Part shown: positions 1-64,000 of the stretch, piece after piece | Layout of the letters: each line of letters begins with the position of its first letter | Numbering within the stretch: the first letter of the stretch is position 1 | Made by a program: the position numbers and the translations under genes | Notes under the pieces: model-generated | Databases searched by the model: none | What the model saw: the letters and a program-made list of their open reading frames with translations, nothing else | Told to the model about the DNA's origin: nothing | Origin: Gammaproteobacteria bacterium | GTDB lineage: Bacteria; Pseudomonadota; Gammaproteobacteria; SZUA-229 | Reading direction: 5' to 3' | Assembly (NCBI GenBank): GCA_029881795.1 | Contig: JAOULX010000011.1 | Coordinates: 41,083-105,082 of the forward strand | Length of the DNA: 64,000 nucleotides

Positions 1-7281: not shown

Positions 7282-10104
7282 TTAACAAATCAGGTCTTCA
7301 ATAGTCTTTAGTAATGTCGAGTTTTTTACAGGCTTTCTTAAAAAAGCACGTATACCTATTTCTTTGGCGCTCTTTTCATCGATGTGTTCGCTAAAGCCTG
7401 TACAGAGAATGATGGGTAGTTCGGGTCTGATAGATAATATTTCTTGTGACACTTCTTTGCCAGTAAGGTTGGGCATGGTCTGGTCGGTGATGACGGCATC
7501 AAAGTTGTTAGGTGATGCTTTAAAGGCAGCTAAAGCAAGTTGGCTGTTATCAAAGAGAGCAACCTCATAGTCTTTTGATGTAAATACGGCTTCAAGTAAA
7601 TTTAAAATATTTTTTTCATCGTCAATAATTAAAATACGTCTGTTGCCAGTATGTATTTTAGATTTATTTTCTGCTTGCTGAATTCCTGGGGTGTCAGTCG
7701 CCGCAGGTGCTGATGTAATTGGGATGAATAAACTGAAAATGGTTTGACCGGGTTCTGTTTTAACTTGTATGTGCCCGTCATGGTCATGTGTGATGCCGTG
7801 GACCATTGCCAGGCCCATGCCAGTTCCTTTGTTGACGTCTTTTGTGGTCATAAAGGGCTCAAAAATTCGACTGAAGTCCTGTTCTGGAATGCCAGTGCCC
7901 GTATCTTCAATTGAAAATTCTATATAGTCTCCACTGAACTTATGGTGGCAGGCATCGCATAACTGGTTATTAACCGGGAGGCGTTTTACGTTGATGATAA
8001 GATGCCCCTGTTGATTCATTGCATCTTTTGCGTTAATACAAAGGTTAACAAGGCATTGTTGCATCATGACGGCGTCAATTAGTATTGCTGGTAAGTCGCT
8101 TTCGATATTTGTTTCTAAGCTAATGCTTGTTGGGATCATGGGCCTCAACATGCTGACGAGTTCTTTTACAAAGTTATCAATATCGATAACAGCGGCGTCA
8201 CTTTTATTGATGCGAGAATAAGCCAGTAATTTTTGAATCAGGACGCGAGCATTTTCTCCAGAAGTACTGATTGTATTCAAATAGCTTAATAGCTCTTCGT
8301 CATTGAATTTTAGTTTGACTCTTTCTGATGCTAAATCAGTGAATCCGAGTACGCTGTTAAGCATGTTGTTGAAATCGTGAGCAATACCCCCGGTTAACTG
8401 GCCAATTGATTCCATTTTTTGTGCTTGTTGTAATTGGTTTAGCAGGTCTTTTTGGCGCTGTTCATGCTGTTTTTGTTTGCGCATGTCTCTGCCAGATCCC
8501 GCCAATCCGAGCAGGTTACCTTGCGCGTCTTGAATGCGGGCGCCGTTAAAGTAATAAGGGACGATACCATCAGTTGTTATTAAACCGGCTTCGACTTCTG
8601 CCTGACCGCTCTCTAAAGTGTTTTTAATGGCCAATGAAATGGCTTCATGGTCGTCTTTTGCGATCACGTCAAGTGCATGCAGGTTGCCAATTTGATCGGG
8701 TTGTTTACCGGTAACTCGGCTAAAGGTCTCGTTCCACCAGACAATATTGCCGTCAGTGTTTAGACGATACATTACATCGGGTACGGTCGATGTAACGGTT
8801 TCGTATTGTTTGACGACATTGGCCAGGTGTTTTTGTAATGTATGCTGTTCTGTTATGTCCCAAAAAAAACCCAGTACACCGATGAGTTGTTTGTTTTCAT
8901 CGTAAACGGGTGTTTTAACGGTGTTGATGTACCCTTTTTCACTGTTTTCATTTTGATATGTTTCGATAAAGGTAAGTGTTTCGCCTTTGTTGATGACTTC
9001 CTGATCGCCTTGTTGATAAAGTCTGGCGTTATGAGGAAACAGTTCGTTGTCACTCTTGCCGCTTATCTCATGACTGTCGAGTCCAATCTCGTCTGCAAAG
9101 CGTTGATTGCAGGAAATATAGACTGAATTAGTGTCTTTCAAAAATATACTTTCAGGCAGGTTCTCAATCAGTGTTCTGTATTTGTGTTCATTTTTTTCGA
9201 GCGCAAGATTCGCTTTGCGCATACTTCTGGTATAGCCCCAAAGTCCTAGTGAAATAGCAATGAGTAATGCTGTCAGAACAGCAATGCCGGTAATCAGAAA
9301 TACTTCATTCTTTGTGAATCCGGATAAGACGCGTTTACCAAACCACTTGTCATATATGAGTTGATATTTGCCGTTTTTTTTAATTTTTTCGATGCCGGTA
9401 TTTAACTGTTTTAATAAAGTTATGTTGCCTTTTTTTACTGTCATTGACCAGCTGAGTTTTCGCAATGGGTCACCAGTGACTTTTATGTTTCTTTCCAGAT
9501 GTAGTTTTTGCGCTAAAAACAGAATGATTTGCTCGGGATAAATAAATGCATCGGCATGACCATTAATTAGCGCAATTAAGCCTTCTGCAGGCGTGTTTAC
9601 TAAGTAGCAGTCAATTTCTTTAAATTTTTTCAGGTAAATGTGAGTTATGTGGCGATTTACACAAGCTACTTTTAGTCCTGATAAATCACTGATGGAGTGA
9701 ATATTGTATTGTTGGTCACGAACAAAAATGGATTCCGGCATTTCAATAATGGGCTGCGAAAAATCCATTGTTTTAGTCCGCTCAATTGTGTAGCCGGTAT
9801 CGTGAATCAGGTCTGCTTTACCTGAATCTAGCCAGCTGAGTACAGTAGGCCAGCTGCTGCTATGAATATGTGTGGCAGTGATACCCATTTCAAGCATAAC
9901 CGCATCTGCTATTTCAGAAGCAAAGCCTGTTAGCTCACCCTGATCGTTTAGTAGATTGATAGGTGGAAAGTTATTTGATGAGGCAATCACCACTACCGCT
10001 TTGGGAGCCGATGTTATGGTCTTTATGTTTTCCTCAGCCAGAACAGGTGAGAGAAAAATAAGAGTAAGGCAAATAGAGCGCAAACTTTTTTGAGAAAGCG
10101 TCAT
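7282..10104 (-). CDS. Hybrid sensor histidine kinase / response regulator with periplasmic solute-binding (Venus-flytrap, SBP_bac_3-like) sensor, TM, 2 PAS, HisKA, HATPase and C-terminal REC
   Basis: 940 aa with signal peptide. The periplasmic region resembles amino-acid-binding proteins. The histidine box HDFNNMLNSVLGF, G-boxes and a C-terminal receiver (RILIIDDEKNILNLL...) are present. Confidence 0.8.
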   Translation of the reverse strand: MTLSQKSLRSICLTLIFLSPVLAEENIKTITSAPKAVVVIASSNNFPPINLLNDQGELTGFASEIADAVMLEMGITATHIHSSSWPTVLSWLDSGKADLIHDTGYTIERTKTMDFSQPIIEMPESIFVRDQQYNIHSISDLSGLKVACVNRHITHIYLKKFKEIDCYLVNTPAEGLIALINGHADAFIYPEQIILFLAQKLHLERNIKVTGDPLRKLSWSMTVKKGNITLLKQLNTGIEKIKKNGKYQLIYDKWFGKRVLSGFTKNEVFLITGIAVLTALLIAISLGLWGYTRSMRKANLALEKNEHKYRTLIENLPESIFLKDTNSVYISCNQRFADEIGLDSHEISGKSDNELFPHNARLYQQGDQEVINKGETLTFIETYQNENSEKGYINTVKTPVYDENKQLIGVLGFFWDITEQHTLQKHLANVVKQYETVTSTVPDVMYRLNTDGNIVWWNETFSRVTGKQPDQIGNLHALDVIAKDDHEAISLAIKNTLESGQAEVEAGLITTDGIVPYYFNGARIQDAQGNLLGLAGSGRDMRKQKQHEQRQKDLLNQLQQAQKMESIGQLTGGIAHDFNNMLNSVLGFTDLASERVKLKFNDEELLSYLNTISTSGENARVLIQKLLAYSRINKSDAAVIDIDNFVKELVSMLRPMIPTSISLETNIESDLPAILIDAVMMQQCLVNLCINAKDAMNQQGHLIINVKRLPVNNQLCDACHHKFSGDYIEFSIEDTGTGIPEQDFSRIFEPFMTTKDVNKGTGMGLAMVHGITHDHDGHIQVKTEPGQTIFSLFIPITSAPAATDTPGIQQAENKSKIHTGNRRILIIDDEKNILNLLEAVFTSKDYEVALFDNSQLALAAFKASPNNFDAVITDQTMPNLTGKEVSQEILSIRPELPIILCTGFSEHIDEKSAKEIGIRAFLRKPVKNSTLLKTIEDLIC

Positions 10105-10631
10105 TTAACTAATGCAACCTGAAGATAATTTGAATGAGCATCCATTTGTTTGTATCAAATTAGTGTGGGACCTGAATATGTTACGTTATGTAATCAGTAT
10201 AGCATCGGAATATATGTTTATAATGAATTGGCAGGAGTTATAACGAATTATTGTTGTGGTTATTGTCGTTTAAGAAAATGATAGTAAAAAATTGAAGTGA
10301 TCTTGCAAAAATCGTCAAAATCAACAGTAATAGTCCATTGAGTGGTTTGCAGTAATTATTGATAAGTATATTATTATTTGATTCTTTATTGAATTAATGG
10401 GTTCGATAGTTTGTAGGCAGTCGATTGACTGCAAGCATGCAGTGGTTTGTTGTGATTTAAAACATAAGTTTTAACAAAGCCGTCATCACACGTGCCCTGT
10501 TTTTCTAACCAGTGTACTGTATGTTGCCGACTAATACGAGAGAGCCGGATATAAGTAATGTAGAGGCTGCTACCGCACCTGAGAACCCTAGGCAAATGGC
10601 GGTTCCCCTAATGTCTCCGCCTGAGCAGTAT

Positions 10632-10772
10632 TCAGGTCCCCCCGATTAATTTAATCTCGACTTCTTTAGTTATTAAGCGGTATCCCTGCTCATCGGGTTT
10701 ATCAACGGGCTTGGATACAAAAGACAGCTCGAAAGTAAAAAAAATAATGCTAGCGGCAGATATTGTTTTCAT
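10632..10772 (-). CDS. Possible small (46 aa) ORF with strong Shine-Dalgarno sequence, N-terminal hydrophobic segment
   Basis: GGGAGGA SD 6 nt upstream of ATG; MKTISAASIIFFTFELSFVSKPVDKPDEQGYRLITKEVEIKLIGGT. Below ORF-track size cutoff; no homology recognised. Confidence 0.2.
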   Translation of the reverse strand: MKTISAASIIFFTFELSFVSKPVDKPDEQGYRLITKEVEIKLIGGT

Positions 10773-10819
10773 TGTCCTCCCTAAATAGAGTTTTTTATAT
10801 TTGTAAAAGGGCTTTGAGC

Positions 10820-11446
10820 TCAGGTTTTTTTCTCGCCGATTTTTTCTTCTGCGCCTGATGTCAGCTTTTGAATATTGCTTCGGTGTCTCCAGAATAACAT
10901 TAGCGTTAAAATGGCTGACATGATAATTAATGGTTGAGCCTCATTGATCTTCCAGATTAAAAAAGGCGCACAGAATGAAGCGATAAGAGCAGACAGGTAT
11001 GATGTTCTGAAGGTGGCGGCGGTGAATAACCAGATGCCAATCACGCTTAAACCGATGCGTCAATCCAGTGCAAGATAAACACCGAGTGCGGTTGCGACAC
11101 CTTTACCGCCTTTGAATTTTAAAAACACCGGGTATAAGTGGCCGATAAAGGCAGCAAATGCAACCAGAGCCAGCACGTTATAATCAACAGCCAAATAGAT
11201 GGCGATTAATACCGGTAACACGCCCTTGAACATGTCGCCAATTAAGGTGATGATAGCGGCTTTTTTACCGGCGTTGCGTAATACATTGGTAGCACCGGGA
11301 TTTTTCGAGCCACTAAGGCGCGGGTCTTCAAGGCCCATTAATTTACAGGTAATCACGGCGCTCGATACCGAACCAATGAGATAAGCTGCAACGATCAGTG
11401 CCCAGCTTTTGGGGTCGTTAATACCTAATGCAATAAAAGAGTCCAT
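10820..11446 (-). pseudogene. Diverged duplicate of plsY (G3P acyltransferase) with in-frame TGG->TGA nonsense codon at 11060-11062
   Basis: N-terminal 128 aa are about 97% identical to intact PlsY (14492-15118). TGA replaces the Trp codon (ALDW->ALD*), and the remainder continues in frame (RIGLSV...) with about 80% identity. Nucleotide identity to the intact copy is about 88-90%. Confidence 0.75.
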
Positions 11447-12134
11447 GAAAAACCTTAAATCTGAAAATAATCACGCTAGCATACACCAGGAACGTCAAAA
11501 GGTGCAGTGTGTGTTTGTGCATGGCTGGGGTATGAACAGTGCGGTCTGGGATTCATTGATTAACAAGTTGCCAGATTATTTTGAGCCTGTTTGCATTGAT
11601 TTTCCCGGGCATGGCCAGTTCAACCAACTCGGCTTTGAAAGCTTACAAAATCTGGTTGATCATTTGCTGCAACAGTCGGCTAGTACTCTGTCAGGCCCGG
11701 CCATCTGGGTAGGCTGGTCACTGGGCGCGTTATCGGTATTAGAGTTCAGTTTCAGTGGGCTGAAAACCTTCGCCTTAAATACCATGCAAAAATCTGATGG
11801 CAGTGAGCAGTCAAAAGCCGATATCGCGCTGGCCTTTGAAGAGGCTGTGGTCGATACCTTAATGATTAAATCACGCCGCGCAATCCGTGAGACCGGTATA
11901 AAAACGCTGGTGATAGCTGGCGGAGTGGGAGCCAATCAGCGCTTGCGTCGTGAGTTATCGTCCATGGCAGAAAAAGAAGGTGGCCAGTTGTATTATCCAC
12001 GGGTTGAATTTTGCACCGACAATGGCGCGATGATCGCCTATGCCGGTTGCCTGCGATTGCAGGCAGGACAAACCGAAGATATAAAAATAAATGTTCGGGC
12101 ACGCTGGCCGATGGAGGAGTTGGTGAGCTTGTAG
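11445..12134 (+). pseudogene. Chimeric ORF: N-terminal about 100 aa of a BioH paralog fused in frame to the last 131 aa of TsaD
   Basis: Residues to ...[12 protein letters not shown] resemble BioH (about 80% to 15117-15944). From EFSFSGLKT... the sequence equals the TsaD C-terminus. Nucleotides 11785-12131 are essentially identical to 5967-6306. The junction sits at GTTAG microhomology. Confidence 0.75.
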
Positions 12135-12563
12135 ATTTTAATTTTAAAATCAAATGAATGGATAAGCAGCAGCGAGTGATCCTGCTCTGCTAGTTATATA
12201 GTAAGTTATGATTATCTGATTTGGCTATATAGAACTTTGTAGGTAATCTAAGCGGATGGCGAGGCTGTTTTATTACAGCCAAAAACGTACCCTAAAAGGC
12301 TGTGTTAACATTCTTTACCCTGACGGCTGGCGCTTTTGTATGAGCATTCCTGTTCAAGAAACCTAATTTGTCATCCATCACGAATCAATCCCTTTGGAAC
12401 AGTGCGCGGTAAACTGTGAAAAAGGAAGGTGAATCAAAACCGATATAAACTAATTTTTTTTGACGAGAGATTTTTATTTATAGATTGGTTCTTTCTACTT
12501 TTCGAGGTCGATGGAATATAATCGTCATCAGATTTATCCTACAGTCTTTATGGAAATCTCTGA

Positions 12564-13484
12564 TTGATGTTAAAGCCTTGTTTGGCGAATAATGAAAGAC
12601 ATAAAAACATTTATAAATTTCAAGGGATTATGAAAAAAATTTTGTTATTTGTGCTTGTCACGCTTTCGGTTACGGTCCAGGCCGATCCTTTTAATATCTA
12701 CCTGCCTTTTAATACTCAATATGCACCCGGTGTCATGGATCAAATGGAAATGGCATTAGTTCTAGGTGTTGGTAATACGCGTAAAAATTTCCAGCTGCAA
12801 GTTGCACCACAAACCGATGACGAAAAATATATAGTACTCGAAACTGAAACTGATGAGTTTCTGGATGTTTCGTTCGGGTTTTCAGTGGGGCTGGGTTATG
12901 GCTTTGAATTTGAATTAAATGCAGGTGGCAGTGGTGTTACGTCTTTAAAGTATGATTTTGATAACGCTCATTCAAATTGGAAAAATTCAGTTGTTATTGG
13001 TGGGTTAAGATCGATAAGTAGAGGTCATGGTGGTGCGTTTATCCCACAGCCAGAACAAAGCTGTAGTTTTTTTGATATTTTTTGCTTCATGGATTTATCT
13101 GAGGTGTTGGGTTTTTTATGTTTTAGTTGTTCAGAACCGGGTAGTTACGAATATGTTTATCAGGCAGATATAAAAGGCAGCACGTTTGCGTATATGCAAG
13201 GCTATCAATATTCCGCATTGGTCATGCCGTATTGGGGTGTTTATTATGTAGGCTATGATATTGATCTTAAAGTAACGGATAATACGGGGGCTGATAATCA
13301 TCAATTTAAGGAAGTTGCAACCGATCTGATGGCGTTGGTGTTAGGGACGAAATGGCGACTGGGAAAGAAAGACAATAACTTTAATAAATCGATGATATTA
13401 AATTATCTGGCCTATAAAGACAGTTCGCTCCACGATGGCGAGTTTAACACCGAGATAAAAATGTCATTTTCAATGATGTTTTAA
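12564..13484 (+). CDS. Hypothetical secreted protein, probable outer-membrane beta-barrel (C-terminal ...MSFSMMF), likely start at 12630 (MKKILLFVLVTLSVTVQA signal peptide)
   Basis: Signal peptide, alternating aromatic/hydrophobic pattern, terminal Phe; AT-rich relative to neighbours. Confidence 0.5.
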   Translation: MMLKPCLANNERHKNIYKFQGIMKKILLFVLVTLSVTVQADPFNIYLPFNTQYAPGVMDQMEMALVLGVGNTRKNFQLQVAPQTDDEKYIVLETETDEFLDVSFGFSVGLGYGFEFELNAGGSGVTSLKYDFDNAHSNWKNSVVIGGLRSISRGHGGAFIPQPEQSCSFFDIFCFMDLSEVLGFLCFSCSEPGSYEYVYQADIKGSTFAYMQGYQYSALVMPYWGVYYVGYDIDLKVTDNTGADNHQFKEVATDLMALVLGTKWRLGKKDNNFNKSMILNYLAYKDSSLHDGEFNTEIKMSFSMMF

Positions 13485-13642
13485 TAAAATAATAGGCTTT
13501 TCTGGCAGGTAATGCCTGTAAATAAAAACACACAGAGATATTTTATATTGATAATGTCTGGTTCGAACTGTGTTACATTTGGCAGTACCAAAGCCAATGC
13601 TAGATTGTAGTCTAGCGGGCATGCAAAAACAGGAACGTAAAG

Positions 13643-14041
13643 ATGAGTAAGTTAAAAGAATCGGGGTATAGAGCTCTGGTTGTGGTTGAAGAGATTGGTT
13701 TGCTAATTATTGCGATAGCAACTGTCATTGCAATTGGTTTTGAAGTTGTGCAAATGTTTGAGGCGAAGAAAGTAACGCTTGCTGATCTTTTGTTGTTATT
13801 TATATTTCTTGAAGTATTAGCTATGGTAGGAATATATCTTAAAACGGGAAAGCTGCCTGTCCGTGTCCCGCTTTATATTGCCGTGGTGGCAATAGCCCGT
13901 TATATGATTCTTGACATGAAGAATCTCGATACACTGAGGGTGCTTGGTCTCGCTGGTACTGTTTTAATTCTTACTTTATCTATACTGGCTATTAGATATG
14001 GTCACACTAAATTCCCCTATAAAGAGACAAAAGACAACTAG
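13643..14041 (+). CDS. psiE: PsiE-family (phosphate-starvation-inducible) inner membrane protein
   Basis: 132 aa, 4 TM; LLLLFIFLEVLAMV...IAVVAIARYMILD conserved PsiE motifs. Confidence 0.65.
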   Translation: MSKLKESGYRALVVVEEIGLLIIAIATVIAIGFEVVQMFEAKKVTLADLLLLFIFLEVLAMVGIYLKTGKLPVRVPLYIAVVAIARYMILDMKNLDTLRVLGLAGTVLILTLSILAIRYGHTKFPYKETKDN

Positions 14042-14491
14042 TTAGTTCTTTAAAAAGTCGCTAAAACGGGTCGCTCTTTTTGGCTTGATTGTAATAAGGA
14101 CTGGGGTCATAGGAAGGATGCACCGAAACTATTGCAATAATACTTTTAATAATAGGCTTGGAAGTTTTTGGATTTTCCTGATTCGAGCAGTTTGCCGGGT
14201 TTTCAAATAGCGATCTTAATACGGCTTTCTGAAAGCTGTTATTGTATTTTTTTAGCTATTACTAGCCAGTGAATGCTGCTGCTCGGTTTACTCCTTAGCA
14301 TGACGGGGTGTCTTTTCTAATGCCGAGTTTCATTTGCTTTATTATCAGGTTATACCTTGTCTGATTATTTCTCTGGTCAGTTTTCTGGTTTGTGAAAGTT
14401 TAGAAATAACTTCGCAGTTAGCTAAACAAGTAACGCTACAAAAATGGGTAGGTTATTTAATCTATCCCTGTGTTATAAAACTATTAATAAC

Positions 14492-15118
14492 TTAAGAATT
14501 CTTTTTGCCAATTCTTTCTTCAGCGCCTGATATTAAATTCTGAATATTACTGCGGTGTCTCCAGAATAACATTAGCGTTAAAACCGCAGACATAATAATT
14601 AAAGGCTGGTTGCTGCTGATTTGCCAGATTAAAAAAGGTGCACAGAATGAAGCGATAAGAGCAGACAGTGATGATGTTCTGAAGATGGCGGCGGTTAATA
14701 ACCAGATGACAATCACGGCTAAACCGATGCGCCAGTCCAGCGCCAGATAAACACCGAGTGCAGTGGCAACGCCTTTACCGCCTTTGAATTTCAAAAACAC
14801 CGGGTATAGGTGGCCGATAAAGGCAGCAAAGGCTACCAGTGCCAGTACGTTATAATCAACGCCTAAATAAATCGCGACCAGTACCGGCAGTACGCCCTTG
14901 AACATGTCGCCTATTAAGGTGATGATAGCGGCTTTTTTACCGGCGTTGCGTAAGACGTTGGTGGCGCCGGGGTTTTTCGAGCCGCTAAGGCGCGGGTCTT
15001 CAAGGCCCATTAATTTACAGGTAATGACTGCGCTCGATATAGAGCCAATGAGATAAGCCGCGACGATCAGTCCCCAGCTTTTGGGGTCGTTAATACCTAA
15101 TGCTATAAAAGAGTCCAT
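14492..15118 (-). CDS. plsY: Glycerol-3-phosphate acyltransferase PlsY (intact copy)
   Basis: Start at [15 protein letters not shown]... by comparison with the paralog and PlsY family. [28 protein letters not shown] is a conserved motif. The ORF-track N-terminal extension to 15250 is spurious. Confidence 0.85.
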   Translation of the reverse strand: MDSFIALGINDPKSWGLIVAAYLIGSISSAVITCKLMGLEDPRLSGSKNPGATNVLRNAGKKAAIITLIGDMFKGVLPVLVAIYLGVDYNVLALVAFAAFIGHLYPVFLKFKGGKGVATALGVYLALDWRIGLAVIVIWLLTAAIFRTSSLSALIASFCAPFLIWQISSNQPLIIMSAVLTLMLFWRHRSNIQNLISGAEERIGKKNS

Positions 15119-15944
15119 GAAAAACCTTACATCTGAAAATAATCCCGCTAGCATACACCATGATGAGACGCAGGGGCAGTATGCCAAAGTACAATGTGTC
15201 TTTGTGCATGGTTGGGGAATGAACAGTGCGGTGTGGGACTCTTTTATCAATCAGTTACCGGATTTTATTGAGCCGCTTTGCATTGATTTGCCTGGCCATG
15301 GCCAGTTCAACCAGCTGGGCTTTGAAAGCTTACAGGATCTGGTTGATCATTTGCTGCTGCACGCTGACAAGCGCCTGACAGGCCCAGCGATCTGGGTTGG
15401 CTGGTCGCTGGGGGCGTTGCCGGTGTTAGCGCTGGCGCGGCAACAGCCTGAAAAAGTCAGGGCACTTTGTTTGCTGGCCAGTAACCCCTGTTTTGTGGTC
15501 AGAGCCGACTGGCAAGCGGCGGTTGAAGAATCGGTGTTTGACTTGTTTGCTGATAACCTGCAGCAAAACATAGAGAAAACATTGCAGCGCTTTTTAAGCC
15601 TTCAGGTTCGAGGTATGGCAGAGTCTCGCGATGTGTTGCGTTTGTTACGGGCGGCGATTGTGGGACAGGGTTTGCCCTCTTCGGCAGCTTTGGCAAGCGG
15701 CTTGGCTGTTTTAAAATCGACTGATTTGCGAGCAACGCTGGGTGCGCTGGCGGTGCCACAGTATTGGTTGCTGGGTGAGCATGACAGCCTGGTGCCGGCA
15801 GCCTTAAATGATTATTTAGGTGTTCAAGCAGGTGTCAAATCACATATCATAGATGGCGCGGCACATCTGCCTTTTGTTTCTCACCCCGAAGACGTTATGC
15901 AACAACTACTCTCAATTATCGATGTAAACCGTATCCATGATTAA
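15117..15944 (+). CDS. bioH: Pimeloyl-ACP methyl ester carboxylesterase (alpha/beta hydrolase)
   Basis: [13 protein letters not shown]...[11 protein letters not shown]...LLASNPCF match E. coli BioH and it is followed by bioC. Start uncertain: ATG 15117 overlaps the plsY start as CATG; ORF-track start 15081 overlaps plsY by 38 nt. Confidence 0.8.
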   Translation: MKNLTSENNPASIHHDETQGQYAKVQCVFVHGWGMNSAVWDSFINQLPDFIEPLCIDLPGHGQFNQLGFESLQDLVDHLLLHADKRLTGPAIWVGWSLGALPVLALARQQPEKVRALCLLASNPCFVVRADWQAAVEESVFDLFADNLQQNIEKTLQRFLSLQVRGMAESRDVLRLLRAAIVGQGLPSSAALASGLAVLKSTDLRATLGALAVPQYWLLGEHDSLVPAALNDYLGVQAGVKSHIIDGAAHLPFVSHPEDVMQQLLSIIDVNRIHD

Positions 15945-16743
15945 ACCTGGCAGTGTGATTAATAAAAAATGGATACGACGTGCGTTTGATAAAGCGGCCG
16001 TAACCTATGACGATGCCGCTGTGTTGCAGCGTGAAGTTTGTACTCGCATGCTGGAACACCTTGATGCGGTGAAAATGGTGCCTGAAACGGTATTGGATAT
16101 TGGTGCAGGTACTGGCTTCGGGGTCGGTCTGTTAATGAAGCGTTATAAAAAGGCGCATATTACCGCAGTTGATCTGGCTCCCGGCATGCTGAAGCGGGTG
16201 GCCAGGCAGGGCAGTTGGTTACGTAAGCCGACATTGATATGCGCCGATGCCGATCATTTACCGATTGCTGATAACAGTGTGGATATGATTATATCGAGCC
16301 TGATGTTGCAATGGAGTGGCGATTTAGAGCGCACTTTTCGTGAGTTTCGGCGAGTACTAAAGCCCGGTGGTGTGCTCATGTTTGCAAGCTTTGGTCCGGA
16401 TACGTTAATGGAATTGCGCAGTAGCTGGGCGCAGGTCGATGGCGACGGCCATGTTAATCAGTTTATGGATATGCATGATGTGGGTGATGCTCTGCTGCGC
16501 AGTCAGTTCGCTGACCCGGTCATGGACCGGGAGATGCTGACATTAACCTATCAAAAAGTCACCGATCTGATGCGAGATTTAAAAGCGATTGGTGCTAATA
16601 CCCCTTCCAGTGGGCGTCGCCGTGGTTTGATGACGGCCGCTACCCTGTCTGCTGTTGAGCAGGCCTATGAGCGTTATCGACGCGATGGCGTGTTACCGGC
16701 CAGTTATGAAATTGTCTATGGCCAGGCCTGGCTGGCGGAATAG
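15937..16743 (+). CDS. bioC: Malonyl-ACP O-methyltransferase
   Basis: 268 aa; SAM-binding VLDIGAGTGFG motif; WIRRAFDKAAVTYDDAAVLQREV N-terminus typical of BioC; overlaps bioH stop (operon). Confidence 0.8.
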   Translation: MIKPGSVINKKWIRRAFDKAAVTYDDAAVLQREVCTRMLEHLDAVKMVPETVLDIGAGTGFGVGLLMKRYKKAHITAVDLAPGMLKRVARQGSWLRKPTLICADADHLPIADNSVDMIISSLMLQWSGDLERTFREFRRVLKPGGVLMFASFGPDTLMELRSSWAQVDGDGHVNQFMDMHDVGDALLRSQFADPVMDREMLTLTYQKVTDLMRDLKAIGANTPSSGRRRGLMTAATLSAVEQAYERYRRDGVLPASYEIVYGQAWLAE

Positions 16744-16887
16744 TTACGGTTAGCTGAGCGCTTCTGTACACAGCGTTTGATTTTTTGTAGCTATTTACCA
16801 GTAATAATCTGGCAAAAAGTCTGGTTATTTGTGTGTCTATATATGTGGAGAAACAGTAGCCAAATATCTGTTTCTTTTACAATATTG

Positions 16888-16901
16888 TTGATATTCATCA
16901 G
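16888..16901 (+). promoter_or_regulatory. Candidate FNR/Anr box upstream of ccoN
   Basis: TTGATATTCATCAG is one mismatch from the TTGAT-N4-ATCAA consensus, about 180 bp upstream of the ccoN start. cbb3 operons are commonly FNR/Anr activated. Confidence 0.3.
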
Positions 16902-17079
16902 AAATGAGCTATTTATTCTGCACATTCCAAAGCTTTTCTGTGCGTATGAGTATTTTAAAACATTAGTAAATGCTGTAATATGCGCACCTTCAAATTTGGG
17001 TCCTTGTCACTGAGCAAAGTTGCGCGCAGAGAGCAGGGGTGATTCATCCAATTTTTATTGAGCCCACTGAGGTAGAAAC

Positions 17080-18513
17080 ATGGCGCATAGTATGGCTGCT
17101 AAAGCAGAATACAATTACGACATCATCAAAAAATTTGCTGCGATGGCAATGGTTTGGGGCGTGTTGGGTATGTTCGTCGGCTTTTATGCCGCATCTGAAC
17201 TTGCTTTTCCGATTCTGAACTTTGATAACCAATACATTACATTCGGTCGCTTGCGTCCGGTGCATACAACGCTGGTTATCTTCGGTTTTGGTGGTAGTGC
17301 ATTATTTGCAACTTCTTATTATATTGTTCAGCGCACTTGTCAGGCTCGCCTGCATGGTACTGGCTTGGCAAATTTCACATTCTGGGGCTGGCAGATTTCT
17401 GTAGCTGCTGGCGTGATCACTTATATGCTGGGTTACACCCAGGCACGTGAGTATGCTGAATTTGAATGGCCTATCGATTTGTTGATCACAGTGACCTGGG
17501 TGATATACCTGTATGTCTTCGTGATGACGCTTCGTCAGCGTTCACAGCCACACATCTATGTTGCAAACTGGTTCTTTATCGCATTTATTCTGGCGACAGC
17601 TATCCTGCATGTCTTTAACAACCTGGCAGTGCCGGTTGATATGTTTGGCATGAAGTCATATAGCCTGTTCTCAGGTGTACAGGATGCGATGACTCAGTGG
17701 TGGTATGGGCATAATGCCGTGGGCTTTTTCTTAACAGCTGCGTTCCTGGGTATGATGTATTACTTCGTACCTAAGCAAGCGGGCCGTCCGGTTTATTCAT
17801 ATCGTTTGTCTGTCATCCACTTCTGGGCATTAGTGTTCTTGTACATGTGGGTTGGTGGTCATCACCTGCACTGGACAGCACTTCCAGACTGGACCTCAAC
17901 ACTGGCAGCTACCTTCTCGATCATTCTATTAATGCCTTCTTGGGGCGGTATGATCAACGGTATCATGACGATGTCAGGTGCCTGGGACAAGCTGCGTACT
18001 GATCCAGTTATGCGATTCCTGATCGTTTCATTATCGTTTTACGGTATGTCGACGTTTGAAGGTCCGATGATGGCTCTGAAATCGGTTAATGCGTTATCGC
18101 ATTACACAGACTGGACCATCGGTCACGTTCATTCAGGTGCTTTAGGTTGGGTTGCAATGGTTTCATTCGGTTCTTTCTACCATATGGTGCCGAAGCTTTA
18201 TAACACCAAGATGTACAGCGAAAAACTGATCTTCACTCACTTCTGGTTAGCGACGATTGGTATTGTTCTGTATATCACTGCAATGTGGACCTCAGGTATT
18301 GGTCAGGGTCTGATCCTGCGTGCCTTTGATAGCTACGGTAATCTGGCTTACACCTTTGTTGAGTCGGTTAGTTACCTGCATGGTCCATATATTACTCGTG
18401 CGATTGGCGGCTTCCTGTTTGTTACAGGTGCGGCGATCATGGCTTATAACCTTTACATGACTGCCAAGCAAGGTAAGCGCGAAGCCGCTGAAGCTGCTGC
18501 AGCTGCTGCTTAG
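17080..18513 (+). CDS. ccoN: cbb3-type cytochrome c oxidase subunit I
   Basis: 477 aa, 12+ TM, conserved His ligands ([14 protein letters not shown]). Confidence 0.9.
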
Positions 18514-18524
18514 GAGACTGACTC

Positions 18525-19259
18525 ATGAAGCACGATAAAATCGAAAAAAATCTTGGCCTGCTAATGCTGTTCACAATGGTTGTGATCAGTATTGGTGGTC
18601 TGGTTGAAATTGTTCCGCTGTTCCATATCAATGACACGATAGAGAAAGTTGAAGGTGTTCGCCCTTATACGCCTCTTGAGTTACGTGGCCGTGATATCTA
18701 CCAGCGTGAAGGTTGTTACCTGTGTCATTCGCAAATGATTCGTCCGTTCCGTGATGAAGCGCTGCGTTATGGTCACTATTCACTGGCGGCAGAATCGAAG
18801 TACGATCATCCGTTCCAGTGGGGCTCTAAGCGTACTGGTCCTGATCTGGCTCGAGTGGGTGAGAAATATTCAAACGAATGGCAGGTTCAGCATTTAATTG
18901 CACCACGTTCGGTTGTACCTGAGTCGATCATGCCAAACTACCCATGGTTAATGAAAAATGACCTGGCGTTTAGTGATATTGCAGATCGTCTGCGGGCACT
19001 GAAAAAAGTAGGTGTTCCTTACTCTGAAAGCAAAGCTGAATACGAAGCCAATGTGAAAGAGTTTGGTCAAGACGTCGCTGAAATGCTGGATATTCAGAAG
19101 GCACAGGAAAATCTGATCAAGCAAGCCCAATCGGGTAACTATGACGGTGATGCGAATCGCATTACTGAAATGGAAGCGATGGTCGCTTACCTGCAAATGC
19201 TGGGTACACTGGTTGATTTCAGCCAGTATGACGAAGGTCATTTCGTACAGTTCAGATAA
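18525..19259 (+). CDS. ccoO: cbb3-type cytochrome c oxidase subunit II (monoheme)
   Basis: 244 aa; CYLCHSQ heme-binding CXXCH; typical CcoO. Confidence 0.9.
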
Positions 19260-19311
19260 TTAATCGTAGCCGTGCAGTTTTTAAAGCACGGCTTGCAGAA
19301 AGGGTTTTGAC

Positions 19312-19524
19312 TTGATAGCTGAAATATTTAACTGGTTAGGTGACATGCGCAATAGCAAGATTCTTGCGCTGCTGATATTTTTTATCGGCTTTGTCATTTT
19401 GCTGGTTTTTGTTTTCACTGGTAAAGAGCGCAGTAAGCGCCTTGAGTCTTATAAAAATATACCTTTTCTGGATGATGACGAAGACGAACCAAAAAGTTCG
19501 ACAACGGTGAAAAAAGATGAGTAA
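19312..19524 (+). CDS. ccoQ: cbb3 oxidase small subunit CcoQ
   Basis: 70-aa single-TM protein between ccoO and ccoP; TTG start at 19312 or ATG at 19345. Confidence 0.6.
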   Translation: MIAEIFNWLGDMRNSKILALLIFFIGFVILLVFVFTGKERSKRLESYKNIPFLDDDEDEPKSSTTVKKDE

Positions 19525-20455
19525 TTCGAATCAAAAATCAGGTGGTGCTCCATCTACCGGTCACAATTGGGACGGTATTGAAGAGTTAACCAATCCAGTA
19601 CCACGTTGGTGGATATGGTCTTTCTACTTTACAGTAGTAATCTGTATCATTTACTGGATTATTTATCCTGCATGGCCTGTAGGCAAATCGTATACAACCG
19701 GTACCTTTAACGATATTACTTATAATGTTGTTAACAAAGATACGGGCGAAGTAAAAGAAGTGACAACGCACTGGAATACACGTGCATTGTTGATGGCTGA
19801 TATGCAGCGCGGTAAAGAAGCGCTGAAACAAAAAGCCTATATGGATGAAGTGGCTAAAGCCAGCTTTGATGATATTTTATCTGACCCGGAAAAAATGGCC
19901 TTTGCGCGTTCATTAGCAAAAGGTATTTACGGTGACAACTGTGCAGCTTGTCATGGTACGGGGGGTACTGGTGTTGTGGGTTTATTCCCTAACCTGGCAG
20001 ATGATGACTGGTTGTGGGGCGGTAAAGTCGAGCAAATTCAGGCTAGCATCGAACAGGGCCGTCATGGTTATATGCCGGACTTTAAAAACACTTTTAATGC
20101 CGAGCAATTAGATGCTGTTACTGAATATGTGTTATCGCTTTCAGGTCATGCAATGGACTCTAAGAAAGTGGCAACGGGTAAACGCATTTTTAATGGTCAG
20201 GAAGGTGGTTGTTATTACTGCCATACTTCAAAAGCCACCGGTATGATTTCGGTCGGTGCAGCAAATCTGACAGACAGTATCTGGACTATTGCAGACGTTC
20301 AGGGCGCAGCTTCACTGGAAGCAAAGAAAGCGTCTGTTAAATCGGTTATTGCGAATGGTGTTAGTCGTAAAATGCCAGCATGGTCTGAGCGTTTAAGTGC
20401 TAATGACATTAAACTGTTATCAGTATATGTACATGAGTTAGGCGGCGGTAAATAA
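19517..20455 (+). CDS. ccoP: cbb3-type cytochrome c oxidase subunit III (diheme)
   Basis: 312 aa; two CXXCH motifs (CAACHG, CYYCHT). Confidence 0.9.
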   Translation: MSNSNQKSGGAPSTGHNWDGIEELTNPVPRWWIWSFYFTVVICIIYWIIYPAWPVGKSYTTGTFNDITYNVVNKDTGEVKEVTTHWNTRALLMADMQRGKEALKQKAYMDEVAKASFDDILSDPEKMAFARSLAKGIYGDNCAACHGTGGTGVVGLFPNLADDDWLWGGKVEQIQASIEQGRHGYMPDFKNTFNAEQLDAVTEYVLSLSGHAMDSKKVATGKRIFNGQEGGCYYCHTSKATGMISVGAANLTDSIWTIADVQGAASLEAKKASVKSVIANGVSRKMPAWSERLSANDIKLLSVYVHELGGGK

Positions 20456-20600
20456 TAACTACCCAGCTGAGACTCCTGTCAGGCGTCATGACTGCGTTAA
20501 AAAATGATCATTTACACTTGTAAACTCACATTTTTTGCCTTGTCCTGCCAGATGACAGAAGCAATCTGAATAGTTATGCCGATTTGTTTAGTTAAAAAAC

Positions 20601-20626
20601 GCCGGACTTGTGTCCGGCGTTTTTGT
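20601..20626 (+). terminator. Rho-independent terminator after ccoNOQP
   Basis: GCCGGACTTGTGTCCGGCGTTTTTG. Confidence 0.6.
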
Positions 20627-20679
20627 CTATAATACATTGATAAACTTTGTCCAAGAGGCGACTTAATCCGTAACTGAAA

Positions 20680-22098
20680 ATGGCTGATCAAAATGTAAAT
20701 TTCAACGGAATAGAGCCGGCCTCCAAAGTTTTCGTACGCTCTGTAAAAGGCTCTTTCCGAAATTTTAAAACAACCATGCTGTTGTTGGCATATGCGGTGT
20801 ATTTTTTACTGCCCTGGTTGCGCTGGGATCGTATCAGCGGTCCTGACCAGGCGGTACTGTTTGATCTTGATGCGCGCCTGTTTTATATCTTTGGTTTGGT
20901 GATGCATCCGCAGGATGTGGTCTGGCTGACCGGTTTTTTAATTATCGCTGCCTATCTGTTATTTTTTGTGACCGGTGTTCTGGGGCGGGTCTGGTGTGGT
21001 TATTTTTGTTTTCACACGCTGTGGTTAGATACCTATATGTTTATCGAGCGACTGGTTCAGGGGGAGCGTCCAGCCCGGGTCCGACTCAGCAAGCAACGCT
21101 GGGATCTTGAAAAAACATTAAAAATTTCACTGACCTTTCTTTTATATCTGCTGGTTGCTTTCGTCACCGGTTTTACCTTTATTTTATACTGGGGTAATGC
21201 GCCTGAAATGCTTAACGGCTTTTTTAAAGGTGAACTCGATTCAGCGGCATATATCACCACGCTGATTTTAACCGGCTCAACCTTTATGCTGGCCGGTTTT
21301 GCGCGTGAACAGTTGTGTAAATCAGTTTGTCCTTATGCCCGTTTTCAAGCCGCGATGTTCGACCGTGATACACTGATTATCGCCTATGATGAAAAACGCG
21401 GTGAAGCTGATAACGGTCGGGCAAAACCATCTAAAGAAATTAAAACCCGCGAACAGCGGCTACAAAATAATATCGGTGACTGTGTTGATTGCGGTTTTTG
21501 TGTTCAGGTTTGCCCAACTGGTATCGACATAAGAGATGGTATTCAGAACGAATGTATTTCCTGTGGTTTGTGTATCGATGCCTGTAACCAGATTATGGCT
21601 AATTTGGGCTGGCCAAAGGGGCTGATCAGGTACACCTCTGAACGTGAAGTCAGCATGGGTATCCGACCAAAATATTTCAAACCCAAAAACATCGGTTATG
21701 CGCTGGCTTTTTTTGGAGGGGCGTTCTGGCTGGCCTGGAATATGGCAAATCAGGACCCTATGGATATGTCGATTCGTAAGGTTAGAAAACCGATGTATGT
21801 GCAATTATCTGATGGACGCTTTCAGAACAGCTATGAGCTAAAGGTTAATAATAAAACCCAGAACACAGTGGATGTCGGGCTGGTTATCGAAGGCTTAAAA
21901 AATGTTGAAGTTGATCTGGGGCGCTTAAAAAGGCTGACACTTAAACCAGAGCAAACCCTGACGGTAGTCGTAAGAATTAAACACCCGGCAATCAGCCACT
22001 CAGACGGACAGCAACCATTTGAGTTTGTACTGGTGCCAAAGAATGTTGTGTTTGATCCGATCAGAGACAGTGCATTATTTTATACGCCTAAATTTTAA
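20680..22098 (+). CDS. ccoG: cbb3 oxidase accessory 4Fe-4S membrane protein
   Basis: 472 aa; ferredoxin-type Cys clusters (CVDCGFCVQVCP, CISCGLCIDAC) and CPYARFQ motif. Confidence 0.85.
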   Translation: MADQNVNFNGIEPASKVFVRSVKGSFRNFKTTMLLLAYAVYFLLPWLRWDRISGPDQAVLFDLDARLFYIFGLVMHPQDVVWLTGFLIIAAYLLFFVTGVLGRVWCGYFCFHTLWLDTYMFIERLVQGERPARVRLSKQRWDLEKTLKISLTFLLYLLVAFVTGFTFILYWGNAPEMLNGFFKGELDSAAYITTLILTGSTFMLAGFAREQLCKSVCPYARFQAAMFDRDTLIIAYDEKRGEADNGRAKPSKEIKTREQRLQNNIGDCVDCGFCVQVCPTGIDIRDGIQNECISCGLCIDACNQIMANLGWPKGLIRYTSEREVSMGIRPKYFKPKNIGYALAFFGGAFWLAWNMANQDPMDMSIRKVRKPMYVQLSDGRFQNSYELKVNNKTQNTVDVGLVIEGLKNVEVDLGRLKRLTLKPEQTLTVVVRIKHPAISHSDGQQPFEFVLVPKNVVFDPIRDSALFYTPKF

Positions 22099-22131
22099 TT
22101 TTATGTTTATTTTAAACAAGAGAGACAGGAT

Positions 22132-22953
22132 ATGCCGGATTTATTAACATCGTTAGGTACTGGAGTGGCTGCGGCGATATTCATTTTTGTTGTTCTTTAT
22201 AAAGTTCTTCACTTTTCTGCAGCAAGGTCAGGTTTGATCTCTGCGGGAATAGTACTGAGTGTTTACATCATTTTGGCTATTATTTTCTGGCCGGGTGGAG
22301 ATGTGTTTTCGATTCATCTGGCTATATTTGGTGTGGTTCCTTACATGCTCGGAATGATTTCACATTACCGCGAGCAGGCACTGGACAGTGAGCAGCGTAA
22401 AAAATGGTTTCACTGGATTCCGGCTTTATTTTTTGTTTTCTTTTTTGTCGTTGTTGTTGTCAATATGACACTGGTTAGCCTTTCCACTAGTGGTATGTCA
22501 TCAGAGATGTTGCAGTGGCTGCTGCCCAAACAAAAAGGAGCACAGTACACGTCTCAGTTCCCCGGTGTTATTTCGCATGATTATCAGGAAAAGGAAGCGC
22601 TCTATAATGAATACCTTGAAAACCTGAAGCGACAGAAGCAACGTGGCTGGAAAATCAAGCAAGGCTGGTTAGTCTCTCCAGAACAAAATAAAGCCGCGAT
22701 ATTTCAGATTGAAGCGCGCGATAAAAACGGCCACATAATTTCAGGTCTGGATATCAGTCTTAAGTTTTTACGTCCATCTGATTTTCGTCACGATAAGGAA
22801 TTTAAAATGCATGAGGTGCTGGATGGCATTTATCAGCAAAGCGTAAAATTTGAATTTCCCGGTAACTGGAATGTTGTTATTGTGATGAAAAAAGATAATG
22901 AAGTACATGAAATTCGTGGTGATAGTTTTGTAAAAGATCAGGTCAAACAATAA
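22132..22953 (+). CDS. Membrane protein with C-terminal FixH-like domain (CcoH-like), N-terminal extra TM region
   Basis: Position between ccoG and ccoI; N-terminal multi-TM region, C-terminal soluble domain. FixH resemblance is recalled, not verified. Confidence 0.45.
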   Translation: MPDLLTSLGTGVAAAIFIFVVLYKVLHFSAARSGLISAGIVLSVYIILAIIFWPGGDVFSIHLAIFGVVPYMLGMISHYREQALDSEQRKKWFHWIPALFFVFFFVVVVVNMTLVSLSTSGMSSEMLQWLLPKQKGAQYTSQFPGVISHDYQEKEALYNEYLENLKRQKQRGWKIKQGWLVSPEQNKAAIFQIEARDKNGHIISGLDISLKFLRPSDFRHDKEFKMHEVLDGIYQQSVKFEFPGNWNVVIVMKKDNEVHEIRGDSFVKDQVKQ

Positions 22954-22956
22954 TCA

Positions 22957-25380
22957 ATGTCTGAACAAAATACTCAGCAGTGTTTTCATTGTGGCCTGCC
23001 TGTGCCGCCGGGTTCTCATTATCGTGTTGAAATTGAGCAGACAGAGCAGCCTATGTGCTGTCCTGGTTGTGAAGCTGTGGCCACGGCGATTGTAGAAAAC
23101 AATCTGACATCGTTTTATAAACACCGCACCGATAATAGCCGCACAGCAGGTCAGCTGGTTCCACAGGAGCTGATGAAGCTGGACCTGTATGACAAACCCC
23201 AGTTACAAAAATCCTTTGTGCGCGACGATGAAGGTGATGTTAAAGAAGCGGCGTTAATGCTGGAAGGTATCGTCTGCGCCGCCTGTGTCTGGCTGAATGA
23301 AAAATACGTGTCTTCTTTACCTGGCGTGATCGAGTTTCGGGTTAATTACTCGACCCACCGTGCGCAGTTAAAATGGCATAGTGAGGAGATTAAGCTCAGT
23401 GAGGTTTTGCGGGCGATTGAGTCGATAGGTTATCACGCCCATCCGTTTGATCCGAGTCGTCAGGAATCGATTCATAAAAAAGAAAAGCAAACAGCCATTA
23501 GGCGTTTGTTAGTTGCCGGTCTGGGCATGATGCAGGTGATGATGGTTGCGATTGCCTTATACGCCGGCGAATACGGTGTGATGGATGCAGATATCCGTGA
23601 GTTCTTGCGCTGGGTCAGTCTGGGATTTGCAATACCGGTTATGTTGTATTCGGCACAGCCTTTTTTTAAGTCTGCTTGGGGCGATTTAAAAAGACGACAA
23701 CTAGGGATGGATGTGCCGGTTTCATTGGCAATGGGGGCAGCATTCTCTGCCAGCTTATGGTCAACCATTAGCGGAATCGGCGAGGTGTATTATGACTCAG
23801 TCACAATGTTCGTTTTCTTTCTGCTGGCTGGTCGTTATCTTGAACTGATAGCACGACACAAAGCCGGGCGTATTGCAGAGGAGCTGGTTAAACTGGTGCC
23901 GGCAACTGCTACCCGTATTAATACGGATGGCGCGCATGAAGTTATGACCACCAGTGAGCTGAATAAAAATGACCACGTGCTGATCAAACCAGGAGAGTTA
24001 ATCCCGGCTGATGGTATTGTACTGGCAGGTATCAGTAGCGTTGATGAAAGTTTGCTGACCGGCGAAAGTTTGCCTCGAAGCAGAAAACTCGATGATGAAG
24101 TGGTTGGTGGGACATTAAATATTGAAAGTCCGTTAACGGTTTGTGTGACATCTGTTGGTGAGGAAAGCTTTCTGTCATCGGTGATCCGCTTACTGGATCG
24201 TGCCGGCAGCGAAAAACCTGCGCTGACCCGGGCGGTTGATAAAATTGCAGGCTGGTTTGTCGCCGGTATTCTGCTAATTGCGGCTGTGGTGGCTTTTTAT
24301 TGGGCGGCGCAGGATGCGATGCATGCGTTCCAGATTACCTTGTCGGTACTGGTAGTTACCTGTCCCTGTGCCTTGTCACTGGCAACGCCTGCCGCGCTGA
24401 CAGCAGCAACCGGACGGCTGACTGAAATCGGCTTGCTGACCACGCGTGGTCATGCGCTGGAAACACTGGCAGCAAGCACGCATATTATTTTTGATAAGAC
24501 CGGTACGCTGACTTATGGCCAGTTGCAGGCAGACAATATTCAGATGCTGCGACCTAGCATGGCAGAAGCAGAGTTGTGTGCACTGATTGCAAGTATTGAG
24601 CAGGATTCAGAGCACCCAATAGCCAAAGCCTTGACCGCTTTGAGTAATGACCGACTCGCTGTTGATGCGGTTGTTGCTCAAAGCGGGCAGGGAATTGAGG
24701 CACGTTATAAGCAAGCTGTAATACGAGTGGGTAAGCGGGACTATGTTAGCCAGTTATCGGCTCAGGCAGATAGCGGGTTTGAGTCTGACAATAATGCCAA
24801 AAGCGCTGTATTTGTGGGTGATGAAAGCGGTTTGCTGGCAGTGATAACGATTCAAGATCGCTTACGTGGCGAAGCAAAAAACAGTATTGCGCAGTTAAAA
24901 GAGTTGGGTCTACAGGTGATTTTGTTAAGTGGTGATCAGCAAACTGTGGTGGAGCATGTTGCCAAAGAGCTGGGTGTGACCGAGGCCAGAGGTGAATGTT
25001 TACCGAGTGACAAGCTAAGCTACGTGCAGGCATTGCAGCAACAAGGTCATGTGGTTGCGATGGTCGGTGACGGCGTTAATGATGCGCCTGTACTGGCAGC
25101 AGCGCAGGTTTCACTGGCGATGGGCGGCGGCACCCAGCTGGCTCATGCCAGTGCCGACATGGTGTTGTTATCAGAGAATCTTGAGCATGTGGCTGATGGT
25201 GTTGCAATGGCCCGGCGGACATTAACGATAATTCGTCAAAACTTTGCCTGGGCTATTGGCTATAATGTATTGGCAGTGCCACTGGCTGCAATGGGCTTAG
25301 TTGCCCCATGGATGGCTGCTATCGGTATGTCAATGAGCTCGCTGGTGGTTGTACTGAATGCACTGCGTTTAAGACGCTAA
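22957..25380 (+). CDS. ccoI: Copper-translocating P1B-type ATPase for cbb3 maturation
   Basis: 807 aa; N-terminal CxxC metal-binding motifs, CPC in TM6, DKTGTLT phosphorylation motif, GDGVNDAP hinge. Confidence 0.9.
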   Translation: MSEQNTQQCFHCGLPVPPGSHYRVEIEQTEQPMCCPGCEAVATAIVENNLTSFYKHRTDNSRTAGQLVPQELMKLDLYDKPQLQKSFVRDDEGDVKEAALMLEGIVCAACVWLNEKYVSSLPGVIEFRVNYSTHRAQLKWHSEEIKLSEVLRAIESIGYHAHPFDPSRQESIHKKEKQTAIRRLLVAGLGMMQVMMVAIALYAGEYGVMDADIREFLRWVSLGFAIPVMLYSAQPFFKSAWGDLKRRQLGMDVPVSLAMGAAFSASLWSTISGIGEVYYDSVTMFVFFLLAGRYLELIARHKAGRIAEELVKLVPATATRINTDGAHEVMTTSELNKNDHVLIKPGELIPADGIVLAGISSVDESLLTGESLPRSRKLDDEVVGGTLNIESPLTVCVTSVGEESFLSSVIRLLDRAGSEKPALTRAVDKIAGWFVAGILLIAAVVAFYWAAQDAMHAFQITLSVLVVTCPCALSLATPAALTAATGRLTEIGLLTTRGHALETLAASTHIIFDKTGTLTYGQLQADNIQMLRPSMAEAELCALIASIEQDSEHPIAKALTALSNDRLAVDAVVAQSGQGIEARYKQAVIRVGKRDYVSQLSAQADSGFESDNNAKSAVFVGDESGLLAVITIQDRLRGEAKNSIAQLKELGLQVILLSGDQQTVVEHVAKELGVTEARGECLPSDKLSYVQALQQQGHVVAMVGDGVNDAPVLAAAQVSLAMGGGTQLAHASADMVLLSENLEHVADGVAMARRTLTIIRQNFAWAIGYNVLAVPLAAMGLVAPWMAAIGMSMSSLVVVLNALRLRR

Positions 25381-25404
25381 TGTCACAAGGTTGAATTTAA
25401 GACA

Positions 25405-25623
25405 ATGAAAATTCTGTATTTATTAATACCTTTGGGATTTATGGTCATGGGTATTGCGCTCTGGGCTATCATTTGGGCGGTCAAAAATGGTCAGTTTGAA
25501 GACCTTGAAGGGCCTGCACATCGTATCCTGATGGACGATGATGACCCGATGGTACCGAGTTTTAACAAGTCGGCGGAAAAGCCGCAGGGCACGGATTCTG
25601 ACTTGAATAACAAGTCAGAATAG
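25405..25623 (+). CDS. ccoS: cbb3 oxidase maturation protein CcoS/FixS
   Basis: 72 aa, single TM, immediately after ccoI. Confidence 0.7.
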   Translation: MKILYLLIPLGFMVMGIALWAIIWAVKNGQFEDLEGPAHRILMDDDDPMVPSFNKSAEKPQGTDSDLNNKSE

Positions 25624-25658
25624 ATTAACATTTGCTGATATTCTTAATGAGGTGAGAT

Positions 25659-25751
25659 ATGTTTTCATTTTATCACGGTTTACCACTGACCATCGTTTTC
25701 GCGATTGTTGTTTTATCCTGGGCCAGCTTCTTATCGGTTATTTTTTCATAA
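25659..25751 (+). CDS. Possible 30-aa hydrophobic micro-protein trailing ccoS
   Basis: GAGGTGA SD then ATG; MFSFYHGLPLTIVFAIVVLSWASFLSVIFS forms a single TM helix and is followed directly by terminator 25777-25806. Confidence 0.25.
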   Translation: MFSFYHGLPLTIVFAIVVLSWASFLSVIFS

Positions 25752-25776
25752 GACAGGGTTTTACAGGATATTGATT

Positions 25777-25806
25777 AAAAAGCGGCCCTAAGCTGCTTTT
25801 TTTTTG
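25777..25806 (+). terminator. Rho-independent terminator ending the ccoGHIS unit
   Basis: AAAAAGCGGCCCTAAGCTGCTTTTTTTTT (stem with one G-U pair, long T-run). Confidence 0.5.
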
Positions 25807-25898
25807 TTCGCTATAAACAGATCGAATTTGTCTGATTGCCGCGGAATGGTCTATGATATAGACAATAGAACTGGCTTGAGAAGGGTGTGGCTTAAGAT

Positions 25899-26282
25899 AT
25901 GATAATGCTGTTACAACTGGATGATGAAGTCGTCATCAATAAATTTCGGGTTAATGACAAAAAGACGCTGATTGGTCGCCGGGTTGAATGTGACATCACG
26001 ATTGATGATATTTCGGTGAGTGGCGAACATGCCAGTCTTGAAGTTGAGAATAGTGTTGAATTTGATGGTGAGTTTAATTACTACATCAATGATTTAGGCA
26101 GCACTAACGGGACTTTTGTCAACGATGCTAAAGCCAAGCGGCAGCGTCTGAAGCACAACGATATTATCCGGGTCGGCTGGATAAGTTTTAAATTCTACGA
26201 TGAAAGTAAAGAAGAACATATGCTGGAGAAAACCAGCAAAATTAAAAAAAGCTGGATACCGGGTGTGTTTTACGGCAAATAG
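25899..26282 (+). CDS. FHA-domain protein
   Basis: 127 aa; LIGRRVECDITIDDISVSGEHASL...YINDLGSTNGTFVN matches FHA fold motifs (GR...S..HA...D..S.NGT). Confidence 0.7.
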   Translation: MIMLLQLDDEVVINKFRVNDKKTLIGRRVECDITIDDISVSGEHASLEVENSVEFDGEFNYYINDLGSTNGTFVNDAKAKRQRLKHNDIIRVGWISFKFYDESKEEHMLEKTSKIKKSWIPGVFYGK

Positions 26283-26333
26283 TTGCAAACCGCAGCCTAT
26301 TGCTCAGTAAAGTGACAAAGCGGAGGTGTTGTT

Positions 26334-26513
26334 GTGAATCAGCATAAACCAATAGAGCAAGAACAGGTAAAGTGTGAGGTTTGTTTAAAGGAAATCCCGG
26401 CCGCAGAAGCCGCGCATTCAGAAACAGAAGATTATGTTGCGCATTTTTGCGGTCTGGAGTGTTATCAGCAGTGGCAGACAAAGCAAGCCAGCACAGAAAC
26501 TGACCGACCATAA
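26334..26513 (+). CDS. Small Cys4 (zinc-ribbon-like) protein, GTG start
   Basis: 59 aa; GGAGGTG SD; CEVC...CGLEC arrangement; below ORF-track cutoff. Confidence 0.4.
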   Translation: MNQHKPIEQEQVKCEVCLKEIPAAEAAHSETEDYVAHFCGLECYQQWQTKQASTETDRP

Positions 26514-26635
26514 AAAACATAATGTCAGATCCTGTTATAGCGTTCTACAGACCCGATTCAGAGCCTGTTGCCTAAGACGATAGAGACTGCGTGTCTATCT
26601 TTAAGGTTTCGTTTTTATGGTTTTAACGCAGGCAC

Positions 26636-26666
26636 AAAAAAAGCGCTCAAAGGAGCGCTTTTTTAT
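26636..26666. terminator. Bidirectional terminator between the small Cys protein gene (+) and rpoH (-)
   Basis: AAAAAAAGCGCTCAAAGGAGCGCTTTTTTAT perfect hairpin flanked by A- and T-runs. Confidence 0.65.
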
Positions 26667-26680
26667 TGTTGCTCGAAAGT

Positions 26681-27574
26681 TTAGGCTTCCAGCATGCCGC
26701 TGCGAAGTTTCTTCAGGGCATTGCTTTCAAGCTGACGGATACGCTCTGCAGAGACCCCGTATTTTTCCGCCAAGTCTTGTAAAGTGGCTTTGTCGTCATT
26801 CAGCCAGCGTTGTTGCAGAATATCCTGACTGCGTTCATCTAAAGTCGTTAATGACGCAGTTAACTGACTGATCTGATTTTGTTCCCAGTCAACCGACTCG
26901 GCCGCATTAGCCGGATCCATGTTGTGGCTGGTCAGGTAAGTAGATGGTGACAGATGAGAATCTTCACTGTCTTCACTGGTCGGTGCGTCAAAAGCGACGT
27001 CATAGTTATTCAGACGTGCTTCCATTTCTAATACGGTCTCAGGTTTTACACCGAGGGTTTCAGCCACATCCTTAACTTCGTCCTGATTAAACCAGCCCAG
27101 ACGTTTTTTCGATGAGCGCAATTTGAAAAACAGTTTGCGTTGTGGCTTGGTGGTCGCAATTTTAACGATGCGCCAGTTACGGATAACGAATTCGTGAATT
27201 TCAGCACGAATCCAGTGTACAGCGAAGGAAACCAGACGGACGTTGTGAGAGCTATCAAAGCGTTTTACGGCTTTCATCAGGCCAATATTTCCTTCCTGAA
27301 TTAAGTCCGCCAGAGGCAGGCCATAACCGGTGTAGCCGCGCGCAATACGCACAACAAAACGCAAGTTGGATAAAACCAGTTTTTGTGCTGATTCAATATC
27401 GCCCTGTTGCTGCAGTCGGTCACTTAATTCGCGCTCTTCTTCGGCGCTTAACATGGGTATATTGTTGATATCGCTGAAATAGCTACCCAGATCGTTGGTG
27501 ACGACAGGTAAAACTGTTTGCGCTGGTATCAATGCTGTACTCATTGTTATTACTCCTCGTAAATCTATGAACAT
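26681..27574 (-). CDS. rpoH: RNA polymerase sigma-32 factor
   Basis: 297 aa; the RpoH box QRKLFFNLRK-like segment ([17 protein letters not shown]), regions 2 and 4, and position adjacent to ftsX. Confidence 0.9.
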
Positions 27575-27684
27575 AGTTTAGCACTCCTGAATATAGAGTG
27601 CTAATTCTTTGGAAAGTTCCGATAAATGGAAAATAGACTGTTAAAACAAAGGCTTGTCTTGAGAGTGGCGGCCTGACAGAGGTG

Positions 27685-28482
27685 CTATTTTATCAGATTG
27701 CTGATTCGGGCGATGAGCAGGCTTTCTATCAGCGGTTTTTCGATAATATCATTTGCCCCGGCAGAAATAATATTATTGATATGGGAGTTGCGGTCTGGGC
27801 TGGGGGAGGTGGATACCAGAATAGGCAGCTGATCGGGCATTAGGCCAAGCCCGAAACGGATCTCACGAATTAAGTCATCGCCGCTCATCAGGCCCTCAAT
27901 TTGAATATCGGTGAGTACGATATCAAAGCGTTGATTGGTATTGTCAGGGTCCTGGGTCATCGCCAGTAAGGTCAGGGCGTCGGCGGCATTATTCACATGC
28001 TGGTAGCTAAAGCCGTTATTCTCCAGCATATTCGTTACTACCCGGGTAACGGTGGGGCTGTCTTCGACGAACAAAACATGACAGCCGGGGGCTTTATTCC
28101 ATGAGCGTAATGAAAGATAGGACTGGATATACTCGATCAGCTGATCGTTGCCACGGGATTTATCAAAGTAACCGTTAATATGCGGTGATGCGGTGTCATT
28201 CTTAATATTGAGGCTAAAATCACCGGACATCATGATAATCGGAGTATGGCTATCAGCATGATTCTTTCGGAATATTTCGGCAAACTCCTGGGCCTGCATA
28301 TCCGGTAAGCTCATAGCGGTAATAACCAGATCAAAAGAGCAGCTCTGACAGTGTTCCAGAGCTGCTCCAGCAGTATCAAAATCGCTGAGTCTGGCGGAAC
28401 TTAGCTGTTGCTGAATGGTCTTTGAAATAATCGCGCGGCTGGCCTTGGAGCCGTCGATTAATAAAATAGAATGCTCAGTCAT
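27685..28482 (-). CDS. Stand-alone tandem receiver protein (REC-REC); first receiver apparently lacks the phospho-acceptor Asp
   Basis: 265 aa. Domain 1 has ...FDLVITAMSLPDM with Ala at the acceptor position. Domain 2 has ...FDIVLTDIQIEGL...IIEKPL with canonical Asp and Lys. There is no output domain. Confidence 0.6.
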   Translation of the reverse strand: MTEHSILLIDGSKASRAIISKTIQQQLSSARLSDFDTAGAALEHCQSCSFDLVITAMSLPDMQAQEFAEIFRKNHADSHTPIIMMSGDFSLNIKNDTASPHINGYFDKSRGNDQLIEYIQSYLSLRSWNKAPGCHVLFVEDSPTVTRVVTNMLENNGFSYQHVNNAADALTLLAMTQDPDNTNQRFDIVLTDIQIEGLMSGDDLIREIRFGLGLMPDQLPILVSTSPSPDRNSHINNIISAGANDIIEKPLIESLLIARISNLIK

Positions 28483-28619
28483 ACTTTGCTATTCCCGTTA
28501 TCCGGAACTGGATTAAATTTAAAAAACCACCGTTATATTTATTTCTTAAGCACTTTAAAAACTATCCGAGCAGGCAAATTTAGAGAGCCCGTAAAAACTG
28601 CAAACGAGATCAATGATCG

Positions 28620-29582
28620 CTATGTTGGTTCAATTTTACTTAGCTGTCGTCCTACTGCCAGCCAGCTGCCTGCTAAACTTAGCAGACAACTGGTGAAAAG
28701 TAAGATCACTGAATTATCGAAACTCAGGCCAATCAGTTCAAAATCACTGTTGTATAAGCGTGACAGTTTTTGTACCGGTGACGCCAGCAAGAACAGCGCG
28801 ATATTGGTCATCAGCAGTGCCAGAATACTGCCAGCCAGCCCGTACCATAAACCGGTATACAGAAAGGGCCGGCGAATAAAGGCATTAGTGGCACCGATTA
28901 ATTTTGTTACCACGATTTCTTCTTTGCGGTTTTGAATATCGAGACGAATGGTATTACCGACTGTCAGTACTACGGCAACTCCAAGCAGAATGCTGATGAT
29001 CCAGACCGCGCGGCTGGCAATTTCTAACATGCTATAAAGCCGTTTTACCCACTCCAGATCGAGCTGAGCAATATCGACTTCCGGCAGGTTTTTCATTTCG
29101 TTCAGTAGCTGGGAGGCCTGCAAGGGATTATGGTTATTTATAATCGGCTGAATCACAATCACCGCTGGTAACGGGTTTTTGTCGAGTGAATTTAAGGCAT
29201 CTCCAAATCCGGAAATTCGAATAAAATCCTCTAGCGCCTGATCCGGGCTGATGACTCGGGTGCTTTCAATATCATTTCGCAGGTTCAGGCGATGCGCCAG
29301 CTGATCGACTGTTTTCATCGTTACCCGGTCTTTGATAAACAATGACATTTGAGACGAGCTGTCCCAGTCTGCGCTGACCTGATGTACATTGTGCAGCAAC
29401 AAATACATGCCGGCGGGCAGCGCCAGCGCAATAGCAATCACCGTCATGGTCATCATGCTGGCGATAGGGCGACGTGTGAGTTCGCCTAAACTGGAAAGAA
29501 AAACACGTACATGATGGATGAAATAAGCCTTTAAAGGTGCGTTTTTTTGCAGTTTGACGCCGCGCTCAGGAGTTTTAGCCAT
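28620..29582 (-). CDS. ftsX: Cell division ABC transporter permease
   Basis: 320 aa, 4 TM, follows ftsE with overlapping stop/start. Confidence 0.85.
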   Translation of the reverse strand: MAKTPERGVKLQKNAPLKAYFIHHVRVFLSSLGELTRRPIASMMTMTVIAIALALPAGMYLLLHNVHQVSADWDSSSQMSLFIKDRVTMKTVDQLAHRLNLRNDIESTRVISPDQALEDFIRISGFGDALNSLDKNPLPAVIVIQPIINNHNPLQASQLLNEMKNLPEVDIAQLDLEWVKRLYSMLEIASRAVWIISILLGVAVVLTVGNTIRLDIQNRKEEIVVTKLIGATNAFIRRPFLYTGLWYGLAGSILALLMTNIALFLLASPVQKLSRLYNSDFELIGLSFDNSVILLFTSCLLSLAGSWLAVGRQLSKIEPT

Positions 29583-30262
29583 CAGCTTATCGCCCTTGAC
29601 GTTAAGTCATTACGTATCAGCTGACCATCATCCAGTGAAATCACCGGGTAACCCATTTCGTCAATTAAGTTGAGGTCATGGCTGGCAATCAAGACGGAAA
29701 CACCAACCTGATTAAAACGCTCAAATAAGTGCATAATTTCTTTAGATAAATCCGGGTCAAGGTTACCGGTGGGCTCGTCTGCCAGTAATAACGGTGGTTT
29801 ATGGACAATGGCGCGGGCAATGCCAACGCGCTGTTGTTCACCGCCGGATAAGGTAATTGGCATGGCCTTTTCTTTATTTAATAAATCGACCTGATCGAGT
29901 GCTGCGCGGACCCGTTTGCTGATTTCCTGGTGTCGAAAACCGGCGATGATTAATGGCATGGCGACGTTCTGGTACACGGTGCGGTCATTCAGCAGTTGAT
30001 GGTTCTGAAAAATAATGCCGATATTGCGGCGGATGTACGGAATCTTATGTTTGCCAATCTGATTCAGGTTGACTCCATCGAGAAAAACCTGGCCACGGCT
30101 GGGCCGCTCTATCATTGCGATCAGTTTTAGCAAGGTGCTTTTACCGGCTCCTGAATGGCCGGTTAAATAAGCCATTTGGCCGCGTGGCAGATGGTAGTTA
30201 ACACCTAGCAAGGCTTCAAAGCCGCCCGGGTATTGTTTACTGACATTATCAAAACGGATCAT
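29582..30262 (-). CDS. ftsE: Cell division ABC transporter ATPase
   Basis: 226 aa; Walker [10 protein letters not shown], signature LSGGEQQRV, Walker [13 protein letters not shown]. Confidence 0.9.
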
Positions 30263-30439
30263 GAATTCCCCATTTGGTCCGTGTGAATCGTTATCGTTAT
30301 TCTGACTAGTGTGCCATAAATGGTGATATTTTTCATGGCAGAATTAATTGGCTTGAAACTTGGTGTGGTGGTAGCTGAAAATTTAAAAATCATGCTTCTA
30401 TCATTTTATGGCAAGGTGTGAGTGTTTTCATCGTAGATA

Positions 30440-31110
30440 CATTGCCGGTAGTCGCACCGGCGAGCGAGGCATTTTTTCCTACAGCTGAAAAAGTACCGTA
30501 CTTGCGTGTGTAGGTGACACGTTAATTAATAGCGCGATAGCGCGCATACTATCTAATGAAAGCCGCCCTAACCCAGTTTGCCCTGCGGGTTCCCATGCCT
30601 TGTAAATACAGTCACTATCAAACTATGTACTGTAATAGTGATAGCCTCTCTAACGGGTCATTTTCATTCGCATCCCTCGGTAACCGCTCCTGCGTTACTC
30701 TACCTCCTGCATCCATGCAGTCGTGCTCAAGAAAACTTAATCTGCCGTCCATGGCAGATTATCCCTTTCTAGAAACAATGCATGGCAAACTGCGAGACGG
30801 GAGCAATAATTAAAAACAGATAGTAACTACTAGATTTTAGTCCTTTTTATTTTCTTTTGAATTCGACTTTGACTCACCGCTCCCCATTTAAGCAAGCCGA
30901 GGAAGGCGTAATATGGACGGGGCTTTCTGCGAGGATGTTTGAGTGAATGGTGTTTTTTATCATTCACGAGTTCCGCAGCAGCCGTCGATATTTCGACTGA
31001 CGAGGGAACCCTTATGCTTTTTATAAGGGATTGGTTAACGGGGCGGCTTTCTTTTCGTTAGTTTTCTGTAGCTGTAGACAGAAAAGTGACCTGCTGTCGG
31101 TCAGCCACCG
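30440..31110. repeat. Copy B of the ORF-less hairpin-rich mosaic repeat element, inserted between ftsE and ftsY
   Basis: X module is reverse-complemented at 30672-30730 (CTGCATCCATGCAG). Y module is direct at 30832-30985, and W module direct at 30960-31095. It has TIR-like ends GAAAGCCGCCC (30558-30568) / GGGCGGCTTTC (31042-31052). Hairpin CCCTTAT-GCTTTTT-ATAAGGG at 31010-31030 is a compensatory variant of the copy A hairpin. Confidence 0.55.
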
Positions 31111-31149
31111 ACGCTGTTGACGTTGACTTTGGTTTTATAAAAAACAAAC

Positions 31150-32130
31150 TCAATCTGGCTGATGATCCAGTAACGCATTAACAAACTCTTCTGCATTAAA
31201 CTCGCGTAAATCCTCAATGCCTTCACCGACACCAATATAACGAATAGGCAAGCCGAGTTTTTGGGAAATCGCCAACAAAATACCGCCTTTTGCTGTGCCA
31301 TCGAGCTTGGTTACCGTTAGTCCGGTTACATTCATGGCCTGATGGAACTGCTCAGCCTGAATCAGGCCGTTTTGACCAAAGCCTGCATCGATTACCAGCA
31401 TAACTTCGTGTGGCGCGGACTCGTCGAGTCGGGCCATCACCCGGCGAATTTTTACCAGCTCTTGCATCAGGTTGCTTTGCGTGTGCAGACGCCCTGCTGT
31501 ATCGGCAATTACGATATCAATACCTTTGGCTTGTGCAGACTGTACCGCGTCGAAGATGACAGAAGCAGAGTCTGCTCCTGTGCCTTGTGCGATAACCGCT
31601 ACCTCGTTGCGCTCACCCCAGGTTTTAAGTTGTTCGACGGCTGCAGCGCGGAAGGTGTCGCCGGCCGCGAGCATGACGGATTTTCCCTGATTTTGAAAAC
31701 GTTTGGCCAGCTTGCCGATGGTGGTGGTTTTACCAGCACCGTTGATGCCCACTACCAGTATTACAAAAGGCTGATTGGTGTCAGTTTGCAGGGCTTGTTG
31801 AGCCGGTTTCAGCAGTTCAATCATATCGCTTGAGAGACACTGCATTAGCGCTTCTGGGTTGTTCATTTCTTTGCGTGAAAGCCGCTTGCTCAGATCGGCG
31901 ATAATTTTCTGGGTGACCTCTATACCGACGTCGGCGCTGAGCAGACGGGTTTCCAGTTGTTCCAGAATATCCTCATCGATGGCTTTTGAACCGAGCAGAA
32001 TATCGGCTAAACCGTCAGTAAATCCGCGACGTGATTTGGTGATTGACTGATGCAGTGTTTTTTCAGGCTGTGATGCAGCAGGGGCGGCTGAAGCGTTTGT
32101 TTTTTTGTTTCGTTTTAGAAAACCGAACAT
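31150..32130 (-). CDS. ftsY: Signal recognition particle receptor
   Basis: 326 aa; NG domain GVNGAGKTTTIGKLA, DTAGR, TKLDGTAKGG motifs. Confidence 0.9.
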   Translation of the reverse strand: MFGFLKRNKKTNASAAPAASQPEKTLHQSITKSRRGFTDGLADILLGSKAIDEDILEQLETRLLSADVGIEVTQKIIADLSKRLSRKEMNNPEALMQCLSSDMIELLKPAQQALQTDTNQPFVILVVGINGAGKTTTIGKLAKRFQNQGKSVMLAAGDTFRAAAVEQLKTWGERNEVAVIAQGTGADSASVIFDAVQSAQAKGIDIVIADTAGRLHTQSNLMQELVKIRRVMARLDESAPHEVMLVIDAGFGQNGLIQAEQFHQAMNVTGLTVTKLDGTAKGGILLAISQKLGLPIRYIGVGEGIEDLREFNAEEFVNALLDHQPD

Positions 32131-32371
32131 GAAATAATGTGCCTGATTATTGGGTTAAGTGGTGTCTGTCAGAGGCGAACAGACTGCGATTCATCAAGTT
32201 GCGATCCATTATATCTAATTATGCGTTATTCGTCCCTAACAACGACAGAAGTGTCAGCTCTGTTAAAAATACTGGAAATACATAAGCAGGTGATTGATAT
32301 CTGCAGTATTTAGGGCTAGAGATAGGTAACGACGAGAAAGAATTCGACTTTTACTAGATAGGCGAAGTAGT

Positions 32372-33562
32372 TTGGAAAAGCGCTTAAAGCCCAGTTTATT
32401 AAGAAATTTATTAATATCCTTTTTGGTATTAGGGTTTATTGTGGGTGCAATTTTCCCCTTTTATGCAGAGATTTTTGTGGTTTTTAAGCCCGACATGTAT
32501 ATCGGGTTTTTTGTTGGCTGTTTGGTCGCTGGTGTGATGATAGGTGTTGCTAATTATTTTCTGGTTAAGCTTATCTTATTAAGCAAGCTGGCCAAAATAG
32601 CCGATGTTGCTAATGCCATCAGCAACAAAGATGTCAGTCTGCAATGCTCAATGGAAAGTGATGATGTTGTCGGAGACATTATCGACAGTTTTAACAGAAT
32701 GGCACTGACATTAAGGCAGCTGGTACAAACCATGCAGTCTGAAACCAAGGCATTGCATTCATCGGTTCATGAATTGAAAGAATCGGCAGTAAATGCTGCA
32801 TCTGCAATACACCAACAGTTAGCTACGGTCGAACAAGTGGTATCTGACGTTAATCAAATGTTTGTAAAATCAGCCGATGTGGCAAACAGCACGGCTGATA
32901 CAGCGAAGGCAACTGAAGTGGCCGATGAGCAGGGTAATACGGCAAAACTGGTTATCGTAGAGGCAATGTGTGCGGTCGATACACTGGCAGAAATGGTGCA
33001 AAGCGCGACCGATGTGGTTTCAAAGCTGGAAAGTGACAGTGCCAATATTGGTGATGTGCTGGCGGTAATCAACGGGATCGCCGAGCAAACCAATCTGCTG
33101 GCATTAAATGCGGCGATAGAAGCGGCCCGTGCCGGCGAGCAGGGACGTGGTTTTGCGGTGGTGGCCGATGAAGTGCGGATGCTGGCAACCCGAACCCAGC
33201 ATTCAACACAGGAAATCACCGGAATGACTGAAAATCTGCTCAGTGGCACTCAAAAAGCAGTGTCAGCGATGGCCCAGGGTAAAGAGAGTGCGCAGCAAGG
33301 CGTGGATTTAACAGAACAAGCTGTCGAGGCATTAGCGGCTATTTCTTCGGCAATCGGTACGGTGAAAGATATGAATTTACAAATTGCTGAGGCCGCAGAT
33401 GTACAAAGTCAGGTAATGAATGATGTCAATCAGAATGTACAGGGGCTCAGTGATGTAATGATGCAATCGTCAAGCAACCTGGATGTGATTAATCAAGCCA
33501 GTGCGGACGTTAATCAGCGCATTAAGAATCTGGAAATAATAATCAGTGATTATAAAACCTGA
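32372..33562 (+). CDS. Methyl-accepting chemotaxis protein-like transducer without periplasmic sensor domain
   Basis: 396 aa; two N-terminal TM helices with minimal loop, then highly conserved MCP signalling domain ([30 protein letters not shown]). Confidence 0.7.
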
Positions 33563-33769
33563 GCGCTTACGAGCGGTCTGAGCTGCTGTCTTGTTTACGT
33601 CGGCGTGAGCGCAAGACGGTAATGTTGTACTGACTTTTCTGTTCAATACACGGTATCATGCGGTGAACTTGCCGGATCTTTGCCGGTCTACAGATGATGA
33701 GAAATTTGCGTACTTTAGTTAGCTGCGGCAAAGTTCGAAGCATCTTTATTATATGTTTTTGGGGTTAAT

Positions 33770-35191
33770 ATGCGTTGGATAGGAATTATTGTCGGCACCC
33801 TTATGTTTGTTGCCGGATATGTGTACCTGTGGGAAGAAGAAATACCACCGGCAGTGATGTTGTCTTCCAGTGAAAGTATAAACGTCTATCAGCTGGCTAA
33901 TGGCATGAAGGTATTAGTGCAGGAAGATGACCGCTCTAATGTGGTGGTTTCGCAAGTCTGGTATAAAGTCGGTGCCAGTTACGAACCCGAAGGTAAAACA
34001 GGTATGTCGCATGTTCTCGAACATATGATGTTCAAAGGAACTGATGACTATTCAGCGGGAAAATTTTCAGAAATCATTGCGCTAAATGGTGGTCGTGAAA
34101 ATGCTTTTACCAGTAAGGATTACACGGCCTACTTTCAGCGTATTGCCAGTGACCGGCTGGAATTATGTCTGGAACTTGAAGCTGACCGGATGCGTAATCT
34201 GACGCTTGATGAGGCGGAGTTTAAAAAAGAAGTCGAAGTGGTGAAAGAAGAGCGTAGGCTGCGTACCGAAGATAGTCCTACCTCGCTGACCTATGAACGC
34301 TTTAATGCAACTGCATTTAAAAGCGGACCATATCATCATCCGGTAATTGGCTGGATGGAAGATCTGGATAAGATGACGGTTGCTGATCTACGCGACTGGT
34401 ATAACAAATGGTATGCACCCAATAACGCAACACTGGTTGTTAGCGGAGACGTTAAGGCGGATCAGGTTGTTGAGCTGGCGAATAAATATTTTGGCAGAAT
34501 TAAAGCTCAACAAGTGCCTCAGCAGGCGGTTGCTAGCGCAGAATCTCAGCAATCGAGCCGCTATTTAAAAGTTGCTTTGCCGGCTCAAGTGCCTTATCTG
34601 CTGATTGGCTATAAGGTGCCCAGCCTGACTCAGGCAAAGACTGCAGAGATCGAGTCAGATGTGTATGCGCTGGAGGTTTTATCAGGCTTGCTTGACGGTG
34701 GTAACAGCACACGGTTGTCAAAAAATCTGGTCAGAGGCCGGGAAATAGCCAGCAGTGCCGGTGCCGGTTATAACCTTTACGATCGTCTGAATACACTGTT
34801 TATATTAAGTGGTTTGCCATCAGCGAAAAGCAATATCAGTGAGTTGAAACAGGCACTATTTGATGAAGTTGAAAAACTTAAAAGTAATCCGCCGGAACAA
34901 TCAGAACTGGATCGTGTTAAAGCCCAGGTTATCGCGGCTAATGTCTATGAAAAAGATTCGATTTTTTATCAGGCAATGCAGTTAGGTATTCTGGAAACGA
35001 CCGGGCTGGGCTGGAACAAAAAAGATGAATATCTTGAAAAAATAAGCAGTATTACACCGCAGCAGGTGCAGGATGTTGCCAATAAATATTTTGTTGAAGA
35101 AACGCTGACGATAGCTGAACTAAAACCATTGCCAATGCAAAAGGCAAAGCAAACCAGAACAAATTCAGCAGGAGCCCGTCATGCAAATTAA
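33770..35191 (+). CDS. M16-family zinc peptidase (active subunit, HxxEH)
   Basis: 473 aa; HVLEHMMFKGT inverted zinc-binding motif. Confidence 0.8.
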   Translation: MRWIGIIVGTLMFVAGYVYLWEEEIPPAVMLSSSESINVYQLANGMKVLVQEDDRSNVVVSQVWYKVGASYEPEGKTGMSHVLEHMMFKGTDDYSAGKFSEIIALNGGRENAFTSKDYTAYFQRIASDRLELCLELEADRMRNLTLDEAEFKKEVEVVKEERRLRTEDSPTSLTYERFNATAFKSGPYHHPVIGWMEDLDKMTVADLRDWYNKWYAPNNATLVVSGDVKADQVVELANKYFGRIKAQQVPQQAVASAESQQSSRYLKVALPAQVPYLLIGYKVPSLTQAKTAEIESDVYALEVLSGLLDGGNSTRLSKNLVRGREIASSAGAGYNLYDRLNTLFILSGLPSAKSNISELKQALFDEVEKLKSNPPEQSELDRVKAQVIAANVYEKDSIFYQAMQLGILETTGLGWNKKDEYLEKISSITPQQVQDVANKYFVEETLTIAELKPLPMQKAKQTRTNSAGARHAN

Positions 35192-36477
35192 TACACGTTT
35201 TATATTATTAGTGACGACGCTGTTATTGTCGGCAGTTAGTCTGAATGCTTTTGCCTCGCCGAGGATATTGCAGTGGCATACAGCAAAAGGCACGCCGGTA
35301 TATTTTGTTGAATCAAAACAGTTACCGATTGTTGATATTCGTATTATTTTCGATGCCGGCAGTGCGCGTGATGACAGTCAGGCTGGACTGGCCGTGTTAA
35401 CCAATGCCTTACTGGCGGAAGGCGCGGCAGAAAAATCAGCGCAACAGATTGCAGAGCAATTTGAAGATGTCGGTGCACAGTTCGGTAACGGTGCACTGCG
35501 TGATATGGCATGGCTGAGTTTGCGCAGTTTACGTGATGATCGTTATCTGCGACCCGCATTATTAACCTTAAAAGATCTGCTCAGTAAGCCGACATTTTCT
35601 GAAGAAAGTTTTCAGCGTGAACTGGCTAATCTTAAGGTCGCAAGACAAGCTGCCAAACAGTCACCTGAAACGCTGGCGTCGGAGGCTTTTTATAAAGCGC
35701 TCTATGGTGATCACCCGTATGCATCGCCGGTAAACGGTGACGATGAAAGCCTGATATCTATGCAGCGCAAGCAGGTGCTGAATTTTTACGATCGCTATTA
35801 CGTCAGCAGCAATGCCGTTATTGCCATTGTTGGTCAGCTAACTCGGGCGCAGGCAGAAAATATGGCCGATGATCTGGTGTCGGAGTTAAAAAAAGGGATT
35901 AAAATTCCGCCGCTGCCTCCGGTAAAAAATCTGTCAGAGGCACAGACGATAAAAATTGATTTTCCATCCCAGCAAACACATATCATGATGGGGCAGCCGG
36001 GCACTCAGCGCGGTGACAAAGACTATTTTTCTTTGTATGTGGCAAACCATCCTTTCGGTGGCAGCGGTTTTTCTTCCCGACTGGTTGATGAAATCAGAGA
36101 GAAGCGCGGTCTGGCCTATAGTGTGCATAGTTATTTTTCACCGAGTCGCGAGCTCGGGCCATTTTTAATCGGCATGCAAACAAAAAATGAACAGGCACAG
36201 CAGGCACTTGGTTTACTGACATCTGAACTGCAAAAGTTCTGGCAGAAAGGGCCGACTGAAGACGAGCTGGAATCAACAGTTAAAAACATTACTGGCGGTT
36301 TTCCGTTACGCATAGACAGTAATAAAAAAATCGTGGAATATCTGTCGATGATTGGTTTTTATCACTTGCCGCTGGACTACCTGCATAACTTTAATCGTCA
36401 GATTGAAGCGGTTACGCTGGAGCAGATCAAGTCGGCACTGCAAAGAAGACTAAATCCTGAAAAAATGATCACGGTGA

Positions 36478-37571
<1,094 letters not shown>

Positions 37572-37592
37572 AATGCAGACACAGCAACATAG

Positions 37593-37865
<273 letters not shown>

Positions 37866-37876
37866 TCATGGAATCA

Positions 37877-37902
37877 AAAGGCCCTTCAAGGGCCTTTTTT
37901 TA
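37877..37902 (+). terminator. Rho-independent terminator after fdx
   Basis: AAAAGGCCCTTCAAGGGCCTTTTTTTAT. Confidence 0.65.
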
Positions 37903-37960
37903 TTTGAATTTTTCTGTTTCAATAAATTAATATCGACAAAACCTGTCAGGCGCTTGAGCT

Positions 37961-39715
37961 GTGCAGAGCCTGCTTGGCTGGGAGAGAAAGGGAATGTCAA
38001 AAGAGATTTTAGCAATGCATCTGATTAACATCATCGTGAAAAATAGTCGTCAATACCTGCAAACCATAGCCTCTGTGACTTTAATGCTGCTGTCATTTAC
38101 TGTCCATAGTGCCAGTTTAAGTCAGGCCGGGGTGGCCAGCGCGCATCCACTGGCTACCGAAATTGGCGAACGGATATTAAAGAATGGCGGTAATGCGATA
38201 GATGCTGCGGTTGCCATCAGTGCAGCGCTGGCGGTGGTTGAGCCCTATGGTTCGGGGCTTGGCGGCGGTGGTTTCTGGCTGGTGCACAATGCGCTTGATG
38301 GCAAAGATATCATGATCGATGGCCGTGAACGGGCGCCACTGGCAGCGTCTAGAGATATGTATCTGGATAAAAACGGCGAGGTCGACCATAAAAAATCCAT
38401 GGACGGTGCTTTGGCTGCCGGCATCCCGGGCGTACCCGCAGCATTGCAGTACCTGTCTGAAACCTATGGTTTACTGGATTTAAGCACTAGTCTTGAGCCG
38501 GCTATTTTGCTGGCGCGTGATGGGTTTAAAGTGGATGCGTATTTTGCCAGAATGGTGAAATTCAGACTTGAGGCATTACGCGCCTCGGAACAGGCTGCTC
38601 GACTGTTTTTGCAAAATAATGAGGTCCCGGCGCTGGGCCATGTGATCAAGCAGGAAGAGCTGGCAAATACGCTAGAGCTGATCGCAAATAAAGGTATGGA
38701 AGGATTTTATCGGGGTGAGCTGGCTGAAAAATTAGTTAAAGGGGTGCAGCAGGCCGGTGGTATCTGGACACTTGACGATTTAATGAATTATCAGGTGGTG
38801 CCGCGAGTGCCGGTTGTCAGTCGCTACAAGGGTATGAAAGTGACCTCGGCTGCGCTGCCATCATCAGGCGGTATCGTGATGGCAGAAGTGTTCAATATGT
38901 TGTCGTTAAAAGACCTGGAAATTGTCAGTCGTGCTGAACAGGTGCATTTAATTGTTGAAGCCATGCGCCGCGCCTACAGAGACAGAGCGCAATATCTGGG
39001 CGATAGCGATTATGTAGAGGTGGCGGTTAAAAAGTTAACCAGCCAGAGTTACGCCGACAGTTTAGCGGCCGGCATCAACAGTAAAGAGGCAACTGCCAGC
39101 GCATCTTTAAAGCCGGTGGGGTTTGAAAGTGGCGGCAATAATACCACTCATTTCTCGGTGATTGATCAGCGTGGTAACAGGGTCTCGGCAACACTGTCAG
39201 TTAACTATCCCTTTGGCTCCGGCTACATCGTGCCCGGAACTGGTATTTTGCTGAATGATGAGATGGATGATTTTTCCGCTAAGCCTGGTGTGCCGAACGC
39301 TTATGGTCTGGTGGGTGCCGAGGCTAATGCAATAGCCCCTGGTAAGCGGATGTTGTCGAGCATGTCGCCAACGTTTTTAGAAACAGAAGATCGCATTGCT
39401 GTGGTTGGCACACCTGGAGGCAGCCGAATTATCAGTATGGTGATTCTGGCTGCGCTGGAATTTTATAAGGGTGCCGACGCTAAAACGATGGTTGATTTAC
39501 CGCGTATCCATCACCAGTATTTGCCCGATAAGATCTTTTATGAAAAAGATGCACTGACAGCAGCTGATATTGAAACGCTTGGGCTGATGGGCCATCAGTT
39601 AAGCGAGGGCAATAGCTGGGGTAATATGCATGCAGTTATCTGGCATAAAAAGAAAAAAGTTATTGATGCTGCATCGGATTACCGGGGTATTGGTAAAGCG
39701 GTTGTCATCAAATAA
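37961..39715 (+). CDS. ggt: Gamma-glutamyltranspeptidase
   Basis: 584 aa; catalytic Thr segment TTHFSVIDQRGN and GGT family motifs; alternative start 37994. Confidence 0.85.
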   Translation: MQSLLGWERKGMSKEILAMHLINIIVKNSRQYLQTIASVTLMLLSFTVHSASLSQAGVASAHPLATEIGERILKNGGNAIDAAVAISAALAVVEPYGSGLGGGGFWLVHNALDGKDIMIDGRERAPLAASRDMYLDKNGEVDHKKSMDGALAAGIPGVPAALQYLSETYGLLDLSTSLEPAILLARDGFKVDAYFARMVKFRLEALRASEQAARLFLQNNEVPALGHVIKQEELANTLELIANKGMEGFYRGELAEKLVKGVQQAGGIWTLDDLMNYQVVPRVPVVSRYKGMKVTSAALPSSGGIVMAEVFNMLSLKDLEIVSRAEQVHLIVEAMRRAYRDRAQYLGDSDYVEVAVKKLTSQSYADSLAAGINSKEATASASLKPVGFESGGNNTTHFSVIDQRGNRVSATLSVNYPFGSGYIVPGTGILLNDEMDDFSAKPGVPNAYGLVGAEANAIAPGKRMLSSMSPTFLETEDRIAVVGTPGGSRIISMVILAALEFYKGADAKTMVDLPRIHHQYLPDKIFYEKDALTAADIETLGLMGHQLSEGNSWGNMHAVIWHKKKKVIDAASDYRGIGKAVVIK

Positions 39716-39748
39716 AGTCATACTAATAAATAATCGGGTTCAGCGTTA

Positions 39749-40540
39749 ATGGCAGTGGGTGTTTTTGATTCGGGCATAGGTGGCTTGAGTGTATTACAGC
39801 ATTTAATGCAGCAATCACCGGATGAATATTTTGTCTATGTTGCAGACAGTCAACATGCACCTTATGGCAATAAGTCTGAACAGTTTATACAACAGCGATG
39901 TCTTGAAATTTGCCGCTTTCTTATTGAGCAGCAGGTATCGGTGATAGTCGTTGCCTGTAATACGGCCACCGCTGCTGCTGTAAAAACCATTCGCGAGCAT
40001 GTGACTATTCCGGTGGTGGCGATTGAACCGGCATTAAAGCCTGCCAGTCTGAAAACAAAAACCGGCAAAGTCGGTGTGCTGGCAACCGCTTCAACACTGC
40101 AAAGTCAGCAATACAACAGTCTGGTCTCGCGCTATGCAGTAAACATCAGTTGTTATGAACAGGCAGCGCACGGTCTGGTTGAGTTAATAGAAGCGGGCCG
40201 TCTGGATGATCCACAAACCGAAGCCTTATTACGCCAGTATCTGCAACCGATGTTGCAGCAAGGTGTTGATTCGGTAGTGCTGGGCTGTACTCATTACCCG
40301 TTTGTGTTAGACACGATACAGAAAATTACCGGCCCGGAGGTCAGTATCATTGATACCGGCAGCGCGGTTGCCGGGCAGTTAAAACGGGTTTTAAGTGAAC
40401 AAAATCAGCAGCACTTAACAGCACCGATGAATGCGCTCAAGCAGCATCTGTTTTACAGTTCGGGAGATATCCAGCATGCCAGAGAAATGATCGGCTTGTT
40501 GATGGGGCAAGCGTTCGAGGTAACAGCCTTAAGCGTTTAA
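39749..40540 (+). CDS. murI: Glutamate racemase
   Basis: 263 aa; VGVFDSGIGGLSVL and VVACNTA motifs. Confidence 0.85.
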   Translation: MAVGVFDSGIGGLSVLQHLMQQSPDEYFVYVADSQHAPYGNKSEQFIQQRCLEICRFLIEQQVSVIVVACNTATAAAVKTIREHVTIPVVAIEPALKPASLKTKTGKVGVLATASTLQSQQYNSLVSRYAVNISCYEQAAHGLVELIEAGRLDDPQTEALLRQYLQPMLQQGVDSVVLGCTHYPFVLDTIQKITGPEVSIIDTGSAVAGQLKRVLSEQNQQHLTAPMNALKQHLFYSSGDIQHAREMIGLLMGQAFEVTALSV

Positions 40541-40581
40541 GCCGGTGACATTGAATGACGCCGGCTTAAATCGGCAGTGGT

Positions 40582-41685
40582 TTAACTGACGGCCTTGATT
40601 AAGGTCGAGGTAATGTGCTCAACCATCTCGTCAGTCATTGCCGGGTAAACAGGCAGTGACAGCGTCTGGTGAGTCAGCATTTCACAGACTGGCACATCTT
40701 CTTTTTTATAACCCAGACTTTGGTAGACAGGCTGAACAGATAACGGCTCCGGATAACATTGTGAGCTCGGGATGCCGTTGTCAGTCAGTATCTGACGTAC
40801 AGCATCACGGTTTTCAGTCAGACGAATCGTATACAAATTGAAAGCATGGCCAAAACCTGGCGGTGCGTAAGGGGTAATAATACCGCTGTCTTTTAATTGC
40901 TCGCTATACGCTGCGGCAATGCGGTTACGAGCCGCAATATCAGCATCAATTTTCTTTAGTTTAAGACGTAAAATGGCAGCCTGAATTTCATCAAGACGAC
41001 TGTTATAGCCGACTTCGGCATGAACAAACGGCTTAATGGCGCCGTGATTGCGTAAACGGTGCAGTCGGTCGAGCACATCTTTTGAATTAGTGGTGATGAT
41101 GCCGCCGTCACCATAGCAGCCTAGTACCTTAGTTGGATAAAAACTAAAGCAGCCAGTGCTGCCTAAACTGCCGACGCGCTGATCACCAACCTGAGCGCCA
41201 AAAGCTTGTGCGGCATCTTCAAGCACTTCAAGATTGTGTTTTGCGGCCAGTGCATTGATGGCTGTCATGTCTGCCGGCTGACCGAAAATATGGACAACGA
41301 TAATGGCTTTGGTTTTGTCAGTGATGACTGCTTCAATACTGTCAGCGGTAATATTAAAACTTTGTTCATCAATGTCGGCGAAAACCGGTGTCGCACCAAC
41401 CAGATCGATGCACTCAGATGATGCAAAGAAGGTGAAAGGTGAGGTAATGACTTCATCACCGGCCCCAATATTTAAAGCCCGTAATGATAGGGTCAGGGCG
41501 TCGGTGCCGTTAGCGACTGAAACGGCATAATCGGTGCCCACATAAGCGGCACATTCTTCTTCAAATGCCTGAACATTGGGGCCTAATATATAACGACCGT
41601 TGGCGCCGACTTCTTTGATGGCGTTGAACCATTCTTCATGCAGGCTGTTAAATTCTTCAGATAAATCCAGGAAAGGTATATTCAT
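40582..41685 (-). CDS. DegT/DnrJ/EryC1 family PLP-dependent sugar aminotransferase (WbpE/GnnB-like)
   Basis: 367 aa; typical family N-terminus ...FLDL...ILGPNVQAFEEE...GTDAL. Confidence 0.75.
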   Translation of the reverse strand: MNIPFLDLSEEFNSLHEEWFNAIKEVGANGRYILGPNVQAFEEECAAYVGTDYAVSVANGTDALTLSLRALNIGAGDEVITSPFTFFASSECIDLVGATPVFADIDEQSFNITADSIEAVITDKTKAIIVVHIFGQPADMTAINALAAKHNLEVLEDAAQAFGAQVGDQRVGSLGSTGCFSFYPTKVLGCYGDGGIITTNSKDVLDRLHRLRNHGAIKPFVHAEVGYNSRLDEIQAAILRLKLKKIDADIAARNRIAAAYSEQLKDSGIITPYAPPGFGHAFNLYTIRLTENRDAVRQILTDNGIPSSQCYPEPLSVQPVYQSLGYKKEDVPVCEMLTHQTLSLPVYPAMTDEMVEHITSTLIKAVS

Positions 41686-42632
41686 TATTTTTTCACACTG
41701 TCTAAAATACTTTGACGAACAAGATTGGCTACACGAATAGCCTCCAAACCAACGCGACCATCAACCAAAGGTTTCTTGCCGGTTTTAACAGAATCGATAA
41801 ATTCGATCAGTTCAGCATCCAGTGGCATTTGTGGTTCGATGACCGGTTTCTCCATGATGATCTCATCACGCTTATTGTCATCCTGAGGCCGGGTGCTGGC
41901 AATTTCTAACTGCTGGTCTTCAAAATTAAGACCATAGTAATGATTCTTTTCAAAGACGCGTATACGCCGGTGTTTTTTATTAGAAACACGGCTGGCGGTG
42001 ACATTAGCAACGGCACCATTGGCAAATTCAAGGCGGACATTAGCGATATCAACGTGTTCGGTTAAAACCGGCAGGCCAGAGGCTGACACGTTAACTATTT
42101 CTGAATCAACCAGTGACAAGACGATGTCGATATCGTGAATCATTAAGTCAGTGATAACATCGACATCGGTCGCACGTTCTACAAACATACTGAGACGGTG
42201 GGCTTCAATAAACTGCGGATTTTTACAGCGGTTTGCCAGCGCCATGATACCGGCATTAAAGCGTTCCAGAAAACCGACCTGAAAGATGATGCCGGCTTTT
42301 TCAGCCATTTCTACCAGCGTCAGAGAGTCTTCATAAGTTGGTGTAATCGGCTTTTCCATCATAATGTGGATGCCGTTTTCTATAAAGGGTTTAGCCGTTT
42401 CCAGGTGGTAGATAGTCGGTACAACAATACTGACTGCATCAACTTTGCCAATCAGCTCTTCACCGTTGGTAAACGCCTCACAGCCCAACTCATCGGCAAT
42501 CGCCTGAGCCGCTGCTGCATCAACATCAGCAACCCCTACCAGCTTAATCCCAGGCAGTTTGGCATAAATTTTCGCATGAATGCGGCCTAGATAACCAACT
42601 CCGATAACACCTACACGTATATCCGCGCTCAT
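41685..42632 (-). CDS. Gfo/Idh/MocA family NAD-dependent sugar oxidoreductase (WbpB/GnnA-like)
   Basis: 315 aa; Rossmann GVIGVGYLGRIH; translationally coupled to downstream aminotransferase. Confidence 0.7.
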   Translation of the reverse strand: MSADIRVGVIGVGYLGRIHAKIYAKLPGIKLVGVADVDAAAAQAIADELGCEAFTNGEELIGKVDAVSIVVPTIYHLETAKPFIENGIHIMMEKPITPTYEDSLTLVEMAEKAGIIFQVGFLERFNAGIMALANRCKNPQFIEAHRLSMFVERATDVDVITDLMIHDIDIVLSLVDSEIVNVSASGLPVLTEHVDIANVRLEFANGAVANVTASRVSNKKHRRIRVFEKNHYYGLNFEDQQLEIASTRPQDDNKRDEIIMEKPVIEPQMPLDAELIEFIDSVKTGKKPLVDGRVGLEAIRVANLVRQSILDSVKK

Positions 42633-42819
42633 AGTTAATATAGTCTCTTGAGTAAATTTATTGCTGCGATTATAGCATCGCGTTTGTGATGAGTCTGCTT
42701 TCCGTTCTGAAAATTGTCGATAAAGTAAGCCGTGCCGGAAGTTGCCGAGACAAACTATCAGAAAAGCCGGTCTTATGGTTAAATCATGGCTCTGATCAGG
42801 TCAAAAGGATAAGTCAGGC

Positions 42820-44070
42820 ATGAGTCGTTATTTAATCCTTATTATGTTGCTTGTTAGTTCACAGGTTCTGGCTGAGCTGACTTTTCCAGAGCGCAGAAAA
42901 CCACAGTATTTCACTGACCCTGGTTATTATGTGTTGCCGAGCCTCTATAGTATTCCGGGTTTGGGTGATGGTCTGATCGTGGTCGGGGCAAGCACTAACT
43001 ACCACGGCTATTCTGATCTGTATGGTTTCGCCGCAACCGGTGATCTGGTTGGTCTGGGACTGTTCTCGACCGAGAATCACCTGATCGAAAAACAACTGAT
43101 TATTGATTTTGCCGTGCAGGATTTTAATAAGGCCAGTATCCAGCGTTTCAAAGATCGTGGCATGAGCTCCGGGGCCAATGATTATGTGCTGGCAGAGCTG
43201 GATAATGCGCTATTTTACGGCTCGCGGTTAACCTATACCTTGTTTGAGCGACGCCTTGAATTTTATGGCATGGTGTTTGATAACGAATCAAAAGCCGGTG
43301 CTATTCGCAACCCGGATGGCAGTTTGTTGCAGTCGGCCAGTCATGCTGAGCTGAATAAATCGCGCAGCATGACGATTGGCAGCCGGCTCGATTTAACCGA
43401 TGATTACAGTGACCCCAGACAAGGCTTTCGACTGGAACTGAGTTTCTGGCATTCGCCACCCAGAGAAGTAAACGCGGTCGACTTCAATATTATTGATCTG
43501 AACCTGACTCAATACATTGCGTTTTCTAAAAACGATACCTTGGTGCTGAATTACTTTCAGGCCGATAGTCAGGTTAATCGTCAGGGAGAAACCGACCCTG
43601 GCGTGATTCAAGCCAGTCAGGGTTATGATTGCAGTTCGCCGTTGCTGACAGCTGAGCAGCAACAAGACTGCAACAGTTATATTAATTCAACAGTGGCTCA
43701 CAATACCTATGGTTCGGTGGGGGCTTTGGGCGGTCTTAGCCGTTTGCGTTCATATCCGGGCGGGCGTTTTGAAGGCTCGCATGCGCGTTTTTATGGGCTT
43801 GAGTACCGCTGGAATATTAATGATGATGACAAGGCTTTTGATTTTGTCATCGCAAAAGACATCCGCACTCTGATGCAGCTGGCCTTGTTTTATGAGCGGG
43901 GCGCAATTTCAGATGATGAAACGCAGCTGTGGGATAAAATGGTTTATTCAGCCGGCCTGGGTTTTCGAATGGTGACATCATCCGGGCTGGTATTTCGGGC
44001 CGATTTGGCGAGTGGTGATGAAGGTTACGAAGTCAGTGTGATCGTTGGTTATCCGTGGGAAGTGTTTTAA
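42820..44070 (+). CDS. Hypothetical outer-membrane beta-barrel protein
   Basis: 416 aa, signal peptide, C-terminal ...VGYPWEVF beta-signal. Confidence 0.5.
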   Translation: MSRYLILIMLLVSSQVLAELTFPERRKPQYFTDPGYYVLPSLYSIPGLGDGLIVVGASTNYHGYSDLYGFAATGDLVGLGLFSTENHLIEKQLIIDFAVQDFNKASIQRFKDRGMSSGANDYVLAELDNALFYGSRLTYTLFERRLEFYGMVFDNESKAGAIRNPDGSLLQSASHAELNKSRSMTIGSRLDLTDDYSDPRQGFRLELSFWHSPPREVNAVDFNIIDLNLTQYIAFSKNDTLVLNYFQADSQVNRQGETDPGVIQASQGYDCSSPLLTAEQQQDCNSYINSTVAHNTYGSVGALGGLSRLRSYPGGRFEGSHARFYGLEYRWNINDDDKAFDFVIAKDIRTLMQLALFYERGAISDDETQLWDKMVYSAGLGFRMVTSSGLVFRADLASGDEGYEVSVIVGYPWEVF

Positions 44071-45596
44071 TCCTGATAACTGACAAGCGTGTCACGCCCG
44101 GCTGCTTTGGCTTGGTAGAGGGCTTTGTCAGCAGCTTTTAAAAACGCGCTGGTATTGGCAAAATCATGCTGGTCGATATGGGTTGCCAGACCAATTGACA
44201 CGCCGAGTTTAATGATCGCGTCGTCAATCTGGCTGCTATGATTGCTGCGCTGTTCTTTAAGCAGACGTTGTAACATGGCTTCGGCGGTTTCATGGGTTGA
44301 ACCGGGCAATATCAGAATAAACTCATCGCCTCCATAACGCGCCAGTGTATCGGTCTGCCGTATATTAAGGTTAAAAAAATCAGCAATATCTTTTAATACT
44401 TTGTCACCAGCGGGATGGCCATAAATATCATTAACTTCTTTGAAGTTATCCAGATCGATGAAAGCCAGAGATAAAGGCCAGCGATTAAGGTTGGCATTCT
44501 CAAATTCTTCATCGAGTAAATATTCAAAATATTTGCGGTTGTAAATACCGGTTAACGGATCACGGCGAGCGGCTTCTTCAAGATCTTTGTTTTCTTCGTG
44601 CATGGCCTCAATCTGCCGACGATCTTGCTCAGACTGTTTAATGATCTGTAAGTTTCGTTGCAGAATCAGTTCTCTAGTCTGATCAAGTAAGCGGTCACGG
44701 GCCTGATTATCACTTAGCTGAACATTAAATAAACTGGATACTTCCGGCAGGATGTTGCAGATATCATCGATGAACTCTTGATATTCGATCTCATTGAGAC
44801 CTAGTATAGATTTACAGACCTGCATATTTTCAGAGAGCAGATCCGGCTCATCGGTATCGATCCAGATATCGGCCAGATGCCCGGAAAAACTGATGCATTG
44901 CTGAAACAAATCGTCTTTAGCGTTTTGATGCTGTTGTGTGTCGAGTGTATGGCTGTTCAATACAGCAGTATAAAGCTTTTGCGGGAAATTCCAGTGCTTT
45001 AAAATCCAGGCGCCGACGACAGAATGGTTGGTGTTCAGGGTTTCATGTTCAAGCAGTGTCTTCTGATCATGGGCTAAGTATTGCTCTGATGTTTCCGGGT
45101 ATAGAGTCGGGTGCGAGCACTGCAGAACCAGGATGCCAATATCCTGCAGCAGAGCGCTTAAAAAAATATCTTCAAGGTTACCAAGGCCGATTTTCTTACC
45201 CATGCGCTTGGCGATGGTGGCCGAAAGAATGGCGCGTTTCCAGAAGTTTTCATGGATGAAAGGCTGTTCTGGATTATTTTTAAGTGAATTGAGCAGACTA
45301 AAGCTCAGGCCGATGGTCAGTGAGGCATTTAAGCCCAGTATGGTCAGGGCTTCACGCAGGTTGTTAATGGTGCGTCTCAGCGAATATAGCGGTGAATTGG
45401 CAACCTTTAACAGTTTTGCCGATAACGCCGGGTCTGAGCGAATAATTTCAGAAACTTCAGATAGACCAATATCAGGGTCCTGACTGGCAGCAATCACCTG
45501 TAACACAACAGCCGGTAAACTGGGGAGTGTGGGACATTGTAAAATTTGCGCTTTAACCGATTCCGGTATTTCAATGTCCATGTTTGGTGTATTCAT
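44067..45596 (-). CDS. HDOD-GGDEF protein (diguanylate cyclase with HDOD domain)
   Basis: 509 aa; N-terminal HDOD-like, C-terminal RYGGDEF active site. Confidence 0.75.
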   Translation of the reverse strand: MNTPNMDIEIPESVKAQILQCPTLPSLPAVVLQVIAASQDPDIGLSEVSEIIRSDPALSAKLLKVANSPLYSLRRTINNLREALTILGLNASLTIGLSFSLLNSLKNNPEQPFIHENFWKRAILSATIAKRMGKKIGLGNLEDIFLSALLQDIGILVLQCSHPTLYPETSEQYLAHDQKTLLEHETLNTNHSVVGAWILKHWNFPQKLYTAVLNSHTLDTQQHQNAKDDLFQQCISFSGHLADIWIDTDEPDLLSENMQVCKSILGLNEIEYQEFIDDICNILPEVSSLFNVQLSDNQARDRLLDQTRELILQRNLQIIKQSEQDRRQIEAMHEENKDLEEAARRDPLTGIYNRKYFEYLLDEEFENANLNRWPLSLAFIDLDNFKEVNDIYGHPAGDKVLKDIADFFNLNIRQTDTLARYGGDEFILILPGSTHETAEAMLQRLLKEQRSNHSSQIDDAIIKLGVSIGLATHIDQHDFANTSAFLKAADKALYQAKAAGRDTLVSYQD

Positions 45597-45815
45597 TTAA
45601 TAATAACGTTCCAATTAATGGGATGGACATCATGCATAGAAAAGATTTTAATTCTTGATTGTTGTTTTAGCATAAATAGAGACTGTCAGTATACAGAGAA
45701 GTGTGGCGTTTTTAAAAGTAATTTATTGTATATAATTGATAGTGGTCAAAAGAAATGTTGGTGTAAGTGGTATAGAATCAGTGACTTAACTGCTGTAGTC
45801 AGCCGGGAGTAAAAG

Positions 45816-46331
45816 ATGAGTGATAATGATTTGCGTGAAAAGTTTGAGCATGCCTATGAGCAGATGCTGGATAGCGCTAAAGAGTTTGTTGTTAATGCAC
45901 GGGAACATAGTGGCCCCGTGATAAAAGCAGCGCTAAAAGAAGCGCGGGAAAAAGTTGCCGATATTTCGGAGCTGACAACTGAAGAAATTGATAAGCTCTC
46001 ATCCTATATCGAAAAAGATTTAACCGAAGCGGCAGACTTTATGCAAGATCAGCAAAAGGAGCTGGCGGACTGGTTAAGACTGGATGTTTTATTAATAGAA
46101 AAATACTTGCTTGAAAAATTCACATCATTGGCTGACCGGACCCGGGTTGAACTGGAACAATGGTCGCTGAATGCTGAGGCAAATGGTGAGTGGCATACCG
46201 GTGAAATCATCAGTATGGGTGTGTTGCGTTGTGAAGCCTGTGCTGAAGAGCTGCATTTTAAAAAGCCCGGACATATTCCGCCCTGTCCTAAATGTCATGC
46301 CACCATCTTTAAGCGCTTGCATAAGGTTTAA
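45816..46331 (+). CDS. Zinc-ribbon-containing hypothetical protein (DUF1451-like)
   Basis: 171 aa; C-terminal CEACAEE...CPKCH Cys4. Confidence 0.45.
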   Translation: MSDNDLREKFEHAYEQMLDSAKEFVVNAREHSGPVIKAALKEAREKVADISELTTEEIDKLSSYIEKDLTEAADFMQDQQKELADWLRLDVLLIEKYLLEKFTSLADRTRVELEQWSLNAEANGEWHTGEIISMGVLRCEACAEELHFKKPGHIPPCPKCHATIFKRLHKV

Positions 46332-46549
46332 CGATATAAAAAATAGTCAACGGCTGCAACCCGAGTGCGGCCGTTACGCGACTCTGTGCTAAACACTAGT
46401 CTTGCACCGATTCTGGTTCGTAAAAAACGCCATTTACAAGCATTGTGGTTTTCAATAAGACAGATAAAGATTATCAATCAAATAACTGCTTTAAGTCGAC
46501 TATGCTATGCGCCGACTGACAGTCGTACAGTCTGTGATAAATAGTTAGA

Positions 46550-47175
46550 TTGAAATCTGATGAGATTGAAAGAGGCGTATTAGTAGGCCGCGAAGCACCG
46601 GATTTTACTGCAGCAGCGGTTCTGGGTAATGGTGAAATTGTTGATGGCTTTAATTTTAAATCAACCACTAAAGGCAATACTGCCGTTGTGTTCTTTACCC
46701 GCTTGATTTTACATTTGTATGTCCGTCAGAGTTGATCGCATTCGATCATCGTCTGGAAGAATTCAAAAAGCGTGGCGTTGAAGTTATTGGTGTGTCAATT
46801 GATTCGCAATTCTCACATAACGTATGGCGTAATACGGCAATCAATGACGGTGGAATTGGCCAGGTAGGCTATACGCTTGTTGCTGGTGTAAAGCATGAAA
46901 TTTGTCAGGCCTACGATGTTGAGCATCCGGAAGCTGGAGTTGCTCTGCGTGGTTCATTTCTGATTGACACTAAAGGTATGGTGCGTCATCAGGTAGTTAA
47001 CGACCTGCCTTTAGCTCGTAATGTTGATGAAATGTTGCGTATGGTCGATACCTTGCTGTTTACAGAAGAGCATGGCGAAGTGTGTCCGGCGGGCTGGAAG
47101 GATGGCGACAAAGGAATGACAGCAACACCGGATGGTGTGGCTGCATATCTGGCGGATGAAGCCGGTAAACTGTAA
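46550..47175 (+). pseudogene. ahpC: Typical 2-Cys peroxiredoxin (AhpC/Prx) disrupted by a -1 frameshift in a T-run at about 46690, just before the peroxidatic Cys
   Basis: Frame 1 gives ...TAVVFFTRLILH...stop; frame 2 gives ...YPLDFTFVCPSELIAFD...EVCPAGW. The two ORF-track pieces (46550-46735, 46732-47175) reconstruct a full Prx. Confidence 0.75.
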
Positions 47176-47196
47176 GTTTATAGATGGCTTAAATAA

Positions 47197-47231
47197 GAAA
47201 GCCTGTTCAGCAAACTGAGCAGGCTTTTTTT
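47197..47231. terminator. Bidirectional terminator between ahpC and the acyltransferase gene
   Basis: GAAAGCCTGTTCAGCAAACTGAGCAGGCTTTTTTT. Confidence 0.6.
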
Positions 47232-47252
47232 AAGCTGAAAAAAATGATGGCT

Positions 47253-48137
47253 TTAATAAAATCGTTTTAATCCGGCGGGCCTGGATTTGAAGCGTTTGTA
47301 AGTCCACTGGTATTGCTCGGGACAATCACGAATAACCGTCTCTATATCTTTATTCATCAGCTCGACAGAGTGTTGAATGTCTTGCTTACAGTTGTTTTCT
47401 GAGGCCGGCGTAAAGACCAGAGTAAAACCTTTTCCGTTGGCCTGTCGTTTGCTATAGGCATAAATAATTTCACTGTCTAACTTTGCAGCCAGTTTCGACA
47501 TCAGTGTCATTGAGTAGGCAGGGGTGGCAAAAAAATCAGCAAACACGCCGTTTTTCAGATGCAGATAAGGTTGTTGGTCCGGCAAAATCACAATCAGCTG
47601 GCCTGACTTTAAGGCTTTGGTAACAGCGCGAACACCAGCGGTGTCGGTGGGAACTAGTGTGGCTCCGGTGCGCTGACGAGCCTGTTTAATAATGCTGTCA
47701 ACAGACGGGTATTTTTGCGGTTTATACAAAGAAGTGACCGGATAATGTCTGGCAACAAACAGGTTGACCAGTTCCCAGGAACCGATATGTGGCATCGCCA
47801 GTAAAACGCCTTTGTTTTGTTTGACGGCGTCTTGCAAGTGCCGCTCGCCTTCGACCGAAGTGATCATACTGAGTACGCGTTCGCTGTTAGCCAGCCAGAT
47901 AATTCCCATTTCGGCTAGTGTTTTGCCACTTTCTATCAGGCTGCTATCGAGCAGCGTTTTTTGTTGCTGCGCTGTTAGCTCCGGGAAACAGAGTTCAATA
48001 TTCTTTTTTGCAACGGTTTTACTTTTGTTTGGCAGTCTGATCAGCAGCCAGCCAAAAAACCTGCCGATGCGGTGCGCTATAGGCAGTGACATAACAGAGG
48101 TTAGTCTGAACAGGGATTTTAATAAACGCGCAGTCAT
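47253..48137 (-). CDS. LpxL/LpxM-family lipid A biosynthesis acyltransferase
   Basis: 294 aa; acyltransferase H(X)4(D/E) motif (MPHIGSWELVN) and family length. Confidence 0.65.
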   Translation of the reverse strand: MTARLLKSLFRLTSVMSLPIAHRIGRFFGWLLIRLPNKSKTVAKKNIELCFPELTAQQQKTLLDSSLIESGKTLAEMGIIWLANSERVLSMITSVEGERHLQDAVKQNKGVLLAMPHIGSWELVNLFVARHYPVTSLYKPQKYPSVDSIIKQARQRTGATLVPTDTAGVRAVTKALKSGQLIVILPDQQPYLHLKNGVFADFFATPAYSMTLMSKLAAKLDSEIIYAYSKRQANGKGFTLVFTPASENNCKQDIQHSVELMNKDIETVIRDCPEQYQWTYKRFKSRPAGLKRFY

Positions 48138-48166
48138 AGTCTGTGATGTATTATCGCGGCCTGATT

Positions 48167-48454
48167 TTATTTTGATTGCTGGCGGCTGGTCTGAGCAATT
48201 TCAGTCATGATCTCTTCTATTGATTTTTCACTTGGCAACTGTAAATGAAAACCATGTTCATGAAGATTTTTAATAACGGTTTCAGGGTTTTCTTTTGCCA
48301 GTTTTCGCTCCGGTGTCACATCAATTTCAAGTGTGAACTCAGTTTCGCCAAGAGACTTCATGATATGTTTGGGCACGACTGAAAAATCATCCTGATCTTT
48401 CAGATAGATATACATGTCATTTTTGGCAGAACAGCGATAAATATAACAGTTCAT
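48167..48454 (-). CDS. ycgL: YcgL-domain protein
   Basis: 95 aa; CYIYRCSxKxDMYIYL conserved YcgL N-terminus. Confidence 0.6.
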   Translation of the reverse strand: MNCYIYRCSAKNDMYIYLKDQDDFSVVPKHIMKSLGETEFTLEIDVTPERKLAKENPETVIKNLHEHGFHLQLPSEKSIEEIMTEIAQTSRQQSK

Positions 48455-48462
48455 GGCAGACC

Positions 48463-49734
48463 TTATTTAAGTGTGCTGAAAACTTTTTCAGCAGCATCGA
48501 TGGTTTTCTGTAAATCCTCAGCACTGTGCGCGGAAGAAACAAAACCGGCTTCATAGGCAGAGGGCGCGAGATAAATTCCCTGATCCAGCATGCCGTGATA
48601 AAACGCCTGGAAACGTTCGATATTGCACTGCGTGGCCTGTTTGAAATCAGTCACTTTCTCGGCCTCAGTAAAAAACAGACCGAACATGCCACCAATGACA
48701 TTACTGCTCATCGGGATACCGGCAGCACTGGCTTTTTCTAAAATACCATCGACCAGCGACTGTACTTTGCTATTGAGCTGCTCAAAGAAACCGTCGGCAG
48801 AAATTAACTCCAGCGTTTTTAAACCGGCAGCCATGGCTACCGGATTGCCTGACAATGTACCGGCCTGATAAACAGGACCTAATGGAGCGATATGTTGCAT
48901 GATTTCGCGCTTGCCACCAAAGGCGCCTACCGGCATACCGCCACCGATCACTTTTCCTAATGTGGTCAGGTCTGGTTTGATATTGTAATAACCCTGCACA
49001 CCGCCTAAAGCGACACGGAAGCCGGTCATGACTTCATCAAAAATTAAAACGCTGCCGTATTCATCGCAGACTTCACGCAAGCCTTCGAGAAATCCGGGCA
49101 GCGGCGGGATACAGTTCATATTGCCGGCAACCGGTTCAACAATAATGCAGGCAATTTTATCGCCGTATTCGCTGAATGCCTCGCGTACCATGTCGATGTT
49201 GTTATAGTCTAGGGTCAGAGTGTGTTCTGCTAACGCCGCGGGTACGCCGGGTGATGTCGGTACGCCCAAGGTTAAAGCACCGGAGCCGGCTTTAACTAAT
49301 AGTGAATCGGAATGGCCGTGGTAACAACCTTCAAATTTCACAATCGTGTCACGGCCGGTAAAGCCACGCGCTAAACGAATGGCGCTCATGGTGGCTTCGG
49401 TGCCGGAGCTGACCATGCGCACTAATTCGATTGACGGAACCAGCTCGCAGACTTTATTGGCCATCAAAGTTTCAATTTCAGTCGGTGCGCCAAAACTGAG
49501 GCCGTTTTCTGCCGTATCTTTTACTGTCTGAATAACCTCGGGGTGGGCGTGTCCCAGAATCATCGGGCCCCATGAGCCAACATAGTCAATGTATTGTTTA
49601 TCCTGATCATCGATAATATAGGCACCGCTTGCGCGTTTGATAAAAACCGGATCGCCACCGACTCCTTTAAAAGCGCGTACCGGTGAATTGACACCGCCCG
49701 GAATGTGTTGCTGAGCCTGATCGAAAATTTTTGA
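48463..49734 (-). CDS. hemL: Glutamate-1-semialdehyde 2,1-aminomutase
   Basis: Start at [23 protein letters not shown]; PLP-lysine region conserved. Confidence 0.9.
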
Positions 49735-49828
49735 CATGAATGTTGCCCTTGCTGAATTAAACAATACACCGCATTAACGGGGAGTGACGCGCTGCGAAAC
49801 GGGATTTTACAGGATTTTTAGTGATGAA

Positions 49829-50470
49829 TCATGCAGAAAACAGTTTACTGAGGTTTTCGCTGGCCTGTTTGATCTTGGTGGCGCTGTGCTGATGATTAAA
49901 TATATCACTGATAACAGCAATCATATCGCCACCGGCCTCAATTAAACCGGCTGCATTGTCAGCGTTTATACCGCCGATACAGCACACCGGCAGCTGCAGT
50001 TGTGCGCGTGCCTGATGCAGCAGGTTCAAGTCAGCAAGGCTGGCCTCTGGTTTGACTGAAGAATTGAAAAAGGCCCCGAAGGCAACATAGTCAGCACCGG
50101 CCTGTTGTGCATTCAGCGCCAGCTCAAACTGGTTATAGCAACTGACGCCGATAATAGCATCAGCACCTAAGCGCTGTCGGGCGGTGCTGACAGCCGGATC
50201 CTCTCGGCCTAAGTGAACGCCATCGGCAGCACTGGTCAGTGCTAGTTCAATATCATCATTGACGATGAACAGGGCCTGATATTGATCACAAAGCTGGCGA
50301 ATTATTAGGCATTGCCGGTGACGCTTTTCGGCATCTGATGATTTGTCACGATACTGGACGATGCGACTGCCGCCTTGCAGTGTCTGTTCAATCGCTGCAG
50401 CGAACTGGCCGGATATCAAGCTCTCGTCGGTGATGGCATAAAGCCCTGCTAAGCGCGGATCTTTGCTCAT
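49829..50470 (-). CDS. thiE: Thiamine-phosphate synthase
   Basis: Start MSKDPRLAGLYAITDE directly abutting thiD stop; TIM-barrel ThiE motifs. Confidence 0.8.
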   Translation of the reverse strand: MSKDPRLAGLYAITDESLISGQFAAAIEQTLQGGSRIVQYRDKSSDAEKRHRQCLIIRQLCDQYQALFIVNDDIELALTSAADGVHLGREDPAVSTARQRLGADAIIGVSCYNQFELALNAQQAGADYVAFGAFFNSSVKPEASLADLNLLHQARAQLQLPVCCIGGINADNAAGLIEAGGDMIAVISDIFNHQHSATKIKQASENLSKLFSA

Positions 50471-51282
50471 GGTTGGCGGCTGCGCGGGTAAAATCGGTCG
50501 GGAAAGCGCTGACCCTTGCCAGGGCAATGGCTATGCTGCAGGCTTGAAAAGGTGTAATCCAGTGCCTGTTGAATCGCCACGTGGGTACTTTTTCCCTGTG
50601 CAATAAGTGCCGCTATGCTGCTGGCCAGGGTGCAGCCTGAGCCATGATAATGGCCCGCCAGACGTTTGTTATGAAAAGCGACTGTCGTTTTCCCGGGTTG
50701 GTAGAGCTGATGAGTAATGTCGGCTGAAGCAGAATGGGTACCGGTTATCAGTACCTGTTTAGAGCCGGCGCTTAGCAACTTTTGTGCTGCCAGTTCGAGA
50801 TTGTCAGCGCTCTCATGGGTCAGCTTTAAGGCTTCCGGAATATTCGGAGTTATCAGCTGGCAATAGGGCAGTAGCAAACTGTTAATGGCAGTTACTAAGT
50901 TGGCATCGGATAAATCATCACCGCCATCAGATGCCAGTACCGGATCCAGTATCAGCGGTATGTCGGGGTGTTGCGCGATGATGTGATGAATTGCTTGAAC
51001 TACCGCAACGCTGGCGCACATGCCAATTTTTATTGCTGCAACCGGTATATCATTCAGCAGTGTTTCGGCCTGTGCCTGTAATTTAGCGGCGTCGACAGCT
51101 TCAAAAGCGTAAACATGAGCGCTGTCCTGACGAGTTAAGGCAGTGATAAGGCTGACTGCGTGAGCGCCATGCGCTGCAATCGCTTCAATATCGGCCTGAA
51201 TGCCCGCACCACCGCTGGGATCGTGTCCGGAAAAACAAAGCACCACGGGTTTCGCTGTTTGTGTGTGTTTGAGACTGCTCAT
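50467..51282 (-). CDS. thiD: Hydroxymethylpyrimidine/phosphomethylpyrimidine kinase
   Basis: 271 aa; ribokinase-like fold motifs (GSGCTLASSIAA). Confidence 0.85.
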   Translation of the reverse strand: MSSLKHTQTAKPVVLCFSGHDPSGGAGIQADIEAIAAHGAHAVSLITALTRQDSAHVYAFEAVDAAKLQAQAETLLNDIPVAAIKIGMCASVAVVQAIHHIIAQHPDIPLILDPVLASDGGDDLSDANLVTAINSLLLPYCQLITPNIPEALKLTHESADNLELAAQKLLSAGSKQVLITGTHSASADITHQLYQPGKTTVAFHNKRLAGHYHGSGCTLASSIAALIAQGKSTHVAIQQALDYTFSSLQHSHCPGKGQRFPDRFYPRSRQP

Positions 51283-51405
51283 TTATCAAATGTGAAAATT
51301 ATAGTAAGACTGATTTAAGCGCTGGGGTTTATCATTATAAATGGGTAGAATACGCCAATTCTTAATTCAATAACTCTTTTATTTACGATTATTATAGGCT
51401 GATTT

Positions 51406-51576
51406 ATGGAATACAAAACTTATATGTGTGTGATCTGTGGTTACATCTACGACGAAGAGCAAGGTGATCCAGAACACGGCATCGCGGCCGGTACAAAATG
51501 GCAAGACGTTCCAATGAACTGGACTTGCCCTGAATGCGATGCGAAAAAAGATGACTTCGAAATGGTGGAAATTTAG
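51406..51576 (+). CDS. Rubredoxin
   Basis: 56 aa MEYKTYMCVICGYIYDEE...WTCPECDAKKDDF with two CxxC pairs. Missed by the ORF track (under 60 aa). The antisense ORF 51404-51667 is spurious. Confidence 0.85.
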   Translation: MEYKTYMCVICGYIYDEEQGDPEHGIAAGTKWQDVPMNWTCPECDAKKDDFEMVEI

Positions 51577-51629
51577 ACCACCACTTTAAAGTTAACTGAC
51601 TCAGCGGATGAGTCAGTAATGTTATCCTG

Positions 51630-52199
51630 CTAATACCGCTTTGGAAAAGTCCCCGCCTGTTTTGCAATAAACGCAGTCTTCGCAGACAGTTCTAGAGAGC
51701 ATGTCCATTTATACGCCAGATTAAGATTTTCTGCGGCAACATACACACCATGACCGCAAACCACGGCAGCTTTATGCGTTTTAAGGGCTGCTGCAACCTG
51801 AACCGCAGACTCGGCAAAAATATCATCGTAGTCGAGACTGATCACCGGCACCGTACCAAAATAAAGCTGACCTTCAAAATCAAACGGGGTAAAGTCTTCT
51901 CCGTTCATTGTCATAGCAACCGTGTGCGCGCCATGGCTGTGTAAAATTGCTTGCAGCTGCGGGTTATTGTTATAGCTGGCAAGATGCAGCGGTGCATCAA
52001 ACGAAGCACCATCGGTGGCTGGCTTATTAATATCGCAAGCAATTAAATCGTCTGCTGTTAAGGTGTCTGCACAGGCGCCGGTGGGTGTGATCCAGATGCT
52101 GTCACCGTCTCTGACCGATGCGTTGCCGCTGTGAGAATCATTCAGAGCGTATTGTCTGAGCCATTTATAATATTGAACCAGTTGTTGTTTTTGAGTCAT
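51630..52199 (-). CDS. Class II aldolase/adducin-domain protein
   Basis: 189 aa; HSHGAHTVAM and CGHGVYV metal-binding His motifs. Confidence 0.6.
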   Translation of the reverse strand: MTQKQQLVQYYKWLRQYALNDSHSGNASVRDGDSIWITPTGACADTLTADDLIACDINKPATDGASFDAPLHLASYNNNPQLQAILHSHGAHTVAMTMNGEDFTPFDFEGQLYFGTVPVISLDYDDIFAESAVQVAAALKTHKAAVVCGHGVYVAAENLNLAYKWTCSLELSAKTAFIAKQAGTFPKRY

Positions 52200-52262
52200 T
52201 TTCTGTATTTATTGAATGTGAAAAAAAACTATAGTAGTTGATATTAACAGGAGATAACAGTT

Positions 52263-53555
52263 GTGAATCTTAACCGCCGGGTCTGGTCTTTGTCTGCGCC
52301 GATGATGCTGTCAAATATTTCATTGCCACTGCTAGGTCTGGTAGACACAGCAGTAATGGGGCATATGGAAACGGCGGTTTATCTGGCAGCGGTCTCGGTT
52401 GGTGCGATGATTTTGCATTTTATTTTCTGGGGCTTTGGTTTTTTGCGGATGTCCACGGTTGGTCTGGCAGCACAGGCTTATGGGGCAGATGATGGGCTTG
52501 AATTACGCTATTTGATTCTACGAGCGGCTGTGTTTGCGCTGTTGATTGCGGCACTGCTAATTGTTAGCCGGAGTGCGCTGATAGATCTGGCTTTATATTT
52601 TGTCCAGCCGGGCGCTGCTGTATCGCAATTAAGCAGACAATATTTTGATATACGAATCTGGGCAGCACCGGCTACCTTGCTAAGTTATGTTCTGCTTGGC
52701 TGGTTATTAGGTGTGCAGCGAGCTCGCGCAGTTTTAGCGGTGATGTTGTTTGTCAATATACTCAATATTATTCTTGATTTGGTGTTTGTGCTGGGCCTGG
52801 GCTGGCATGTAGAAGGCGTGGCATGGGCTTCATTACTGGCTGAATTCAGCGGCTTATTGCTGGCCTTGTGGTTAGTCAGAAAATCACTGATCTGTTTTCC
52901 GGCGGCGCTGCAATGGCAGGACGTATTTCAGTGGCAGGCTTTTATTGGGCTGGCCCGGATGAATCTGAATATTTATATCAGAACCATCAGTTTGTTGTTT
53001 GTATTTGCGTTTTTTACTACTCAAAGTGCCAGAGCCGGTGATGTGGTGGTTGCAGCTAATGCGATATTGCTGCAGTTTTTAACCTTTATGGCGTATTTGC
53101 TGGATGCGTATGCACATGCTGCTGAAGCGATGGTAGGTGAAGCCATCGGTGAAAAAAATGCAGAGCGACTTAAAGCGGTAGTAATGGTCTGTTTAAAATG
53201 GTCATTCTGGTCGGCACTATTATTTGCTGTGCTGTACCTGGTTGCCGGGCAACAGATTATTGCATTGTTATCGGATATAAAAGAGGTCAGAGATTACAGT
53301 TCATCGTATCGCTTGTGGCTGGCCGCGTTACCGCTGATTGCGGTGTGGAGTTATCTGTTTGATGGGGTTTTTGTCGGTGCCACTTGGTCCAGAGAAATGC
53401 GGGATGTGATGTTGATCGCTGTGTTTCTGGTGTTTTTGCCGGCATGGGTACTAACACAGGGTTTAGAAAATCACGGCTTGTGGTTATCAATGAGCTTGTT
53501 TTTAGCAGCACGAGGCGCGTTGATGGCATGGTATTACAGAAAAAAAACAGCATGA
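52263..53555 (+). CDS. MATE-family efflux transporter
   Basis: 430 aa, 12 TM, MATE N-terminal motif LSAPMMLSNISLPLLGLVDTAVMGH. Confidence 0.8.
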   Translation: MNLNRRVWSLSAPMMLSNISLPLLGLVDTAVMGHMETAVYLAAVSVGAMILHFIFWGFGFLRMSTVGLAAQAYGADDGLELRYLILRAAVFALLIAALLIVSRSALIDLALYFVQPGAAVSQLSRQYFDIRIWAAPATLLSYVLLGWLLGVQRARAVLAVMLFVNILNIILDLVFVLGLGWHVEGVAWASLLAEFSGLLLALWLVRKSLICFPAALQWQDVFQWQAFIGLARMNLNIYIRTISLLFVFAFFTTQSARAGDVVVAANAILLQFLTFMAYLLDAYAHAAEAMVGEAIGEKNAERLKAVVMVCLKWSFWSALLFAVLYLVAGQQIIALLSDIKEVRDYSSSYRLWLAALPLIAVWSYLFDGVFVGATWSREMRDVMLIAVFLVFLPAWVLTQGLENHGLWLSMSLFLAARGALMAWYYRKKTA

Positions 53556-53636
53556 TAAAATAAATGTGGATCTGGCTAAAATAAAAATGAATTTCAGTTA
53601 CACTATAAGCTGAGTGCTTAATCCGTCAGGGGAAGA

Positions 53637-53828
53637 ATGATGAACGAAAATGTAGGCTCCATGGATCAATATATCCGTTATCTGATAGGTGTTGTTATTT
53701 TAATCGCCGGTGTGGCGTATCAAAGCATCTGGGGGCTGATTGGTATTGTACCGATCATAACCGCACTGCTTTCGTGGTGTCCGCCTTATGCCTTACTTGG
53801 CATTAAGACCAATAAATCAGCAGACTAA
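53637..53828 (+). CDS. DUF2892-family small membrane protein
   Basis: 63 aa; RYLIGVVILIAGV...LLSWCP motif. Confidence 0.5.
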   Translation: MMNENVGSMDQYIRYLIGVVILIAGVAYQSIWGLIGIVPIITALLSWCPPYALLGIKTNKSAD

Positions 53829-53865
53829 TACGGATATGGCCTTTATTTAAAATAAAGGCTTTTTT

Positions 53866-55842
53866 ATGTTCAGATTTTTAAATTATATTCATTTGCATCA
53901 TGTGCTTTTTGTGGCGCTTACATTAATTTCTATCGTACCGGTGATGATTTTATCCGGCTGGGTGCAAAGCTCGATGATAGAAAATGAAGAATTCTCGATT
54001 GAAGAAAAGCATCTTTTACTGGCACAGAATATCACCACATCATTAGAACAATATGCCAAAGATATTCGTGCAACCATAGACGTTGTTGATCAGCATGTAG
54101 AACAAAAAAGGCCGGTTAAATTACTGGCAAGTTTATTCTCATCCTTGCATATAGATTTTGTCTGGATAATGGATCGTCAGGGCCGGGATGTAACCCCGGC
54201 TTATCTAAAAACAGCATTACAAACTTCCCGCATCCCTGCAAATATCGGATCGACTCTGTCTACGCATATGGCCAGGGCATTGCTAAATCATAACAAGACA
54301 ATTTTCAGTACGGTTGAAGCGGATAGCAATAATGACCCGGTTATTTATGCGCTGAAATCAACCGCGAATAACCAGTTTCTGGTTGCAGCAATTAACACCG
54401 GTATTTTCATTAACGTTCAGAAAGCGGTCTCCTTTGGCAAGCGTGGTCATGCTGCAATAGTTGATGCGACAGGCAGAACAATCGCTCACCCGTCAGAAAC
54501 ATGGAGAGCAAGCAGAAAAAACATAACGGTATTGCCGCCGGTTAAATTTATGACTGAAGGTAAAACCGGAGTGACTCGATTTTATTCGCCGGTAATGGCG
54601 GCGGATATGGTCGCCGGTTATGCTGTGGTGCACGATGTTGGCTGGGGCGTGATGATACCGCAGCCCTATGATGAGTTACTGGCGCGTGCTAATAGCGGCC
54701 GTTTTATTTCTATGCTGATATCACTGTTTGGTATTATCACCGCGGCGATTATCAGCTGGTGGCTGGCGCGTCTTATGTGCAGTCCGCTGGTTGCGGTGGC
54801 CTCATCTGCTCGTCATGCAGCCAGTGGTAACCTGATAAGCCGGATTAAAAGCAGCTTTAAGTATGCGCCGGTTGAATTGCGTGAGCTGACCGACTCCTTT
54901 AATCACATGGTAGATGAAATTAATCAAAAAAATGCTGCCATGAGCATAACCACCGAACGTCTGGAAACGGCCCAGCGTATTGCTCATCTTGGCAACTGGG
55001 AGTGGGATTTTGTTAATAATGTGTTCTGGTGTTCCGACGAGATATACCGTATTTATGGTTTTAGTGCACAATCATTTGAAGCCAGTTTTGAGCAATTGTT
55101 TGGGATGACGCATCCTGATGAACAGAGCTATTTGAAAAACCTGTTTGATAATGCCCGGCTCAGAGAACAGTCATTTAATGCAGATTTTAAAATTGTTCTG
55201 GAGGATGGCACGATCAGGTATGTGCATCTGGAAGTGCAGTTTCATCCGGCGAAAGAATTGAAAGGGATGTATTTGTCAGCTGTTGTTCATGAAATTACAG
55301 AGCAAAAAAAATATGAAGAAAAATTACTGCGTCAGGCTAATTATGATGAGCTGACCGGGCTCGGGAATCGGATGCTTTATTTCGAATATTTATCAACTGC
55401 TATCAGCCTGTCGAAGAGAAGCCGGAAAAATCTTGCTGTTTTATTTATTGATCTGGATGAGTTTAAAACAGTTAACGATAGCTTTGGTCATCTGCTGGGT
55501 GATGAGTTGTTAAAAATCGTTGCGACACGTCTGGTCGCTACCATTCGTGATGCGGATGCGATAGCGCGCATTGGTGGTGATGAATTTGCGATTGTCTTAC
55601 ATGAAATAAATCGGCCGGAAGATGCGGCCCAGGTTGCCGAAAAGATTCTGCTCAGTTTGGCTGCTGATTTTGAATTTGAACATAAACATAAACATAAAGA
55701 AGTATCGATAGGCGCCAGTATCGGTATCAGTGTCTGTCCGCATGATGCGGATACTGTAATGGCTTTGCACAGTAATGCCGAGGCGGCTATGCGTCTGGCA
55801 AAAGCAAAAGGCAAAAATAATTTTCAGTTTTTCAACAGTTAA
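53866..55842 (+). CDS. Membrane sensor diguanylate cyclase (periplasmic Cache-like domain, PAS, GGDEF)
   Basis: 658 aa; two TM flank a periplasmic domain; RIGGDEF active site; contains (CATAAA)x3 microsatellite at 55681-55698. Confidence 0.75.
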   Translation: MFRFLNYIHLHHVLFVALTLISIVPVMILSGWVQSSMIENEEFSIEEKHLLLAQNITTSLEQYAKDIRATIDVVDQHVEQKRPVKLLASLFSSLHIDFVWIMDRQGRDVTPAYLKTALQTSRIPANIGSTLSTHMARALLNHNKTIFSTVEADSNNDPVIYALKSTANNQFLVAAINTGIFINVQKAVSFGKRGHAAIVDATGRTIAHPSETWRASRKNITVLPPVKFMTEGKTGVTRFYSPVMAADMVAGYAVVHDVGWGVMIPQPYDELLARANSGRFISMLISLFGIITAAIISWWLARLMCSPLVAVASSARHAASGNLISRIKSSFKYAPVELRELTDSFNHMVDEINQKNAAMSITTERLETAQRIAHLGNWEWDFVNNVFWCSDEIYRIYGFSAQSFEASFEQLFGMTHPDEQSYLKNLFDNARLREQSFNADFKIVLEDGTIRYVHLEVQFHPAKELKGMYLSAVVHEITEQKKYEEKLLRQANYDELTGLGNRMLYFEYLSTAISLSKRSRKNLAVLFIDLDEFKTVNDSFGHLLGDELLKIVATRLVATIRDADAIARIGGDEFAIVLHEINRPEDAAQVAEKILLSLAADFEFEHKHKHKEVSIGASIGISVCPHDADTVMALHSNAEAAMRLAKAKGKNNFQFFNS

Positions 55843-55960
55843 ACGACCGCTGTTTTAGCCGAGTATGATCAGTAAATGCATGTCCTCTGTCATGTATTAT
55901 GCTTTAACATGCATAACACTATGTTGGTCCTGATAACTAATAGATAGTAAGCACAGGGAC

Positions 55961-56305
55961 TCAGTTATAGCGCATACGGGTTCCGTGATTCAGTGATAAC
56001 GTAATTTCATCCGCGCTTAATGCATCCGGAAATAGTACCCCGGATATCTGAGCGTCATGGATGCTGGCGCCTTGTAACTGACTGTTTGAAAAATCAATGC
56101 CGCGTAAGTCACAGCCGCGAAAATAACAGCCGCTGAGGTTGAGTCCGTCAGCATTAATCCCGGATAAGACCAGATTTCTGAAATCAGCACCGGATAAATC
56201 GCAGGCCTCGCCGGCTTCTTTGCGCTGATTGAATTGCTTGATATTTTCATCTCGAAGCAAGCGATACATTTCATTGTCTTTAAATTCAGGTGCAGTCTGT
56301 GCCAT
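55961..56305 (-). CDS. Pentapeptide-repeat protein
   Basis: 114 aa; tandem A(D/N)LxG-type pentapeptides (LSGADFRNLVLSGINADGLNLSGCYFRGCDLRG). Confidence 0.7.
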   Translation of the reverse strand: MAQTAPEFKDNEMYRLLRDENIKQFNQRKEAGEACDLSGADFRNLVLSGINADGLNLSGCYFRGCDLRGIDFSNSQLQGASIHDAQISGVLFPDALSADEITLSLNHGTRMRYN

Positions 56306-56352
56306 AGTGTGGTCTCCTTTTTCAATCTTAAGAATAGTTGAAATAAATCAGC

Positions 56353-57330
56353 ATGCAAGTGATGAATGACGGATTAAAACAGGCTGTTATGCTGGATCTG
56401 AAAGCAACCGATCGCGGTGATTTATCGCTCGATTCACTGTATATGCCCGGACTGGCCTGGCAGCTACTGGATAATGCCGGGGCAATCCAGCTGCCTGCTC
56501 TGATCAAAGATAAAGAGATTGTGGTGACCAACAAAGTGCTGCTGGACAGAGCCTTGCTGGAGCAGGCGGACCAACTCAAACTGATCTGCATTTGCGCTAC
56601 CGGCACTAATAATGTGGATCTGGATGCTGCCAGAGAACGCGGGATTGATGTTTGTAATGTTACTTCCTATGCCAGCGCTTCGGTAGTGCAGTATGTGTTT
56701 GCGGTATTGTTAAACCTGATGAGCCGGCTGACAGAACATCAGCAGGCAGTGCAAGCCGGTGCCTGGTCCAGTAGTAAGCAGTTTTGTCTGCTGGATTATC
56801 CTTTTAAAGAACTCGAAGGCAAGGTACTTGGTATTGTTGGTTATGGAGAACTGGGTCAGGCTGTTGCTAGTGTAGCCAAAGCCTTTGGTATGAAGGTGAT
56901 GATTGCGGCCAGAAACAGTGATGATAAACGTCCGGGTCGCTGGCCGTTGGCTGCTTTGTTACCACAGCTTGATGTGTTAAGCCTGCATTGTCCGTTAACT
57001 AACGAGACGCGGCATCTTATTGCAAAAAAAGAACTGCAGGCCTTGCCAAAAGGTGCCATTGTTATTAACAGCGCGCGTGGTGGCATCGTTGATGAAGAGG
57101 CCTTGCTAAAGGCGATTGAAGATAAGCATTTAGCAGGCGCAGCGACGGATGTACTGAGCACAGAGCCACCTGAGAAAAATCATCGGTTATTGCAAAAACA
57201 CTACCCTAATCTGATTATTACGCCGCATATTGCCTGGGCCAGTACCGAGTCGCGACAGCGTTTGATCGATCAGGTGGCGTTAAATATTGCGTCGTATTTA
57301 GCCGGTCGGCCAAGAAATATTGTTAATTAA
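56353..57330 (+). CDS. D-isomer-specific 2-hydroxyacid dehydrogenase (glycerate dehydrogenase-like)
   Basis: 325 aa; NAD-binding GIVGYGELG, catalytic His region. Confidence 0.75.
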   Translation: MQVMNDGLKQAVMLDLKATDRGDLSLDSLYMPGLAWQLLDNAGAIQLPALIKDKEIVVTNKVLLDRALLEQADQLKLICICATGTNNVDLDAARERGIDVCNVTSYASASVVQYVFAVLLNLMSRLTEHQQAVQAGAWSSSKQFCLLDYPFKELEGKVLGIVGYGELGQAVASVAKAFGMKVMIAARNSDDKRPGRWPLAALLPQLDVLSLHCPLTNETRHLIAKKELQALPKGAIVINSARGGIVDEEALLKAIEDKHLAGAATDVLSTEPPEKNHRLLQKHYPNLIITPHIAWASTESRQRLIDQVALNIASYLAGRPRNIVN

Positions 57331-57345
57331 CCGTGAAAAAAACCG

Positions 57346-57771
57346 TTATTCCCCTTGAACAGTGATAACAAGCGTGCGGCTGCCGCCATGATTACGGTGC
57401 TCACACAGATAAATACCCTGCCAGATGCCAAGGTTTAAAGCGCCGTTAGTGATCGGAATGTTCAGATCCGGTCCCAGAATACTGGCTTTCAGATGGGCTG
57501 GCATATCATCACTGCCTTCATCGATATGACGATAATACGGCTCGTTTTCCGCTACGGCACGGTTGAAGTAAGCTTCAAAATCTGTGCGCACACTGGGGTC
57601 AGCATTTTCATTAATCGTCAGAGATGCCGACGTGTGTTTCAGCAGAAGATTGAGCAGCCCTACCTTTAAAGTCTGAATCTCTGTTATTTGATGCAGTATC
57701 TCACGGCTGATTAAATGAAAGCCTCGCGGATAGGCCGGAAGTCTGATTTCTTTTTGGATCCACATAAACAC
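57346..57771 (-). CDS. yjbQ: YjbQ/UPF0047-family protein (secondary thiamine-phosphate synthase)
   Basis: 141 aa; C-terminal GxxxHRNHGGSRTLVITVQGE. Confidence 0.7.
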   Translation of the reverse strand: MFMWIQKEIRLPAYPRGFHLISREILHQITEIQTLKVGLLNLLLKHTSASLTINENADPSVRTDFEAYFNRAVAENEPYYRHIDEGSDDMPAHLKASILGPDLNIPITNGALNLGIWQGIYLCEHRNHGGSRTLVITVQGE

Positions 57772-57944
57772 AGTCCTAACTGATAGCGATAATGAATGTA
57801 TGCGGCATTATGGCAGAAAATAAAGCACGATAAATCATCGACTGCTGCAGAACAAAGCCATGCTACAGAGTCCTTATCGGCGATGTGTATAGTTTTGATG
57901 GACTTGATATAATCATTCAGAGGCTGGCTTAGAACGGTATATGT

Positions 57945-57953
57945 GGGGGGGGG
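57945..57953. repeat. G9 homopolymer in the yjbQ / hybrid-kinase divergent intergenic region
   Basis: ATGTGGGGGGGGGATC; about 195 bp upstream of the 58149 start. Confidence 0.9.
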
Positions 57954-58148
57954 ATCTGTCTCACTTGGATACAGCAAAACCCGCACTGTAAATCCGTAAA
58001 GACTAGTAGCTGCTAATAGCGGGGCGGATACAAACAGGATGTTTTGATAGATAACTGCTAAACTTTCAGTGTTTAATTACTTGGTCGGCAATCTTCCCGA
58101 ATGTTACAGAAAAATCCAAAAGAACAGTCCCGATGAGAACGGTAACGG

Positions 58149-61100
58149 ATGTCTAAATCTAATGAATCTGAAATTGTTGATCAGCTATGGGCTTTGCAGC
58201 AGGTCTTTTGTCAGCAGCTGCCACGCAAAATTGATGAAATGCACTATCTATGGTCAGATATTTCAGCTGCGCCGGCAAACAATATTACAAAATCACATGA
58301 TTTACACCGGCTGATACATAGTCTGGCTGGTTCTGGTGGTACCTTTGGGGCAATGGGTGTCAGCGCTGCAGCGCGTGCTTTAGAACAACAATTAAAAGCG
58401 TCCATCGAGAGTTCTCAATTTAACAATTCGCGGTTAGAGACGCTGATGCTTGAGCTTGAGCAAGCGGTCAGTGCATGGCAGCCCTCGAGAGTTCCCTTCA
58501 TTAAACAAAACCCTGCGCAAAAACACAGTAGCGGTAATCTCATTTATCTGGCTGAAGATGATGAATTATTGGCTGCAGATTTGCAGCTAAAACTTGAGCG
58601 CGCCGGCTATCGGGTGCGCCACTTTATAGCATTAGACAGCTTTGCGGCTGCTTACCATGAGCAAATGCCGGATGCGATCATTATGGACATCGTATTTGAA
58701 GAGAGCGAGCTGACCGGCGCTGAAATTATTTCAGGCTTGCTGGACAAAACCGGTTTTACACCCCCGGTGGTGTTTATTTCAGTGCATGAGGATATTAGCG
58801 CAAGGCTGATAGCGGCACAGGCCGGTGCACGGCGTTATTTCACCAAACCGCTTGATGTCAGCAAACTGATTGCAACGCTGGATGGTCTGACCTCGCGACG
58901 GCAAACTGAAGCCTATAAAGTGCTGATTATTGATGATGATGAAACGCTGCTTAAATATTATCAAACCATATTGCTTGATGCTGGGATGGAGGTTAAAGCC
59001 TGTTCGCAGCCACTACTGGCTTTAGATTTATTAAACGAATTTAAGCCGGACATTACCGTGCTCGATGTTTACATGAGTGGTTGTAGCGGGCCTGAGTTAG
59101 CACAGGTTATTCGGCAGGATGATGACTGGGCACTGATGCCCATCATGTTTTTATCAACCGAGTCGGACCTTGATATTCAACTGGCGGCGTTAAATCTGGG
59201 GGGCGATGATTTTCTGGTAAAGCCGGTCACAGCCTCGCATCTCGTGTCAGCAATAGTTGCCAGAGCCAAGCGTGCACGCTGGAGCCGGCGGATGAATACG
59301 GATCTGCAGGAAGCCTTAAGGGAAAGCAAGTATCAACTGGTGACCATGGATCAGCATGATATTGTCAGCACCACCGATATCAACGGCCAGATAACCAGTG
59401 TGAATCAGCGATTTTGTGATATCAGTGGTTATAGCCGTGAAGAACTGCTGGGTCAGAATCATAATTTGCTGAAATCGGGGCGCCATTCTAAAGCATTTTA
59501 TCAGGATCTATGGGCCACTATCTCGCAGGGTGAGATCTGGCACGGCACCCTCTGTAACCGTAGTAAAGAGGGTAACGAGTATTGGGTCGAATCGACCATC
59601 GTGCCTTTTCTTGACGATAAGGGAATGCCTTACAAATATGTATCCGCACGTACGGATATAACGGTTTTAAGAAATAGCGAAGAACGTCTCAGTCGCAGCC
59701 AGGAGTTTGCCAAAATGGGTACCTGGGACTGGGATATACAGACGAATGAATTATATTGGTCGGATCTGATCTGGCCTTTGTTTGGTTATGAGAAAGCCAG
59801 TACCGCAACAACCTATGATAATTTTCTGGCAGCGCTGCACCCTGACGACAGGCAGCGAGTTGCCGATGCCGTTACAGACTGTATCGAAAATCGTGTGGAT
59901 TACAATATCGAACACCGTGTTATCTGGAGTGATGGCAGTGAACACTGGTTGCAGGAAAGTGGTGATGTGGTGCGCAGTGATGATGGCAAACCGCTGCATA
60001 TGCTGGGTGTGGTGCAGGATATTACCGAGCGTAAAAAAACCGAACATGAACTGATGATGGCGCGTCAATCTGCAGAAGAGGCTAATCGTGCCAAGTCACA
60101 ATTTTTATCCAGCATGAGTCATGAGTTACGAACCCCGTTAAATGCCATCATTGGTTTTAGTCAGCTGATGAAACTGGATAGCGCTAATCCGTTAACAGCG
60201 ATTCAAGAAGATAATGTGCATGAGATTGTCACCGCAGGTGAGCATTTGCTACAGCTGATTAATGAGGTGCTGGATCTGTCTAAGATTGAAACCGGCCACA
60301 TTGAACTGACGTTGGAAACTGTTGTGCTGGCAGATATCATTGCAGAATCGATGCAGCTGATTTCACCATTAGCTGAAAAGCGTCAGATTGATATTTGTTT
60401 GAGTCGTGATGGCGTGGACATCAGTTTTGATCAATTATTACAGCAAAATAGCACGGCGCGGGCCGATCGCACTCGCCTTAAACAGGTGCTGCTAAACCTG
60501 TTGAGTAATGCCGTAAAATATAATCAAGAAAAAGGCAAGGTGACGATAGCCTGCCAGCATATGAGCAATCAAATGACCCGGATCAGTATCACGGATACGG
60601 GCGTGGGACTGACTACTGAGCAGCAGCAAAAACTGTTTACGCCGTTTGAACGAATAGGCGCAGAGCACTCTGCTATAGAAGGTACCGGGATCGGTCTGGT
60701 GATCACAAAAAATATTATTGAAATTATGGGCGGTAATATAGGGGTATATAGTCAGCAGGGAAGTGGCAGTACATTCTGGTTTGAGCTGCCATCAGCGCCA
60801 GAGTTTTCGCAACAACAGAAAGCGACAGCAGATTCATCTGCAGCCCCTGCATTTTCGGACAAAACCAAAAAACACGATTATACCGTGCTATATATAGAGG
60901 ATAATCCGGCTAATTTAAGACTGGTGAGTCAGTCGTTAGGCTATAGCAAAAAAATATATATGTGGAGCGCACATGAGCCGCTATTAGGTCTTGAACTGGC
61001 GCTGGAGCATAAGCCCAACCTGATTCTATTGGATATAAATTTACCGGGTATGGACGGTTTTGAGGTGCTTAAACGACTGCGTCAGAATCAGCTGACTGCT

Positions 61101-61253
61101 AATATCCCGGTGATAGCCATCAGTGCCAATGCAATGCCATCTGATATAGACAAGGGGCTTGATGCTGGTTTTGATGACTATATCACCAAACCCATTAATG
61201 TAGTGGCGCTGATCAATGCAGTGGATGCAAAATTGGGCCTGACCAGCAAGTAA
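58149..61253 (+). CDS. Multi-domain hybrid sensor kinase: N-terminal HPt-like, REC, REC, PAS, PAS, HisKA-HATPase, C-terminal REC (cytoplasmic)
   Basis: 1034 aa. Domains present: HPt-like HDLHRLIHSLAGSGG; two receivers; PAS repeats; H-box HELRTPLNAI; G-boxes; C-terminal receiver. Confidence 0.8.
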   Translation: MSKSNESEIVDQLWALQQVFCQQLPRKIDEMHYLWSDISAAPANNITKSHDLHRLIHSLAGSGGTFGAMGVSAAARALEQQLKASIESSQFNNSRLETLMLELEQAVSAWQPSRVPFIKQNPAQKHSSGNLIYLAEDDELLAADLQLKLERAGYRVRHFIALDSFAAAYHEQMPDAIIMDIVFEESELTGAEIISGLLDKTGFTPPVVFISVHEDISARLIAAQAGARRYFTKPLDVSKLIATLDGLTSRRQTEAYKVLIIDDDETLLKYYQTILLDAGMEVKACSQPLLALDLLNEFKPDITVLDVYMSGCSGPELAQVIRQDDDWALMPIMFLSTESDLDIQLAALNLGGDDFLVKPVTASHLVSAIVARAKRARWSRRMNTDLQEALRESKYQLVTMDQHDIVSTTDINGQITSVNQRFCDISGYSREELLGQNHNLLKSGRHSKAFYQDLWATISQGEIWHGTLCNRSKEGNEYWVESTIVPFLDDKGMPYKYVSARTDITVLRNSEERLSRSQEFAKMGTWDWDIQTNELYWSDLIWPLFGYEKASTATTYDNFLAALHPDDRQRVADAVTDCIENRVDYNIEHRVIWSDGSEHWLQESGDVVRSDDGKPLHMLGVVQDITERKKTEHELMMARQSAEEANRAKSQFLSSMSHELRTPLNAIIGFSQLMKLDSANPLTAIQEDNVHEIVTAGEHLLQLINEVLDLSKIETGHIELTLETVVLADIIAESMQLISPLAEKRQIDICLSRDGVDISFDQLLQQNSTARADRTRLKQVLLNLLSNAVKYNQEKGKVTIACQHMSNQMTRISITDTGVGLTTEQQQKLFTPFERIGAEHSAIEGTGIGLVITKNIIEIMGGNIGVYSQQGSGSTFWFELPSAPEFSQQQKATADSSAAPAFSDKTKKHDYTVLYIEDNPANLRLVSQSLGYSKKIYMWSAHEPLLGLELALEHKPNLILLDINLPGMDGFEVLKRLRQNQLTANIPVIAISANAMPSDIDKGLDAGFDDYITKPINVVALINAVDAKLGLTSK

Positions 61254-61333
61254 AACAGATGATATTAACAATAATGTCAGAGTGAGAAAGCGAGTCGGTA
61301 AAATGACAAAGAAAACAGGAGACAGAAGGTTAA

Positions 61334-61726
61334 ATGACTGAACTAGCACGAATTTTATATGTTGAAGATCAGCCTGATATTCGAGCCGTTACAAAAGTTG
61401 CATTAGAAAAAATTGGCGGTTTTGAATTGCAAATTTGTAGTGGTGGTGAAGAAGCACTGGCCTCTGCCGAGGCGTTCAATCCACAATTATTTCTGCTTGA
61501 TGTGATGATGCCGGGTATGGATGGTATCGAGACACTGGCGGCATTGCAGCAGCTGCCGGGTATGAAGGAAGTGCCGGTGATATTTATGACAGCCAAAGTA
61601 CAGACTAATGAGGTTGCTGAATATATGGCTTTAGGCGCTATTGATGTTATTTATAAGCCGTTTGATCCAATGGCAATTTCTGAGCAGATTAAATCCGCCT
61701 GGCAACAATTTAACGCTGAGTCCTGA
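61334..61726 (+). CDS. Single-domain response regulator (CheY-like)
   Basis: 130 aa; ILYVEDQPDI...LFLLDVMMPGMDG...KP. Confidence 0.8.
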   Translation: MTELARILYVEDQPDIRAVTKVALEKIGGFELQICSGGEEALASAEAFNPQLFLLDVMMPGMDGIETLAALQQLPGMKEVPVIFMTAKVQTNEVAEYMALGAIDVIYKPFDPMAISEQIKSAWQQFNAES

Positions 61727-61728
61727 TC

Positions 61729-62631
61729 ATGCTGAGCCGGATACCTGCGTTGTTGATTTTGCTGGCATTGACGGTGAGTGCTGAACTACAAGCGCGGGAC
61801 TATAAAGTAGCGGTGCGTGCTCATCATGGAATAGAGAGTGCTTTTGCTGCCTGGCAGGCTACGGTTGATGAACTGAATAAAAACATAGTTGAACATACAT
61901 TTACGCTGGTGCCGATTGTTAGTCTTCCTGAAATCACAGAGAAAGGTGGGCAGGGGCAGTTTGATTTTGTGCTGACGAATCCGTCATCTTTTGTTGAGTT
62001 GGAGCAGTTATATCAGGCCAGAGCGCTGCTGACATTAAACAATAAACGCGCTAACACATCACAAACCCGCTTTGGTTCGGTGATTTTTACTCACGCCCTC
62101 AATAAAGATATTTTAAAAATAGACGATTTAGCAGGAAAAAAACTGATGGCCGTATCCGAATCCGCTTTTGGTGGCTGGCGCGTGGCATGGTTAGAGTTGC
62201 TTGAGCAGGGCTTTGATCCTTTGCATGAACTGGGTGAACTGAGTTTCGGCGTAACTAAAACACAGACCGAAGTGGTTTTTTCTGTACTTAAGCAAAAAGT
62301 AGATGCCGGTGTGGTGCGTACAGATCAGCTCGAGCGTATGGAGGCCGCCGGCAAAATTGATATGCGATACCTTCGTATTATCAATAATAAAGACATCAAA
62401 GGTTTTCCGTTTTTTCTTAGCACGAAATTGTTCCCTGAGTGGTGTTTTGCGGCTATGAAAGAGATTCCCGACAAGGTTTCAGACCAGGTAGTGAAAACAT
62501 TATTGGCAATTAAGCCGGATCAAGGTGCAGCCCGCAGTGGTAAATACACGGGTTGGGTTAAGGCACTGGATTACACTCCGGTCAGGGAGTTGTTACGTGA
62601 CTTGAAAGTGGAGCCTTATCACACTCAATAA
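61729..62631 (+). CDS. Periplasmic PhnD/SsuA-like substrate-binding protein (sensor partner type)
   Basis: 300 aa, signal peptide, SBP type-2 fold; translationally coupled to CheY gene; no ABC permease/ATPase nearby. Confidence 0.55.
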   Translation: MLSRIPALLILLALTVSAELQARDYKVAVRAHHGIESAFAAWQATVDELNKNIVEHTFTLVPIVSLPEITEKGGQGQFDFVLTNPSSFVELEQLYQARALLTLNNKRANTSQTRFGSVIFTHALNKDILKIDDLAGKKLMAVSESAFGGWRVAWLELLEQGFDPLHELGELSFGVTKTQTEVVFSVLKQKVDAGVVRTDQLERMEAAGKIDMRYLRIINNKDIKGFPFFLSTKLFPEWCFAAMKEIPDKVSDQVVKTLLAIKPDQGAARSGKYTGWVKALDYTPVRELLRDLKVEPYHTQ

Positions 62632-62674
62632 TCGCGTTGTGATGATTTTTAAAGAGAAAAGAAACAAAGAATTT

Positions 62675-64000
62675 ATGATGAGACTTTCAATTGTTCATAA
62701 AATCAGTCTAGGCGCGATTTTTCTGGTGTTATTGAGTGCCGGAATGGTAGGCGGACTGTTTTATTCCAAAACCACAGAGTTGTTGGTGCAGGAGACGCTG
62801 CAAGGTATTTCAAAAGAAATTCATACCGTCTCTAGTCGCTTATTAGCGCACATTGAGGCGCAGCAGGAAGATGTCATCTTTCTGGCTAATACACCGCCTG
62901 TTCAGGGTATGCTAAGGGCCCTGAAAAACAGCAATTATGACAGGCTTGGTAAATCGACATATCAACAGTGGGTAGTGCGACAGCAGTCTATTTTTAAAAC
63001 CTTGCTGGCCAGCAAGCCTAATTATCTGAAGCTACGGTTGATCGACAAACACGGACAGGAACGGGTAGTGGTCGGCCGTGATGGTGATAAAGTAGAAATC
63101 ATCAGAAGTGATTTGCTGCAAAATAAGGCACCTCGACTGTACTTCAAAAAAGCGCTTGTCCTGTCTGCAGGACAAGTCTATCTGTCTGAGATAAACCTCA
63201 ATAAAGAGTATGGCAAGGTCAGTCTGCCGCACAGTGAGGTGTTGAGAACGTCTACTCCGATATACGATGAGTCCAGTGGCGAGTTTGCCGGCGTATTGCT
63301 GATTACTGCAGAAATAGGGAATCATCTGAGGAAATTAGAGGCTAACTTTCAGGATGCAAACCGCAATATTTATATTACTAACGATCATGGTGGCTACTTA
63401 CTGCATCACGATGCAAGTAAAACTTATGGCTTTGATCTGGGCAAACGCTATCGCATTCAGGAGGATATCCCGCAAATAGCACACATGTTTTTGCCTGATA
63501 ATAAGCAAAATGATTTTGTACTGTTGCCGACCGATACGAATGATAAAAAAGTGGTTAACTTTACCAAGCTGGCGTTTGATTCAAACCAGCCGGAACGTTT
63601 TATTGCCGTCGGAATCGTGCAGAACTACAGTGCGATTCTGGCGCAACAAGCTGGCGTATTAAATGATGTCATGTTGTTGGCTCTGCTGTTGGTTGTGGTA
63701 CTAACCTTGCTCGGTGTTGCTTATGCCAATCGTTTGTCAGCACCGCTTAAACAATTAACACAAATCATGGGTGACTATAGTCATCAGCGTACCAGCAAAG
63801 TAGACATGCCCGTTAACCGCAAAGATGAAATAGGCGTGTTGGTTAAAACGTATCAGCAATTGATGGCGCAGGTGGAAGAATATCAGCAAAATCTGGAAGT
63901 TAAAATCAGTGAACGCACGCATGAATTAAAAGCCAGTGAGATACGTCAGCGTACCGTCCTTGAAACAGTTGCTGATGCCATTATTACGATTGATAGAAAT
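62675..64000 (+). CDS. Sensor protein with periplasmic Cache-like domain, HAMP/coiled coil and PAS; 3' end beyond window
   Basis: Open frame from ATG 62675 to window end (manual translation). Two TM helices flank a periplasmic domain of about 270 aa. Confidence 0.6.
   Translation, partial: MMRLSIVHKISLGAIFLVLLSAGMVGGLFYSKTTELLVQETLQGISKEIHTVSSRLLAHIEAQQEDVIFLANTPPVQGMLRALKNSNYDRLGKSTYQQWVVRQQSIFKTLLASKPNYLKLRLIDKHGQERVVVGRDGDKVEIIRSDLLQNKAPRLYFKKALVLSAGQVYLSEINLNKEYGKVSLPHSEVLRTSTPIYDESSGEFAGVLLITAEIGNHLRKLEANFQDANRNIYITNDHGGYLLHHDASKTYGFDLGKRYRIQEDIPQIAHMFLPDNKQNDFVLLPTDTNDKKVVNFTKLAFDSNQPERFIAVGIVQNYSAILAQQAGVLNDVMLLALLLVVVLTLLGVAYANRLSAPLKQLTQIMGDYSHQRTSKVDMPVNRKDEIGVLVKTYQQLMAQVEEYQQNLEVKISERTHELKASEIRQRTVLETVADAIITIDRN

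Follow-up and report, generated by a model that had tools for sequence, protein, structure and literature searches.

The tsaD-bioH region of the analysed DNA, here called the window (one stretch of 64,000 nucleotides), contains an extra plsY, an extra 5'-part of bioH and an extra 3'-end of tsaD, the latter two fused in frame, and these duplicated pieces with their fusion are a real recombination scar of an ordinary kind. The arrangement appears to be two alternative haplotypes of one locus standing in tandem, since window positions 7270-11744 are collinear with L165, which is the closest sampled species, and since the two tsaD ends have contexts that occur in different relatives: the left tsaD is followed by a non-coding region 'A', as in L003, L091 and L092, and the right tsaD fragment by hyp306, the gene that comes after tsaD in L086, L090 and L093. 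With slightly better than even confidence, we regard the locus as a partial merodiploid, i.e. as DNA of a close lineage ('D') residing in genome 'R'. The features are as follows, in window coordinates.

5287-6309, forward strand: resident full-length tsaD (NCBIfam TIGR03723 TsaD, 443.7 bits, cut-off 296.1; rpsU/yqeY/hemE synteny as in the relatives)
5915-6309, forward strand: left copy of the direct repeat, the last 395 nt of resident tsaD
5956-6307, forward strand: 352-nt tract of the left copy, 100% identical to 11781-12132 (position-by-position comparison at offset 5825, and alignment)
6310-7281, no strand: non-coding region 'A' on the 3' side of tsaD, with orthologous DNA following tsaD in L003, L091, L092 and L002
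7282-10104, reverse strand: intact hybrid sensor histidine kinase (Pfam SBP_bac_3, PAS, HisKA, HATPase, REC)
10440-10772, reverse strand: what is left of a small gene of 127 aa, now decayed (33% identity and two in-frame stops in tblastn with the L165 protein, E=2e-11)
10820-11446, reverse strand: plsY' pseudogene, full length but for a single nonsense change (codon 129, TGA at 11060-11062), from comparison with resident plsY and orthologues
11445-11738, forward strand: bioH', the 5'-terminal 98 codons of a diverged bioH (covering positions 5-80 of the 245 in the BioH profile)
11739-11744, forward strand: illegitimate joint with in-frame fusion (copy compared with the resident genes and with 10 bioH and 6 tsaD orthologues)
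11740-12134, forward strand: 'tsaD, comprising the final 131 codons of the gene and forming the right-hand repeat copy (covering positions 204-313 of the 314 in the TsaD profile)
12135-14491, forward strand: right-hand islet of spacer y, hyp306 (12567-13484), a psiE-like gene (13643-14041) and spacer z
14492-15118, reverse strand: resident plsY, intact counterpart of plsY' (NCBIfam PlsY 209.7, cut-off 137.2)
15117-15944, forward strand: resident full-length bioH, intact counterpart of bioH' (NCBIfam BioH 215.3, cut-off 206.95)

The blastn alignment of the window against itself identified 5915-6309 and 11740-12134 as direct repeats of the tsaD 3'-end, 5,825 bp apart, which enclose 'A', the hybrid histidine kinase, the decayed small gene, plsY' (TGG>TGA) and the bioH'::'tsaD fusion. 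The kinase is the sole intact gene within this 5.8-kb unit, and its product shares 84% identity with the orthologue of L165 across 940 aa (dN 0.089, dS 0.59). Searches for remnants of the kinase in spacer z, and of hyp306 in 'A', returned none.

Duplication of the plsY/bioH start region, first noted in the sequence-only reading, was confirmed by blastn, in which 10827-11742 aligned with 14499-15429 at 84.7% identity over 934 columns with 6 gaps. The resident block accordingly extends to 15429 and not to 15410 as first given, and the earlier estimate of ca. 88% nucleotide identity applies to the central 300 nt only. The homology ends at the plsY stop codon, and the start of bioH' overlaps that of plsY' in the same way as in the resident pair. 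At the protein level, 188 of 208 residues (90%) are identical between PlsY' and PlsY, and 77 of 98 (79%) between BioH' and BioH. Chance or a low-complexity repeat is ruled out as the source of the duplication (blastn E=0). The TGG to TGA change reported in plsY' is genuine: codon 129 is TGA against TGG in the resident gene, Trp is found in 11/11 orthologues, and the 128-aa product is called likewise in an independent k141 assembly.

The sequences at the joint are GGTATTAGAGTTC in the copy, GGTGTTAGCGCT in resident bioH and GGGTTTAGAGTTC in resident tsaD. A microhomology is present, as had been proposed; the exact GTTAG that both parents were said to share is not, and TTAG alone is common to all three. 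Because most bioH orthologues read CCGGTnTTAGAGCT at the joint site (L091 reads CCGGTATTAGAGCT), the true parental microhomology is probably TTAGAG at 11739-11744. An independent k141 contig (L081), which matches window 6167-11878 at 100% identity, contains the joint in its interior, and the DNA flanking the joint is of the diverged type on both sides. The fusion ORF reaches 67.5 of the required 206.95 bits for BioH and 123.9 of the required 296.1 bits for TsaD, both as partial profiles, and on this domain content it is predicted to be non-functional, in line with the earlier opinion. All the extra PlsY, BioH and TsaD copies fall short of a functional family, the fusion being below the NCBIfam cut-offs and plsY' having an in-frame TGA.

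The description of the right-hand tsaD piece was likewise accurate: 11740-12134 matches 5915-6309 with four early differences followed by 352 identical bases (11781-12132 = 5956-6307). The differences, at 11759, 11768, 11771 and 11780, are all synonymous third positions (4/4), giving a diverged stretch of 41 nt (11740-11780) with 4 synonymous differences in 15 codons and an identical remainder. Junction-proximal error-prone synthesis is an unlikely source of the four differences, as all of them are in synonymous third positions (ca. 0.2^4 by chance). The two tsaD copies end in different stop codons (TAG vs TGA), and their downstream flanks are unrelated. The 352-nt tract is bordered on the left by diverged sequence (4 of 41 nt), and its right edge is the stop codon, where the homology itself ends. 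Sliding identity of tsaD against the relatives was 65-85%, too distant for typing of the tract.

In the related loci, the tsaD, plsY and bioH genes were single-copy without exception (15/15), in the order tsaD - islet - plsY/bioH, and the core order of the clade is tsaD> [variable islet] <plsY bioH>. The fusion of the bioH 5'-part to the tsaD 3'-part is therefore the exact head-to-tail joint of that segment. The native order in L165 is kinase - p127 - plsY - bioH (full) - bioC, where p127 is the 127-aa small gene between plsY and the kinase; DNA homologues of the small gene were located downstream of plsY in L084, L089 and L165. The hyp306 orthologue is the next gene after tsaD in the relatives, and stands just before the kinase in L165.

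Divergence of the extra bioH fragment took place under purifying selection, as in a working gene. Between bioH' and the resident copy dN was 0.12 and dS 0.82 (omega 0.15), within the range of orthologue pairs (0.08-0.30). On the bioH' branch, 14 non-synonymous and 18 synonymous changes were counted where neutrality predicts 78% non-synonymous (P=2e-5), and this ratio is no different from that on the resident bioH branch (9:14). For plsY' against resident plsY, dN was 0.053 and dS 0.52 (dN/dS 0.10), with non-synonymous to synonymous changes of 17:26 on the plsY' branch and 8:25 on the resident branch.

In neighbour-joining trees, bioH' clustered with L165, the resident copy being apart, in 90% of bootstrap replicates; BioH' and L165 also have in common a short N-terminus and the motif LLQQSxSxLSGP. 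For plsY', codons 1-128 clustered with L165 (70%) and codons 130 to the end with the resident copy (83%), while over the whole gene the resident copy was the nearest (86.9% nucleotide identity, NJ 91%). The L165 signal, from ca. 285 to 384 sites, is mosaic. Sliding identity against the relatives across the right flank (bioH-bioC) showed no jump that would mark an import boundary, and L165 was the closest throughout (80-86%).

Two histories had been put forward for the block, i.e. an old segmental duplication with recent conversion in tsaD, or a related-strain fragment acquired by homology-facilitated illegitimate recombination. The signature of purifying selection, seen in bioH' and in the four synonymous changes of the tsaD piece, and the grouping of bioH' and of the 5' two-thirds of plsY' with L165 favour DNA from a related lineage and speak less for a simple old duplication. 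Plain homology-facilitated illegitimate recombination as the route for such DNA is a misfit, and because both sides of the joint are diverged, a single crossover of a self-closed fragment, or a duplication joint carried over from the donor, would fit better. As to the 352 identical nucleotides, neither history suffices alone: each also requires that the tract was converted later or was identical beforehand.

The course of events that we would on balance favour is a sister-lineage fragment closed at TTAG(AG), a single crossover in tsaD, and later gene conversion of 352 nt. The arrangement in D would have been tsaD - A - kinase - small gene - plsY - bioH, and that in R tsaD - hyp306 - psiE - plsY - bioH. 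A D fragment reaching from tsaD codon ~210 to bioH codon ~98 may have had its ends joined at the microhomology TTAG(AG), whether through circularisation or because the donor already carried a tandem-duplication joint there, with bioH'::'tsaD as the by-product. One homologous crossover in the tsaD 3'-end would then have integrated the fragment, leaving a 5,825-bp unit between two direct tsaD 3'-copies. An intact sensor kinase would have been gained with the unit, and the plsY made redundant would since have acquired its nonsense codon and additional amino-acid replacements. Later gene conversion between the tsaD ends may have wiped out the differences over 352 nt, so that only the 41 nt by the joint (11740-11780) would remain D-type.

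Some observations count against this scenario. Among them are the position of plsY' nearest to the resident copy over its full length and the small, mosaic set of sites behind the L165 signal. The conversion is an extra event, and its tract extends as far as the stop codon, beyond which there is no homology, a difficulty in view of the need for homologous flanks. The presence of the kinase only on the left and of hyp306 only on the right is also expected from reciprocal loss after an in-place duplication. The long-range order rests on the assembler's resolution of a 352-bp exact repeat, at which the k141 assembly breaks. Searches for the donor or for an empty site by genome scan, metagenome scan and protein search with PlsY' returned nothing above 91%; the donor-lineage genome was not found, and the best PlsY' matches among 5.8 billion proteins were at 90%, a value that does not exceed that of the resident copy. 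In exact look-ups, the 229-aa fusion, HemE and the 337-aa TsaD had no record, and the PsiE look-up returned the same neighbourhood only, with no contig carrying the exact PsiE in different surroundings.

An old tandem duplication in place is a possible, though distinctly less probable, explanation. The ancestor would have had the order tsaD - A - hyp306 - kinase - p127 - plsY - bioH, as in L165, and a segment from tsaD codon ~210 to bioH codon ~98 would have been repeated head to tail at TTAG(AG), or a larger whole-gene unit would have been trimmed by deletion. Reciprocal losses would have followed, with hyp306 kept on the right only and the kinase on the left only, plsY' decaying, and the tsaD ends recently converted. 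The geometry of the joint is exactly that of a tandem-duplication join point, bioH 5' to tsaD 3', with tsaD upstream on the same strand in the relatives, and each duplicated gene now has at most one intact copy. Synonymous divergence is also similar across the pieces (plsY dS 0.52, bioH' dS 0.82, tsaD 4 synonymous differences in 15 codons), and resident plsY is the nearest relative of plsY' over the whole gene, with the 3' third grouping the two in 83% of bootstraps. However, dead fragments should evolve neutrally, with ~50 non-synonymous changes expected per 18 synonymous, and only 14 were seen; nor is there a frameshift or stop across the 98 bioH' codons. The bioH' fragment clusters with L165 (90%) instead of the resident copy, i.e. 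the copies are not mutual closest relatives. The divergence between the copies equals that from L165 (dS ~0.5-0.8 vs 0.59), so an in-place duplication would be as old as that split, and yet none of the 15 related loci has it. If whole genes had been duplicated at the outset, two working copies each of tsaD, plsY and bioH would have been kept up for long in a recombination-unstable arrangement.

One-step homology-facilitated illegitimate recombination (HFIR), in which homology in tsaD, or in bioH/bioC, would anchor a linear foreign fragment whose other end joins recipient DNA at the microhomology, is unlikely. It would account for foreign-type DNA with one homologous side and one microhomology joint, and displaced gene ends of a similar kind, at T6SS and Rhs loci, have been suggested to arise in this way (PMC5361080). 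Recipient DNA would be expected past the joint, however, and there the 41 nt of 11740-11780 carry four synonymous differences from resident tsaD; anchoring in tsaD predicts identity near the joint and divergence toward the 3'-end, the reverse of what is observed. An assembly or population artefact, with the 352-bp repeat misresolved, a chromosome that runs from tsaD to hyp306, and the unit being a circle, an amplified array or part of a co-occurring strain, is improbable. In its favour, the source is a metagenome-assembled genome (118-kb contig), and the k141 assembly of that population is interrupted within the repeat on either side (L081 = 6167-11878, L163 from 11992), so that the assembly graph permits both resolutions. 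Against it, the joint and the four diverged bases are well inside L081, a k-mer overlap is impossible with 4 to 6 bp in common, and the mosaic is real under either resolution of the repeat; the unit has no replication, integrase or transposase gene, and no contig places the exact PsiE in another neighbourhood. A mobile element was ruled out, as the unit is without transposase or integrase, terminal inverted repeats or a tRNA gene, its gene content being limited to the kinase, plsY', the fusion and small ORFs, and the flanking repeat is a 395-bp gene end. It is very doubtful that the 5.8-kb unit is a reversible cassette, excised or amplified by RecA-dependent recombination of the tsaD ends, with the kinase dose being switched or tuned within the population as a result; in that case the identity of the repeats would be upheld by recurrent recombination, with no single past conversion.

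Join points of microhomology-mediated tandem duplications are known in bacteria (reviews of Reams & Roth). They resemble the present locus in the head-to-tail joint on the same strand, the 4-6-bp microhomology and the in-frame hybrid ORF, and differ from it in that here the copies are ~15% different and contain other internal genes, and the extra copy is under the mark of purifying selection and has a foreign placement in the trees. Ectopic gene conversion between dispersed repeats is also familiar, e.g. in tufA/tufB and in rRNA operons, and likewise leaves a few hundred identical bases within diverged sequence; unlike in those cases, one partner here is a non-functional fragment, and the tract ends at the stop codon together with the homology.

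Under the sister-lineage reading, the closest experimental parallel is Campbell-type integration, as in E. coli conjugation experiments in which a single crossover of a re-closed molecule produced 109-950-bp duplications of the anchor (PMC3240628). Heterologous DNA there too lies between direct repeats of part of the anchor gene (395 bp in our case), with one illegitimate joint made before integration, and the product is reversible by recombination of the repeats. The donor in those experiments was a plasmid, whereas here it would be chromosomal sister-lineage DNA, ~15% diverged; moreover, we infer the event from sequence, and the repeat has since been mostly homogenised. In HFIR, as outlined for de Vries & Wackernagel 2002, Prudhomme et al. 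2002 and Meier & Wackernagel 2003 where they are cited in PMC5361080, foreign DNA is similarly captured by homology on one side and a short microhomology joint (TTAG here) on the other. In contrast to that outline, both joint sides here are of donor type, and the anchor is duplicated with no recipient deletion. Displaced 'orphan' 3' gene ends, with immunity genes, were described at T6SS, Rhs and CDI loci by Kirchberger et al. 2017 (PMC5361080). Those loci also have a conserved gene as the anchor, the older end of which is pushed downstream and kept as a fragment, and copies within a genome that are not mutual closest relatives; the present locus differs by involving the housekeeping genes tsaD, plsY and bioH in a single event, with no array and no toxin/immunity logic.

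The locus would be a clear instance in nature of an event of known type, the capture of a relative's ~15% diverged DNA beside housekeeping genes, for which a single crossover within a conserved gene plus a joint at one microhomology may be enough; it opens no new biological question. What is left over is a dead copy of one gene, a hybrid ORF and a direct repeat prone to recombination. In annotation, plsY' and the fusion should be flagged as pseudogenes, and for assembly quality control the locus is a case in which the contig order is decided by a 352-bp exact repeat. The tsaD-plsY interval itself is a variable islet in this uncultured gammaproteobacterial clade.

No Rfam family was found in the spacers at gathering scores, the only matches being spurious miRNA hairpins (E<=1). 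Region 'A' contains a dispersed repeat element with a structured consensus fold (6458-6612) and, at 6765-6884, a long hairpin, and a second copy of 'A' sequence is located at window positions 30667-31110.

Comparison of the window with itself returned only two large repeats. The first (10827-11742 against 14499-15429, 84.7% identity, 6 gaps) covers plsY and the first ~98 bioH codons, with homology ending at the plsY stop codon, and the second (11739-12139 against 5914-6313, 98.75%) is the tsaD 3′-end. Both repeat pairs, a TGA codon, the joint and the tsaD piece were all recovered in the sequence, and the mosaic block of the sequence-only reading, a diverged plsY-bioH 5′ paralog joined to a duplicated tsaD 3′-end, is thus real. 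In the following, plsY′, bioH′ and ′tsaD denote the extra pieces.

Features of the locus (window coordinates, strand, feature)
3268-4335, −, hemE
4439-4888, −, yqeY
4910-5197, −, rpsU
5287-6309, +, resident tsaD (NCBIfam TsaD, above curated cut-off)
6310-7281, non-coding stretch "A"
7282-10104, −, 940-aa hybrid sensor histidine kinase
10820-11446, −, plsY′
11445-12134, +, ORF fusing BioH N-terminus to TsaD C-terminus
12135-12563, spacer y
12567-13484, +, hyp306
13643-14041, +, psiE-like gene
14492-15118, −, resident plsY (NCBIfam PlsY, above curated cut-off)
15117-15944, +, resident bioH (NCBIfam BioH, above curated cut-off)
15937-16743, +, bioC (NCBIfam BioC, above curated cut-off)
from 17080 onward, +, ccoNOQP

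PlsY′ and PlsY are identical at 188 of 208 positions. The nonsense codon reported for plsY′ was confirmed as TGA at Trp-129, a Trp in resident PlsY and in all 11 orthologues. A microhomology exists at the joint, but of the GTTAG earlier assigned to both parents, the copy and the two resident genes share just TTAG. Since CCGGTnTTAGAGCT occurs at this site in most bioH orthologues, and one related locus (L091) is the same as the copy there, the true microhomology is probably TTAGAG (11739-11744), which lies in the same codon phase in bioH and tsaD and would account for the fusion being in frame. Relative to the resident gene, the tsaD piece has differences at 11759, 11768, 11771 and 11780, all synonymous third positions, followed by 352 nt of complete identity (11781-12132 = 5956-6307); beyond this, the stop codons differ (TAG vs TGA), as does all downstream sequence.

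The tsaD ends form a pair of direct repeats spaced 5,825 bp apart; from left to right they enclose "A", the kinase, a small gene in decay, plsY′ and bioH′. The small gene (10440-10772, −) has two in-frame stops and 33% identity to a 127-aa protein (p127) of L165, the closest sampled species; p127 is a putative lipoprotein, intact in L165, and its DNA remnants were also located 3′ of plsY in L084 and L089. No transposase, integrase, inverted repeats or tRNA gene were found in the 5,825-bp unit.

Searches with PlsY′ led to an uncultured clade of Gammaproteobacteria sampled in estuarine or mat metagenomes. All 15 related loci (75–86% DNA identity) are single-copy in the order hemE - yqeY - rpsU - tsaD> islet <plsY bioH> bioC> ccoN, the islet varying in content with "A"-like sequence and/or hyp306. 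Given this order, the bioH5′::tsaD3′ fusion is an exact head-to-tail joint of the tsaD to bioH segment. L165, reached via the best kinase homologue (P0122, 84%), is ordered hyp306> <kinase <p127 <plsY bioH(full)> bioC> and is collinear, at 82–84%, with window 7270-11744. In the window, plsY′ keeps p127 and the kinase downstream, and the tsaD fragment keeps hyp306, so each half of the locus retains half of an L165-like ancestral context; after the left tsaD comes "A", an arrangement also seen in L003, L091 and L092.

Purifying selection is evident in plsY′ against plsY (dN 0.053, dS 0.52, ratio 0.10) and in bioH′ against bioH (0.12, 0.82, 0.15; orthologue pairs over the same codons 0.08–0.30). 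When 9 to 11 outgroups were used to polarise changes, 14 non-synonymous and 18 synonymous ones fell on the bioH′ branch (resident 9 and 14; neutral expectation 78% non-synonymous, P = 2e-5), and 17:26 on the plsY′ branch (resident 8:25). These ratios and counts indicate that, through most of its divergence, the extra copy functioned as plsY-bioH and was no truncated fragment, and the four synonymous differences of the tsaD piece indicate the same for the DNA across the joint. There are signs of late relaxation of constraint: about six of the bioH′ substitutions hit sites that do not vary among the nine bioH outgroups, and in plsY′ S150Y and Q166K (invariant in 11/11) and L141F and N194K (conserved in 10/11) all follow the TGA. 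In neighbour-joining bootstraps, bioH′ grouped with L165 (90%), as did plsY′ codons 1-128 (70%), whereas codons 130-end (83%) and whole plsY′ (91%) grouped with the resident copy; along the block, the informative sites form a mosaic. BioH′ and L165 BioH have a short N-terminus and an LLQQSxSxLSGP stretch in common, in which resident BioH differs. Copy, resident genes and L165 are about equidistant (dS 0.5–0.8 between copies, 0.59 for the kinase pair).

On balance, we lean towards a merger in which two sister lineages each contributed one haplotype of a variable locus, by crossover of an end-joined donor fragment in tsaD. The fragment would have extended from tsaD codon ~210 to bioH codon ~98, its ends joined at TTAG(AG), and integrated via one crossover in the tsaD 3′-end, duplicating that end. 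The majority outcome of an E. coli experiment seeking homology-facilitated illegitimate recombination (HFIR) was this same product class, with anchor duplications of 109–950 bp (PMC3240628). The structure is a recombination product whose kind is known, in a new place. The earlier interpretation is supported in part: of its two histories, foreign-lineage DNA is favoured by the selection signature and the L165 grouping; classical one-step HFIR is improbable, as recipient sequence, expected from the joint onward, is not seen.

In the main rival reading, an L165-like locus underwent an old tandem duplication in place and then reciprocal losses. This neatly accounts for the complementary gene content but is rather unlikely, being contradicted by the signature of selection on bioH′, by its clustering with L165 and by the lack of the duplication in every relative, though its age would equal the split from L165. 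If whole genes were duplicated first and the joint formed later by deletion, the selection test is escaped, at the cost of maintaining three redundant housekeeping genes for long. Least probable is wrong repeat resolution in the assembly, which would change the order and leave the joint real. Contig L081 of k141, an independent assembly of the same population, is 100% identical to window 6167-11878 with the joint well inside, and with only 4 to 6 bp in common there the joint cannot be assembler-made. The k141 assembly breaks on either side within the 352-bp repeat (both ends of L081 fall there, L163 begins at 11992), so the long-range order depends on how the repeat was resolved in the 118-kb source contig; the other path through the graph would place hyp306 immediately after tsaD and leave a 5.8-kb circle, just as excision from the given structure would.

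The 352-nt identity requires either later conversion between the two tsaD ends or a crossover site that was identical in donor and recipient beforehand. The excess of ~14 non-synonymous changes on the extra copy's branches roughly estimates ~2% neutral decay since redundancy began, predicting ~7 differences per 352 nt against none observed; this one rough argument favours later conversion.

The fusion retains the start region of bioH, where conservation within the block is highest (92%), and is therefore probably expressed. Lacking two thirds of each parent domain, the product should be inert, in agreement with the non-functionality proposed earlier. The plsY′ is a pseudogene. Only the kinase, which is intact and evolves under purifying selection, plausibly accounts for the unit's retention.

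The tsaD-plsY interval (window 6310-14491; L003, L086, L090-L093, L165) is a variable islet of 0.9 to 3.7 kb with species-specific content. Its genes in the window are low in G+C (kinase 0.41, hyp306 0.375, psiE 0.38; core genes 0.46–0.51), and the psiE-like gene beside resident plsY was absent from all relatives compared. The fast-evolving hyp306, whose N-terminus resembles a signal peptide and which matches no family, is conserved just 3′ of tsaD clade-wide (38–69% aa identity vs 85–94% for PlsY and 85–91% for TsaD).

Several species carry, 3′ of tsaD, a structured non-coding element of ~150 nt, which occurs twice in the window.

Copies of the structured element
window 6458-6612, +
window 30972-31110, −, in a 0.9-kb intergenic gap
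relatives: L003 5696-5847; L091 9881-10018; L092 ~9988-10084

No Rfam family was found for the element, which is conserved at 87–89%, above neighbouring genes, with an RNAalifold consensus of five hairpins and 38 pairs, seven with compensatory double changes. A long near-perfect hairpin in "A" (6765-6884) gave just spurious plant-miRNA precursor matches in Rfam, well under gathering scores. Upstream of hemE, a very large repeat-rich surface-type protein (9-3089, +; at least 1026 aa, cut by the window start) is encoded, and a 38-bp palindrome (3186-3223) lies between the two genes.

Follow-up and report, generated by a model that had tools for sequence, protein, structure and literature searches.

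Correia elements in Neisseria, ERIC sequences and bcr1 in the Bacillus cereus group are dispersed, non-coding, multi-copy sequences of a few hundred nucleotides. They are intergenic, form RNA structures and carry inverted repeats, features that they have in common with the units described here. The classical sponge RNAs of the CsrB and RsmZ type have a density of GGA motifs that is far above ~1.6 per 100 nt. TwoAYGGAY RNAs (RF01731), which belong to the Csr-Rsm binding clan (CL00106), were first reported from the human gut, Gammaproteobacteria and Clostridiales (PMC2864571) and have been proposed to be CsrA-sequestering sRNAs (PMC4333381).

The locus studied here is the spacer between ftsY and ftsE in a 64,000-nt stretch of gammaproteobacterial DNA, hereafter the window. 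The gene order of the E. coli-type ftsYEX operon with rpoH downstream (ftsY, ftsE, ftsX, then rpoH) is retained. Unlike in that operon, ftsX and rpoH are separated by a REC-domain gene, and ftsY and ftsE are ~370-900 bp apart in all relatives with a measurable spacer. In the window, the spacer occupies positions 30263-31149. Its 887 bp agree with the ~890 bp given in an initial annotation of this sequence, which described the spacer as filled by a mosaic, multi-copy, non-coding element. This description holds, and the repeats on which it is based are far beyond chance. Three matches connect the spacer to locus A, the region between tsaD and a hybrid kinase gene: positions 30667-30730 match 6396-6333 in inverted orientation (89% identity, by repeat finding and BLAST), positions 30808-31136 match 6794-7108 directly (67.6% over 333 nt, E 1e-33), and positions 30972-31121 match 6612-6460 in inverted orientation (86.9%, E 1e-39). 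An 85-aa ORF at 30556-30813 has no family match in a Pfam scan.

The spacer probably holds a divergent pair of small non-coding RNA genes from a lineage-specific, multi-copy and modular family, a reading that is favored here with some reserve. One unit, YW_B, would be a ~250-nt RNA read from the + strand, with a complex fold and a k-turn-like kink, that converges on ftsY. The other, Z_B, would be read from the - strand toward ftsE and would have gained two further GGA hairpins with the inserted module X. The coordinates of these units and of their neighbors are collected in Table 1.

Table 1. Genes, RNA units and other features of the window (suffix B, ftsY-ftsE spacer)
Feature	Position	Strand	Description	Basis
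YW copy A1	6806-6453	-	Convergent with tsaD	BLAST, nhmmer
YW copy A2	6843-7108	+	Convergent with hybrid histidine kinase gene 7282-10104	nhmmer, E 8e-60
Free-standing module X	6333-6396	+	24 nt past tsaD stop codon	
Third locus, C	12464 down to ~12260	-	Shorter, Z-like unit; shares 5' box and GGA hairpins	
rpoH	26681-27574	-		Pfam
REC-domain gene	27685-28482	-		Pfam
ftsX	28620-29582	-		Pfam
ftsE	29582-30262	-		Pfam ABC_tran
ftsE-proximal conserved region	30263-30340	-	Presumptive ftsE promoter or 5' UTR	BLAST, MAFFT alignment
Region directly 3' of Z_B	30378-30443	-	Holds vestigial YW 5' end (ACTCACACCTTGCCAT)	Sequence reading
Z_B	30803-30444	-	TwoAYGGAY-like structured RNA oriented toward ftsE	nhmmer match 30855 down to 30534
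Second Z_B insertion	~30499-30557	-	~55-59 nt, in 3' module	Comparison with Z consensus alignment
Module X proper	30678-30724	-	47-nt insertion inside Z_B	Missing from 14 other aligned Z copies
Central region between divergent YW_B and Z_B	30804-30881		Carries sigma-70-like site on - strand	
5' box TTTGACTCAC	30868-30877	+	Family consensus TTTTGAYTTAC	Upstream alignments
YW_B	30882-31136	+	Structured RNA unit	Alignments, RNAalifold; nhmmer match 30864-31141
ftsY (SRP receptor)	31150-32130	-		Pfam SRP54 and SRP54_N; ORF list

The YW structured RNA unit

Read from its 5' end, YW_B begins with CCCC, a closing helix (CAAGC/GCUUG) and a long-range helix, P1, which are followed by the invariant CUGCGAGGAUGUYUGAG ... 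GAGUUCCGCAGCAGCC with its k-turn-like tandem G.A pairs. Two hairpins come next, and the unit closes with a 3' module, W, that is common to YW and Z. W is composed of GGGGCGGCUUU, a stretch rich in U and two successive hairpins; in YW_B these are represented by GGGGCGGCUUUC, a hairpin formed by UUUUCUGU and ACAGAAAA, a hairpin at 31096-31112 and a U-rich tail. The string CCGCAGCAGCC is invariant in all YW copies. No hairpin at the 5' end of the unit resembles the one at its 3' end. YW_B and ftsY are convergent, with ~14-37 nt between the 3' end of the unit and the ftsY stop codon.

The fold is maintained by compensatory sequence changes. In a first alignment of seven copies, which come from the window and from four orthologous loci, one helix occurs as ATTTCTGTGG/CCACAGAAAT, as ATTAATGTGG/CCACATTAAT and as CAAGGTGG/CCACCTTG, its sequence changed and its pairing kept. 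For 55 distinct copies, RNAalifold gives 46 pairs in nine helices. The alignment cells at these positions are paired in 95.9% of cases, compared to 44-49% when the partners are slid by one to three columns. Both sides have changed in 30 of the 46 pairs, 409 cells are compensatory, and none of 500 shuffles reaches the observed values. The same copies have 312 G-U pairs and 28 A-C mismatches, and because G-U pairs outnumber A-C mismatches in this way, the structure belongs to the YW strand. The minimum free energy of YW_B is -88.6 kcal/mol on the + strand (z = -3.36) and -67.4 kcal/mol on the - strand.

The k-turn motif is composed of a C stem, a 3-nt bulge, tandem sheared G.A/A.G pairs and an NC stem. 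In YW, CUGCG(A)GGA would pair with UUCCGCAG and is followed by a bulge, UGUYU, by GA/GA positions that are invariant in 55 of 55 copies, and then by the covarying helix P5. As far as the sequence can be read, this order fits a k-turn-like arrangement, with a bulge of 4-5 nt compared to 3 nt in the motif. The CUGCG-A-GGA/UUCCGCAG helix is invariant and therefore cannot be tested by covariation. YW also contains a single invariant GAGGAUG. YW may bind a protein or a ligand.

No Rfam family matches YW at E values up to 10, HEARO included, and a literature search for its invariant sequences found only unrelated primers. Several known RNAs were tried as candidates and rejected. SRP RNA was prompted by an AGCAGCC sequence beside ftsY; Rfam yields no match, and the copies are dispersed. 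A hammerhead-like core was considered as well, and here the CUGAG-stem-YGAG of YW is unlike CUGANGA ... GAAA and again lacks an Rfam match. The TTGAT/TTAC-like flanks are reminiscent of IS200/IS605 PATE elements or omega RNAs. Both these elements and the guide RNAs of TnpB and IscB differ from YW in having linked proteins and matching end hairpins; no TnpA, TnpB or IscB is encoded by ORFs within 1.2 kb of the copies at ~190 loci, and the end hairpins of YW do not match. A small peptide (MDGAFCEDV in YW_B, MSDFCGAFCEDV in A2) was also rejected, as its ATG is part of the covarying helix P1 and it is out of frame in the related locus L004. More generally, the lengths of hairpin loops vary out of frame, so that no ORF is conserved among YW copies.

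The TwoAYGGAY-like unit Z and its modules

In Z_B, CUGUUUGCC and GGCAAACAG form a long closing helix. The unit also comprises two hairpins, one with AUGGAC and the other with AGGGAU in its loop, and W, which ends in a hairpin from 30461 down to 30444. In another clade, the long closing helix is changed to GCAGUUUAC/GUAAACUGC. RNAalifold predicts 46 pairs from 15 aligned copies, of which 11 are compensatory, with 29 G-U pairs as compared to two A-C mismatches.

Two hairpins with AUGGAC and AGGGAU loops inside a long closing helix are a feature that Z has in common with TwoAYGGAY RNAs. Among the aligned copies, the loop of hairpin 1 is AUGGAC, AUGGAU or AGGGAU, and that of hairpin 2 is AGGGAU, one deviation from AYGGAY. 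The GGA positions of both loops are invariant in 14-15 of the 15 copies, and Z can thus be said to possess the two AYGGAY loops of this class. Like TwoAYGGAY RNAs, Z is not cis-regulatory and is found in Gammaproteobacteria, and one copy (L043, 43.6 bits) reaches the RF01731 gathering score of 43 bits. However, most copies remain below this threshold at 30-38 bits, including L017 (37.1), L068 (37.7) and the copy in the window (29.9), where the X insertion interrupts the match. Other differences from TwoAYGGAY RNAs are the extra ~100-nt 3' module that Z has in common with YW, the multiple copies, the divergent pairing with another RNA, and the two insertions carried by the window copy.

The first of these insertions, module X, adds the hairpins CUGCA-UGGA-UGCAG and GUAAC-GCAGGAGCG-GUUAC, which together contribute three GGA motifs. 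A copy of X with 98% identity is present elsewhere (L025:4232-4291). Pseudoalteromonas chromids also have X matches (88-90% over 49 nt), which reside in unannotated intergenic DNA and show a compensatory change in hairpin 2. The second insertion contains a palindrome, GCGCGCTATCGCGC, and separates GGGCGGCTTTC from the remainder of W. It also harbors a terminator-like site at 30545-30532. Because the last hairpin of Z_B lacks a U tract, read-through from the unit is possible. The region directly beyond this hairpin recurs in L002, where repeat finding shows it to be the outer arm of an inverted repeat, and positions 30378-30468 are 79.8% identical to L002 11019-11109 (BLAST). Vestigial YW 5' ends are located after unit 3' ends both in the window and in L002.

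Some properties of the units recall the CsrB, CsrC and RsmX/Y/Z sponges, namely GGA motifs in hairpin loops, a modular gain of GGA hairpins (X) and several paralogues per genome. GGA occurs 1.6 times per 100 nt in YW, 1.7 times in Z and ~2.3 times in Z_B with X, compared to a window background of 0.96. Unlike the sponges, the units therefore fall short of a high GGA density, at ~1.6-2.3 per 100 nt, and their fold is much more complex. Among the units, Z alone has the look of a CsrA ligand, most of all when it carries X. By analogy with the role proposed for TwoAYGGAY RNAs, Z might titrate CsrA. There is no csrA gene in the retrieved DNA, and no GacA/UvrY box was recognized upstream.

Since YW and Z units point away from each other, an inverted repeat arises from their W modules. 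The initial annotation had interpreted two 11-mers as imperfect terminal inverted repeats reminiscent of MITE ends. The first, GAAAGCCGCCC, is found at 30558-30568 as annotated, whereas its complement is at 31041-31051, one base away from the reported 31042-31052. Counted with at most one mismatch, the motif occurs four times in the window as compared to 1.1 expected, and none of 100 shuffles contains four. Homology to copy A was correctly seen to continue past the right 11-mer, but its extent is 70-85 bp and exceeds the 45 bp proposed. Homology to other copies likewise passes the right 11-mer by 70-85 nt and the left one by more than 100 nt. The 11-mers are not ends but an internal motif (GGGGCGGCUUU) of two oppositely oriented RNA units, and the supposed terminal repeats are GGGCGGCUUUC, part of the shared module W.

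The 5' box lies directly upstream of the first paired YW bases, and the same box precedes Z units. TTTTGAYTTAC is the sole conserved element upstream of YW, where promoter scans and upstream alignments revealed no convincing conserved promoter. This box is a candidate promoter element or 5' leader. Inspection by eye and a promoter scan showed that sigma-70, sigma-54, FliA, sigma-E and T7-like readings of the box do not fit. A sigma-32 promoter was also considered, given that CCCCATTTA resembles a sigma-32 -10 element and that rpoH is nearby. It was dismissed because a -35 element is missing at 13-17 nt, pairing of the CCCC with a GGGG on the 3' side is predicted, and the spacing to TTTGAY varies by clade. 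On the - strand, a promoter scan places a sigma-70-like site (TTCAAA-16-TAAAAT, 30861 down to 30834) in front of Z_B, and this site could drive Z. In the alignment, RTCAAA ... TAARAT is semi-conserved by eye in other Z copies. At the opposite end of YW, terminator-like hairpins with U-rich tails terminate A1 and A2 (7067-7084 for the A2 hairpin) and, more weakly, B. In other clades, a U tract is lacking after the 3' hairpin.

Copies, neighbors and rearrangements

The window contains three YW copies, all of which face the 3' ends of genes. At locus A, A1 and A2 are ~260-nt units arranged back to back. A1 is a variant that keeps P1 and the 3' half of the unit and has a different, longer inner 5' domain; variants of this type also occur at L028, L045, L048 and L064. 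The nhmmer match at locus C extends from 12464 down to 12344 (E 3e-17).

A degenerate pattern made from the invariant YW positions was searched in a collection with one genome per species. It is matched exactly by 64 stretches in genome contigs, nearly all from ~12 metagenome-assembled genomes of uncultured Gammaproteobacteria. The sources of the YW-carrying genomes are marine sediment, cold seep or vent, and individual genomes have at least 4-11 exact-motif copies on different contigs. A metagenome scan gave at least 120 matches, and 78 of the loci among the matches listed carry true copies. Viral contigs and phage records gave no matches. Among the metagenome matches listed, a divergent partner is found within 250 nt of many of the 101 long YW hits, and this partner is another YW for 58 and Z for 18. 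In 49 of 65 copies, YW converges with the gene located 3' of it, usually at a distance below 150 nt. Proteins that recur beside the copies are only syntenic housekeeping proteins and the hybrid kinase; within 1.2 kb of the copies at ~190 loci, the ORFs include no recurrent transposase, recombinase or nuclease. The commonest neighbor is an SBP_bac_3-PAS hybrid histidine kinase like that at 7282-10104, although part of this recurrence results from orthologous sampling of one locus.

Eight further fts loci, some of them duplicates of one contig, were retrieved from relatives with FtsY proteins 82-88% identical. Six of the eight carry a pair of units in the ftsY-ftsE spacer, which argues against the idea that a recent insertion has split the operon. 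These pairs exist in three configurations. YW faces ftsY and Z faces ftsE in the window and in L002/L036, Z faces ftsY and YW faces ftsE in L004 and L049, and L006/L111 and L181 have two YW units. With the same layout and 66-77% identity, L002/L036 provide the conserved spacer in relatives that the initial annotation had itself set against an insertion. L003 and L173 have no unit, but the L003 spacer, read directly, still comprises 351-372 bp of unrelated sequence.

The ~75 nt directly upstream of ftsE are conserved in all unit-carrying relatives, whatever the unit, and partly in L003. This conservation points to a separate control region close to ftsE, and expression of ftsE is probably independent of the element. 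The earlier proposal that transcription of ftsEX must begin in the element or pass through it is thus retained in part. Z points to ftsE and read-through is conceivable, but dependence of ftsE on the element is not supported.

Comparisons among close strains document rearrangements of the units. An automatic search for filled and empty sites in strain pairs found none at strict thresholds; relaxed inspection revealed one deletion and several inversions. L008 and L165 have flanks that are 97% identical, with a Z-YW unit that is inverted in place and bounded by 62-nt inverted W arms. The same pattern of in-place inversion is seen between L040 and L090. When L052 is compared to L021, Z has been lost, and the imprecise deletion has spared the last ~14 nt of W. 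W types occur together with various 5' domains. Recombination within W alone was considered for the inversions and appears doubtful, as W moves together with its 5' domain between the window and L004. Nonetheless, W types shuffle among 5' domains elsewhere.

In a clade with copies more than 90% alike, similarity fades gradually past the core, and sharp ends or target duplications are lacking. The target-site duplications anticipated in the initial annotation were sought at ~190 loci, where neither they nor sharp ends nor a transposase were found. The units resemble MITEs in being small, non-coding and present in many dispersed copies, but have no repeats at their very ends, no target duplication and no transposase partner among ORFs within 1.2 kb. 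Overall, the data on mobility are better accounted for by a gene family that recombines than by cut-and-paste transposition.

Origin and possible roles of the divergent pairs

A different view of these data is that the units are non-autonomous mobile elements. They would then be foldback or MITE-like cassettes with W modules as long imperfect terminal inverted repeats, inserting beside gene 3' ends. Their RNA structure would serve propagation or would have been co-opted, and the copy between ftsY and ftsE would be one insertion among many. This view is doubtful, even though it accommodates the presence in each genome of at least 4-11 copies spread over different contigs, the >90% similarity of copies in one genome, and the occurrence of both orientations at the same locus in related genomes. 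Whole units are moreover bounded by inverted W modules with arms of 62-100 nt, TTTGAY hexamers occur at both unit ends in the window's clade, units favor terminator-side intergenic regions, and L003 and L173 have none. Identity above 90% within some genomes could reflect the recent burst of a selfish element just as well as gene conversion, and independent insertions could also explain whole units in both orientations at one locus. However, no transposase, recombinase, TnpB or IscB accompanies the ~190 loci, and the copies have neither sharp termini nor target-site duplications. The sole clean case of presence and absence is an imprecise deletion that left part of W. The same loci (fts and tsaD) are occupied across species whose FtsY proteins are 82-88% identical, and the paralogues in the window's clade are old (67-87% identity), with pairing kept by compensatory changes. 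Correia, ERIC and bcr1 elements differ from the family on related grounds. The true ends of a single unit have no terminal inverted repeats and there is no target duplication, each locus has two different RNA units, the loci are conserved across species, and pairing has been maintained by compensatory changes over long divergence.

Two further explanations assign the units to neighboring transcripts. In one, they are extragenic elements like REP/BIME or ERIC that act as terminators or mRNA stabilizers in the 3' UTRs of their neighbors and are not independent RNA genes. The units do abut gene 3' ends, and W on the ftsY strand forms a hairpin of terminator type with a T run after it (31103-31087). 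In contrast to a 3'-UTR element of the REP/BIME type, though, the conserved structure is not on the mRNA strand of the upstream gene. It is antisense to the adjacent gene, and its G-U pairs (312, as compared to 28 A-C) would be mismatches on the opposite strand. A ~250-nt fold with many helices and invariant junction nucleotides is far beyond the needs of a terminator, and divergent pairs with a central spacer also speak against this explanation, which appears unlikely. In the other, YW is a cis-acting leader or riboswitch of the downstream gene, which would be ftsE where YW faces ftsE. The fold has a riboswitch-like complexity and includes a k-turn-like motif, and in L004, L006 and L049 a YW unit is located 93-107 nt upstream of ftsE in sense orientation. 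Yet the convergent downstream gene of 49 of 65 copies indicates that YW is not a leader, the three YW copies of the window all face gene 3' ends, and no gene class is consistently downstream. A role as leader is very improbable.

If the spacer indeed holds a divergent pair of RNA genes, its units would be transcribed as independent sRNAs. The family would spread and reshuffle without a dedicated transposase, as units are duplicated, deleted or inverted as a whole and modules recombine with one another. Where W adjoins the 3' end of a convergent gene, it may double as the terminator of that neighbor. For its part, ftsE would retain the conserved proximal control region. A more far-reaching version is possible and is put forward only tentatively. 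YW and its TwoAYGGAY-type partner may constitute protein-free, invertible and recombining RNA-gene cassettes that have been amplified to at least 10 copies per genome, with YW an undescribed class of complex fold. In that event, these bacteria would have an unusually large modular arsenal of CsrA-type RNAs, or they would host a self-propagating element with RNA as its only product.

These results have consequences for annotation, as what appear in uncultured bacteria to be long 'empty' spacers of textbook operons may be RNA gene loci and not transposon scars. They also yield concrete candidate RNAs that could be assayed for CsrA binding or sought in metatranscriptomes from marine sediments. 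With YW, a structured RNA family that is well supported and without equivalent in Rfam would be added to those known. This family is linked, physically and via a shared 3' module, to TwoAYGGAY RNAs, for which a role as CsrA sponges is proposed. It would represent regulatory RNA genes that evolve as shuffled modules, with 5' domains, GGA-hairpin inserts and 3' modules as the parts, and that flip in place between close strains.

Duplication of the tsaD end at unit borders

The final ~405 bp of tsaD, together with 4 nt past its stop codon, are present in the window as two copies that are 98-99% identical. The second one shares a single reading frame with the N-terminal part of an alpha/beta-hydrolase, in a fusion ORF that carries the Pfam domains Abhydrolase_6 and TsaD. 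Because the duplication stops at both loci exactly where unit-related sequence begins, its endpoints suggest recombination at unit borders. A short way downstream of the duplicated tsaD fragment lies a third, shorter Z-like RNA unit (locus C), which has the same 5' box as the other units. Three direct repeats in this neighbourhood (families D2-D4; 83-88% identity) are collinear and indicate that a segment of ~850 bp near locus C has been duplicated.

Coordinates of duplicated segments, RNA units and related features
Feature	Sequence	Coordinates	Strand	Content
tsaD end, first copy	window	5909-6313
tsaD end, second copy	window	11734-12139
Fusion ORF	window	11409-12134
Z-like unit, locus C	window	12260-12464	-	5' box TATCGGTTTTGATTCACC and GGA hairpins
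Direct repeats D2-D4	window	10827-11670; 14499-15357
Divergent pair beside tsaD	window	6453-7108
Divergent pair beside tsaD	L034	5684-6273
YW head-to-head junction	L046	387-452
YW insertion	alignment A3 (YW copies)	columns 203-252
Hybrid sensor kinase	window	7282-10104
X-like element	NZ_CP032091.1 (L192)	363393-363441
pglX match to module X	NZ_CP093250.1	127705-127741
pglX match to module X	NZ_CP133280.1	11617-11653

Rearranged pairs, YW variants and the YW neighbour

The two members of the divergent pair next to tsaD exchange positions relative to this gene in another genome (L034), which is the same kind of flip as at the fts locus. Structural variants of YW are also found. At one retrieved locus (L046), the P5 hairpin is the point where two halves of YW meet in head-to-head orientation; the resulting junction is palindromic and resembles what recombination at a hairpin would produce. 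Copies from two different genomes (L009 and L027) carry a 50-nt insertion that separates the closing helix from the GGGGCGGC motif.

The commonest protein neighbour of YW copies is a hybrid sensor kinase with SBP_bac_3, PAS, HisKA, HATPase and REC domains, found at 14 loci (the window and 13 others). Either repeated sampling of orthologous loci or a functional connection with a two-component system may account for this recurrence.

Module X-like sequences in other bacteria

Over 37 nt, module X, the GGA-hairpin insertion of locus B, is 94.6% identical to a coding stretch of the BREX gene pglX carried by plasmids of Moellerella and Salmonella; the match is probably coincidental. An X-like element also resides in Pseudoalteromonas donghaensis and on five other Pseudoalteromonas chromids, at one to five places per replicon, in unannotated DNA flanked by convergent genes. 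Its two hairpins (CUGCAUGGAUGCAGGAGGUAGAGCAAUGCAGGAGCAAUUGC) lie within a GUGUUCU/AGAACAC stem, and it has no match in Rfam. This candidate may represent an undescribed GGA-loop sRNA of Alteromonadales.
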